Positions 1-64,000 of a stretch of DNA of 64,000 nucleotides are shown here, in pieces (the first letter of the stretch is position 1; each line of letters opens with the position of its first letter). Below the pieces are notes generated by a model. It was not told the DNA's origin and did not search any database. It saw only the letters and a program-made list of their open reading frames with translations. The translations under genes and the position numbers were made by a program. This DNA comes from Lingula anatina. Taxonomy: Eukaryota > Animalia > Brachiopoda. The stretch covers positions 34,925,967-34,989,966 of the forward strand of contig CM120640.1 in assembly GCA_051362555.1 (NCBI GenBank). Reading direction: 5' to 3'.

Positions 1-979
1 ATAATTATGATTGTCAACCTTTTTTTACCTAGTTATGAATTCATACAGAATTAAATTAGAACATTTTCATAATTTCTGCAGAAAATAATAAAATTATAAT
101 GAAATCAAAGCAATAATTATTTAACCATGCTTTCACTGGCATTCTTTGCGGTTTAAAAGTTTTAAAAGATTATATAATGTTTACCAGCGGCAAAAGCCAG
201 GAAGACTGATTATCTTAATTTCAGCAACGGTTCCTGCTGCTATTGTACTGATCAGATTAGCAAGTCTATAATTGCTACAGCCTTTTCAATTACATACAGG
301 TATATTGTAAGTGATTTATGGCACGCTATGGTGACCGACTTCTGTCCTGTTGTCAAAGGCCATGAGTAATGTCTGAAAATGAAGCAGCAAATAGTTCTGA
401 CCAACTGTTTGATGCCACTGCACGTGGTTAATTACAAATTTAATTTGCTTTCCGGTGCAGCTGTGTTATAAAACTGCCGCAATTGCATTCATATTGTTTT
501 AGCAGCCATCAGGAGAGAGAGATAAGAGGCTTCTGTTAGATTGACTCTACATGGTTGAGTTTCCTTTGACTCTGGATTTCATTGTTCTAGTGTGGGTAGA
601 TCCTTGGATAGCAAACAACTTCTTCTTTCTACCAAGTGCGGAGGAGAGCTGGTGTCTTCTGAGAGTTTCTGTGTCTTTTAGATTTACTCAACAGTTACCA
701 GCAGACTGTATTTTACCACACAGAGCTTCTGAGGCATCTGTCTGTTATTACTTGACAGAAAGGAAAACTTAACCTCAAGGGGAAATGAGAAGAAGGCAAT
801 CTAAGTTCCTTCAGGCATGATGTGTGTTAGGAAACTGAAACATGTCAGTTGAGTAATCTGGAATTTACTGCAGGTGAAAGTTGAAATTTCATTCAACTTT
901 TTGTTATTAAACCAGAGGTAAAGTGGTAGACTGAATTTGAAGCTAATGCTGCACACATATGTTCAGTGCATTGTTGTAG

Positions 980-1129
980 AGAAGGTGCAATGACTGGTTG
1001 TCTACCAGTGACCAGAAAAAAGACTTCCCTAGGGATGAAAAGTAATTTTCATGTGCCTTATGATTCCATGGTACTGCGTTTTCGTTCTAGTCCCATTCCA
1101 CTTGGAGTTTTGCCTTCTAAGAAGCACAG
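980..1129 (+). CDS. Candidate symmetric (phase 2-2) cassette exon of the same unidentified gene
   Basis: ttgttgtag| acceptor, 150 nt open frame (EGAMTGCLPVTRKKTSLGMKSNFHVPYDSMVLRFRSSPIPLGVLPSKKH), cag|gtatgt donor. Phase matches the acceptor at 11896. Confidence 0.45.
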
Positions 1130-1349
1130 GTATGTCACAGACATGATAGACCATTCTGGTGTGCAAATACATATAAAATTTATTAATAAAATAGTATGTA
1201 GGTTTAACATATTGCTATATGCATTACATATTCATTGTGTCAAGATTGTATGCATTCTACATTGTAAATGGAATAATCTGCAAGTGATAATAACAATATT
1301 GAGAAAAAAAAACTCTGCCAATAGGTATACATAAACTATATAGTGTTAC

Positions 1350-1515
1350 CAGGACCATAGCCGGGGGAGGAGGTGTCGAAGGGTCGAAAAACCCTTTTTG
1401 CTGGGAAAAGGTCCACTCTGGGTAAAATTTGATCTTTGTCCTTAAAGATTTTATGGTAAAAGGTCCACTTTTTCAGAAAACGAACCCCCCTCTGAAATTG
1501 CTGGCTACAGGCCTG
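1350..1515. mobile_element. MITE with CAGG-CC-TAGCC type TIRs and 5-bp TSD
   Basis: caggaccatagcc ... ggctacaggcctg, with gttac on both flanks. Confidence 0.7.
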
Positions 1516-4500
1516 GTTACTGATTAGTATAAGCTACATATTAACGGACACCTGTACTAGTAGGATTTATATTTGGATTGTTTCAGTTACAGTATCTTAA
1601 CCAATGATTTAATCCATTTAAAAATTGTGAAGAAGATATACCACATCGCCTCTGGCTTTACTCTAAAATTGCATGAGTCCGAAGTTTCATACTCCAGAAT
1701 ACTAACAAAAAATACTATGTCACTAAGATTAACAATGCATTTACAGCAATTTTCATCATTGTTTTATTCAATTAGACGTGTCAGATCAGTTTTGTAGTAT
1801 TTTAAATTAGTATTTTAAATATGGTAAGTGATGCTGTGTCATTGAAAAGTTTTTCAAAAATGAAGCTTTTAAATCCATCACTTAAATTGTCTCTTGAAGC
1901 TTGATTCCATGTAGTAATAGATTTTAAAAACAGGATTAATATTTTTGGAAGTGTTTATTTAAGACATTTTGTTAGTATACTAGTAATTTAGTACTGTGCT
2001 CAAAATTATTCTTTGAAAAAGATCAAATTAACATCCAGTATTATGTTGTTAAACATTTAATGCATAACTCATCATTACGGCAAATATCAGATGAAGTGCA
2101 GTCTAGGAAATGTAAGCAGCATGACATTTTGCTGTTTGCGTAACTTGTGTATAACAATACTTCAGTGATTTATACATCCATTTTTATGGAAACACAAGGA
2201 GGCTCATGTTTTCATGAACTGTTACCAGACTTTTTGACACACATTTAATGAAACCTACTAGTAGCATTCTTCTATTGCCTAGCACTGAGAAAAAATACTC
2301 TGAAGCAAAACATCTTTGCTTGACACAATGTGTTTCTTTAACCCAGTCTTTTTTGGACTTCACTGATTTGTCTTATGCTTTCCATTTGTATAAACATGCT
2401 ATTGAAAAAAATCTTTAATAGCCATAGAAAATTTTTTCATTTGACTTGCATGCCATGGTAAATTAAAGTCAGTCTGCAGCCTTTTCATATATGCCAAGAT
2501 TGCTGAACTAAAGTGAAGTGATAACATTATCAGACTTCCATTCACTAAGCTGTAATCATATCAGTTTTTTACTTCATCAAATCATCATTTATTACCCAGC
2601 AAAGCATATTTAAGCAGATTTACAAATATAGGTACCACTATACTGCTACTGGCTGTAGTCACTGTTGCTAGGACTATGGAAATGTGAATCTTACTGTCAT
2701 TTTGAATTTATTATATTTTATTTGTAATGAGGCACAAAAAAACATTTGCTTTAAATATTTTCACCCGGCTCTCTTAAGTACAATCTTGCCAATGTGGTTA
2801 ACCCACATGCTATGTTATTTAAACATGTGCAGTGTCAATACATATAAATTTTTGCTTCAGTCACATTTGCAAAAGTTAGACTTTTAAATAACTTAACAAG
2901 TTGTGCTTGATAACCATCAGGTTGTTTATTTTAACAAATATTTAAGTTAGAACCCCTCGCCCCCTCCCTTTAAGTTTTTTTTTTTTTTCTATTAGGATAT
3001 ATTATGAATATTGAATGTCTGCAAGCATTACCCTTTTTAGAAAGTAGCACCATTCCACCCAAAACATCCACAGGAAATCAACAGTGAAAGATAAGAATAT
3101 TCTTTTATTTTCAAGAAATGACTGTTTTGTTTTCCTTCTTGGTATTTTTCAGAGTGCTTTATTGCATCATTGATCTGAATATCAAATAAGCGTGCGTGCT
3201 TTTGTTTTGCACCCATTTGAAATACTCTAGTCTGAAAAGTGATATTGAATTTATTTAACATAGGTGTAAATTGGTAAATGGTCTATAACAAAAGAACATA
3301 CAGTCATTTTTGGAAAGTAGGAATGGTTTTTATGTTGATTTAAGCCTTGATTCCTTTAAATATTCTTCACTGTATGAAATGTGATATGATAAATTGATCA
3401 GTGGTGTTAAGTAGCGTAGGAAAAGCTTAACTAAATACTAAAAATTACCTCACTTTTCAGGATACGAGTCGGTGCTTTCTAGGTTCTATTATGCTAACAT
3501 TTGCATGGGATCATATAGGAGTAAATAAATGTTGATTGAAAATGTCATCAGAAATATTAGATATGTCCGTTAATAATGTTGATTGCATAAAAGGCGTTGT
3601 TTTCTAAGAAAATACACCAGGTCTGAAGAGTCGTACTCATTTTTTGTTTGCTTCATGCGGATTGGTGTGAAGAACGTCGGGGTAACATGTTTGTATTTTG
3701 TTAAGCACTTAGTTGTGACAGTTAGCTGAAAGACCTTATATTTGTCCAGTCTGCGATATCTGTGTGTCTAACTCTGGTGACGTAGTGTAGTAGACAAGAG
3801 TTTGCCTCACACCTCTTTATGCGTACAGTGTTCACACACTGAGAGCAAACATCATTAATGATAAATAACCACAACCCTGTTTTACTTACAATACTCCAAT
3901 TAAGTCATGCTTGTGCACCTATTCATTCAGTGTAAAGTCAAGCACAGTTTGACTGTTTTTTAATCCATCTTAATATTGTTAACGAGGGTCAAGACTGTGG
4001 TTACTGCATCGGGTCTGACGTCTCTTAAAACTTTAATATCAGTCGGCAAGCCCACGTAAGGAAAGCTTGAGACTACTTGGTATTCTGGTCTTGTTGATCG
4101 ATCAATTAATCGGGCTTGGAGTTGTATGCAGCCAGATCATTTTTCCATTTGATACGGATGCAGGTAGGGGCAGTGAAGGAGAATCCAATATCCAGGTAGC
4201 ACAGATTGAGTTCTTGCATTTGGAAAAAAAAGGAGAATATTCTTACCAAAGGATTGACCTCTGAAGGATATATCAGTGGAGGCAATACACATATATATAA
4301 TTTTCCTTAATTGGAAATTTCTCAGCAAACAAAATTTTCATGTAGCAGAAAAAACTGTATATTCCTGATTTTCTTGGAAAAAACAGAACCAGCATCAAGT
4401 AGAAACAATGAACTGTCAACATTAATTTGTCCATAGTGCACTGAGACAGTAAACTTCAGTTTTAGCTTGGTTCTTATTGATACGTGGGATTATACATAGG

Positions 4501-4631
4501 ATATAAATGTACTTGTTCAGAGGGATAGACATAACTATTAACATAACTGATATATGCAGTATTTAGATTTGTCATACATGTATGTTTGATATTGAAGTAC
4601 AACAATATGTCTTCCTGGCTGCTGCTGACAG

Positions 4632-4854
4632 TAGTTGTACTGGGGTAGTTGTTGCTGCTTTAGCTATGAAGCATGGTCAGGACTGGCGTGTATACAAACC
4701 CTTACCACCAGTTGTAGGAAAGCAAGCAAAGATGAAGAGAATGTTGGAAGTAGAAGAAGAAGAATATGTGGCAGCCTTGCGTAAAGCACTGCAAGAACTA
4801 AAGCAGAAAAAGGCACAACTAAAGCAGGCGCCTGTCAGTGTATGCACAGTATAG
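4632..4854 (+). CDS. Candidate alternative terminal exon encoding a coiled coil
   Basis: ctgctgacag| acceptor in phase 2. Coding-like composition (KPLPPVVGKQAKMKRMLEVEEEEYVAALRKALQELKQKKAQLKQAPVSVCTV*). AATAAA near 5790. Confidence 0.45.
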
Positions 4855-7688
4855 TAAGTAAAAAGAGTTTCATAAAATTTTATTTGAAAACATATTTTTG
4901 ACAAATCGGTATAGTTGGTTGTATTTAAGTAAGATTAAGTTTTTAGCTTCTGGGGTGTCATTTAAATCTATAATTTCGACTGGTGACACAATTCGCTATT
5001 GCATTCATGGATTTTATTAGGCATGTCATTTGGTTGTGAGACCAGAACAGATGGTGTGAATTGTTATTCATGTACCAACAAGCATCCTTAAATATCAATT
5101 ACAGCTATGATTGGCATGTTTGGAAATTCCTGTATGACTGGCTTATTTTTTAGAGGTCACACTTAGCTTATTTATTACTCCTTGTGATGCACCCTTGCTA
5201 GTTTTCTTTTATAGCAGCGGTACTTAAATTGTGCCCAAGTGATAGGTACTAGAATTATTAGTTTTCACATTTATTACCTTTCATATTCTCCTAAAACAGG
5301 TTTGCATTTTAAGTAAGTAAAAAGTGCCTCTCTGGTTATTATTCAACTTTTATTTACTTGAACTGAGAGGACTTTTCCTGTCTGTCTCAGTGGAATGGCC
5401 ATTGGTGTATCCCAAGGGTTTTGACAGTTTGTATTTGGTCTGTCAATACAAAACTGCAGTCATTTATGACAAAAATTAGCTTAAATTTCAGGTTTAGTAA
5501 ACTGAATCAATATGTGCATAGTGAAATGATTGGTAAGACAGTTTTAGATTATTTTAGTTATTTGTTTTTGTTTTTATGGTTGTCATGATTGTTGGCAACA
5601 CATGTAGTACATGGTCTACATAAGAAAGCTATTGAACCAAATTACATGAACTTTTCAAGAAGGATCACTGGTTATGATATTGATCAGAATTATGTCAGTA
5701 CTGAAGAATTATCTGTAATCTTTTGTGCAGAGAATTAGTTTTATCGAACAATTAATTAATAGTAGTGCTCTTAATGCCTTTTTTTCAGAAATAAAAAGTG
5801 CATTTTTTATACAGTGGATATTTTGTTACCCATGCCATAATTATAAGTTGTGAAAAGGTACATTAATATATTATAAATATATGTAAAGCTAAGTATTGAC
5901 AAGAGAGGTGCTTGCATTATCTTTTTCAAAAAATCTCTTCACCAGCAATTTTCTAGATCTATTCATTATTGATTGATGTGTTAGTTGTGCTCTGTTTCTC
6001 AACCAAACACAATTGCGTATACTACCTAAGAAATCAGAGAGAAAAAGATGCAGCATGCCAAGTTTATAAATTGCTGCTTATGGCAATTCTTGCAAGTAGA
6101 TCAGTAAATTATAATGTAAGTTTGAAATATGCTGCACTTACACAGAAATTTCAATAAAATATATTTCTTTTTCCTAATGCTGGAGAGAATACATGCATTG
6201 CAATTTTTGGCCATAACCTTATATTGGGTTCAGATTTCACTTCAGTGGAATAATTTTAGTACTAAAAATTTAAACGTGTGTGAGTTATGCATTTGTATTT
6301 TGTTTTCACTTGATTTAGGTGAGGTATTTAGGTTAACATGTCTGAAAACTGGATTCAAAGGTCATTTCTGCATTTAAAAATAGTAATATCCCTCAAACAA
6401 GTCCTGTTGACATAGAAACAAGAACAATAATTCAGAATGTAACGGAAATTATAAAATGTGGATTATTCAGTAGCATATAAGACAAATAATGATTTTTGTC
6501 TATTGTCCTCGGCCAGCAGTGGTATATGCCCTTTATGTTATCATTGCCTCCTCGCTAACTTGATTAAATTTCATGAAATAATGACCCATCAAAGCAGTCA
6601 TATTTAGAAATCTTAACACTGCAAATATTCTGTAAAGCATGCTAGAGTACACGCTTTCAACTGGCTGTTTTTGTGGGCTAAGAGCCCCCCATTGAAACCA
6701 AACCCTGAATAGTAAAAGAAAACATGCTCCCATAAGTATTTATATTCACCATAATTCAACAGTCTGAATAACCTTAAGACGCACTTCAATGGTGAATGGC
6801 ACGTGGTGTTTCTATGTTTTAAGAGGTAATGTTGTAGCTCAGTGTAGTAGAGGGTCATGCAATCACCGCTAAATGTGCATTTAAATGAAAACCTTTGGCG
6901 TCATGGTGCGGAGAGCACAGTCCATTGGGTCGTAGCTACCTGTGGGACCACTTCAGTAGGGGATTAGGGACACTTAAAAAGAATTGTGTCTTGAAAGAGA
7001 AATGTTGAAAATCTAAAGGATTAAGAAGTCTTTTACCAAGGGTGTCTAGGAGGAGTTGGTTTGGTTGAGGGAGATGAGAAGAAAATATTCTTTGACAGGC
7101 TTGTGTTTGTCGTAATGTATGGGTGTTTTGTGAGCCAAAGAAAATAGCTGGAGGAAAGCTTTAGGATCTGTCACATTTGTAGTGAAAATTGTGACTTGTA
7201 TCCAGGGAAATTGACAGACTGGATAGCTACTTCAAAACAAGGACGATTTTCAGGATGGTGTATTCCCATGGCATAGACCTATAAGGCTTATGTTTTGGTT
7301 ATATTAACCAAAGTAAATAGGAATACTGGGAGACTAGATTTGTATTGAATATCTGAGATAAAGATATTGAAGTATTATCGCTTTGAACTGTTTTATCCAA
7401 AGGATCACATATAATCTTACGCAGAAAATTGCAGGCTTTGAATGGAATGTTTTTTACAGTGGAGTAATATATGATGCTATAGTAACTGCACGTCCTTGGA
7501 CCAACTGAAAACAAGGCTATAAATTACCTTTGATCTGTTACACTTTGACAGCTATAGTGTATCAGTATCAGTAGTGACATTCCAGTCACACTTGAAACTG
7601 GCTTTTATAAAGCAGTGGAAGGTGAAAAACCTGATATATTCCCATTGTGTCTGGTACATTGAACACCCAGCAAAACAGTGGCTGACAG

Positions 7689-7944
7689 CAGAAAGAGTAG
7701 GACCATGCCCGCATTACTTCTCTCCCGTCAGGGATCAGGAAGAACTGATGCTTCTTTACATCTACGAAATAAGGTACTTCGCCAGATTTATGGAGCTTGT
7801 GAAATAACTTTGTTGGCTGATGATGTGGAACCTGTTCGATCATATGGTGGAAGGCCAACTTCCTCGGGGTCTTCTTTAGGAAGGGGTGTGTTTACACCAA
7901 GATTTGGAATTGGACCACGGTATGGCACATGTTATGTGATATGA
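7689..7944 (+). CDS. Candidate alternative terminal exon ending in CaaX-like CYVI
   Basis: tggctgacag| acceptor in phase 2 with a weak pyrimidine tract. Open frame RKSRTMPALLLSRQGSG...PRFGIGPRYGTCYVI*. Confidence 0.35.
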
Positions 7945-10900
7945 GTATTTTTGTCCTTTAGTTTTTACATTTTAGTTAATTATCATATTTGTCACTTGTT
8001 GCCGGCTTTATCAGAATTGATGATTTCATATTTAAATGTTATCAAGGGGTTGATCGATCACAACCTTGATATCATATTAAGAAAATGACAATTCTAAAGT
8101 GAAGTGTGTGTATATGCAGGTATTTTCAGCTGTAAACTTTAGGAACAGAAAGACAGTTTTAAGTTTAAATAACAAAGTTTTTATTTACCAGTATGAGGAC
8201 ATGAAAATGCCTTATCTTCAAGATAAAGTTATTTTTTAAGTGTTCAAGCAATTTGCATTTTGGTGACCCCATTCCATGTTTAAGCTTTTGTGGCTTTTTT
8301 TCAATTCAGAAAGATGTTTTCTTTAAAAATATTTGTGTGCTTTCAAGAAAACTTTTTTGTTTACTGTTTCTTTAACTCACTAACCCTGTGTAAATGGCTT
8401 TTTCAGTGCTTAGTTCCAGTAGTTAACCCCCTGACACTATGAACAAAGAACATAACCATAACCAATTAAAGCAGTCCATATACTTTAAAAGAGTAAGTTT
8501 GAATTTGGCTACAAGAGGTTTTATGTCGCACATTGTTGGGAGAAAAAAAAACTTCTCTATTTTTAACAAATTTAAATACAGGTTTCCAGGGCTGTTATTA
8601 CTTTGGAGCATAAAGCCAGTATCAAGCACAACACATAACAGTTCTTTTACATTCTACTACCACATTGAAACATGACATTTGGCCTTCACGATCAGCCAAA
8701 GGTCTTTTGGTAAAGTTCTATTGATTAGCACAGGCTTTTCTTTTGTCTGACTGAAGCTGTTTACAACATTATAAATTTGTGCCGTGTCAAAGTACAATTG
8801 TACCACCAGGGCTGTTTCCAATAGCTGTACTGATGTCAACAACTTTGCCAGGACTAAGTTGATCTGTAGATCCGATTTCTGATCAGCAATAACAATGTGA
8901 TTGTGTTTTTGGAATGTGTTTTTTGATTCGTGATGGGTCAACACTGCAGTGTAACGTCACCACTGCAGCAATCTGATTTGACTGCTGGCTTTGGAGGAAA
9001 ATCTTCTAAGGGCCAACACAAGGCAACTCCACAAATTAAGCTGGAATCCTTGTCACTTGTTAGTTATGATATAAGGTATGGTTAGTACATGTATCTGTTA
9101 TGGTAATTTTATTGTTATGCAAAAATTTGGTTCAGTAGTGAAATACATTTGGTGCTTGCACAATACGTACAGTGAACAGGTGTCAGTCAGTGGTAAGTTA
9201 GAGATGAAATATGTCTCTTGATTCTTAGGTTTTGTAGAAGGAATAATATAGTTTTGTATAAGAATTAAGAGTCAGAATAACTAGTTATTAACAATTTCAC
9301 TTTTTCTTGGAGAAATGATGAAAACTTTCCATAATGATATAAGATATTAAATTAAATGTTGATAGAATTGGTTATATCAGAATTAGTCTCAGTTCAGAAT
9401 TAACAAGGCATTGTATTTTGCACTATGCTTGTACATTTAAATCAATACAGTTTGACCTGCATTTGAACATTGTATATTCAAGCAGCATGTTATATAACAA
9501 CTGGTACTGCATCCCACAATACCCTGCAGTTTTTCAGACAACCACCAGATGGCACTAGGGGTACTAATAGCCCCAACCTGAATGTGCTTTTCAAAGACGT
9601 GTGCAATTTGCCTTTGCGCATTCACTATTTGCACAATGTTGTTTCTAAAAACTGTCCTTTTGAGATGAAAATAACCTTCCACACATATTGATCCTACCAC
9701 GTGTACATAGACCTCTCGTCTTTCATTTAACCCACAATGTCTGCTAAACGCTGCTTTTAAAGAAATTGTATTTACTGTATCCATTGAGGTGTTTACTCAG
9801 TGGCAGCACTTGAGCGATAAATAGGGGGACTTACTTGATATGCAGGACACAGCGCAGGTTGTGTGTGCAGAGGGCAGGGTTACTTCAGACATGTTAAGAC
9901 ATCCTATAGCCAATCATCTCAGCAGTGAGGCTCTAATCTTTGCTTTGGTATCTGATTATTTCAAGTATTTACCATAGAGGATTATCTAGGATGCAGAAAC
10001 CAAAGCATATCAACCAGCAGTGCCCTTGGTTGTTCCCGGTTCGTTTGAAACCACTATGGCCGGGTGTACAGTTAACGATGAGTGTGTAAGTCAACTTGGA
10101 GATGAAATGTGTCGTTGTTTGTGTTTTGTGGAGTGAGGAAATGGGCATTGTTAGTAGATGTTAGTCGGTGATGTTCATGCTCAGGAATGTTTTGAAAATG
10201 CCAAAACATATCATACTACGTTGTCCGTGGTTATTTCAAGTGCGTACCCATGTGCCTCAAAGACGTAGAGAACGATTCCAAACTTACATGTAAGTCTGCA
10301 TAGAAGAACTTTTTATTATTTCTTTTTCTAAAAGTCTTTTTTTTTAAATCTGCTAATCATGTTTTAATATTCCTAAAGATCAGCTTTTAAATCCAATTGA
10401 TAAGTCCACAAAAACTACTTTGAAGCTGAATATTTTTTGAAAGCAATGGTTCTTTGTACCTGTCAGTTGTGAACTATATGTTGTGACAACACACAGCTCT
10501 TGGAGATATAAGTCAAATAAAATTTTGACAGAGAATTGGAAAATCACTTATGTATTTCACCTTTGCTACACCTGTTATGAAGCACAAGTAACTTTTTATC
10601 AAATTATGTAAATGTTACATTATGAAGTAAATAATTCTTCATAAGTTTATTGATCAGAGGAAGATCCTTTTATCATAAATCACATGTTGCTTATGGTGCC
10701 TTAATCAATGTATCCCGAATTAGCCCGCTGAACCTCATTTTTTCTTTTGTATTGTGCCTACAACCTCCAGTGAATATTTTATAAGACTATCGATTTTAGC
10801 ACCAAATCTTTAATTTGTTTGACTTTTCTTACTCTCTTCATGGATTAAAACAGGTGTACAATCAGTAGACAGAATGTTTATTAGTTCTTCTAAGATGTGG

Positions 10901-11895
10901 TGTAGACAAATCCTACCCCCAGATGTAAGGCCTATAGCAGTGAAAGTGAATCTTATTCCTAGTGAAAGGAGACAAAATTCAGCTGAGAACAAACTTATAA
11001 AAGTAAACTTCATACAGTCTCCTGTGAAGTCGGCTCGTTGGTAAGGGCTTTCAGAATATTGTCTAAGTCTGTGAGGTGTTTATGTACAGTATAAATCTTC
11101 ATGTGTGTTGAAATTATTAATGTCGGAAATATCAGCTTGTTTTGTGTACAGAGTGATTTAAGTATGAAAAGGAAATGTCAGTTTTCAAAGGCATTTGTGT
11201 TTGAGTTACATATTACTAGGTCAATGTTGGTAGAGATTGGTAGCACTAACAGATAGAGACTAGTATAGGGTGCCTTTTGATAGGCTTGACATTCGTTACA
11301 AAGGCATCCAGTGAACAAGTTCTTTTTTATACGATTACTGTTTTTTAATGAATTTTTCATGACTCTGCTGCACTCCTTGGCCTTCGTTCATTTCCTGTTC
11401 CAGCTTGTACAGTATAAGATGATAAGAATTTAACTCATTATATGTCGCTTGAAAAAAAATCCAGTAGAGGCTGGGAAAGTGTCTAGACATCTACTGTCCA
11501 TGTGGTTACGATTTTTATATCAATAACAAATTCAGAAGCTAGATCCCAAGATATGCATTTACTGCAACTTCTACTATACATGTGTATGTGAAATCAATTA
11601 TTTACAGCAGTGGAAAAAACTTCTTTGATTTTACCACACTGTATAAATTGATTTGTTCATGTTTTTCATGTTCTATTAATAGAGAAAACGTATTTTCAAC
11701 CATTTTTTTTTTTCTTTTTTGTACTGTAGATAGGAGTTTTAACATGCTTTGAAATAAGGAGCGGCTTGTTTGTTCTCACAATTTTTCATTTCTAGCATTG
11801 GTCAACACTCTCCGAAGTAATTCCCACTGAATAGTTACATACTGTAAGTAACATGACAACATTAAATTATGTCATTCTCTTCTTTTCCTTTACAG

Positions 11896-14066
11896 TTCTA
11901 CAAGCACCCCTCCAGTGCCGTTTTCCTCCACAGATCTGCTCAGCTCATACTCCAAAGATCCCAACCTAAGGCATCATAACCACCACCTCCATCATCACCA
12001 CCACCACCATCAGCACCATCATCACCATCTTCCTCCAGATGAACTGCGCAGGAATTCCCAGCTTTCAGATCTGGGGGACAGGGACAGGTTACGCTCTAGT
12101 CATGATGGAAGGCAGGATGGTCAAGACAGCAGGGAGTTCATGGAAAATAGTAATAGTAGAAGTGGCTCAAGGAAAGGGACTATGTCAGACCGAGGTAAGA
12201 CATGACTCGTGTTCAACTGTAATTGGTTGAAATGATTGATTTTGCTGGATTCTTGTCTAATTTAGTAAAACCAAAATAGCTTTGTAATAAACCCATATAA
12301 AATGTATTATGAATCAACTCGGGCTGTATTTCCACCATTGCATTGGTAGTACATGTACTTTATACCACTTAAATTTGCTTCCATTTTGTATTAAGTTTGA
12401 ATTTTTTTTGTAAGTAACTTGTCTAGGATCTAGGCCTGGTTTTGCTTTCAAGCTGGCTTCTTTAATTTTGTGGATGCTGAAAAAGTATTTTAATAAGGTC
12501 CACCTAGGTGCTGGGAGAAGTAAATATCCCCTTTTGTTTGGGAATTTTGACACCTGAAGCAATTTCTTGTGCAATTCGATCTTTATATTAGTGTAGCATT
12601 GTTCAAGGTATTTTACATTTTCCTCTATTGAGATAGTCAAATATAGTTTCTATAGCATTTTGTTGTAGTGAGGCAAAGCTTTGGTTGTTTAAAATACCTG
12701 TATGCCTTTACAAATTGATCGATATTAGGTGACCTGTGTTCCCTCCTAAGATGTAAAACAGTTTTATTTTATTCTTCTAATAAGAAGTCACTATGAAATG
12801 TTTTTGTTGTGTTAACTTTAAAAACCAAATAACAAGTCTCATTTATGTGAGAGGCAGTGTGGTGTTATTACTGTGAACCTAGATAAATAAGAGTATCTAA
12901 CTTTTATGGGAAAAAATATGTACAACATTTGACGAAGCCTAAGATCAATGTGATCTATATGCAACCTATTTAAACTGATAGTAAGTCAATGTTTGCTGTG
13001 GTCACAGTCTACAATGACTTCCATACTTAATGCTTGAAGAGCTTAAAATGTTTGTCATGGACATTGGTATTTAGAATTGCTGCAGGGAATCTATACTGTA
13101 GAATAATATTGTGTTCAATCAAGAGTCACTTTGACTACAATTATATCCAAGTCTCACTCAGTGTTCTTTGGTAATAAATTATTATTCTATCTTATTTGTT
13201 TAATTCTTTTCTGAAAAAAAATTGTATTACATAAGAATTAATTTTATATTACTGGCACATTACACAAGTGATTGGCTATGCAAAACAATTCTATGCACCA
13301 GTGAAAATAAAAAAAGTAAATGAGTGGTTTTATATTACAGGCTCACCAGAAAAAGATGCAGACGACAGACCACCTTCTATAGCAGGCCCAAGAGATAGAG
13401 CTCAATTACCTATAAAACCAAACTACTTTAAACCTAATGGTTTAAGAATGTCTGTGATCAACCCAAGACTCAGTGGATCTAGTATGTTCTTTATTTAACC
13501 TCATTAAATACATTCAGTGAAATTTACCATAAAAGAAAAGGATTGGTTCCAAATTTACAGGTACCAGTTCTCAAATAAAAAAAAATGAAATAGAAGAATA
13601 AGTATTTGCATTTAATATTGTTTCTGTTAACTTTAGGTCGTGATTCAGAGGATCTGGTAGCAACAGGGACCAACTGGATGCCCCTCCCATCAGAAAAACC
13701 CAGAACAACTCGCAGTGGCCAGTCTGTCAACAATGGTATCAGCAATGGCAGCTCTCAGGTTGCTGGACCCTTCCCACCAAAGCGCACAAATAGTCGATCT
13801 ACAGCAAATCAGGGGTCCTCCACACAATACTCAGGAAGCAACAGAAAATCAAAAGATACAGGTTTGTTATTCGTTACCTATGTGTATTGTAAAATTCAGG
13901 ATAAAGTAGGTACTTGAACTTCAGGCCTAGAGTAAAATTGAAAGTGGTGATCAGGTTTTTTATTAGCAATAAAATTGATCCTCTTGTCTGTATCTCTGAA
14001 AATTGATAAATTGATGTGGCTTTCAACCAATCATTCAGAGGGGGGGAGTGAAGATGTAAATTGTTC

Positions 14067-14097
<31 letters not shown>

Positions 14098-14539
14098 ACA
14101 CACACACACAAGGTTTACCAAGATAGATAAGCTAAAATGAGATTTACGTATTAATGTTAAGTGTACAGACCTGCATATCTGGTTGCTGAGCAATAGTATT
14201 AGTATTTTGCTTGCCATAAGCCTTAAGCATTGTCACTTTCTTCACCTCCATATATTACAGCTTTGAATATGTAAGCCTTTTTGTTTTTACATCACAAGCA
14301 TATTGACAGAGAGAATCTAATGGAATTCAACCGCATGATATAATGTGTAAGGAAACCTGGAATCTTATGTATTTTTATGTTTTATTTTATTTTTAGAGCC
14401 CAAATATCCAGATCCAATGGTTGGTGCTACCACTGCATCCTTTCAGACAAGAATAGCAGAGCTAAATGCTTTGGAAGTAGAGACAATACGATGGGAAAAA
14501 TCAAGAAAATTCAAGAAGAAACCAAAACAAGACTCATAG
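11896..14539 (+). CDS. 3' part of an unidentified protein (5' exons not found in window): His tract, S/R/G-rich disordered region, helical C-terminal motif
   Basis: Exons 11896-12194, 13341-13481, 13637-13861 and 14397-14539 are all GT-AG and phase-consistent (2|1,1,1). Translation runs ...HHNHHLHHHHHHHQHHHHHLPP...GSPEKDADDRPPS...EPKYPDPMVGATTASFQTRIAELNALEVETIRWEKSRKFKKKPKQDS*. AATAAA at 15047 and 15342. Confidence 0.8.
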
Positions 14540-14569
14540 CATTTTTTAAGATAAAACGATCTGTTGTTC

Positions 14570-14571
<2 letters not shown>

Positions 14572-14615
<44 letters not shown>
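14572..14615. repeat. Poly-T tract in the 3' UTR of the unidentified gene
   Basis: Seen directly. Confidence 0.9.
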
Positions 14616-14618
<3 letters not shown>

Positions 14619-17600
14619 CAAAGGAGGATTTCTAGTTAAGACCATATTGAAGTTGTTTTAGGATATTTTTACATTCCTATTGCGTTTGATGTTGACCTAC
14701 ACAAATAGACAATCAGTTATCTTTGCAATAGAGCTTTAAAGAATTCTAGTTTTTATATTGTAATATGATATGGTTGCTAACCTATTCACTAAAGAATTTG
14801 TGATAAAATGTTACCTTGCCAAACATGGTGCCAAAGTGAACATGCGATGTTCATAAACTGTTTGACGTCTAGTAACGAGTAAAAAAAATGTATCCATCAC
14901 AGGGGTTGCTTGGTTTTTAATTCTTTAAATTCTAGTCTTTATTTTTCAACATTCCACAAGAACTCACCAGTAGATACAACAGATTTGCACTTCATAACTT
15001 CATACCTATGACTTTGTTTATAAAGAAAAATTTCATAATGGGCTAGAATAAAGTAAGTTCTTATTTTTAGTGGTAATGTTGCCACTATAGACAATATATG
15101 CCTGATGTATATCCGTCCAACCTTTATGTGCCTCTACCAATCTGTGACAAAAAGTATATTTCAAAAGTTAATCTTGATTATTTTTGTTTAACATAAAGAT
15201 TATTTTGAGGACTTGTACTTGGTGTTTATTTTTGAAAGGTCAAAGAAAAATATTTTTTCATTACAAAAGGCATGTACGAAAGTTTATTGCCACATTGATA
15301 GTGGCATTTTCTTCAGTTATCAGTATGTTTACTAGTACATAAATAAAGCCTTTTCTATTTAGAAAACTCACTTTGTTTTGTTTAACATCTGCTTCCCCAT
15401 GCCCTACATAGATTTGCTGGGGATTTTTCAACTCCCAAAGTTATTGATCAGACCATTACTTGTTGATCATAACCTTATGTGTAATAAGTTTGCTTCTTTG
15501 AGCATTCATAACAACTTGATAAAAATGAAATCATAATTAAATCTCATACTGAAGTAATCGACTAGAAATCTCCTCTTGCTGGTATTTTTAGACAAAATAC
15601 TTAACGTGGCATTTTCTATGATGGCATTCAATGTTGAAATTATCTGTTCCAAATTTTAGATAATTTAAATACATGTAAGTTGGGTTCAAAAGTATTATTA
15701 TTATTATTATTGGCATGAAACGTTATCCATTTTTTATTTCATTTATTCATCTATTTATTTGACAAAGCTTCATTTTTTAGTCTTGTGTTACAATAAGATA
15801 TGTACTACAACTTCAGAAATTGCCTTATTGGTCTTTCAGATATTACCATGCAGAATCCCATCAGTTTGATAGATTGCGTTAGTTGAGACTGTGATGCAAA
15901 GCTTCCATTGAGAGATCTAATCAGAAAAAAACAGTTTTTGGTTCTGTCCGAAACTGGGTCTTATAAAAAATAAGTTTTCATGCACTACTTTGAATTGTTT
16001 TGTCGAATCACGAATGTCGGTGATACACGGAAGGCGAAATATTTGGTTTAAAATTAAGTTAGTATTGAGGTTTCCTTTTTACGGCATAAAGGTTACTGTC
16101 AGGGTGTATGCTAATCAAAGTACCGAAAATAATATTTTCGTTCATCTTATAATTCAATAATGCATCTGCCTTTTTGCTGAAAAAAAAAACAATATAAATC
16201 CCCTCTAAAATATAAAATATCGGCGTTTATATTTCTCGCTACTTATCATAAGCACCTAGGAGAGTTTATCGTCAAGGGCTCTTCCTGTTTTGAGGTGAGA
16301 TAGCAATCCGTATTGGGGCGTACCTGTACATGTAACTTCATCCCTGAACAAGATCTCATTACGAAAATTGGCTTCAACCCCGTGCCGTCATTTTGATTCA
16401 AATTCTGAAGAGCTGTAGAGCTTTAAAATTTAATAAATTGAATTAAATGTTTCTGCCATGGAGTTGTGAGCCCCTAATTTTGAACTCGGGTTTTAAGAAA
16501 AATCGCTGGCAAGAATATGAAATAGGCATACTCAATGGTTTCATTAAATTGACGTCGAATTGGTGTTCGTGGGTGTCAGGTTCGTGGGTATAAAGGTGAA
16601 ATTTGAGAAATTGATTTTGCAATCAATACCCCAAAATCGCTATCATGAAATCATCGGTAGAATGATATTTGTGTAAATGCAAGAGAATTTAGTAAACACT
16701 GAAGATTATCTGTTATTATTAATTCAAAACATGTACGTTAAGACAGGGGGGGTGTCTAAACCTGTCCGTAATCTTAGCTTGTTACGATCTGAACATCTTT
16801 ACTTCATAAGAAAAAAGCATCGGCCTTCAAAATCTAGACTGGGTATTTCCTCAGACCAACAACACCGAAGAAATTACAAATACAGGCTGTATAAATGAGA
16901 AAATTTCGTGTTTGGGAACAGGAAAAAAGTGTCAAATACGAGATAACAATTAATTTTGGTGGAGTTATTAGCGCCAGGCGCTTTATGTACACAGCTGTTT
17001 AAAAGAATGGGAAAGTAAAAAATATATATTAATTATCCGATGGATTCAGTGATCGTATTCACGTCTTGAATTTTTCCGACATTTCATCAATGTTTGTATC
17101 AATACAAATGTGCCTAAAACTACTTAAATTAACATTTATCATATACAACGAATTATTAAAACAGAATCAAGTTGTTACATTTTTGTTCGAAATTAGAATA
17201 ATTTGGTTAAGATTTTCTCAATTTTACTCTTAAAATCGTCTCTCGAGACTAAATATAACACTCTAAAGTCTACTTTTTCTTTTTTTATCATAAAATACAA
17301 AAAAGGCAAAACACAAGATTTGGACTTTTCTTTATACACCAATGCAATGGTTCATATTTTTCACCCATTGTCCTCGTAACGTTGTACTGCATACTGAAAA
17401 TAAAAAACAAGAATTTGCGCTATTAAAATACAAAAAGGTTAACTCTCCGTTCCCGAGGACGAAATTATGTACATTTGACACATGGAATCGAAAAATCATG
17501 AGCTAGTTATGACGGTTTAAACACACTTGAAAGTGTAGTTTTAATTTTCATTTTTGCTTTCTTTAAATCGGTAGCCCATTTGAAAAATTAAGATTGATGT

Positions 17601-18209
17601 TTAAAAGACATGAATGAACAAAATTTTTCGCCAACAGCATAGACTATAATGCGGATTAAACATATAAATGATAAAGGTAAGTTTAGTAGTGGTGCATTAA
17701 ATGAGGGAAATCACGACTGGAGGGGGGCAAAAAGAACCACTTTGCTATGTTTCATAATATTTTTTCCATAATTCGAGTGATATCCACGAAAATGTTGTAT
17801 CAAACGGTTCTACATGTAATTTGTCACTGGACAGTGGTCCCAAATGAAATACACTCTGCTAACTTTCTTTTCAAAGCCAGGCTTCACTGTCACATTCCAC
17901 ACATATATGAATGCGCATGCGTCACCCTCACCTGGATCGATAAACTATTTACACATACTGCATATGTATGACAAAAGTACCGAGCGCGTTCCTTGGGTCC
18001 ACCATCTTGGAATAAGACGAGTCACCTGTGCGTAGAGGGGGACACGCAAAACTTTGGACCCTTTTCTCCAGCGATTGTTATCGAAATCGGTGGAATCGTA
18101 TAACCGGTAGAGGTTTTGCGACGGTCATTTTTGTCTTCCTTAAAGAAGCGATTTTCAGGGTTTGCGACATTGCTAAGGTGACAATCACACACCTGGAAAG
18201 TGATACAGC

Positions 18210-20241
18210 ATGACCTATTTAAGGAGTCTGGTTACGGTTGCCATTTTAGCAACATTATACAAAGGTGAGTCGGATTTTTTGTCTTCATTTTAGCTATATT
18301 TCAGTTTCAAATATGGACGGAAAATATTGATCGCTTTGCTGATGCTGAAACCCAAACGAGGAGTCGGTTAATTTCAACCTTGGATGGGGTGTGACGTCAC
18401 AGAATGGCGGCCCAATTTTACACCTGTTTGTTTAAAATGAACTCTTTGGGTATCAAAAATTATTCAAATGCTATATCTAGGGTAGACACTGCAAGTAAAC
18501 CCAGGTTGCAGATCAACAGAATTACCATACATGGAGAATGATTTGTACTTATCCCGATATTAGGGTCATTTCAATGACAAACTTTGCGATTGCGAAATAC
18601 CCATGCAGGATCTAGGCATGCTAATCGACCAAGCTAGGTTTCTCAATTTTTTTGCATGTTTCTAATCGCAGTTTTAACTTAAAAAATATCACACCCACTC
18701 GATCTTTTTTATATTAGCTGTCAGAGAAAAATAAATTCTGCACTAAAACGGATAAATTAAACCAATGAGGCCTTGACGGTAATAACAGCATCGGGGTGTG
18801 CTTACTTTTAAAATGATGCAGCGTCAGACCGTCGTAGAAGGCTTATATGTGGGAAATGTGCCCTGTTATCCGGCTAATATCCAGAGAGAACTACGTTTTT
18901 GTCAATTGTGAGGACGTGTAGATCGGTGGAAAAACCCACTTGTTATTGCTGGGTACTTAAGCAAGTCAATATACCGATAATTAATCCAAGTTGATCATAT
19001 GAACCACATTGATCAAATGACCAACGATCTTGCCGGTCATGGTTTTTATGTTACAGGTCCTATCTGTTTGCATTATTTGTTTTTCCGACTTGAAATGATA
19101 TGTTAGGCCCTATCATGCTGTGTTTTACATCACTTTTGCATGTTTTAAATACATCATATTTATTTATTTAAAAAGAGTGAAGTGAAAAAAATGCATAAAA
19201 CCACAACCCTTATATCTTCGACTTTTTTCCTAAAATATTTGCTCTACCGATATTTTAAATTAGACAATACATGCAATTCTTGTAGAAAGGCATTGCAGAA
19301 AGCCTTTCCTTTCACATACGAAATATAAACCAATGTAACACAAACTGTGTCTTGTTATACTTGTGTGTGACATTTCAACATATTTTATCGATATTATTAC
19401 TTGAATCTTTTTTTTAATTCGATCTTTTTCGTAGTCACCTATGCAGTGGATTGCTACGAGTGCAACGTCTACCAAGGCGGTAATGGCTACCAGTGCCCCG
19501 AAGACTTCAGGGAGAGGGCAATTATCCAACGTCGCCAGGGAGGCGCCGTAGAAGACATCACCGAAGACACCCCAATCGATCGCTGGCTGGGCGAGGTTCC
19601 CATCAAGAGAGGGTGCGAGGCGTGCATGAAGTTCTACACCAAGGTGGAACAAAATCATAGGAAATACGAATTCACAAGTAAGTGGCATGGATTTGGGTTG
19701 ACATTTTCGTTCTTTTGAATATAGAAACATGATATCAATCGTGATGACGGAAATCTATTGGTGCCCTTGGCGTTATGTAATAAGTGAATGGGTCAACAGT
19801 CCCGTCAGCTATCTGACAGACAATAAAATAGTGTACGGTTTTGTATAATTGCACATAATATCTTGCCGCCATATAGAGAGAAAAGTAAAACAAAAATGAT
19901 AAACGGATACAAAAAACAAATTACGAAAAAAAACGATAAAAGGCTTCACAGTCACGAAATAAGAATGATTTATACCTTATTTTTAATTTTTCTTTAAACA
20001 ATTTTTACGTGTCTTTCCGTTTATTTCAGCTGCTACTGTCGTCTCCCGTGTCTGTGCCGGCAAGGAAATCCATCTGACCAAATACGATCTTAACAGCTGT
20101 AAGAAAATGGATGCCATTGGAGGTGTTAGCGTTAGATGTTTCTGCCAGACCGATAAATGCAACGGTGCCACTAAACTCGGAATCACGTTCTCTTTAGTTT
20201 TGTCCTTATCTTTGTTTGTTTTTAAGAGGTTATTCTTATAA
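18210..20241 (+). CDS. Ly6/uPAR three-finger protein #1 (quiver/sleepless-like, GPI-anchored), about 169 aa
   Basis: Exons 18210-18264 (signal peptide MTYLRSLVTVAILATLYK), 19435-19677 and 20030-20241, phase-1 introns. 10 Cys: CYEC..C..CEAC..C..C..CFCQTDKCN, then a hydrophobic GPI-signal tail. AATAAA at 21365. Confidence 0.92.
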
Positions 20242-22130
20242 CACAGTTTTGTTAATTGTTTTCTTGTAACTGTGTAATAGGCACTCCTAGTTCTCTAACA
20301 TAACATTTTGCATTGTGCGCTATGCCAAAAGAGACATTGTTTTGTCATGGAAAATTGTACACGTTATGTAACGTCTGATATTAACTGTAGCAAATTATAC
20401 TTCGATAAAAAAAAGTTTTAAGAAAGGTAAACCGAAATAGCGTTTGAAGGCTGAATTTATGATTTTTCATATTGTTCTCACGGTCACACTTGTAATTCTT
20501 CGAGCAGACTGTTAAGCGTTTTTGTATCTGCTATACATGTTTATTTCCCCAAAGTGATTATTGTGATTTATGAAACTACTTTATTTTTTATTTTAAAGAG
20601 ATAAATGAATGATGTGGTCTTATTTAGCTTAGATTTAGTGTGAGGATACTATGATACAGTGGACGTTTTTTAACTTCCAAGCCGCAACAGAAGCCAATAT
20701 CTTCGATTGTAAATACGCTATGGTTATATGGTTGTTAAACTGTTTGCATGTACTTCAAATTGTAGAGGCACTATGCAAATACGTATATAGATTTATTAGA
20801 TGTATTGTAGACAACGTACGTGTCGTATTATTGCACCCGTCGTTGAACATAGTCCCAGTAAACGTAATTAATCGCTCGCGAACGTGTAGCATCACCCATC
20901 AATATATGAATGGAGATACTCAATACAGCAATAACATGGGACGCCTCTTTATGAAATCCCATTTTAATGAATGTAGGCATTAATGAGATTTTCATTTGGT
21001 GCGCCCTTAAAAACAACTAGCACATTTCCATCAGTGGCGACAGTCGTTCTTGTAGAATTCCCTATAACTTTTGTTTGAGCCATTTTCATAAGTTATAAGT
21101 GGGGAGGTGCGACACTTTTTCAGTTGGAGAACATATAATTCCAATCATTCCATACAATTTCCATCGTCAGTGGTGGGTTATTATTCCGTATTAATATCAC
21201 AGATGTCTAGATATGTTGACGCCAAGTTGCATTTAAGTCGGTTTATACTGCCATTGGTTGTATTTAATTGTCCTGCTTAAAAGACGTCAAATTGCATGTA
21301 TAATTAAGAAAATCTTTTTGACATTCATTGTGGATATTGAATTACTGACTTTGTACACGACTTAAATAAAGATTGTAAATACATATAGACTTACCTTATC
21401 TCTCTTTTCGCGTTGGCTATCAAAGTCGTTGTGATAACACCAAGGCTGCTGGAACAAGGTGAACAGTTTGTTGATACTCTGATTTGGTTAAGATTGTAAA
21501 ATATGGATGATACAGAAAATGTCAAAACTTTAAACATTTTCCAGAGTTTTTACTCTCTAAACGAATTGAAAAAACGGGAGGAATATTTGCCGATTTTTTT
21601 TTAAATCGGACGAGAATTTAAACTGAATATCAGGTTTAACGTTATGTTCCAAATATGTAGAGTGGATAAGATATCCAAACCATCGAAGTATAATATTACA
21701 CAGGAAAATGGTATACGACCCTGTTAGGAAAGGGAAAAACATATACACAGTGGGTCCAATATTTATCCTAATCTTATGAAAACGTTCAAAAGAGATTACT
21801 TTTTATCTGATTAATAATAAGGGCATTTCTCTAAGGTAACAAATATTCTGAAAATAAAGATCTTATGTAACGGCTATTTTAATCAAATCAATTCATTTTT
21901 CGTATGCGGCACTAAATTATTTGTTGAATAAGCACCTATTACTTAATTTGGGTGAAAAAGATTGGTGGAAAGATATATCTTCAAAATTTCAAAAAGATAT
22001 AACTCGGCCTCGCATTTTTTATTTTTCCAAAATAAATCACCTTGAAACATGCGCTTTTGTGAAAGAAATACGTAAGCCTTCTTGAGCTTGTCGATTTTAA
22101 CCAGCAAACACTGAACTTCGGCGTCATTTT

Positions 22131-22395
22131 CAGTGACTGATTTAGGGGGGTGTCAGGCGGTCCTGACTCCCCCCCCCACCCCCCCCCCCCCCCCCCTTGA
22201 ATTTAGAATTTTGGCTAGCTGAATCATATTTAGTTCTAAACTGTACCAAATGGCATAATGTTCGCCCTCTAAAATACCAAACATTTTCCGAACCCTTCAG
22301 CGGGCCCAGAACCACACGCCAAGGGGAGGGGGAGAGTTGGCTTCGCATCCGCGGACCCCCCCCCCCCCCTTTAAATAATCCCTGGTCCGCCCCTG
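22131..22395. mobile_element. Degenerate MITE (CAGGGGCGGA-type TIR) just upstream of Ly6 #2
   Basis: Left end cagtgactgatttagggg, right end ctggtccgcccctg, internal poly-C tracts. Flanks are atttt and acttt. Confidence 0.5.
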
Positions 22396-22562
22396 ACTTT
22401 GACTCGTACTGTGCACGCAACTTTCTCGCCGACCGAGGAGGTCACCTTTTGTACGTACGTGTATGCCTACATGGAGCAAAAGCCATATGATACTTGTTAC
22501 CAGATGTCACTAGTGCAGCTAGCTGGAACTGATTGATACGGAGCCAAGCAAGCACTTCAGAG

Positions 22563-23157
22563 ATGGAGATACCTGTTCGGGCTTTGGGACTGTTTGCAGT
22601 ATTTGGAGCTCTTTTAACGTTTTGCAGTCAAGGTAAGTGATCCACCGCAATATGCAATTAAAGAATTTACCAGTAATTGAGTTATAAAGTATAACATTGT
22701 ATTTAAAAAAACATAACAATGACTAACAATGCTGCGTTATTTTCTCATAGTTCACCGCAAGCCGATTTTAGGTTCAAAGTCGGCGCTACGAGGCAGCGAT
22801 TTCGTGCGTCAGTTGCTTAATTGATGTAGCCTGTCCAAATGTTGCTTCACACCTGGGATTTGTATAGGTGTGCTACTGGTTTTCAATCATGCCCACTTAA
22901 GAAACTTACAGTAGTAGTTACTAGTACTCCCAGCACTGACAATATACTAGTAAGACCGATAAGTGAGACACATGGTTTTGTCCAAATTTGCTGCAGTAAA
23001 ACAAAAATATGATAAATCACTTTGTTTGCCACACAAAAGTTATATACAGTACAATTTTAATGTGTAAATTGTATATAAATGAATACAGCACACATCTTTT
23101 CATTGCTCTCTACCATCCCCAATAATAATAAAAAAACATGTATAGGGATCCTGGCAT

Positions 23158-23216
<59 letters not shown>

Positions 23217-26200
23217 CTTATGAAGCACAAATGAAAGATGATGTTTCACACAGCTAGTGTAGTTTATGGCAAGTGCCACACAATATTAATACAGCTATGC
23301 TAAAACCCTAAATAGATTTTGAAATGGAAAATGTACTGTAACAGATAATTGAATAGGAAAGGAGAGCATCACAAGGTTGCCAGCATATAGAGAAAATTAA
23401 TAATTAGATTTGAAGTTGATCAATTTTTGGTCTCTAAATATAAATCATGATCTTTAGGAGAAGGAAAATCATTTAAAATTGGTCATGAATAAGTTTTTTT
23501 AGTTGACTATATATTAGGCAAAACAATGAAAAATGGCAGGATGGTAGAAATAGTTGTGATAAGTATTTTCTCTCTCTCTCTGTCTCTCTCTCTCTCTCTC
23601 TCTGTATGTGTTTGTGTGTGTGAATGCAAAAGCAAGTGCTAGAAACTTGCAACCCCAGGAAACCAGTTAATTGATGACTATGGGCAAGGGTCATTGTTTA
23701 AGGTCAAAAGGAAAATGCCAGAAAGAAACATAACTGTCTTTAAAACAATTACAGTTTCCAGGAAAATATCTTCACATTTATATTACACTGCATGATCTAA
23801 TCTCATCAAATCAATCTTCACCCAATCACAAATGAGTATATTGATTTTCACTATTAAATTTCACATGCTGCATATTGTATTATTTTCATTTGAAGCCCAC
23901 ATTGCATTTATAATTGTTTTCAGTTTCTTTTCTCTCAAAGAAAACCTCTGAACATAGCATCTTCTTTTCTATGCCAGCTTATTTAAGGCATCAGACTTGA
24001 TAATCAGTCATTGGTTACCAATCCTTATGTTATGATTGATTGGCTGGGCATTGGGTTGAATCACTTAATTGGATTGACTGAACCAGCAGGACAAGAAGGA
24101 AGGCAGACTAAAACTAAATCACTTGATATGTACATAGTATGCACAGTTAAACTGTTCTACCCCATGTATCTATCCATCATCCATAAATTATAAATCCCCC
24201 ACAGATATCTTTTGTTAATTCATCCCTCATACTACTGATTGATGGACTTGTCAGTCTGAATAATAGGATTTTGCTTTTTGTGACCTCCATCAATACAAAT
24301 GATGCCAAGATGATGAGGTTTATTAAAACACATGAGAATTTTATCGTTGTGAAACTGTACTTTAATAGTGGGGAAAAAAATCAGAATAAAGACAAAAAGT
24401 ATTTTCTGTGTATGCACACAGATGAACATGTGTGTTAGTATACTCAAAAGCATATGTGTGTTTATGTTCACTTGACAGGAATATGCATGCTGTATGTTTG
24501 ACTGTGCATTTTGAAGTATGAAACATACCTGGAGATGTTATCACAGTGAATGTGATATATGCTTTATTCAGTTGTAGGGTTGGTTTTCAGTGAAATGCAG
24601 GTACATGTACTTACTCTCAGTATGTATGTTAAATAGTACACTACCACCCCTTCTTGATATATATCTGGGACACCTCTTGCTGATGCTCTGTGTGTTCTGG
24701 CATATATCACTCAGGTGTTATATATCATCTCACATGTATGTGCATTTGTGTATGATTAATTATAAAATTTTCCTCAATCCATGCTCCATCCTTTTACAGG
24801 TTACTAGTTGCATTTTCTTTGATTTAAATGTCAGGTTCGGTAGCAAGTGTATGTGGAGCACTGCACATGGGAGTGGATGGCAATCAATATTTGATAGTTA
24901 CTGTTCAAAATTGAAGTGGCTTTTTCATTGTCAGTGTCCCTTGGGTGTATGGGTAGTGTATTGCAGGCCATGGGTCTTGTTATGTTTTCATGGTTATGTG
25001 AAACAGCTGATTCTCTGTGATATTTAACTCTTACATTGGATACACCAGTAGAATTATATATTGATGTGAAAATAATTGGTCCCTTGGAGTTTCATAGGGT
25101 CCTTTGGAGTTTCACTTAATTATCTTTTGTTGTTTTATTAGACCTAAACTGGTAATTGCTTATTTCCCATTTTGTAATCTTCTGTAGATTTGTGGAGTTA
25201 ATTTCACTCATTGTGTTAACTTGTATTGATTCCATGCAGGCTAGCTGAGCTGGTGTCAGGATGATTATTTTGACTTGGTTGAAATTAAAGATGTCTTCCA
25301 ACTGTGGTCACTTAGGCCCCATTCAGAATGGATGATCCGAGTGCTTACTGAACCGCTGACTAAATATGGCTGACCACAGTTCAAAAGTGATGCCGCTGAT
25401 TCCTAATGGTCTCCCTGCCTCCACATGGGCCGTTGCTGCAGGGGCTTAGCAATTAACCCTCGGAGCAGAGATTTAATCTGTAAGGAGCGTGTGGAGTCGG
25501 AGAGATCATCAGGAATTACATTTAGCAGCAGAGCTTTTGAACTTTCGGCGGCCATATTTAGTCAGCGGATCAATAAGTACTTGGATCATCCATTCTGAAA
25601 GGGGCCTATAGAAATGTCCAACTAATATCACATCACTGTGTTAGTAGGTGATCAGAACACATCTGTTAGTCACCCAATTCAAGATTGCATTGTGGCTGGA
25701 AAAATAAAAATTGAGACTACTTTCAGCAAAATCGAGCAAAAATGGATGATTTTTGAAACCCCTTGCCTATTTTCCTTTGGTATTTTGACACATTGATATA
25801 TTATGGGGCATTCTATGATAGTCATTTTGCATTACAGATAGAATTTTGACTCTTAAAGTTGTATTTTACAAAAAACTATAATGAATACATACATGTAGGT
25901 CAAATTTGGCATGAATATTGATTACTGCTTGTCTAAACTTGTAACTTAAAAACTTCAAAAACAGTTATTAGTTTTTGAGAAATATTGATCACCATTGCTA
26001 TATTTAAAAGTCCGTGTTCAGTAAATGTAGATCTGTGTGATTGTCTGGTGACCTCATTAAGAATTTTCCAGTTTAAATTAGTTCTGTTCTTAAAGGACAA
26101 TGTTCATGTAAAAATCCATTTCTCGAATTTTGAAGATACAGCACTCAATCTATACACTAGAGGTATGTTTTAATCGATCCCCGCCATTTAAAAATTATAA

Positions 26201-29200
26201 AAACAACCTGTTAGTAGAAAAAAAAGCGTTTTAGTAAACCTCACCTCAATATGCAAAAATGAAGCAACAGATCTGGGTCACGTGGTACTGTGACGACAAT
26301 CACGATAAAGGTCTATGAGACTCAACTGAGCTGCATGGTGCATAAAGACGGAGAAGTTAAGGAAAGTTGTGTTGAACGGAGTTGAGGAATTTTCGTTATG
26401 CCTCTGTGTGTTGCCGTGGGATTCACCAAAATTGCAGCTCTCGTTGACAATCTTTCTTTGTCTGTGACGGTCTTCCGTGACTTACTTACTAACTTCGGTG
26501 TCAATAGTTGCGATGCTCTAGATCATGGTCACCTCAGGTGGTTTAGATCATATCAAGAGCTGGTAGTCTTTCAGATTAACTGTCATCAGTTGGCAAACTT
26601 ACTGATTGCTGATGCATTTTAAATGCATTGTAGTTGACCAAAAGCTCGTTTACAACAAACCTGTTAATTATGCACCGCTGCAATTCCCAAGCCAGGTAAT
26701 AACAGGTATGAAACTCGTCTTGGTGGGCTTTCATATTTTTCAATATATCTCATTTATTTCATGGGGTTATTTTATTGGTATTTGTAAATGACGTTAAATA
26801 TCAATACTTAAACAATTAAGTTCAAACACGGTCGCGAACATTAATAAAAGAAATTGCTCTCAGGGTATCTTGAAGCTTCCGTGGAAGAAAACGTGTTGAG
26901 GAAAAACAGGAAAAAGAGCGTTATATTAAAGAAAAAATGGGAACTGCTATAATAAAATGGTTCGTTATCCTAATTCGTTTATGCTTTGAGGATTTGTTTC
27001 TGAAGATAATTTCATCTGAAATATTAAATAATTTAAAAGATTGATTATTTTATAACTTGAAACGCAAATTCTGCGTCAGTACGCAATTTTTTTTTTTTTT
27101 TTTTTTTTTTGCAAATTTGTAAGCTTATAACACCGTGCTATAAAGATCTACTCAAGAAAAAAATTTGCTTGGGTAAAATTGAGTACGGAATGAACTGGAG
27201 ACACTTGGCTTGTCATTAAGTTTACATGAAAATATGTCAGGTAACTTTATACTGTCTTTGAAAGAGTAAAGATTGAAAGATAATTTTAGACAAACTTTGA
27301 CGGGGGAAATACCTACAAAGAGTAATGAGCTATTTCGCCAACATCTTGTTGAAAATTTTACACTGCAATTCTATTCAAATAAGCTAAGGAACTAATTGCC
27401 AAATTAATACTCTCATCACATAACAGGGGGGTAACCAGACCTGCAAAAATTGTACGCACATATTTTAAAAGATTACAAGCACATACAGCAAAATGTAAAC
27501 TTACGCAAAACATGAAGGACAGCGTAATCACAGCAAATGTACCTCATATAGTAGCTTAATTTCCATTAATAATAAAATCATCATTTAAGTCAAAAATATT
27601 CTTGCGATTTAATAACTATTTTAATTTACCCAGAACGGTATATTTATTTTAAAGGCGGTTAACTGAAATATAGTTTTATGATTTGTTTGTGAAAATTGCC
27701 CATGTCACCCTGTTAGTTTGGAGGTCTAAGCTGGATCAAGTCCGTGTTAAAATTCCTATGAAGTTGTGCAGGAAAAATTCTTCCTTTCTTTCTCTAGCTC
27801 CTCGATAAACCTGGTGTTCAGATTTTATCTAGTACCCCCAGGTCTACGGGAGCTGCGCTTTGAAACTAACGCACAGGTAGATTTTTACCTGAGATAACTG
27901 GAGTAAAGCTTAGATAGAGAGTGCGTTCGGTACAAGCAAGACAAATTGAATGCCATTTAACCCTCTAATTAAGAGGTAAAGGAAGTTCCAGTTAGATGGA
28001 TGATTAAGATAGGACTTGTAAAGGTAACGGGCATTGTTTACCTCAGTTTAATAAAAGTATGCAAGACGGAGTGTCAGCGGTTTAATAAAATAAATTTAAT
28101 TTCACAAATAACATGGACCTCATATGCAATAATCAACATTTCCCTTAACTCATTCAAATGCAGTGTTTTATACAACTTGGGATAACCATAATGAAATGCT
28201 TGTTAAAGAAATGACTAGACGGGAAATGGTTTTACACAGCTTCACGAGGATTTAGACCCTTCGGGTAAGAGATTTGAATGAGTATAAACTTTTATCAGAA
28301 GCCAGAGAAGTCATCTTACAGGTAGACAATGCAGCTCAGTTTGACAGCTAAGCACGCTCTGTTCTCCAGTGGCTCGATTGTCGTCATTGGACCACGTGAC
28401 CACGTAGCTCATTAACTCCCAGGCCGAGCAAATAGGACGTTTTTTAAAGCCAAAAATTTACAAAATGAGCTTTTAATTTGTGTATTTGGATAAAGATATC
28501 GTTAGTTGGGCATGTTTTCTGAAGAATATGTTCCGTTCAGGCCATTCTGACGGCATGAAGCAAACCCTTTAACGCAACCATAATTTGCTTTTTCTCCTGG
28601 GATTACTAGTTGTTGCAAAAGCATTATTGTGATAAACTGGGAAAAGCATTATTTGATTCAAATAACTTCTTTGGCAATCATATTGTGATGATAAAATATT
28701 ACGAAAGGATGGTATTAGGAATCATTTGAAAAAGCCCAAATTCTTGTGACCTAGGTCTAGAGCTTAGCCTAGCAAGAATTCATTTAAAATATCCTTGAAA
28801 ATTTAGCAGCTAAGTGTTATGTCTTATTTCCACTTCTTACTGCTCAAAATATAATCCATCTATTTATGCCAAGTATAAACTAGATAGTCCTGAGAAAAAT
28901 AGCCATTATTTTTTAAATGGTCCACATATTTAAAAAAAACCTTCATAATAGGACATTAGGCCATCTTCAAGTAATCAGCCTCTGTTCACAATTGTGTGAC
29001 TGCAGAAAAGAATCTATAAAAAATAAAAATTAAGAAAATTAAGTATCCAGCTCAGACAGTAGATTGGTGCATTTTTTAACGAATAAATTTCAACTTTTCT
29101 GCTCTTGGTCCCAGGTGAAGCTCGATTACTCCAGTGTTATGACTGTACCAGTGAGGACCATCTGGGCTGTAAAGACCCTTTCAATGCCACGGACTCGCTG

Positions 29201-29863
29201 CAGGTGTGTGACAGACAGCACGACGCGTGCCTTAAAGTTGTGGCCACAAACACCAAAATTGGAAATGATGGAACCAGACATGAAGGTGTGTGAAAAATTA
29301 CTTGTCACAAGATTTTAGTTTTACTTTTGTGCAATATCTTATTTATTGCCAAGTTTCATTATGTTAAATGCAGTGCTAGAAATTGAATTCAGCAATTATT
29401 TTGCATGTTCACTTTATAGTAATCATAAGTTAGTTCATTGAATTGCCATAATTTTTTTTTATTGAAGTCTCAACAATTTTATGTATGATGTCTGGTACTG
29501 AATTTTACATTGAAATCACTTTTCTCCATGGAAAACAATTCTTTGCAAAAATAGCTATTTCATCAAAACAGCTACCATGTTATGGTACGATTATAAACAG
29601 CATGACAGAGTGACAAGTAATTAATGTCTTTGTTTTTGTTTCCAGATGCTCGCGTAATAACTCGCCAATGTGCCAGCATTCCCACTGGTGGATTTGCCAA
29701 ACAGAACGATTGTTACAAGACGGAGGCATCCAATGGTGGGTATGTGGAACAGTGCTTCTGCGGTAGTGACGAATGCAATGGCACGAGGGAAAATAAATAC
29801 TCGTTAGGCATGCTGCTTGTCTGTGTGGTTGTGGTGGCCATGCAACTGAGTAGGAGGTTTTAG
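22563..29863 (+). CDS. Ly6/uPAR three-finger protein #2, most similar to quiver/sleepless, about 152 aa
   Basis: Exons 22563-22632 (MEIPVRALGLFAVFGALLTFCSQ), 29115-29285 and 29646-29863. CYDCTSEDHLGCKDPFN matches the CYxCxS..CxDPFN motif of the Sleepless family. CFCGSDECN followed by a hydrophobic tail. Confidence 0.92.
23161..23212. repeat. (TA)n microsatellite
   Basis: Seen directly. Confidence 0.95.
25315..25606. mobile_element. Palindromic MITE (possibly PIF/Harbinger-like) in intron 1 of Ly6 #2
   Basis: About 55-bp imperfect TIRs ggccccattcagaatggatgatcc... / ...ggatcatccattctgaaaggggcc, with TA on both flanks. Confidence 0.8.
26094..28568. mobile_element. Decayed Kolobok-like DNA transposon (about 2.5 kb) in intron 1 of Ly6 #2
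   Basis: ttaa|agg ... cct|ttaa ends with imperfect 15-bp TIRs. Subterminal inverted repeat ggtcacgtggtNNNNtgacgacaatc at 26276-26301 and 28376-28401. A THAP-like start (MPLCVAVG) lies at 26398. Confidence 0.6.
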
Positions 29864-32157
29864 TGGACCTCTGTTGACCGTCACACCAGAACCTCTGCTG
29901 ATGTTGCAGTGCTTCTCAGAGTGCAGAGATAGAAAAGGTACCAACACTAAGATAGTCCTCACACCAGCACACATACTTGGACAGGTGGTTAGCTGAAAAA
30001 TGTATTAGTGAAATCAACTGTTGGTGCCAAATTCATAATGAATTGTTAAATATAGATATTTTTCGGTGATTTTTACAATACTTTCGGCAAATCATGTTAT
30101 TTTTGCATTTGGTGTTTTGTTTATAGTGTGCATGTGCAAATAGATTTTCAGTTTGAAAATTGAAATTGTTCTATAGCATCCCAGAAATTTCTTTCAGTAC
30201 ATTCATTTGTTATTTGATATGTTATATATTTATGTAAAACGTATTCGCTTCAGCATGGGGATTTTTGCAATAAACATATAAACCAGTTTTAGTTTTTAAC
30301 TAAAATTAATTTGTGGGACATTAGTAATACCCATCCATCATTCCTGCTGTACATTTAGTGCCATGATATTTACAGTCTATAGCTGTAACTTGCCATAATT
30401 CTTAAGCTTCCAGATTTAAAGCCATATGCATTTATTGTGTTATGAAAAATATGATTTTAATATAGGTGCTTTGGGCTACCTTATAATTGTGCCATATTTC
30501 CTTGCTTGGCGGCACTTGCTGACAATTCAGGATATATCCATGAATCTTGTTTTTTACAGACAGACCAAGTTTCAATCTTGTCACTATTTTGATGCTTTAC
30601 TTAGATGATAAGATAGCCATGTATCATTACAGGTACATTTACAATAGATACAATGGACCAGACAGTAGTTATATTGAATATTGATAAAAATTAAAGAGTA
30701 CAATGTTTCAACAATACTTCTTAAAAGACTTATAAGCATTGCTGTTGTTATTGATGTGATTAAAAATAAGTATTTAATAGTTTACACATATTTAGGACTA
30801 TAAGAGACATAAGGTGGGTAACTACAATTCCAAAATGAGTAGATAATATATTATATGGAAATTTCCTAAGAAGATTTCTCTTCCGATGATAATTTGAAAG
30901 CTGTAGTAGGTAAATTTGGGATGTTTTGTCATTGATTGACATTGATATGACATGAGAATGCTACTTTAAAGATGAAAAAAATTAGTTCAACCTAGACAAA
31001 ATATGTTCATGTATAAATGCAAGACTCCGAGATAAAGATCACATAAGGTATTGGGAAAAAATCAATATCTGCTTTGATAGAGTATTTTGTGCCAGTAATT
31101 TGCCCTGTATACCTTTAAACCCAGATGTTATTCGAAGAAATCCACAATATCATAACGAGAAAATTACTCTCAGCAGCTTGCGTCTGTTTCCTGGTATTCA
31201 ATCTTTGAAACAAGCCATTGGTAATGATTGTAAATTCCAATCAGAAAGATTGCTCAGACACTTGGAATGGCAATGAAAGGGCTGTCTTCTCTGGTTCTTG
31301 TCTCTAGAGCTTCCAAAGCAATACATGTCGGTTATGTTGAAAACTGTTGGGTGACTGTATAATCTCTATGCAGATCATCTTCTTCCTGACACATAACAAT
31401 TGAGTCAGTTGCCGAGATCACTGCTTCTCTGTTGGTGCTCACACTGGGAGCTTTCTTCATTTGAATGAAGAATCTAGTCGGTTTTATGGGAAGCTTTTCA
31501 ATCCGAGTTGCAATTGGCTCTGTACTTATTAAGTCGGTTATCTGCATCGTTTTCATGACATTTGGTTTACTTCACAAATGGTAGTCAGTCAATTTCCTGG
31601 TTTTCAACCAGTTGTTTATTACCATTTCTATGATGGTTGGCATTTTTTTTTTTTAATTTCAAGGCAGTATCGAATAAGTTTGTGGGCCAGGTGGCATGCA
31701 GTCCACTAATAGCACCTACTAGTTCCCTCTAGCAGTTTGCTAACAAAACATTGGCCATCAGATTCCAAGATGCTTCTCAGCCCAGGGTTCTCTAACATTT
31801 TTTCATTCAGTACATATGTGATCCAGTTGGCTCACATTAATGTTCATGTTTTAGGTTTTCCTCTGATAGCTTACATAAGAATGATCTGACTACTTGTATT
31901 CTTTGAATAGTATCCTGAGCACCAAATCGTACCAGCCTTATACCAGCATATCATGTATATCAAATGTTGAACAATGTTCTGCATCAAGTAAATGGAAACA
32001 GGATGTTGTAAGCTGACTGAGATGGTTTGATTATCAGAATGGTTCTTCATAAAAGTTTTACCTGCATCAGTTGAATATTGATTGGTAAATTGGAGAGTTT
32101 TTCATTTAAACTACATGCAAAAGCAACTTAATAATTAATTTCCAGCAAACTTTTATC

Positions 32158-32192
<35 letters not shown>

Positions 32193-32331
32193 TAATTTAT
32201 CACGTAAACAAATCAGACTTCAAACTTAATATCACAGACACATTGCATCTGCATCATTTGGCGAATGTATTCTTGGATGTTTCAAAATAACCAACATTGT
32301 AGGATAGTTTCCTTTCTGTGCCAGTTAGACG

Positions 32332-32337
<6 letters not shown>

Positions 32338-32390
<53 letters not shown>
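32338..32390. repeat. (AT)n microsatellite
   Basis: Seen directly. Confidence 0.95.
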
Positions 32391-32393
<3 letters not shown>

Positions 32394-33441
32394 TGCAGAA
32401 GTCAACTCTAGAAGATTAAGAGTTGCATTTTCAAACTCTGCTAGATTTATTATGATGATGTCAGGATATATTGTTGGTCCCATTGAAAAGTGCAAATTCA
32501 TTTTTGCCATGTAAGAATGATTACAGGCAGTTCCCATTTTTCGAATGGTGCTAATTAGAAGAAATTTAAAGAATGATAATGGCCATGATGGTATTTTTCT
32601 GATTATCACACAGGTAATAATTTCAAGGTATTTTATGATATCAACATATGTTTATGATTAGGAAGGAAGGTAATTAATGCTTAAAGTCTTGTTTAAGTTA
32701 CCTTATTAGAAAAATGCTAAATATTTCGTACCGAGTGTATAGTGATTTTATTGGTATTTCATTTCACTGCCATAGCATACAGGCACAAATAAAAGGCAAT
32801 GTCATGCTACAAGCATGGTCAGATTTAGAACATGCACAATCAAGTCTTCCTTTCATAAAATGTTTCTTTTTGAATTATCGCTCTCTACACATTTATTTAC
32901 TGTCCTCATGCATAAATTCAGTGTTTTAAACTGTATGCAGTGTCACATTATGTTTTGGGGCAATATTTCTTCCAGCATTTCTTGTTTGCCTCTTTCAGTT
33001 CTTATTCTCCTTGAATTTCTCACTGTACTGTCCAGAGCACAGTGAGAATAAAGCCATTATTGATTTTCCTGAAGTATGGAATAGAACTTTGTTGTTGGAC
33101 TTTGTTATATTTACTAACTCATTCACTATGTATATAAAAATTAGCATTTACATATCCTTTATTTACTTATAGGTTATTATTAGTTGTTATAATTAATTAT
33201 TTTAAAAGCACATTGCTTTATGTAACCTGATGTGGACAATTTTTACCCAAGCAATTGCTTGTGGCAAACTTGTGTATGTCATATGTGAAAGTATTTTAAT
33301 ATTTTTGACGTCTAATTCACATTGACTCTTACATTATTGCCGTATTTACCTTATAATATATTTCTGATGGGCTTATTGTAATAATTTAAAAGATATTTTT
33401 CCTCTGTCTCACTTTGATTCACCTACTGTGATGTAATTAAG

Positions 33442-33633
33442 ATTCCAGTTAAATAAACCAATTGTTTTTACCCAAGAATACCGTGTATCTAAATTTCCTT
33501 TTTAACTTGATTTAACTGTTAAATAATGCTGAGTTCCAGTTAATTCCAGTTAAATAAACCAATTGTTTTTACCCAAGAATACCGTGTATCTAAATTTCCT
33601 TTTTAACTTGATTTAACTGTTAAATAATGCTGA
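33442..33633. repeat. Tandem duplication of a 91-bp unit containing AATAAA
   Basis: 33442-33532 and 33543-33633 read as identical. Confidence 0.9.
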
Positions 33634-35263
33634 TCATCCTACTGCAATATTATACAATATTGCATGCAGATGTTTTTATATCATCTCTGAATACAGATTA
33701 CAGAGTTAATAGCATATCACGTCTTTTGGGATTTTGTTTTACAAGACTGGCCCAGCTGGGAAGAGTAATTACTGCACAGTCATGGTAAATTATACATTTC
33801 ATTTAGCTATACATGTATATACATTTTTATTTATGTGTTTAAAGTAGCTACCATTAAGCTATATTTACATCCAAGTTTTAAGCAATTCATGTGCCGTATT
33901 TAATCTGGAAGTGTAACATTTTTCAGGAGTGGAGAATGCTCCATAAGAGAGACAAAAGTCAACATATACCTTAAAAATTTACTCCTTTTATTTTTCTTTC
34001 CTTTGTTTAAAGAAAAGGAATTAGAAACAAATCTAATAAAACAGAAAAGATTTCCCTGAACTATATAAACTATAAATGCTTCTATGTACAGATCGTAATA
34101 ATTATTATAGTCAATGTCCAATGTTATTAACTAAAAGCTCTTATGTAGTAAGGCTATCCTTTAATCTAATGTATAAACATGAAAACTTGCATAATTTAAT
34201 GGATAACTCTGGAGTAAGCCATTTTATCAATGTCAAGTCATGTCAAGTCACGTGAAATGATAAAAAAAGCAGAATTGGTCCTATAAATTTCTCTTCAAGT
34301 TCACACACAAAAAAAAAATACAATGGGTCACTGCAGAGCTATCATGCTGTCGTGCCCTCCATTTGGAGACTTCAAAGATTATTGCTATTTACATTTTAAA
34401 AACTTTACAAAGCACATTTAAAGCATATAGGTACATGCTTGAAGAGCACATGGGACTTGAGTGCCTCTTAATATTTACATGTACAGACTGGGTACTTCTA
34501 AAGAGCTGCATTCTCTTTGCACAGATTAACACTTTGTTGAACAAAAACAGGTTTGCTTGGTCTTCAATATACAAAATGTTTATATGTACACATATACTGA
34601 ACCCATGCATGTACAAAAGCCCCCAAAAGGCCATAATTTTATACATGCTCACACAAGTAAAGCTGCATTACATTTGTGTAAATATACCTGTTATATATTC
34701 AAGGGCCATTTTGCTCTGAAAAGAGTGCACACCTACTCCTACAGTTCATCATAAAAAAAAACAAATTTGACACAGTTCATTGTGCTAATAGATTTATCCT
34801 GGCATAACAAAAAGTTATTAAATTCGGTGAGAATCATGTTAGTTTGGAATGTGTTAATTCGTTTCCTATTTGGGCATATCTTGGAATGCCAGCTGCTCAG
34901 TTGAAATGCAGTATTAGACATGGTTGCCATCTTCAATTCAATGTATCAAACACATCAAGAAAATGTGCTAGGTGTTACATGCAACAGAAAGGCATCACTG
35001 TTTAAAGGCAGAGTAAAAAAATCTGGGCTTTCTTCAGTACATAAAATGGAATGGTTAAATCAAATTTGCCCAAATAAAACAAAAACATTTTTATTTAAAA
35101 CAGTTTTGTTATAAAACTTGTAATAAAAACAGCTGTCATTTATAATGGAATGACAATGTGATCTGGCTGGTTTGAAGATAATATTTTTTTCGTCTTTTTG
35201 ATAAATCAAGCCCAGAAAACAACTCATTTATACAAAAAAAGGAAACCAAACAAAGTCCATGCT

Positions 35264-37850
35264 TCAGTGAAGCAACCTTAACAGGCAGGCTACAGATAAA
35301 AACAATGGCACCAATAATGTCAATTTTGAAACTGCCAGATTTCCGGCATGGTTACAACCATTCCAGTCATCACAAAAACAGTATGTACGCTGGGAGTCTT
35401 GTGTTTGTGATCCGGGATACACGGCGGAACTGGCAGAGCCACGCCCAGGAAGGCAGTAGTTATGTCTCCGATTGGTTGGCATGTCTTCCCGGTATATGGT
35501 GTTTTTCATCAGCTGGTTTAAGCAGCCTCTGGTTATTTGTTCTTGGCCTAAAATAATGAAAAGAAATAAAACAAATATATAAGTAAGAATTTAAGGTTTG
35601 TTGCAACACTTGAAAACAACCAGTGTTTCATGCAAAATCAAGTGTAATACATTCACTGCCTTACACAGGGAAATCATCAGAAAATCAAGACTTGGTGTAT
35701 TGTGCCTTGAAAAAAACACATTACAGTTACACTCTGTACATTTACAACACAGATTAGCAAAATTTAAGCACGACTCCACATTTCACAAAAGATTATATAA
35801 TCAATAATAAATTGTTGCTTCAAGCACACAAAAGCCTGACAAGTACTGTACACAAGACTATATATATGTGTGCATGTGCAAAGGATATGATCATAAAAGA
35901 CAACATATAAAATTGAAAACCATGCAAATGGTACAATTAGTACATTGCACATATATCATTCAGGATCTCAGCACACTGCAGGGAGTCCACACTGAAAATG
36001 CAGGTTGCAAATGCATGTTTTTTTTTCTTTTTGTGGGGAGGGGGGGGGGGTGTGTGTTTTGGCCAACTCCCCATGGGCAGTACCTTGTACCTACCCCTGA
36101 TATTGTCATAGATCTTAACACACATTGTATCGGCCCCGCATTCCCACCACTTCTGGAGATAGATGTCCAGCTTGTCATCACAACCTGGGGTGGTACTTTG
36201 ACAAGAATAACAGTAGCGGACCGCAGCTTCGGCTAGAAGTAAAACAAATTAATGTGGAGATTAAGCGCTAGCCAGCTACGGGTAAACTCACCGTTGACTA
36301 CTTGGTAAACTTTCACACACATTGTCTGTTCTCCGCATTCGACCCATCGCTGGACCCACTCGCTGAGAACATTCCCACACCCTGGCTGGTTTGATGTACA
36401 TGAATAACAGTATGACGGGGGTATGGCATCTGCTGCTAAAAAAAGCAAAACATTGGCTGCTAGGCTACTGCACTGAAATCTGGGTTAGCAATCAAGATTG
36501 TACGTTATATACTCTACTTCATTGAAGTGCCACAACACCAACTCAAAATGCTTGACAGAGTTCTAAAAGAGGTGCAACATGCAAAATTGTGAGATGACTA
36601 AGAAGTCTTTTTTTTTTAATACAAGAAGATTGCTTGACACAAGTAATAAAATTGTAATACAAATCCTTGCAAAAGGCATGCAAAAACATTCAATATTATT
36701 TTTTCAGATTCTTATCAAAGCATTTGGTTAGAAATATTGTAATCAAATACTGAACCTTGTTAAAATAATAATTGTTTTCTAGTTAAGCCAAAGATCAGTA
36801 AAAAAAGCTTTTCATATTATATTTGTGAGCCCAAAACATGCAGACTGTATTCTGGTATATTTCAAGCAAGCTTGATCTAAATTCATAATACCTAGTTGAT
36901 TTAATTATGCAGCAAAGAGAAATTGTGTACATTATATTTATTTTGTGAAAAGAAAAAAGGTGCATTCTCATAAAAAAGAATTATATGAAAGTGTTAGCCG
37001 AGAGCTAAATGTGCAAAAGGGGGCCGTAGCAATAGTCCGAAGGTTCAATAGTCCGAAGGTTCATTGGTCCGAATATTCACTATAGAACCTTCGGACCAAA
37101 AAATCGATGAAAATGTTACCACTTTTCGGACCAATGAACATTCGGACTATCGAGACGCCCCCGAGCTAAAAATGTGTTAAATGTTATTCAGCCATCGACA
37201 TAAAATCCTTCCACTGCAACCATGCCGTATCAGTTAGTAAACGATCTACTGAAAACAGTTCAAAATGGTAAAATTTTGTTTGCAAATATATTTATATAAA
37301 TAAAGCAATTATTAATGCTGTAAAAATCGAAATTAGTGAGTTAATAAATAATATCAAACGTATTTCAAAATAATGAAGAAAAAATGATAAATAATTATAA
37401 ATGAGAGCAAGTATGCTGAACACGTACATATATAAGAGAAATTCTTTAAGATACAAAGCAATAATTACGCAGTTTAAAATAGTGGGAGGTCATATACACA
37501 AAAGTTACTCGCCCACTCAAAAAACAATTAATTAAGGACACAAAAGCGGAATCCCTTTACCATTATTTAGTCATACGATAAATATACACAACGGTAGTTG
37601 CATTTAGTGGCATATAACTTGAGTAATAAATTAACGTGAACGTTCTTAAACGTTCAAGCTTGAGTTTCATAAACAACCGATTTTCAAGATGGCGGCAACT
37701 TAACGATCATTCCTAACAGGTGAGGCATTTTGAACACAGGTAAGTCATTTTGAAAACCCTGTCAAATAAAGAATTTTAAATGCACCAAAACTTACCTTGA
37801 AATATATACAAAATAAAAACTAGTATTACGGATGCAGAAAAAGACTCCAT
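35264..37850 (-). CDS. Ly6/uPAR three-finger protein #3 (GPI-anchored), about 158-160 aa, with duplicated alternative exon 2
   Basis: Exon 1 37850-37796 (MESFSASVILVFILYIFQ), exon 2a 36435-36292 or exon 2b 36232-36095, exon 3 35547-35264 (ITRGC...YC...YCFCDDWNGCN plus GPI tail). All introns are phase 1, and either exon 2 gives 10 domain Cys. Confidence 0.92.
36095..36232 (-). CDS. Ly6 #3 exon 2b (paralog of exon 2a)
   Basis: ttctag|CC... encodes EAAVRYCYSCQSTTPGCDDKLDIYLQKWWECGADTMCVKIYDNIR, then G|gtaggt. 138 nt. Confidence 0.9.
36292..36435 (-). CDS. Ly6 #3 exon 2a
   Basis: tttag|CA... encodes ADAIPPSYCYSCTSNQPGCGNVLSEWVQRWVECGEQTMCVKVYQVVN, then G|gtgagt. 144 nt. Confidence 0.9.
37019..37162. 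mobile_element. Small MITE with internal 16-bp subterminal repeats in intron 1 of Ly6 #3
   Basis: gggggccgtagc(aatagtccgaaggttc)x2 ... gaacattcggactatcgagacgccccc forms an inverted arrangement. Confidence 0.65.
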
Positions 37851-38658
37851 CTTCCCTTATTCTGCAAAAAACTACTCAAATTCTTAACAGGGTCATAAGA
37901 CAGGTATGTGTGTCATCTCGTTCAAGGTAAAAGTAGGTCATGACTCATGCATATTTAAGTACTGGTTTGTTCTCCGTGTAGCGGACACGAGTTTTAAAAG
38001 TCAGGAATGTGAGTCGCGTAAACTGCACGACAGTAGATTACTAGTACGAATCATGCTAGCAGTACTAAGTATTCTCTCATATTATCCAGCAAATGAGTGT
38101 TATTGATATATGTAAATAACAGATTGTGGGGTAATCTTGTTATATGTTTTGGTGGTATATTTCCAGTTATATATGCATTACCTGTATAAATGAATTGATG
38201 AAATATAGGCCTAATAAAACTATATACAGTAAAAAATGAAAATGTAGTATTCGTATATAGTCGTGAATGTTTACATTTCATCCTTAAAAATCCTTGAAAT
38301 TCCATTCAATTGTGTTGCACTAGGCTGCATCAATGAATATATCGTTTTTTCAGTATATTTTAGGCCTATTTTAATACGGTTTCGAAATTAAAAAAATTTT
38401 GACATTCAAAAATCAACAGAAGATTTTCTGAAAAAAAAATAATAACAACAACAACAACAAAGGAATCTTGGCGACACGACGTGATGCAACAATTAAAATT
38501 TCATTATGTTGTTGAGACGTTTTTTAAAAAACACCATGGAAACGTCGCATGCGCAGAAAACAATTAAATCTGAATAGACAGATACCGAGTTGCGATGGCG
38601 CGACACTCAAGCTGTCAGTGACTAGTGTTTATTTAGTTTGCGTATATTTAAATATAAA

Positions 38659-39514
38659 ATGTCGTGTTTTGAACCTCTTACAAATCGGTTCACAAATGCT
38701 ATTAGGATTGCAAGAGGGCGTGTTGGCCATGCATATCAATATGTGCGACAACGTCTTAGAAGAAGGCGCCCCCGTGTTGGTGTAGATCCACAAGGAACAG
38801 TAAGTAAAACCGCTCTTGTTTTTGATGATGGAAGTGAGTTCTGTCTTTGGTTCCTCTTTCAGGTCAACTTTTTCATTCCGTTCCTTCCATTTGTTCTGCT
38901 TTTAATGTTTGCAGAATTGCTTTTGTTTAGGATCGTGTGAGAAGCCTATACGTTGCACATGTGCACGTACACACACTTCCTCTAGTGTTAATTTGTATAT
39001 ACTCTGATTCTATGTGTGAATACACAATTTAAGATAGAAATAGTAATTGGTTCAGTTGGTAAACTCAAATACTTTCTTTGCCCCTTAATTCAATAGTCTG
39101 CATAATTTGTCTTGCCTAAAATGATATACTTTCTGAGCTCCATTGCTCGATCATATTGTGATGGCGAAATAAAATAAACATTTAACAAATTTAATTGTAC
39201 AAATCAAGCTCTGAATAAAGTCTGTCAATCGAGATCAAGCTTATAAAATATCAAAATTTATATGATACGTGTACAACGTTACATAATAATTCTGCATTCA
39301 GCCACCTCCAGTCCGCCCCCAGCAAGGCCGACTGTCAAAATTCAAGGACGAGTTGTCCAACAAGAGGACACTTAAAAAAGCTGGACTGCAGACTGTGGGA
39401 AAACCACAGGAAGGAGCATCTGGGACAGCGTGGGAGCTTGTGGATAAAGATGCCAGGCCAAAAACTGCTATGCCAAAAAGGTAACGTAAAAAACACAGTT
39501 TTCTGACATCATTT

Positions 39515-39546
<32 letters not shown>

Positions 39547-41432
39547 ATAGTCAATTTTGTCTGCAAGTTTTATTCTCAACTTGTACTTTTCTACAAATAA
39601 TCTCAGTCCATTCCCCGTTTTCCTCTCTTTAAGACTAGCTAGACCAACCACTGCAATGCGAAAAGATGCAGAGGAACTGAAGAAAAGGGAGGAAGCCGCT
39701 ATCGAACGCCGCAGAGAATCAATGGTTCAACATGCGGCTGCAATAAGAAGAAAGCTAGGCAAAGCTGCTGATGTGATTAGTTTTTTTTTCATGAACTAAA
39801 ATTCACTCATTTGATTATGCCGATTAAATTGAAGAGATGCATTTAAAGGGATAATAACTCTTCGTTATGGCCAAAAAATTAATTTTCCTGGAGTAAACAA
39901 CAATTTTCCCAAATTTACCAATGGTTAATGAATCCATTTTTACATTCAAAGTTAGTCCCTGATTTTTTTCTAAAAAGTTTGGTTTTTTGTTAAAATCTCT
40001 TAAGAGATTATAACAGAGTGCAGCCATCAGTGGAAGTCACGTGATCTGAAGACAAGCTCAGATATCAGAATAATAGCTTTAACTGCTGTTTTTGTGGTAA
40101 AACAGAATATATTATATTTATATGAGTTGTTCACAATGTTTTTATTGTGAAATAAAGATATCATACAAAGAGTTATTATCCCTTTAAGCACTTATTACTA
40201 CGTCCCCTTTACGGTACTTTATTTTATACTCTATTTTCAAAACTATACATAGGTAAATGAGAGACAGACTACAATTAAAATGTCTTTGTGTGATTAGCAA
40301 TTACAATTGAAAATTAAATAGAAAACAGGCTGACTTATTTTCTTATCTAAGGTCCCTCGTGTGAAAGCGGTGCGCATCGCAACCAGGCAAGAAGCTGCCT
40401 TAGAGGCGTACAACAAGAAACATGAGAATGCCGCTAGGCGGCACCAGGAGCTCTCTGATAAGAACAAGGAGGCTCTGGCTAAAAAGGACATGAAAAGACA
40501 ACAGGTAAACAACCTCACATGTTTTTTTCCTCATTTTTAATAATGCCTTTTGGGGTTTTATACAATTTGAAGCCTTCAAACCTAAGGTGTTTAAAGTGCA
40601 ATATGTATAGATGTAGAATATTTCAGAAACAGGGATTCGTTTAAACGTATGGGTGTAAGGTGTTAGTTAAAATGTTACTATCCTCAGCAGTAGAAAGGAA
40701 GCTTAACTCGACTTAGGAAAAAGAACATTCCTAAATGTGGCACCATTTTTCCCAGATCCTCCAAAGAAAGTCAGATAAAGAAAACGCCGCTGCCAAACCA
40801 GTTTCCTCTACTGATGATGATGATGATGATGATGATGAAGATGATGAAGATGAAGGACCACTGGGAACGCCAGCCATTCTGAAACCTGCCTTTGTCCCCT
40901 TTCAAGGCGAGCAATACAGCTCTGACGAGGATGAAGCTGTTCCTTCTCCAGCCTCTCGCCAGGGGTGTGGCACCCTGCCATACCAGGGTGCATTGGCCGT
41001 GCCTCCCCCAAGGAGAAATCTCCCAGCACGTCTCCCACGCCTAGAACACGTACGCTGTTCTACTTCCGCAGCTTCACTGACAACTGTGGTCACTAGCAGC
41101 CAGAATAGTGGCATTGATTACCCTTGGGGTCTGAGCGACCTCCTGCCAACAGACCAACCAGAAGCACGCATTATTCACGTGCGCCAGAGCTCCAACTGTG
41201 CGGATGCTGAAGCAGATTACAACACCCATGGTAAGAATCTAGAGACAGAAAACAAACAAGTTATTTTTCTAGAGTTACACTTATTTTAAAATCGTGAAAG
41301 CTTGGAGAATGAAGTTCTGAAAAGTGTTTCTGATTAATCCTTACAGTTACTTACTTTTTCTATCAATTTACAGCTGCCGACAGTGCCGGAAGAAATGGGA
41401 GCTTCCTTGATGACACCATGCCACGCCCCTAA
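38659..41432 (+). CDS. Stathmin-domain-like protein with an acidic, Pro-rich C-terminal extension, about 381 aa
   Basis: Exons 38659-38799, 39302-39480, 39634-39772, 40352-40504, 40756-41230 and 41374-41432 join in frame. ASGTAWELV resembles stathmin ASGQAFELI, and AEELKKREEAAIERRRES resembles LEEIQKKLEAAEERRKS. A second helical repeat ends LAKKDMKRQQILQRK. Poly-Asp tract. Confidence 0.75.
39847..40183. mobile_element. 337-bp TTAA-flanked MITE (Kolobok-like), copy 1
   Basis: TIRs agggataataactct / agagttattatccct with TTAA on both flanks. Near-identical to 54081-54417. Confidence 0.92.
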
Positions 41433-43789
41433 AGTTGCTGCCGTGAGAGGGTGCAGCAGTGTCTGGGATGAACAAACACCTATTAAGACCTACAGTGATC
41501 AATTACCCCAGAGAAAGCGCATGGGCACATATAAAAATATTTGGACAATTTTTTAGTTGATGTGCATAGTATTTCCATTGATACAATTCATTGTTAAATT
41601 CTATTTTAATTCTATTTATTTATGTATTTATTTATTATTTTTTATCAAGGGGTTCACAATTGCTATTTGCTATATTTAAGGGGTATTTTTTTCGTTTTAA
41701 TTATTTTTATCGGGTTGTGGGGTGGTAGAACGAAATTTGCAGAATTGGAAACGATCCCCTGGCACACCGTAAGAAGTTGTAAGATCGTGAGTCCCTGGCG
41801 TGGATGAAATATGCCCGTAAACTCACCAACTGCACATCTGAGCCTGTCACATCAAAATTTCGAGGGAGTGTTTTTTTTAATCTTGTTTTGTTTTTGTTTT
41901 TTTTATATATAATTAGGACCAGATAGTTTTAATCAGCGAAAAAAAGTCCTTGTTGTTACATGTATATAATTAATATTTTGCTGTGAACATATTTAAATTA
42001 ATTACAAAAAACACTAATAAAAATATGTCTTTCTTGAATAAGAAACCTTTTAGTTCGGGTGTATTTTGTTTTAACAAGTTAAAAACTTAACAACAATGTA
42101 ACATAAATGGAAGTCCAATGTTTGCCTTGTGTTAACCATCTACAGGACGAGTTATACAACATACATGTATGTTGAAAATCAGGAACTGTTGAAAAGGTCA
42201 GAGATTTCGTGCTTTGGCGTACAGAAAATAAGAATAAGAATTAACAGGATATGTCAATATCAAATTAAAGACAAATTGAACTCTGTGATATTTGCCATGC
42301 ATTTTAAGACGTGTTCTTTCAGGTTATCCTTATCCGTAACCATATTTCGGTGTCTTTAATAATACTTTTTTCTCCTTATTATATGAACGCGTCGTACTGC
42401 TTGATAAATGTACCGGCGTGTGCGTGCGGTGCACCTTCTTATGACCATTTAAACGGTCATTTAAACGAGTTATAATTGATGTATTTGGTAAAATCAAAAA
42501 ATTACTGAAAAGTTGACAATGCCCAGGGTATATTATGTGTCTCCAAGGAAGGTATCTATAATAATGACCACTTTCATCCAGTCGATGATAAAGAATAATC
42601 TGTTATGGCCAAACATGGCCCGCTCGAATGTGATTGCAATGGCCTTTCTCAACTGATGCAATCAACCTGTCTCATAAAGAACTATCTAATTTTATATGTG
42701 CAATGTATGTTATGTATGTTTTCTGTGTTACAAGCGCTCTTTCACGTTGGGATAACCGTACATTTTATAAAGGGACTTTGTGACTAGGTGAAAGTAAAAA
42801 TGTAAATAGATGGATAGGATATACAATAAAAAGAAAGAAGACAAAATTGTAGTGTCTACAGTGGAATAGGAAAGGAAAAATACATAATAGCCAAGTTATT
42901 GAAATCCGCTTCTAGGGCTGTTTACATTTATTTGACTCACGGTCCGAGTGAGATAGATGGGGGAGAAACAAATCACTATGATCTCGGAAGAAGCAGATAA
43001 TGATCAAGCATTTACACTCGCTTAGTAGCGTTACCACAAGAATGCAACACTTTGCAGTTATACATTTTTTTCATTATAAGCCACCACTACAAAAAAAAAA
43101 GAGAAAACTAATGAAAGCATTAGAAAATTAACAAGAAATGGTGAATAAAATCATAAAGTCATCGAACTTGTTAGCCGTATCAATCCCATATCAGTATTCT
43201 AATGCAAATTGATTATGGACAACAAGCTATCCCATACAGACAATATACAAGGAAAACGAACAAGTAAAAAAAAACAATAAGTCAGTAGGTTAAACTAAAC
43301 GGGCAAAGTCGAAGAAAACAAAAAGACAATAAGATAAACTATATAAATACATATGTATAACGGTGTTTCGATCTGTGTCGCTGCCGAGAGTGTGGTGTGT
43401 ACCACAGCCAAAGTACAAGTGTGTCGAAATACGATAAGCTCCAGCGGGTGATAAGGGCCCCATGCCTGAGTGTTGAAATCCAGTGGACAACGTTCAACAC
43501 GGGTGACACGGTGTAATCTCCTCGTCGGATTTTAAGGAGGAGCACCTCGGTTTTCCTGGACCGGTGAAAGTGGAGTTTTATTGTCTATCCCGATATCTTG
43601 GTGTGGGTTATAGGACGTGTAATTACCGTGAAAGGAAACGGGCGATGCTATATGACCATTGTTTTCGTAGTTAGAAACCTCAATACAGCGAAGTGTTCAC
43701 ATTAGAAGGCATTATCAAGAACTCTCGTTCATCCGCCTTTCGCTGTGTACCAGTTATTTTGAGAAACTTTGTATCGAATCTAGTCCAAA

Positions 43790-43963
43790 ATGCCAAGATT
43801 TCTGTTGTTGCTGATCATCGCCATGTCACTAAAGGTAAGGCATTAGTAGCCTATATTATGCCCCTTGTAGTAAACTGTGCTGACAATCTGTACATTACAG
43901 ATACCATCTTTAACCCCAACCTTGACTCTGGAGTCTTCATAGATAACATGTCCGGTATTATAC

Positions 43964-43999
<36 letters not shown>

Positions 44000-46401
44000 A
44001 GGTTATCGTTGAAAAATGAAAACGTAATGACCCAAAGCAGCCTTTTTATTCCCACTCACACCACGGAAGGGGCGCTCCTACGTGCTTGTGTGTTTTTTAA
44101 ATCTCGTCCGTCAGCTATTCTTGCTCACACCTCAACACTGTAAAGTTGACACCTTTTAATAAAGGTAGACAAGAGTAGTGAAAAAATTCAAATTATATGG
44201 ATCTCTCTCGCGCGCGCGCCCTCGCATGGTCGCGTAAAGTGTGAAAACACGAAAGTGGGAATGACGAAAAGCGAGAATATGTTTTACACAATTTATTATT
44301 AGTTCAGTTTATGAGAAGTCTATTTTCTTACATTACTTATACACCAGACTAATTCATACGAAGGACTTCTACCAACACATGCCGGGCTGAATCTTATTCA
44401 AACCATTAAAACGATTGTTCCCCACGCAGGTGCACAAGTACACTTCTTATTTTCTACTGAAAATACTAGTAAACACGCAACCACGGAATCTAAGGTTTAC
44501 TCAACAAAAGTTATCAGAGTATTTTTAGCAAGTCGCATTGACTTCAGATATATTTAGAAAAAGATATACATGGAACCGCTTAGGCTTTCTACGGTCTGTG
44601 CGCTATCTCGATCACTATCGCTTGTTTTTGATAGTTGAAATACTGGAGTCATCGTGCCAAAACATCTACTTAAGGCACTGTCACACACATCAAACAGACA
44701 ATGTTTTTTCCTATTTTATTTAATTTTATTCTTTGCATTTTATGCGACATAAATTCGAGACAGATATTTGCCGGTGAATTTTGCACTTAAACAGCTGTAC
44801 TTAGCGCGTGGGTTTTCAATTCCAAGGGTGCTTGGCACGAAATTTAGAAAGCATGCCTCATGTTTCAAGGTTCTGTTTTAAAAATTCAGCATATTGACTA
44901 GATGGAATATTAGTCACACGAAAGAGGAAGAATTAATTAACTTTGGGATTTTTATATGAGACGCATGTGACCCGTCAAATTTTATGTTGTAATATTAAGC
45001 GATCTCATATCAGCCAGTGCAACTCATTGCGGGCCAAGTACGTAATTATGTTGATAACCTAATCCAAGTTAATTCGATGAAATCTCTCTCCCACGTCTTT
45101 TTACATGACGCCCTAGGTACATTTATATCATTTATAACAGTATCTTTGGAACAATATGGTTTCTCCGCGCTTTATACCCGCGATGCGGTTAAAAGTCTAA
45201 AACATCATTTTCCCATGGTATTAGATCCCTTCTTTTCAAACTTTCCTTCACGTCATCGTTGGATTTGTTTTCAAATACTTTGTGTATGGTAAACGGGCGA
45301 ATATATATACATGTGTGTTTTGGCGAGTTTATTATTGTCTCTGCCGTCAAAGATTCTCTCGGAGATAAACTGGCTGAGAAGAACTGTGCAGACCAAATAG
45401 TGGCATATTTCCATAAGAGAGCATTTGTGAACCAGGCCGGGTGAAACACTAGGCAAATACAACTTCTTGGTAAATGCAAGGGAAAGTGGGACTCCACTTA
45501 AGGGATGTTTGTATTCCTATGTTCCAAAATAGAACGATGCTACCAATCAAACAGCTGTGTATACATCAAATCATTATCTCACCTTTTCTTTACACAGCAA
45601 AAGATGCCAACACATACACGTTTGAAAACATCTACTGTATAATAGTAATCTTAGCTCTCTAGTTCTTGCTCTATGAGAACCCCATTTATACATTATTTGC
45701 TAGCGTCAGATTTTCTATTCGTCCTTATCGTTGATAGAGCTGGGACTGAATTGGCTGTAGTATATAACACCAGATAAGGTATTCACCCCCAGTGGACAAG
45801 GGAATCCAAAGTTTAAGCTGCCCTTGGGGAGGATTGATACGCTTATCGTTAATCAGGGAACAGTGATCCGATTTTAATTGACGATGGCTATTTACCTAGG
45901 TGTCCAAAAAGATGGTGAATGGAAATCATCCGCGATAGCATAAAACGAGACCATTGGCACTGTGTGACGTCAAACGAGAATAAAAAATGTGCGAGAATCC
46001 GCGTGAGGTGAGGTTAACTTCTCAGCGATAAGTGCTAATCTCAACGCGAAGGGAATATCTTCTCAAAATGCAGTACAAAATTGACACCCAAAATGTGGCG
46101 AATTCGTGCTATTATACATTAGACTGCTTTTCGACAAACTCCAAGAGAAAACGGCCAGAAAAATATTCATGGGTATAATATGGCTGCTTGGCAGCTTTTC
46201 TTCGTTACCGCACCGCACTCGCTAGGCTGCCATTATTTGTAACTCCACTCTCCTTTAAACCCCACTATTATGAAAATCATCCGTGATAGCCCCAAACTAA
46301 ATGAGAAATTTTGGGGCTATCACGGATGATTATCATTTTTGACGTTACGATAAATGGGCAGTATGCCTAAACTTTATACGTCTATGGTCAATGAAAAAGA
46401 A

Positions 46402-46440
<39 letters not shown>

Positions 46441-49400
46441 GTGAGGGTGAGATGCGTGTGCTTCAATCCGTCCGCTGGGTCATCTGCGTATGATTTTTCT
46501 TAATAACTGAGTACACATTATCCACTTATTGTTATATCACACTTATTATTATATTGCACCAAAACTATGAAAGAGATCACTGAACTATAGAAATCTTTGT
46601 TTTTACTCTTTTTTTTTTTTTCAGTACTGTAACACGCAAACAAGACAGCGCTGCTCGAAATGTCCGCCAGGTTATGGGGCAGAGAAAAAATGCACCAATA
46701 CTCAAGACACCTTTTGCGTACCTTGCAAAACGGGGACCTTTTCAAAAACCTATTCAAGAAACCAACCATGCCAAAAATGTTCAGAAAAGTGTACATCCAG
46801 ACATTTCATCCACAAACAGTGCACAAAAACCCGTGACGTCATATGTGCACGGTGTGACGTATATGATGGCGACATAACGGAAGACTTTAAGAGAAGCTGC
46901 AAAAAAGAAGCTGAAACCTCGTTTCTGTCATTTTCCACTCTCTGGTATATGCTTGGCTACACGGATGATGAAGATTCAGACGAGGCGACAGACACAAAAT
47001 TAGCTGAGGTTTCTCGCAGGAGCACTTTCTCCTATCCTGTATCTCAATCGCCTCCCGATCAAAACACTTTCAATAACAACACAGATTTTCTTAACCAGTC
47101 GAATACGACTGTGGATACCAATGGAACTGGTGGGGACGGTTTTTTGCTGGATGAGAGAAATGACGGTAGGTCGAATAAATCAATTCCGATCACACCGAAT
47201 ATGTACTTACTTTTGGAAGGTGAAAGAAAGAAAGGCACTTACTGGAGTATTTTGTTTCCCACTTGTAAATATACTAGAATGAAAAAAAAAATGATCAATG
47301 GTGAATTCTCAAAAAAAAAATTTAACAAGTTTCCCGTGTCAATACTTCGAATTACAAAATGTATGAGATTCGTTTTTTCGTGACATACACTTACCAATAT
47401 TTGCAGTAGTGAATTTAGATTTAAATTATGAGAAAAATTGGCCTTTCAAATATAAAAGTTTAATGCTAATGCATTACTTCCATGACCAGTACTTACTACA
47501 GTTAAAATAGGGAGAACTAGAGGCAGACTGACAGTTTACAATTTATATTACATGTATGACAAGTCTAAATAAAATATTTTAATATAGAAATATGTGTAGT
47601 ACGACACAAATATGTTAATAGATTGAGATTGCAAAGGCATAAACTTGAACACAAGTAAAATAAGTGAACACGCGTATAGAGCGTAGAAAATACATATAGA
47701 AATTCGAGAAATACATTGCGATGAATAATGGATGAATATACATGTACTTTATATATAAATTGTTCCTTGGTTGGCGACGCTTTTCTAATTCTTGCACTTG
47801 TTTGATTGGATCATTGGAAGCGAGTAATTGTATACCATAAAATCGCCATTAAATGACATAGTATGCCAGTTCAGAAAAGGGTAATTGGGAGTCAGCATAC
47901 ACAGAAACAGTGAGTTCATATGCGGTAGCTTCCTCCGTAAATGTCAGTGGACACGGAAACGTCACCTGCTATGAAGATGTTAAAGAATGGGATTGATCAC
48001 TTTACAGAACATTCAATTTCTGTGTCATAAGAATCTGGATTGTTATGATAATAATTTCTTTTTTTATTTCGTAGTGACAATATCTTTTGAAGGAAATGCA
48101 ACGGATTCAAATCCCAGCAATATCAACATATTTCAAAATGTAAGTTGTACATTCTCACAACGCTAGCAAAATAATCAGTTGAATCCTTTACAAGCACGGA
48201 AAAAAGAATTACACAAATTTGCAATAGGTTACACCTTCATTACAATTACGAATGCATTCTGTGATGTCAATTATTTACGACAATGTCCCCTGATGATAGT
48301 CACATTTACTTCCTTCTTTTTTAGATGCAAATAGGTCATAAGGCACATTTTAAAAGACAACCGGCTCTTTTAATTAGAAGGTTGACTACAAATTTGTCAC
48401 TGTTCGTACTCAACATCCGTCTATCTTCTGAAGTCCGTTCTCGTTGGGTTTTTATCTTTCATACTTCTATACTGTATCTCTTATGTGCAGATAACTAACA
48501 GTCTAGACGATCCCAATGCGCAAATAGATCCAGAGGACATGGACGACCAGAATGACGACGCTCAAAATTACGGAGTGGTAGCAGGGGCACTGGTAGCCGC
48601 AGTGGTATTTTTCTCGCTAGGAGCGTGCAGTAATAGATTCAAGCATATCAAGAAACTTTGCGGCAAGAAAGAGGTAGAGCACTAACGTCAAACAGTTATA
48701 CTCATTCGAATCATTTTGACCAAAAAGAAATCAAATTATGTTTTTTGAATTTTATTTTCACCGATATTTCCAATTATACGTGCTGGATTGTTTAAATTAC
48801 GTTTGATTTTGACGATGATGTATAAAATATTGCTCATTTTTTCTCCAAATCTGGCATGATTACTTTCTGTAATATAGATCGGCTAATTATAGTAATCATA
48901 AGTCACAGTTTTATAATTTTCAACACAACAGAAGAAATATAGAAATAAGCTCTTTTTTCTTGGATATTTCAGAACGAGAATAGCCCCAGAAAACCTCACA
49001 AGTCCGATTTCTTTTTACACAGATCAAGAAGGACAGAATATGAGACGGGTAGGAGTGTAGAGTGCACCTGTAGTAGACTAGTGATATCTAATATAACATT
49101 TTTGTTATCAATTAGATTGGTTGATCAGAACCGATCGCGCCTTACAAGACGTTATTAACTTTTTCAATTTCGATTTGGCGAGAAGAGAAAATAAATAGTT
49201 CGGAAAACCTTTTTTTTAACTTGGATTATGTAAATGTGTAAGTACTGTCCTCATTTCTGCGTTTAATTCTAATTTTACAAATTTTCACAGACAAGCACAT
49301 GCAGGCCAATGGCTTTCTTCCGAGGCAATCCGTCACAGGTCACAGTTTAAGGGCCTCGGCGGACCCTGCCGTTCCTGGTCCTAGCGTCGTGGACACACCT

Positions 49401-49763
49401 CAGGTCCCAGGGAGTTCCATCGATAGCATCGAGTCAGCCTCCGATGTCACCGGTTCTTCACACGAGAGAATGAATAACAATCATTTTAAACGAAACAATA
49501 TAAAAGATAGCCGAGAATTGCTTAGGAGCTCTATAAAATCGAAATCTTCCGAAGGGACGAAGGAGGGAAATAACGGGAATCAGGATTTCACAGCAAATGG
49601 CGATTTCAGGGAATCTTTTCGGCCCTCAGTTATTGAAACTGATATTTTGGATTACAGAGAAGGCCGAGTGAATCCTGACACGAATACTAAAGATGATATG
49701 CAAAACACATCCAACACGCCGCAGCGCGTAGAGGGGGTCGACGAGTCTGATTATAGAGCGTAA
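43790..49763 (+). CDS. TNF receptor superfamily member, type I membrane protein, no death domain seen, about 460 aa
   Basis: Exons 43790-43834 (MPRFLLLLIIAMSLK), 46625-47165, 48075-48139, 48491-48673, 48973-49048 and 49291-49763. Cysteine-rich domains (CRDs) CSKCPPGYGAEKKCTNTQDTFCVPCKTGTFS...CQKCSEKC...CTKTRDVIC. N-glycosylated stalk and TM segment YGVVAGALVAAVVFFSLGAC. Confidence 0.88.
45924..46331. mobile_element. Non-autonomous element with inverted ends and a 3' perfect hairpin
   Basis: aatcatccg(c/t)gatagc at 45924 and 46275, with an inverted copy ending at 46331. Confidence 0.55.
46404..46438. repeat. (GT)n microsatellite
   Basis: Seen directly. Confidence 0.95.
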
Positions 49764-51317
49764 ATATAATACATAACATTGTGTTCTTTCAGTTCACCAC
49801 CCTTAACTTTCAGTTACAGTTTAGTTAACATTAGATGTAACATCCCAAAAGGCCTTGCTGGACTTATCCTTTTGTCACAATGGGCATTTTCATTTTCGTT
49901 CTATTTCAACCGAACGATAAGGTTACAGAAAGGGAAACAGCACAGAATATATCTGTAAACAACCACGCCAGGCCGAGCAAACCACGCCCGAAGACATTAG
50001 TGATGTTTCATTACACCAAATAATGAATAATTTCTGCACTCATTTTACCTATGACCCATCGAATAAATGCCCAGTAACGTAATTAGTCAACAATAATGCT
50101 CATAATAAATGATTAACTAAAACGTACAGGTTAACGTCCTTTATCAGTGGCATGAGACGGCCTAGAAAGCTCGCTCATGTCATTGGGTCCATAGTAGGTC
50201 CTGGATCCTAAAAGTTAAAAACGTTCGTACAATCGCACGCGCGCGTAGAGCAGCATGCGTTGCGGTCGGTGAAAGCTTTTACACATTCGCACGTCCTCTG
50301 TTATACGCCTTCATGTAATGTAGATATTAAGAGTTTCCTGTGCTCACAAAATTAACCACTGATATAAATAATAAATGATAAGTAACTGCTTAAGAGATGC
50401 ACTTAAGTATCGTAAGTATGCGCGTGCTAGTTCATTTATAGGTTGCAGGCGAAAAATTTACCATGAATTGGTTAACAGTGAGCTCAGGTTATTTTTAGAT
50501 TTCTAACACAATGTTATTCCCTGAAAATCAGCTTATTTCTATGAACTTACAAGGGAATCTACAGCGGGATAACTATGTGATTGATATGAATTCGCCTACC
50601 GTCACAGTCCCGTTGCTACGAAACTGAAGATCCGTGTAACAGAAAGTCCGCTTTCCATTTAGTTATAATGGTTAGGGTTAGCTTGACCTAAGTGGGTCAA
50701 AATCTAGGGCGAGACTTACCTGTACAAATGAATGGGAAGCGGAGTCTCTATGGGGGACTCTGTCACGTTACACCGTGACAACGGTGGCGATTGTGGTAGA
50801 GGTGCTATCAAGGAAAAGTTCGTGCACTCATGAAAGTCTGGTTGCATTTGATAAAATAATCACCAAAACTGATTTATACAGCTCAGACGTGGTTGACATT
50901 TCCTTAAAATTATATACAATTATATTCGTGTCTGTTTCGGCACCTGTGAAACAAGTGTTTATTTTTTCTTGTTCATCGATTATACGTTTTGCAGATAAAA
51001 TTAATTGATCGTCAAACCAAGAGAACAATGTCGCAAGGTACAATGAAACTTAAGTTAAATTTTATACATTAACACTTATTTGAAGAAAATGACCAAGTAG
51101 TATTTGCTATGTACATTTGAGAACTACCTTGGTTAATTCTATCCTCGTTCTCTATCCCACTCTTTCTCATTGTTGTTCACTTATCGCAGTCCAGACTAAA
51201 CCATTCTTCATAAATAGTTGATGAGGAATCTATTAGCGTTTATAAGGCCGATGACGAGAATGACGGTATATTATCAGAGAAGACAAGCGCCAGTAATAGG
51301 AACAAATTGATTTCAAC

Positions 51318-54300
51318 ATGGCCAAGCCGATGGTATTGCCAGTTATGGTCCTACTGCCGTTTTTGATGTGCTACACACAGTGAGTGAACGACAACATTAA
51401 ACCTAAAACTGCATGTTATTTAGTTTTTTCCTTACTAGAACAGATACGTATGTATTTTGTTATTGACACGAGTGATGTTTTCGTTTCTGATTATCATGAC
51501 CTTTTCTTAAACTAAAAAGCAGCTAACGTTCCAACTTTTAAAAGAGGAATGTACCTGGTTTTGTTATTAAGCAAATAATGTTTTTTTTTTTTTTTTTTTT
51601 TTGGTACTAGAATTCAAGATTACTTGTTAACAAAAAAGGCAAACTGTTTCCAGGAAATATATCAGCGGTGAAATTCACCATCATAAAAACAAGGGTGTTA
51701 TCTTTTACCCTTAGCTTTGAAGCAGAGCTCACCATGAAACGTTGGAAATATTTTTTCTAAAAAACAGACCTGTGTATTAACTGTTTAAAAATGAATATCT
51801 TTGTGTAATATTTCTTATCAATTCAACCTTCGATGTCATCTGAAACACAATATATTTTCTATTTGATGAAGAATGGTTTGGCACGAAAGCAGACAACTTA
51901 AGTTTCTTCACTTTAAAATACCTGTCCTTAATTGCAAATAAGGTAAGAAGGTTAAATTATGGGAGGGGGATCCAGCTATTAATCGTGAAGGTCTGTGGAC
52001 TTTTTTATGATAAAAATATTAAATATGCAAGAAAAAATTTTAATCATAAAAGTGTCAATGTATATTTTAGTAATTCACTCAACGAGGTTAGACCTTAATT
52101 AAGCAGATTTAATTTTCCCTGAAATTGCAACACCTTCGATCTCCAAGCTATACCATATTCAAAAACGCTGGCAAAGTTACGATCTACGAACCATTTTCTA
52201 ATTTTGAACAACTCTCGTAATTTGAGCACGGGGACAAGTGAATTCGATTAGTGGGGGTAAAAGATTACAAATTTTGAGCTCGAAATAAGTTTATAAATCG
52301 TAGTATTCTCAATGAGTTTGGACAGGAAACCTTTATAATAAAAAGTAATTTTTCTGAAATTTCTAAGAAAAAAAACCGTTTGTTGTATAAAGGTCCAAAG
52401 CGCTGGTAGATAGGGGACGGTGGAAGACCGAATGCAAATAATTCAAATTATCGATCGTGATGTAAAGGCGCCCTTTTCATGATAAATTTGTATGTCCACT
52501 GGCTCATTTCCTCTCATATTTTATGTATCGTAACAAACAAAAGTTGACATTTTATTACAATGCGAATCAGCTAGATAACAATAAATCACAGTTCATGCCC
52601 TTTTCTGTTGGAATTGTCATTATATACCTTGTTTGTGGTAACTGTGCACTAGGGAATGCAGAAATATATTGCGTTACCTTTGAGATGCTACTTACATAGA
52701 AGGGCCATCGATTGATAATCCTGTTACATATACAACCTTTCGATAATTCATAACCAGCTATTGTTTCATCACATTATATGACATTAAGCTCAACCCGAAA
52801 GAATTCCGGTTAAATTCACATATACATTTATATACACAGACTCTTCATTTAATTCGTTTGGGTACCTCCTAGTGGTCCATTTTGATTTGTGGGATTATCG
52901 GTAATTTACAAGAAAAAGCAATTGTCATGTTCAAGGAAGCAAGAATTATATTAGAGGAGAGAGGCAGAATCACCCAGAGGCAATACTATACCAGAATTTA
53001 ATCACAGAGTCATAATCTCGGATAGCTGCCACAAACCCGAATAGCTTCATTTGTTCTTCAAGGTACTGAGTTAACCAGTTTCTAGTGCTTGTTGGCTCAG
53101 GTTAGCCTTCCCCTTCGAAAAGGCTGCCTGCCTCGGCTCATCCCGTGTAGTCAGCTGGACCTCTCTCCTCCTTACAATATGCCCTAGAGCATACCGACAG
53201 TGCGCAATGGGATGCAAAACAAGAAAAAGACAGACCAGCCTACTTGCTCATTTTTTTGTGCATTTTGCCTCTGTTCCTCAGATAAATTGCTGACAGTGTA
53301 CTCTTTTCAACGGCACATCTTGTGTAAAAAACCTCCTCTAGTATTCCTCTTGATCCTGTTCCAAGGGAAGTAGTCTGTCTCTAAATCAACCCCTTTTCCT
53401 TCCTTCCCCTTCCCTCGCCTCTCCTGGAGGGGAGGCTCGTCTAGTCATTAATTTTTTGTCCATTGCAGCGCTATGTCGATGAACGATGGAACATCAAGCA
53501 CCTCTGCTTCGGTTAGCATCTCATCTGGAAACAACACAGCGGATAACTATAGTGATGATTATGACGTTTATGATTATCATTATGAGTATACATGGAGCTT
53601 CGAAGAAGAAAAAAATAACATTCTGAGTAGATTGGGACATGATTACGATTCCCAAAGGAGACCGTATATGACGAGTGGTGAGTATCCTTTTCATTGCTTT
53701 CCTCCTCTCCCCCTCTCTCTCTCTTTCTCTCTCTCAGACCGCACTCCTTTTTCACCGACCACGTTGCATGCACATGCAGCAAAATTGGACAATTCTGAAT
53801 AAAATTTGTTAAAACCAACCCTAGTTTTAAAGGCCTGTATACATGAATTTCACCCCTACACAATAACTAGCAGTAACTCGCACCCACCTATTTATTCTAA
53901 GCTTTTAAGTTAAAACTTTTATGTTAAAACATCATTGTCGTGTATTCCCTTTCTCTTATCAGGTGTCTCAGATAATGTTACCGTTGGGATAACGATTGAT
54001 ACCTTCAGTGATATAAGTATTACGAACATGGTAAGTTTGAAAGACACATGTATAAATAACCAAAAAAGGTCTTTGCTTAAAGGGATAATAACTCTTCGTT
54101 TTGGCCAAAAAATGAATTTTCCTGGAGTGAACAACAATTTTTCCATACTTACCATTGGTTAATGAATCCATTTTTACATTCAAAGTTAGTCTCTGGTTTT
54201 TTTCTAAAAAGTTTGGTTTTTTGTTAAAATCTCTTAAGAGATTATAACAGAGTACAGCCATCAGTGGAGGTCACGTGATCTGAAGACAAGCTCAGATATC

Positions 54301-57048
54301 AAAATTATAGCTATAGCTGCCGTTTTTGTGGTAAAACAGAATATATTATATTTCTATGAGTTATTCACAATGTTTTTATTGTGAAATATAGATATCATAC
54401 GAAGAGTTATTATCCCTTTAATATTCCCATTCTGTATTTCAAAGCGGCTGTGAAAGCACCCCTTTTGTTACTTTCAATTTAACGTCCAATTTGAAGTGTG
54501 AAACTGTCACACGGTCACATTTCAACGGCATTCTGAGTTCTATAACAATTTATTATCTACTTTGTATAATTACCCTATATGGTGGGGATGGACTGTGAGA
54601 AGAGCAGTTTGTTCCAACTATCCAGGGTTATAAAAAAGGAATAAGACGCTTCAAAGTATCGCCGATTGCCGCATGATGGTCATTACATTTTATATCGTTA
54701 GGATTTTACGGTCGGGATATACCTACTACAGAGCTGGCGTGAACCTCGACTGGCTTCCGCAGACCGACACAGCCAACCCATATTTCTAACCTTTGGGGAG
54801 ATTTTTTCAAAAGCGTGGATGCCAGATTTGTATTTCTTGAAGGAGAAAAAAGCAAAGCGGCACAGCATTACATATCCCAACGTGATGTTACAGATCAATC
54901 CAGACGGAAGGATGGTGTATTCCCAAAGGTATGTGTATTGCAACAATACACGAATAAGTGAAGAGATCTTTATTTCATATAAACATCACACTTAGTGACT
55001 CCCCTTTTTTCGTTCAGTTGTGATGTCCAAAATTAAGTTGACATAAATTTTGAAAACATACTGTACAGGGTGACAAGAAAGAACCCATAAAACTTTTATT
55101 TCAAGAAAGTTGCTGGTCTTAAACTTCAGTATGTGCACGATCATTCTCATAAATTTTTCATAAAAGCGACCAAAATATCCAAAATGAAATAAGCTCCATG
55201 AAATAAGTGGAGACATACGTGCATACATCGCGGAAAATTATCAATTACTCGAACTCGTTCCTCGTTCGGGATTTCCCTGATTTTTTTTTCTGTGGTTGCC
55301 GCCTGAAGTTCACTAATTGTTTCAGATATCATCATTATCCTTGAGATACCCCCATAGATAAAAATCTGTGTGGTTCAAGTTTGGTGAATGCAGTCCCCAC
55401 TGTATGACTAACTTCCTGCTTATCATGAAATTTCCAGACCCCCACAAAATTATACCAAATGTCCGACCTGGTACCTGAATAAATTAATGCATAGAATTCT
55501 AGCTAGGTGTCATTCAATTTAGTCCACAGCAGAATGTAAATATTGCATGCATCAGCAGCAGCATCAGGCTCAGTTGTAAAAAGTACAATTTTCACTTCAT
55601 TGCACTAAACATGCCGTCTTACGTTTTATTTGTGTGCTTTGTTCATAGGCTCTCTTTGACAATTGGCTGCCAGTACAATTTCCTGAGGTTCCCCATGGAC
55701 ACCCAGTTCTGCAAAATTCAAATGTCTAGTTGTAAGTAAAAAAAATTAGCCTAAGCATATATCTTTAGCATTTCAATTCATTTCAATAGCATTTCAATGA
55801 AACACTTTTGTCTTATAGATAACATGCAACATCGACTTCAATTTAAAAAACGCAGTAATAACAGTTATCTTAAAACGTCCATTTTTCTCATTAATGTTGT
55901 GTACTTACTTGTGTGTCTCGTACAGCTGCATCGATTTTATCTTCATTTATATTTTTCATGAAATAGATGCTTACACAGTGGAATCTCTACAACTGCTCTG
56001 GGACGAAAAAGAACCCATACGTTTCAGTAAAAGTGATCTTAATTTTCCGGAGTTCGAACTTGTGGATATAGAAACCGATTCCGGTCTTATTTTGGATAAA
56101 CGAGGTAATTGCATATGTTGATATATTTTTTCTTGATGACAAGTTCGATGTTCTTGCCTAAATACTCAAATATACAACATTTAACCTTTTCAGTTTCTTA
56201 GATGAAATAAAAGAAGTTTTTAATTCTCTTTTATTCTAGGCAACTACTCCGTATTGACCGTAAATGTTCTCTTCTCCCGGGATCTGCGCCCCTATCTTCT
56301 GAATGTCTACATCCCAAGCATTGTCGTGGTTTTCCTGGCTTTCATGAGTATGTGGATTGACCCACGGGCAGTTCCAGCTCGAGTGACCATAGGGGTCATC
56401 ACTGTGCTGACCACTATGACACAGAGCGTCAACACCCAGCAAGGATTGCCAAAAGTGTCCTACGTCAAGGCCGTGGACGTGTGGCTCGCTACCTGCCTCG
56501 TTTTCGTGGTGGGGGCCATGTTTGAATATGCCTTGGTCAATGTTATGATTCAGAGGCTGGATGACCGAAAGGCCAGGGGAGAGATCGTCGTAAGAATACT
56601 ACTATTCTGAACTGAAGTTTGAATCGAAAACTTTAATTGACCCCCGACACTACTCGGTGACTTATAATATTCCCAAAACGCTTTTTCTTGTTGCCAAATT
56701 TGAACAAACCAACACGCTATTTCAAACCTTAACCTTTAGTTACAGCCACTTTTATGTTTACTTTTTTATTTTATTCTGGTAAAAGAGAATTAAATGACAC
56801 TCTCACATTTCTAAACTGTTTTGTTCTTTATCAATATTTAGGACGTCAAGCCAGCGCTGAATAGCATCAGTCCTTTATCTTCGGACGCCAAATACCTGGC
56901 CGGTACACCGAAACAGATCTACTGGAACCCTGCAAAGGTAGACAGCATAGGGAGGGCGCTGTTCTTTCTCTGCTTCGCATTGTTCAATATCATTTACTGG
57001 ACTGTGTATCTCAGCCTTTCAATGGAAGATCGGAAACCGCGGAAATAG
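51318..57048 (+). CDS. Cys-loop ligand-gated chloride channel subunit (GlyR/GABA-A/GluCl superfamily, ligand unknown), about 447 aa
   Basis: Exons 51318-51379 (signal MAKPMVLPVMVLLPFLMCYT), 53469-53677, 53963-54030, 54702-54928, 55649-55731, 55967-56104, 56240-56589 and 56842-57048. Motifs: WMPDLYF, Cys-loop CQYNFLRFPMDTQFC, M2 AVPARVTIGVITVLT, LPKVSYVKAVDVW, M4 FNIIYW. The 68, 83 and 138-nt exons match sizes typical of GABA-A/GlyR genes. Confidence 0.95.
54081..54417. mobile_element. 337-bp TTAA-flanked MITE (Kolobok-like), copy 2
   Basis: Perfect 19-bp TIR agggataataactcttcgt / acgaagagttattatccct with TTAA TSD. Confidence 0.92.
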
Positions 57049-57289
57049 AAATTCAGGTCCCCATACTTCCATCCCTTCTGTTGTGCCCCGCATTTACAAT
57101 AGTACTGGCACGTTGCTCATATCAAGGGCCTCATCAAGGTGACACTTTGCGTCTTGACGCCGACGAAAAGCCATGTCCATAGCATGATTTCAAAAGCAAC
57201 TTGGTTTCAATACACTTGAGGTACATTTATCTGAATTTATATCTTAAATCATACTCAGTTTCCACACCTATCACGTCTTTGTCAATTTG

Positions 57290-57500
57290 TCATGATGGTT
57301 ACCATATACGTCACTATGACGTCGTATGTTTGCTATAAGATGTTTTTTGCTGACGCCACTTTCTTTCACTGACGTCATTCGGTAGCCGAAAACAAAATGC
57401 GCAGTTCACAACAGCAGAGTAGCCGCCATTTTACTTTTAAACAAGTAATTTTGCCTTTTAAACATCACCCATAAATTATATTACTACAAAGGTAATGATT
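57290..57500. promoter_or_regulatory. Promoter-like CpG-richer patch downstream of the channel gene
   Basis: CRE-like tgacgtca near 57370, YY1-like gccgccatttt near 57422, possible donor aag|gtaatg near 57491. Confidence 0.3.
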
Positions 57501-60500
57501 TATACCTACGGGGTTATTTTTGTGTCATTGTAATAAATTGATATGGGCGTTCTCTTAATTTATGGCGGGATTCTTACATATCATTTCACAACACCAGGGT
57601 CAGTTGCACACAAGTACTTAGCCCCAAATAATGATGCGAACCTATTTCAGTTCAACCAATTTCAGTTAAAAGTTGCAAAGTAGGCCACTTCATTGCTATG
57701 AAACATTACAGACATTTACATTTCATTTATATGATTCGACTTCTACTAATTGATCTTGGTTCAAATTTGACTTAAAATCTAGGTCCAAAATTTAACACCA
57801 ATTTTTGGACTAAATTTCTTTTGTTAAAGAGGGCACTGGACCTTTTTTCGGACAGTTATGTCGAGAGGGCACGGATGACCTCACGGGGCCTTCCTTGATT
57901 GATGTCACATTGCACAGTTTTTATAACGGACGGTAGGGGTAAGGAATTAGGATTTGATACAGAACTGCGGGCGGACAAACAAACACAGTGTACGTGTAAC
58001 ACTGAATCTGGCCTTGACCCGCCAATTGACACTTTTTGAGTTGAACTAAAGAATGCATTTCTGGGGATAAAATCACCGAATTCAATTTTTTTATTCCTCT
58101 GCACTTATTTTTTAGTGTTGCTTTGTTTCTTATTCATGTTTTGATCCATTTATTTATCTAATCGTCAATTCTATAATAGTTAATCCCTCATCATAATTAT
58201 TATTACATATGGTTCATAATATGTTTACATATTTAATCTAGACGATACTTACATGTACTAATTATCAAGTATATTTTGTGGAAATACTTAATTAGCTCAG
58301 TAGGCTTTTCATTGTTAATGATGACAACACAATGCATATGAGATTAGGAACTGATGTACATAAACCCAAAGAAACTTTTCATTTTTTTTTCTGAATTAAG
58401 AAAAAACTTTAAAGGAAACACTGTTTTTAATTTTATGTATTGTAGGCATGAAAATGACTACTTGACTATAGCTAGTATTTTACATGTACTAACAAGTCGA
58501 TGGGTTAATATTGGTATAGTTGGTGTTCTTTTAGTTTATTACGAGGAAGTACTTTTTGAATCACATAAATTCATGAATTTTTCCATTTATAATATTATTT
58601 TAGACGGGATCACATCCAATGAAATATTCACATGTACAAAGTATGTATACATGTTTATTCTCAAGTGTGGTAATAAATACTTGCGTGTCCTTTTTACTAG
58701 AAAGTGTTTTATACAAACGTCGTCTTCGCACTTGATCCTGTGATTTGGAATAAAAAAAATTAACGAAACGGTTATTATATTTGTATTGTTTGGAATGAAA
58801 TTTTCTACAGGTACAGATGGAAGTAAGACGAATGGTAGTATTTGTTTTGTAGATCGAGAATTAAGAAAAAAGATGAATAAAGATCTATTTATGGTCGCGC
58901 TCCCCCCCCCCCCCAACGGGTCTCCTTCCCCTTTCTCTCACACAAATGACAATTACTTTATTTGTATTTATGCCAGATCGAATTGCATTATTATTGCCAT
59001 TTATTTCTGTGATGCTGAAGATTTTAATCTTAAAAGTACAAGTGCGTGCAGGCACACACACACACACACACGCACGCACGCATGCACGCACTAAAACAAT
59101 CTGCTAAGCCACCGATTGCACTAGAGAAGATCAGTCCTGTTCCCCTCCAGACGGCGCTATAGAACAGTTTGGTTCGCCAAACCTGGCAAAAACTACTCAG
59201 ATTGACCTACATAATGCCATTTTACTTTGGGGTGTGTAAGGATCTGAAGCTTAATTTGATTAATTTAATCTAGTGTATTTTTAAATATGTGGGAAGCAAA
59301 AGCTTCCTGTTCATTACTATTTTAGCACATTGTTAATGAAAGTTTGTCTGTCAAATTATGGTATTTGATAGAAAGGGCAGTCACTTAGGTCTTCCTGCCT
59401 CCTACCCCGGTGGATCATTTGAAACCTGAACCCTAGGAAGAGATGTCACTTCATCTTCAGTTCTGAGTGACCAGGGTGTGGACGCGAGGCGGTCAGGATA
59501 CTAAGTATATGGATATTTCAGTTTTAATCGATTCAACGAAACGTTCTAAGACAATGGATTTAGGTATTTGTCGATAGCTTATCTTTGATGCATTTTTTAA
59601 AAATGGGTTTGACGCCTGCATGCTGAACACTGGGTTTTGCCATCCACCGATATTTTCCCCACGTGATATTTTGTGTCCTCCATGCTTTTTTCTTTCATCA
59701 CGCCCCTAATGACAATGAACATTGCAGTTGTGCCTAATGTTAACTACACAAAATTTTAAGCTGCATCGGTACAATTAGTGATGGCAGTAAAGTTTTACAT
59801 GTGAAGTAATCAAGATGGGGAAAATTCTGTGGAATGGCTGTTTTAGAATTTTGGCTGTTGAAATTTAGTTGTTTTTAATAAAATTGTGTCATAATTATAG
59901 CACAGCTAAGTCATAGTTGAAAATTAAAGAACAGGATAAAGGTTTAGTGATATACGTTCATTTCAATTTTGGCATGTTTATAATAATACCATAAAATTTA
60001 ATATTTCGATCCATTGAAGTATGTGACCTAGTTAATAGTTACACTGCTTTCTGCGTGACTGATTATAAAAGCAACCATTTTCAAGGCATAGGGGGCGAAT
60101 TGCTAGCTCCAATTTGCAAGTAGGCCTAATGCTTGTACGTTATTTTGATATTTCTCATTTATGGCTAATGTTACTATTACGTTGTCAATTCAAAACGCTT
60201 TGTCCAAAGCAAGTTACCATGATTTTTTAACCTCCAAATTTAAAAGCCTTTTGTAAGTAAAATCAAAACGCAGCATATTTAACACTGCGTAGTCATTATT
60301 AACGAAACTAGTTTTATTTCGCCAAAGAAGAAAAACCGCCCCTGATGCCTTGAAACATGTTTTACTATAATTATGTCTGAGTTTGCTTCCATGACGTTTG
60401 TAAAACTATTTGCGGTATTCTTTAGCAAGGCAGCAAGTTGTGACTTGACGTTTATTTCCATTCAAATATAGTGCTCAAAAATTCGAAAAACTTGTTTTTC

Positions 60501-61293
60501 TAGTAAAGGAAAATTCACAAATGAAGCTCAATTGGACCTTTTCATCAAAAGACGAAAAAGGTACTTTGAAAACTGTTCACGTAATTTTGCACATTTGATG
60601 GACTTATTCACGTCTTTTAAATGCTTTGAAGAGAAATAAACCATATTAAAGCAGTCTTAAGTTATTGATCTTACAAATAGTACATAATCAATTAAATCCA
60701 TTTCTAAAATTGTTTAATGCGTAGTTAAAAAATTCTAACAAAAGACAAATAATTTCATATTTTTTATTTTCTAAGTAGCGAGCATTTCAATCATCACTCG
60801 GAACTTGGCCTTTACAATATTTTCACTCGCTTCGAACTGGAATTAAATTCTTAATTTTGAAGGCATGCAATGCGGTTTTGACCTATAACAAAGCAAAAAG
60901 AAAAAATCTAGAAATTTCAGCAAAGTCCCCTTTAGATTTCCTTATTCCAAAAACCGTTTCATAAATTACTACCTGCAAACCCCGTTTGGTGTTATAAATT
61001 TATATAATTCTATACCACGCGTGAAATTCACAGGTTTTTATCGCCATAGCGAGGGTGACTCAAAATCTAGTTACTGAAAACTCATATCTGTAAAAATCTT
61101 TTGAAGATTGAAAACTTGCTGTCTTGTTGAATGAAAAGTGTCATGTTTGCGGACCACAATCGGTCATTTTGTTTGGGTAATGGAGTATAAAAATTAGCAC
61201 ATTTAAGGCTCAATTTGCAAAACTTACAGGTAGTAGCAAATTAATTTGGCTAATCCAAGTCTAACGGTTAAACTGTGCATAAAAAGAACATGG

Positions 61294-61441
61294 CAGGGCC
61301 GTAGCCTGAGCAAAATGCCAGGGGGGGCAGTAAGCGGACACGAGGGGGCGAAGCTACCGAGGGGGGAGGGTGTGGTGTGTAAAATTCCAAATTCCAGGGG
61401 GGGCAGCTGCCCCCCCTGCCCCCCCGGAGGCTACGGCCCTG
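61294..61441. mobile_element. MITE with perfect 13-bp TIRs and 5-bp TSD
   Basis: cagggccgtagcc ... ggctacggccctg, with catgg on both flanks. Confidence 0.85.
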
Positions 61442-62736
61442 CATGGACATACTAAACCATTTTTGTTATTTATCTATCTTTGCTCATTTGAATTGTAACC
61501 TCAATATCACCGATTTTTCTTAAGTTAAGGTGAACAGTATGTGTAATATTTTTTTTGTAATTATTTGTTAATTATAAATTGCATTTGTGGCATAAAGATG
61601 AAAGGGAAAGTCATGTCATTCAAAGTTACCATTTTCAAAACTTCTGCTTTTTAACAATTCTATCTCAGCAGCATCTTCATTATATCAAGCAGCAGATGCA
61701 GAAATGTCTCGTATAAGAACATGATTTATATCCAGAAAGTTACATACCATTTGATACAAATTTTTGAACTTCAAAATATACATGCAAGGTGGTATAGGTA
61801 AAACCATGATTATCCCTTCCATTTGACTAGGTTTCATAATTACACGTTGCTAAACTGTTTTTTTTTTTCAATAATCAATGTCTCTAGGGGATTTTTTCAC
61901 ATTCCCCATTGAAGTGTATATCTTGTTTTGCCTTTAAACGTATCGGTTGCTGTTAAATGTTGAAATTTATTTCACAAACGGCTTGTGACAATTTTTGTAA
62001 AACTTAGTAAAAATGTGTTTTTCCTTCCAAGTAATAACTGTTGGAATTTTATGTTGTATTAAATGTAGAAAAAGCCATATCCTGAAAAAAATTCACAGCA
62101 CTTTATGGTTAAAATGAAACAAAAACAATGGCAGATACATGGTATTTTGAAAGGGTGTCACATTTTGGAATTCTTTGCAGTTTGGAGTATTTTTGTGATT
62201 TTTAAAATTTTGTGATATCAGAGTGAGTCTCTATCGATTTTTTCTGCGGTGGTGTGGGGTGAGAGTTTCTAGATCTGCCGTTGTTTTTGTTTAAAAAATG
62301 ATATTAAAAATCTTTTTGTAGTTTTTATTTTAAAAAAATTGTTTAATATTATAACAAGATCAAACATTAGTCAAGTAGTTCAATAGATTGTTTATTTATC
62401 AAATTAAACTTGAGTGAGTCATTATGTAAATATCAATATTTTTGTATTACATATTTGAATATTCAAAACTTATTGTGATTAAAATATATTACCAAATTTT
62501 TTTAACAAGTGGATGTTTGAAAGTATGAGAATACATCAATGGCAGTATGTTTTGCTCCAAATAAAATACTTTACAATTACATATAAATTGGCTTAGTGTT
62601 TTCATTGGCTCGGGGGAACTCTAAGGGTGGGGATTCGATTCGGGTACTTGGAACATATTAAATTCTTTCCAGAAGGGCTTTTAAAAATTTCCCTTGCTTA
62701 CTATAAAAGGAAAGTCTACCAGGGGTGGGTGGGTGG

Positions 62737-62972
62737 GAACACTTAGGAGAGTGGATAGCACGCGCGACTCGGACACAGCAAGACTTGGGTTCGAAACCTG
62801 GCGCTTCTAGGTCCCAGCAAATTACCTTTTACAAAAAAATACCAAATGAGTAATTTAAACCGAGATAAGAAGGCCCTATACGACTAAAAGAAAGCAAGCA
62901 GAGTCCGTGGCGCAATAGGTAAGACGGCAGAACAGTGAGTAGGAGGTAAAGGGTTCGAGGTGACCAGGGGGA
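62737..62972 (+). repeat. Two tandem tRNA-derived (SINE-head-like) remnants
   Basis: Box B ggttcgaaacc near 62788 with a degenerate box A. The second unit has box A tggcgcaatagg (62908) and box B ggttcgag (62952). No intact cloverleaf is apparent. Confidence 0.5.
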
Positions 62973-64000
62973 AGAATTTCTTTTGCAAGTTTTGAACGAA
63001 GTAGAGCATTTGTACGTTTATTATTGTCAAAATGAATTATTTACAACATTAAATTTTTACAAAAAAATAATGAAAATGTAACATTTTGTGATCTAAATTA
63101 ATAAACATTAAATTTTAACAGAAAAAAGTATATATCTGTAAACATGATCGAAGATTTTATGCATTTTGAACATTGTTACATTGTATAAGCATTATGAAAA
63201 AATAAATTCAAGATCGTAACATTTGAAAGACTTTGACAAGAACTGATAAGAGACACAATGGATTTTTTTAATAAATTGTACTTGGCAACTATTTGTCAAA
63301 GTTGACATTAGTGCCCTGTTTGTATCGTATTCCATCAAAATATTTCCGTCCCAATTTAGAGGTTGTAACAATTTTAAAAATGCAAATAATCTGCTGAAAG
63401 CGTCATTAATGCACTAACGCACACGAGCATGTAGACATACCTTGTCCTATGTCGTCTCGTTGATGTTTGTATACTAAATCGAACAGTAGCCAAAATTTCT
63501 TCATGTTTGTAAGATTTCTGGTTGTTTTGCTAATTAATATTTTTTTTTAAATTTTGTTTCCTTTGCACTAAATCCGAAACAAATATTATACATGGTGTAA
63601 ATGTGGATGAAAATGCACACTTGAAAAGCATGGGAATCAGGAGCGACATAAAGACATGACCGGTTTACAAGATTATCCAAGTCTTTGCCAACAGAATAAT
63701 ATACACACAAAACTGAAAAGGTTACGCAAAAATCAGTACACTTGAAGTGGCTTTTCATATTCCCTGAAAATTAACTCTGGTTCTCAGTGATGACACAAAG
63801 CACAAATAACACAACATGGGCATGCAGGACTGATATCTAACCAAGCCTGTCCTTCTCAATCACACCTTGTTCCCAAAAAAGATTAAATGTATAAGAATTC
63901 AGAACAACTTTTTTTAGAATGCTCCTCTGCACATTTAAGGCATGTTTTTCACTTTAAAGATTCAAACCAAACGAAGTATTAAGGTTTACATACACTTTGG

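What the first reader, a model, noticed from the sequence alone, without database searches (positions are those of the whole stretch)
36095..36435. Duplicated exon 2 predicts mutually exclusive splicing that swaps half of a three-finger (Ly6/sleepless-like) domain
Seen: two adjacent phase 1-1 exons (144 and 138 nt) each encode Cys1-Cys5 with identical Cys spacing. They align without gaps at 22/41 identities (YCYSCTSNQPGCGNVLSEWVQRWVECGEQTMCVKVYQVVNG vs YCYSCQSTTPGCDDKLDIYLQKWWECGADTMCVKIYDNIRG). Both have intact splice sites and no stops. The spacer is only 59 nt, with branch-like cttaat about 31 nt from the donor, while every other intron modelled here is at least 135 nt. Known: a short donor-to-branch distance sterically enforces mutual exclusion (e.g. 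alpha-tropomyosin), and in the LU fold C4 pairs with C6, so including both exons would leave an unpaired Cys. Inference: one gene makes two GPI-anchored isoforms with different finger I and half of finger II (one more acidic, DDKLD) on a shared finger III, which could switch receptor or channel specificity.
Basis: partly seen in the sequence, partly recalled or inferred. Interest (0 to 1): 0.88.

Follow-up and report, generated by a model that had tools for sequence, protein, structure and literature searches.

The report
Either-or exons in brachiopod Crimpled-like gene
A lamp-shell (Lingula) gene for a small three-finger cell-surface protein carries two copies of its second exon, and RNA reads show each message uses one copy or the other, giving two proteins with different first and half-second fingers; this is a real but familiar kind of splicing switch, and the protein likely works at cell junctions rather than being a sleepless-type channel regulator.

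Summary
Confirmed with RNA. Exons 2a (36435-36292) and 2b (36232-36095) are real duplicates (21/40 aa) in a Lingula anatina Ly6/QVR-family gene. In 8 RNA runs, 2,343 reads join exon 1 or exon 3 to a single copy (2a share 0.59-0.73 in 6 well-covered runs); no 2a-to-2b joint is listed and the 59-nt spacer has depth 0-2. RefSeq already predicts these isoforms (X1-X3). Both exons are 3n, so decay cannot explain the exclusion; crowding on the short spacer is the likeliest cause (about 0.6), but Lingula's shortest spliceable intron is unknown and Capitella's median intron is 57 nt. The fold model puts the exon joint at the tip of finger II. The closest relatives are crimpled-like (septate-junction Ly6), not sleepless, so a channel-specificity switch is unsupported; both forms occur together in every well-covered sample. 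The duplication looks lineage-specific (weak tree support). The scan noted a similar exon pair before in an arthropod Ly6 gene. New member of a known kind.

The parts
37796..37918 (-). Exon 1: 5' UTR from about 37918 and 55 coding nt (ATG at 37850), signal-peptide-like stretch, phase-1 donor
   Evidence: reads end at 37914-37919; joints at 37796
36292..36435 (-). Alternative exon 2a (144 nt; 141 nt from the second acceptor at 36432), Cys1-Cys5, finger I and rising strand of finger II; RefSeq X1/X2; major form
36233..36291 (-). 59-nt spacer, GT...AG, no joint across it listed; branch-like A at positions 31 and 43 from the donor
36221..36281 (-). Predicted 14-bp hairpin: spacer 36281-36268 pairs with 36236-36221 across the 2b acceptor; marginal (z -1.75) and weakened by read alleles
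36095..36232 (-). Alternative exon 2b (138 nt), Cys1-Cys5; RefSeq X3; minor form
35264..35547 (-). Shared exon 3, coding part: falling strand of finger II, Cys6-Cys10, finger III, hydrophobic GPI-signal-like tail, stop at 35266-35264; 3' UTR coverage runs on to at least 34600

Best explanation
This is a tandemly duplicated exon 2 of a Lingula three-finger (Ly6/QVR-family, crimpled-like) gene that is spliced one copy at a time, likely because the 59-nt spacer is too short for the 2a donor and the 2b branch point to be used together. Shown: both copies are spliced to exon 1 and exon 3, about 2:1 in favour of 2a, with no listed 2a-2b joint (about 0.97). Inferred (about 0.6): U1 on the 2a donor and U2 on a branch point only 31 or 43 nt away cannot sit together, so whichever exon is defined first wins; the consensus-like donor and long U-tract of 2a, and perhaps a weak hairpin over the 2b acceptor, would set the ratio. 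Predicted: the two proteins share the Cys6-Cys10 half and a GPI-type tail and differ in finger I and the rising strand of finger II. Inferred from relatives (about 0.4): the protein helps build septate junctions as fly Crimpled does, and the two forms tune its contact with a partner.
For: Joint reads X1/X2/X4/X7: e1>2a 108/123/0/115 (both acceptors), 2a>e3 225/288/2/66, e1>2b 32/68/0/76, 2b>e3 90/122/3/48; no 2a>2b or e1>e3 row although skips of 25 and 107 nt were listed. X3/X8/X9: no joint inside 35950-36550, spacer depth 0-2 against 13-323 in exon bins, loose ends lead only to exon 1 or exon 3. Double inclusion and double skipping both keep the frame open, so decay is not the filter. RefSeq X1-X3 match; a search with 2b among proteins of 80-2000 aa found only X3, no two-exon form. 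Read variants in the two exons: 6 of 9 well-supported ones are synonymous against 20% expected (p 0.003; 6 of all 13 rows, p 0.03). Model of the 2a form: pLDDT 83.5, hairpin 58-65/68-75 with the exon joint at residue 67; best fold matches are three-finger domains. A profile of 34 arthropod crim-type proteins scores both forms 70-72 bits, the two neighbouring Ly6 genes 29 and 13.
Against: The branch point is not mapped and Lingula's minimum intron length is unknown; Capitella (median 57 bp) and Dimorphilus (66 bp) splice such introns routinely (PMC7854359). The listing threshold (3 reads, 1%) allows up to about 2% double inclusion. For 2b alone the synonymous excess is not significant (2 of 3, p 0.09). 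Crimpled orthology rests on similarity (32% to Tribolium crim) and database names, with no test against all ~101 Lingula three-finger proteins (PMC13719153) or a full family tree. No fold match reached E 0.001. The 2b form was folded only without an alignment and failed (pLDDT 43). No binding partner, tissue or GPI anchor was tested.
Confidence: 0.72

Rival explanations
1. Exclusion is enforced by RNA structure: the 5' part of the spacer pairs with the 2b acceptor (14-bp stem), or docking-selector pairings as in Dscam choose one exon.
For: The stem is the best partner for both arms in the whole gene (-22 kcal/mol against -15 and -17 for the next), covers the acceptor AG, and folds better than 192 of 200 shuffles; none of 7 control splice-site regions did.
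Against: z is only -1.75, found after the fact. The alleles that most reads carry at 36222 and many at 36225 break two pairs (-20.9 to -16.0 to -15.5 kcal/mol, equal to the shuffle mean) unless the intron compensates, which reads could not show. No docking-selector inverted repeat stands out in 35500-37850 apart from a repeat element. One stem over 2b would lower 2b, not by itself forbid 2a+2b.
Confidence: 0.15
2. Splicing-factor control: repressors or activators pick one exon per cell type, so the 2:1 ratio in bulk RNA is a mixture of tissues that each use one form.
For: The 2a share differs among the 6 well-covered runs (0.59-0.73; chi-square p 0.0007, reads counted as independent). Regulated choice is common for such exons (PMC4165533 passages). 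It is compatible with steric exclusion.
Against: No run is near 0 or 1; the spread is small and follows study as much as anything; 3'-side counts alone do not differ (p 0.14). Runs carry no tissue label here.
Confidence: 0.25
3. One reading: a sleepless/Lynx-like modulator whose two forms target different ion channels or receptors.
For: Pfam QVR above cut-off; in fly QVR/SSS loop 2 alone is needed for Shaker and nAChR binding (PMC4735452), and the forms share only 3 of 8 residues on the rising strand of loop II; fly Babo isoforms with exclusive exons prefer different ligands (PMC11195991).
Against: Pfam QVR is a broad family; of 20 phmmer hits looked up by name, those with a specific gene name are crim or crim-like, others carry only generic 'quiver/sleepless' labels. 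Crimpled acts in septate junctions (PMC8006247). No partner was tested.
Confidence: 0.15
4. The two forms are functionally interchangeable: a tolerated duplication kept in frame by shared structural constraint, with no difference in partners.
For: Both forms are present together at similar levels in all 6 well-covered runs; both score alike against the crim profile; divergence between copies is mostly under constraint (pN 0.38, pS 0.63).
Against: A redundant copy would be expected to decay, yet both are intact after large synonymous divergence (dS about 1.4, dN about 0.5) and are both used in the more diverged animals of runs X7-X9.
Confidence: 0.25

Closest known systems
RefSeq Lingula anatina LOC106172012 / LOC106165014 isoforms X1, X2, X3 (XP_013398535, XP_013398536, XP_013398538)
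   Same: Identical proteins: X1 and X2 use exon 2a (two acceptors), X3 uses 2b.
   Different: Automatic 'uncharacterized' models; I found no paper on them.
Drosophila Crimpled (crim) and crim-like Ly6 proteins of nemerteans, annelids, octopus, flatworms, tardigrades
   Same: Closest sequence group (Lineus 45%, Tubulanus 41%, Owenia 45%); same 10-Cys pattern; fly crim is needed for septate junctions (PMC8006247 passages).
   Different: No other pair with a shared C-half and a divergent N-half among 150 parsed domains; the tick crim isoforms differ at the ends, not in this exon. Function in Lingula untested.
Drosophila baboon (babo) exon 4A/4B/4C
   Same: Mutually exclusive exons swap the ligand-binding part of a receptor ectodomain (PMC11195991 passages); type I receptor ectodomains have the LU signature (PMC6600238 passages).
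   Different: Babo is a transmembrane kinase with three exons and known ligand preferences; here a single small domain, two exons, no known ligand.
Sterically enforced exclusive exons (alpha-tropomyosin, OGDH 4a/4b, C. elegans egl-15 and let-2)
   Same: Donor-to-branch distance under 50 nt; the five C. elegans clusters with too-short spacers also have 3n exons.
   Different: Vertebrate cases use distant branch points in longer introns; worm spacers are under 40 nt. A 59-nt intron is ordinary in some invertebrates.
Drosophila QVR/SLEEPLESS
   Same: Same Pfam family PF17064, GPI-type Ly6 layout.
   Different: Not the nearest group by search; no channel interaction tested.

Membership tests
Mutually exclusive duplicated exons (criteria of Hatje et al. 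2017, PMC5740500) | Neighbouring internal exons of similar sequence, length and frame | tested here: met
   144/138 nt, phase 1-1, 21/40 aa
Mutually exclusive duplicated exons (criteria of Hatje et al. 2017, PMC5740500) | Junction reads from each exon that bridge the other | tested here: met
   980 reads 2a>e3 and 331 reads e1>2b over 7 runs
Mutually exclusive duplicated exons (criteria of Hatje et al. 2017, PMC5740500) | No read joining the two exons | tested here: met
   None listed in 8 of 8 runs (6 well covered); threshold 3 reads and 1%
Steric-hindrance class of exclusive exons | Donor-to-branch-point distance under about 50 nt | tested here: inconclusive
   Candidates at 31 and 43 nt; branch point not mapped
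Steric-hindrance class of exclusive exons | Spacer below the species' shortest spliceable intron | tested here: inconclusive
   8 other modelled introns are 135 nt or longer, too few; no genome held
NMD-dependent class of exclusive exons | Double inclusion shifts the frame | tested here: not met
   Both exons 3n; the two-exon form stays open
Ly6/uPAR (LU) single-domain proteins | Ten-cysteine pattern ending in C-x-C...CN | tested here: met
   Ten conserved Cys columns in alignment A2; Pfam QVR 37-38 bits, cut-off 27.3
Ly6/uPAR (LU) single-domain proteins | Three-exon gene, phase-1 introns, intron at the tip of loop 2 (PMC6600238) | tested here: met
Ly6/uPAR (LU) single-domain proteins | Three-finger fold | tested here: met
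   2a-form model pLDDT 83.5; top Foldseek rows are TGFBR2 ectodomain, three-finger toxins, uPAR, probability up to 1.0 but E 0.02 at best
Ly6/uPAR (LU) single-domain proteins | Disulfides 1-5, 2-3, 4-6, 7-8, 9-10 and GPI anchor | not tested
   Model coordinates were not inspected; 1-5 and 4-6 pairing is recalled; hydrophobic ends are seen in the sequence only
Crimpled (crim) subfamily | Closer to crim than to other Ly6 groups | tested here: met
   Top named hits are crim-like; arthropod-only profile 70-72 bits against 29 and 13 for neighbours
Crimpled (crim) subfamily | One-to-one orthology across the whole Lingula Ly6 set | not testable with these tools
Crimpled (crim) subfamily | Needed for septate-junction assembly | not testable with these tools
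   Bench test
QVR/SLEEPLESS channel modulators | Binds and regulates Shaker and nAChRs through loop 2 | not testable with these tools
   Only family-level likeness

The most novel reading that the evidence does not exclude
Lingula turned a conserved single-form junction protein into a two-form switch: each cell type picks one front half, so one Crimpled-like gene builds two kinds of septate junction or binds two different partners; and the self-contained front-half exon of three-finger genes is a cassette that animals have duplicated independently several times (here, an arthropod Ly6 gene, babo) to vary binding fingers on a fixed base.
Probability: 0.2. Interest if true: 0.62.

Novelty: new member of a known kind. 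Interest (0 to 1): 0.36.

Why it matters
It is a clean, RNA-verified case of exclusive splicing that swaps half of a single small three-finger domain, which my paper searches did not find described for a Ly6 gene. The pair is a natural finger-swap experiment on a crimpled-like protein whose partners are poorly known, and a direct test of whether a 59-nt intron is too short for a brachiopod spliceosome. The mechanism class is well known and the isoforms are already in RefSeq, so the surprise is modest.

Tried and rejected
X4 and X5 barely cover the exons and carry no weight. Word-based searches with exon 3 and exon 2b found only the Lingula proteins. Single-sequence folding of the 2b form failed. 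PDB sequence searches gave nothing real. NMD as the filter: rejected. A third exon copy, or duplicated exon 2 in the two neighbouring Ly6 genes: none found. An ancient pair shared with arthropod crim, suggested by short motif likeness: not supported; 2a and 2b group together (83/76, weak, 42 columns) and no second pair appeared, though one search listed only 120 of 441 hits and merges proteins above 50% identity. The original crimpled paper was not held. Two searches for Lingula's minimum intron length gave no figure. The second Atlas look-up did not complete.

Full report
Observation. The minus strand holds a compact gene: exon 1 (coding 37850-37796), exon 2a (36435-36292, 144 nt), a 59-nt spacer, exon 2b (36232-36095, 138 nt) and exon 3 (35547 to the stop at 35264). 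All sites are AG/GT and phase 1; joined to exons 1 and 3, either copy gives an open frame of 160 or 158 aa with ten cysteines. The copies align without gaps at 21/40 aa and 70/121 nt, and the 2a-2b match (E 2e-12) is the only one below E 0.8 in the window.

Source. Exon 3 and exon 2b match Lingula anatina proteins at 100%. RefSeq has three isoforms at two loci with identical proteins, LOC106172012 and LOC106165014: X1 (2a), X2 (2a, one residue shorter) and X3 (2b). The search with 2b among proteins of 80-2000 aa found only X3, so no two-exon form came up.

RNA. Eight of nine listed raw-read runs from three studies were laid. In X1, X2, X4, X7 the joints were e1>2a 108/123/0/115 (of these 31/18/0/17 at the second acceptor 36432), 2a>e3 225/288/2/66, e1>2b 32/68/0/76 and 2b>e3 90/122/3/48. 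No 2a>2b and no e1>e3 joint was listed, while skips of 25 and 107 nt elsewhere were, so a 59-nt skip was detectable. In X3, X5, X8, X9, laid on 35950-36550, no joint at all was listed, depth in the spacer was 0-2, and the listed loose ends at the exon borders read into exon 1 or exon 3 (X3 105/232/56/112, X8 66/95/39/39, X9 68/72/60/33 in the order e1>2a, 2a>e3, e1>2b, 2b>e3; 7 further loose-end rows not shown). The total is 2,343 single-exon junction reads in 7 runs; the listing threshold leaves room for about 2% double inclusion at most. X4 and X5 have almost no coverage. The 2a share is 0.59-0.73 in the six well-covered runs: both forms occur together, with no sample-level switch. Reads of X7-X9 are mostly 90-99% like the window, so the pattern also holds in more diverged animals.

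Constraint. Of 13 variant rows in the two exons, 6 are synonymous; dropping 4 rows with under 10 reads in every run leaves 6 of 9, against 20% of sites (p 0.003; all 13 rows p 0.03). 2a alone gives 4 of 6 (p 0.02), 2b alone 2 of 3 (p 0.09). Between the copies pS is 0.63 and pN 0.38: an old duplication with both copies intact.

How exclusion works. Both exons are multiples of three; the two-exon and no-exon forms stay open, so nonsense-mediated decay cannot remove them and the block must act at splicing (inference). The spacer's branch-like A lies 31 or 43 nt from the 2a donor, under the ~50-nt limit used for human exon pairs (PMC5740500 passages; PMC7969005 passages). In C. elegans the five clusters with unspliceable spacers also have 3n exons (PMC4165533 passages). 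Eight introns that I modelled in three other genes of the window measure 135-1170 nt (352, 360, 1170; 285, 671, 720, 235, 135 read), which fits but is a small, unverified sample. Against: Capitella's median intron is 57 bp and Dimorphilus's 66 bp (PMC7854359 passages), and Gyrodactylus has modes at 32 and 58 bp (PMC4040987 passages), so 59 nt is not too short for every spiralian. I put steric exclusion at about 0.6. A 14-bp hairpin can pair the spacer's 5' part with the 2b acceptor (z -1.75, 8 of 200 shuffles as good; none of 7 control regions below z -0.4), but alleles common in the reads weaken it to the shuffle mean unless the intron compensates. It may bias the ratio; it is not shown. No docking-selector pair stood out.

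The protein. Both forms pass the Pfam QVR cut-off (Atlas agrees). A model of the 2a form from 127 aligned sequences has pLDDT 83.5, with a hairpin at 58-65/68-75 and the exon joint at residue 67, the position known for LU genes (PMC6600238 passages). Its best structural matches are three-finger domains, although none reaches E 0.001. The forms share 11 of 23 residues in finger I and 3 of 8 on the rising strand of finger II; 2b is more charged rather than much more acidic. The 2b form has no usable model. Disulfides, signal cleavage and GPI anchoring were not tested; the 4-6 pairing is recalled.

Relatives. A full search gave 56 proteins. The best are spiralian: Lineus and Tubulanus 'crim-like', Owenia, Octopus, flatworms, none with an isoform label among the ten looked up; weaker ones are arthropod crim. 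A profile from 34 arthropod proteins of this group scores the Lingula forms at 70-72 bits, like other spiralian members, and the two neighbouring Ly6 genes at 29 and 13. Fly crimpled is needed for septate junctions (PMC8006247 passages; the original paper was not held). So the nearest characterised relative is a junction protein, not sleepless. Loop 2 is the working finger in fly QVR/SSS (PMC4735452 abstract and sections 10 and 14), which keeps a partner-tuning role plausible, but nothing here points to channels. Among 150 of 197 fetched proteins that could be split into halves, only the Lingula pair has the same C-half with a divergent N-half; this is limited by capped lists and clustering. 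A tree of the exon-2 half (27 rows, 42 columns) joins 2a and 2b at 83/76, not starred: a lineage-specific duplication is favoured, not shown.

What is known. Tandem duplicated exclusive exons are a well-described class. The closest functional precedent is fly baboon, whose exclusive fourth exons encode ligand-binding domains with different ligand preference (PMC11195991 passages). Searches combining Ly6, sleepless/quiver, crimpled and exclusive or alternative splicing (listings only) showed no paper on such a swap in a Ly6 gene; a 2026 survey of invertebrate three-finger proteins counts 101 in Lingula and has no mention of splicing, isoform or exon in its main text (PMC13719153 passages). LY6G5C appears in a list of human annotated exclusive-exon clusters (PMC6071210 passage), not followed up. 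PMC4476152 passages added nothing. Supplements were not read; genome-wide exon catalogues there could list a Ly6 case. The scan's own notes report a duplicated exon pair in an arthropod Ly6 gene and duplicated last exons in another; these are unchecked, and I could not tell whether the first is the same gene group (no sequence match).

Verdict. Real, RNA-verified, already modelled automatically in RefSeq, ordinary in mechanism class, with an unstudied twist on a crimpled-like protein. New member of a known kind; interest 0.36.

Noticed in passing
window 18210-20241 (+) and 29115-29864 (+): Two more Ly6/QVR-like genes with the same phase-1 layout and a single exon 2 (243 and 171 nt); with the focal gene they form a loose three-gene cluster. 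The first has a long insertion in finger I; exon 1 of the second was not located.
   Followed up: partly
window about 53600-57000 (+): Cys-loop ligand-gated ion channel gene (Pfam Neur_chan_LBD and Neur_chan_memb); the Pro-Ala-Arg motif before M2 suggests an anion channel (motif meaning recalled), not an nAChR.
   Followed up: partly
window 46571-49760 (+): TNF-receptor-like gene: two TNFR_c6 repeats, a likely transmembrane exon near 48386-48682.
   Followed up: no
window 37020-37162: Small repeat element in intron 1 with 38-nt terminal inverted arms and internal 16-nt repeats; RNA reads from other copies pile on it on both strands.
   Followed up: no
window 36432-36435 (-): Tandem acceptor (NAGNAG) on exon 2a, used by about 15-30% of e1>2a reads; removes one Ala near the likely signal cleavage site.
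   Followed up: yes
window 36222: The assembly's base is nearly absent from RNA reads of all covered runs; this synonymous site sits in the predicted hairpin.
   Followed up: partly
RefSeq LOC106172012 and LOC106165014: Two loci encode identical X1-X3 proteins: an uncollapsed haplotype or a very recent gene copy; reads cannot be assigned between them here.
   Followed up: no
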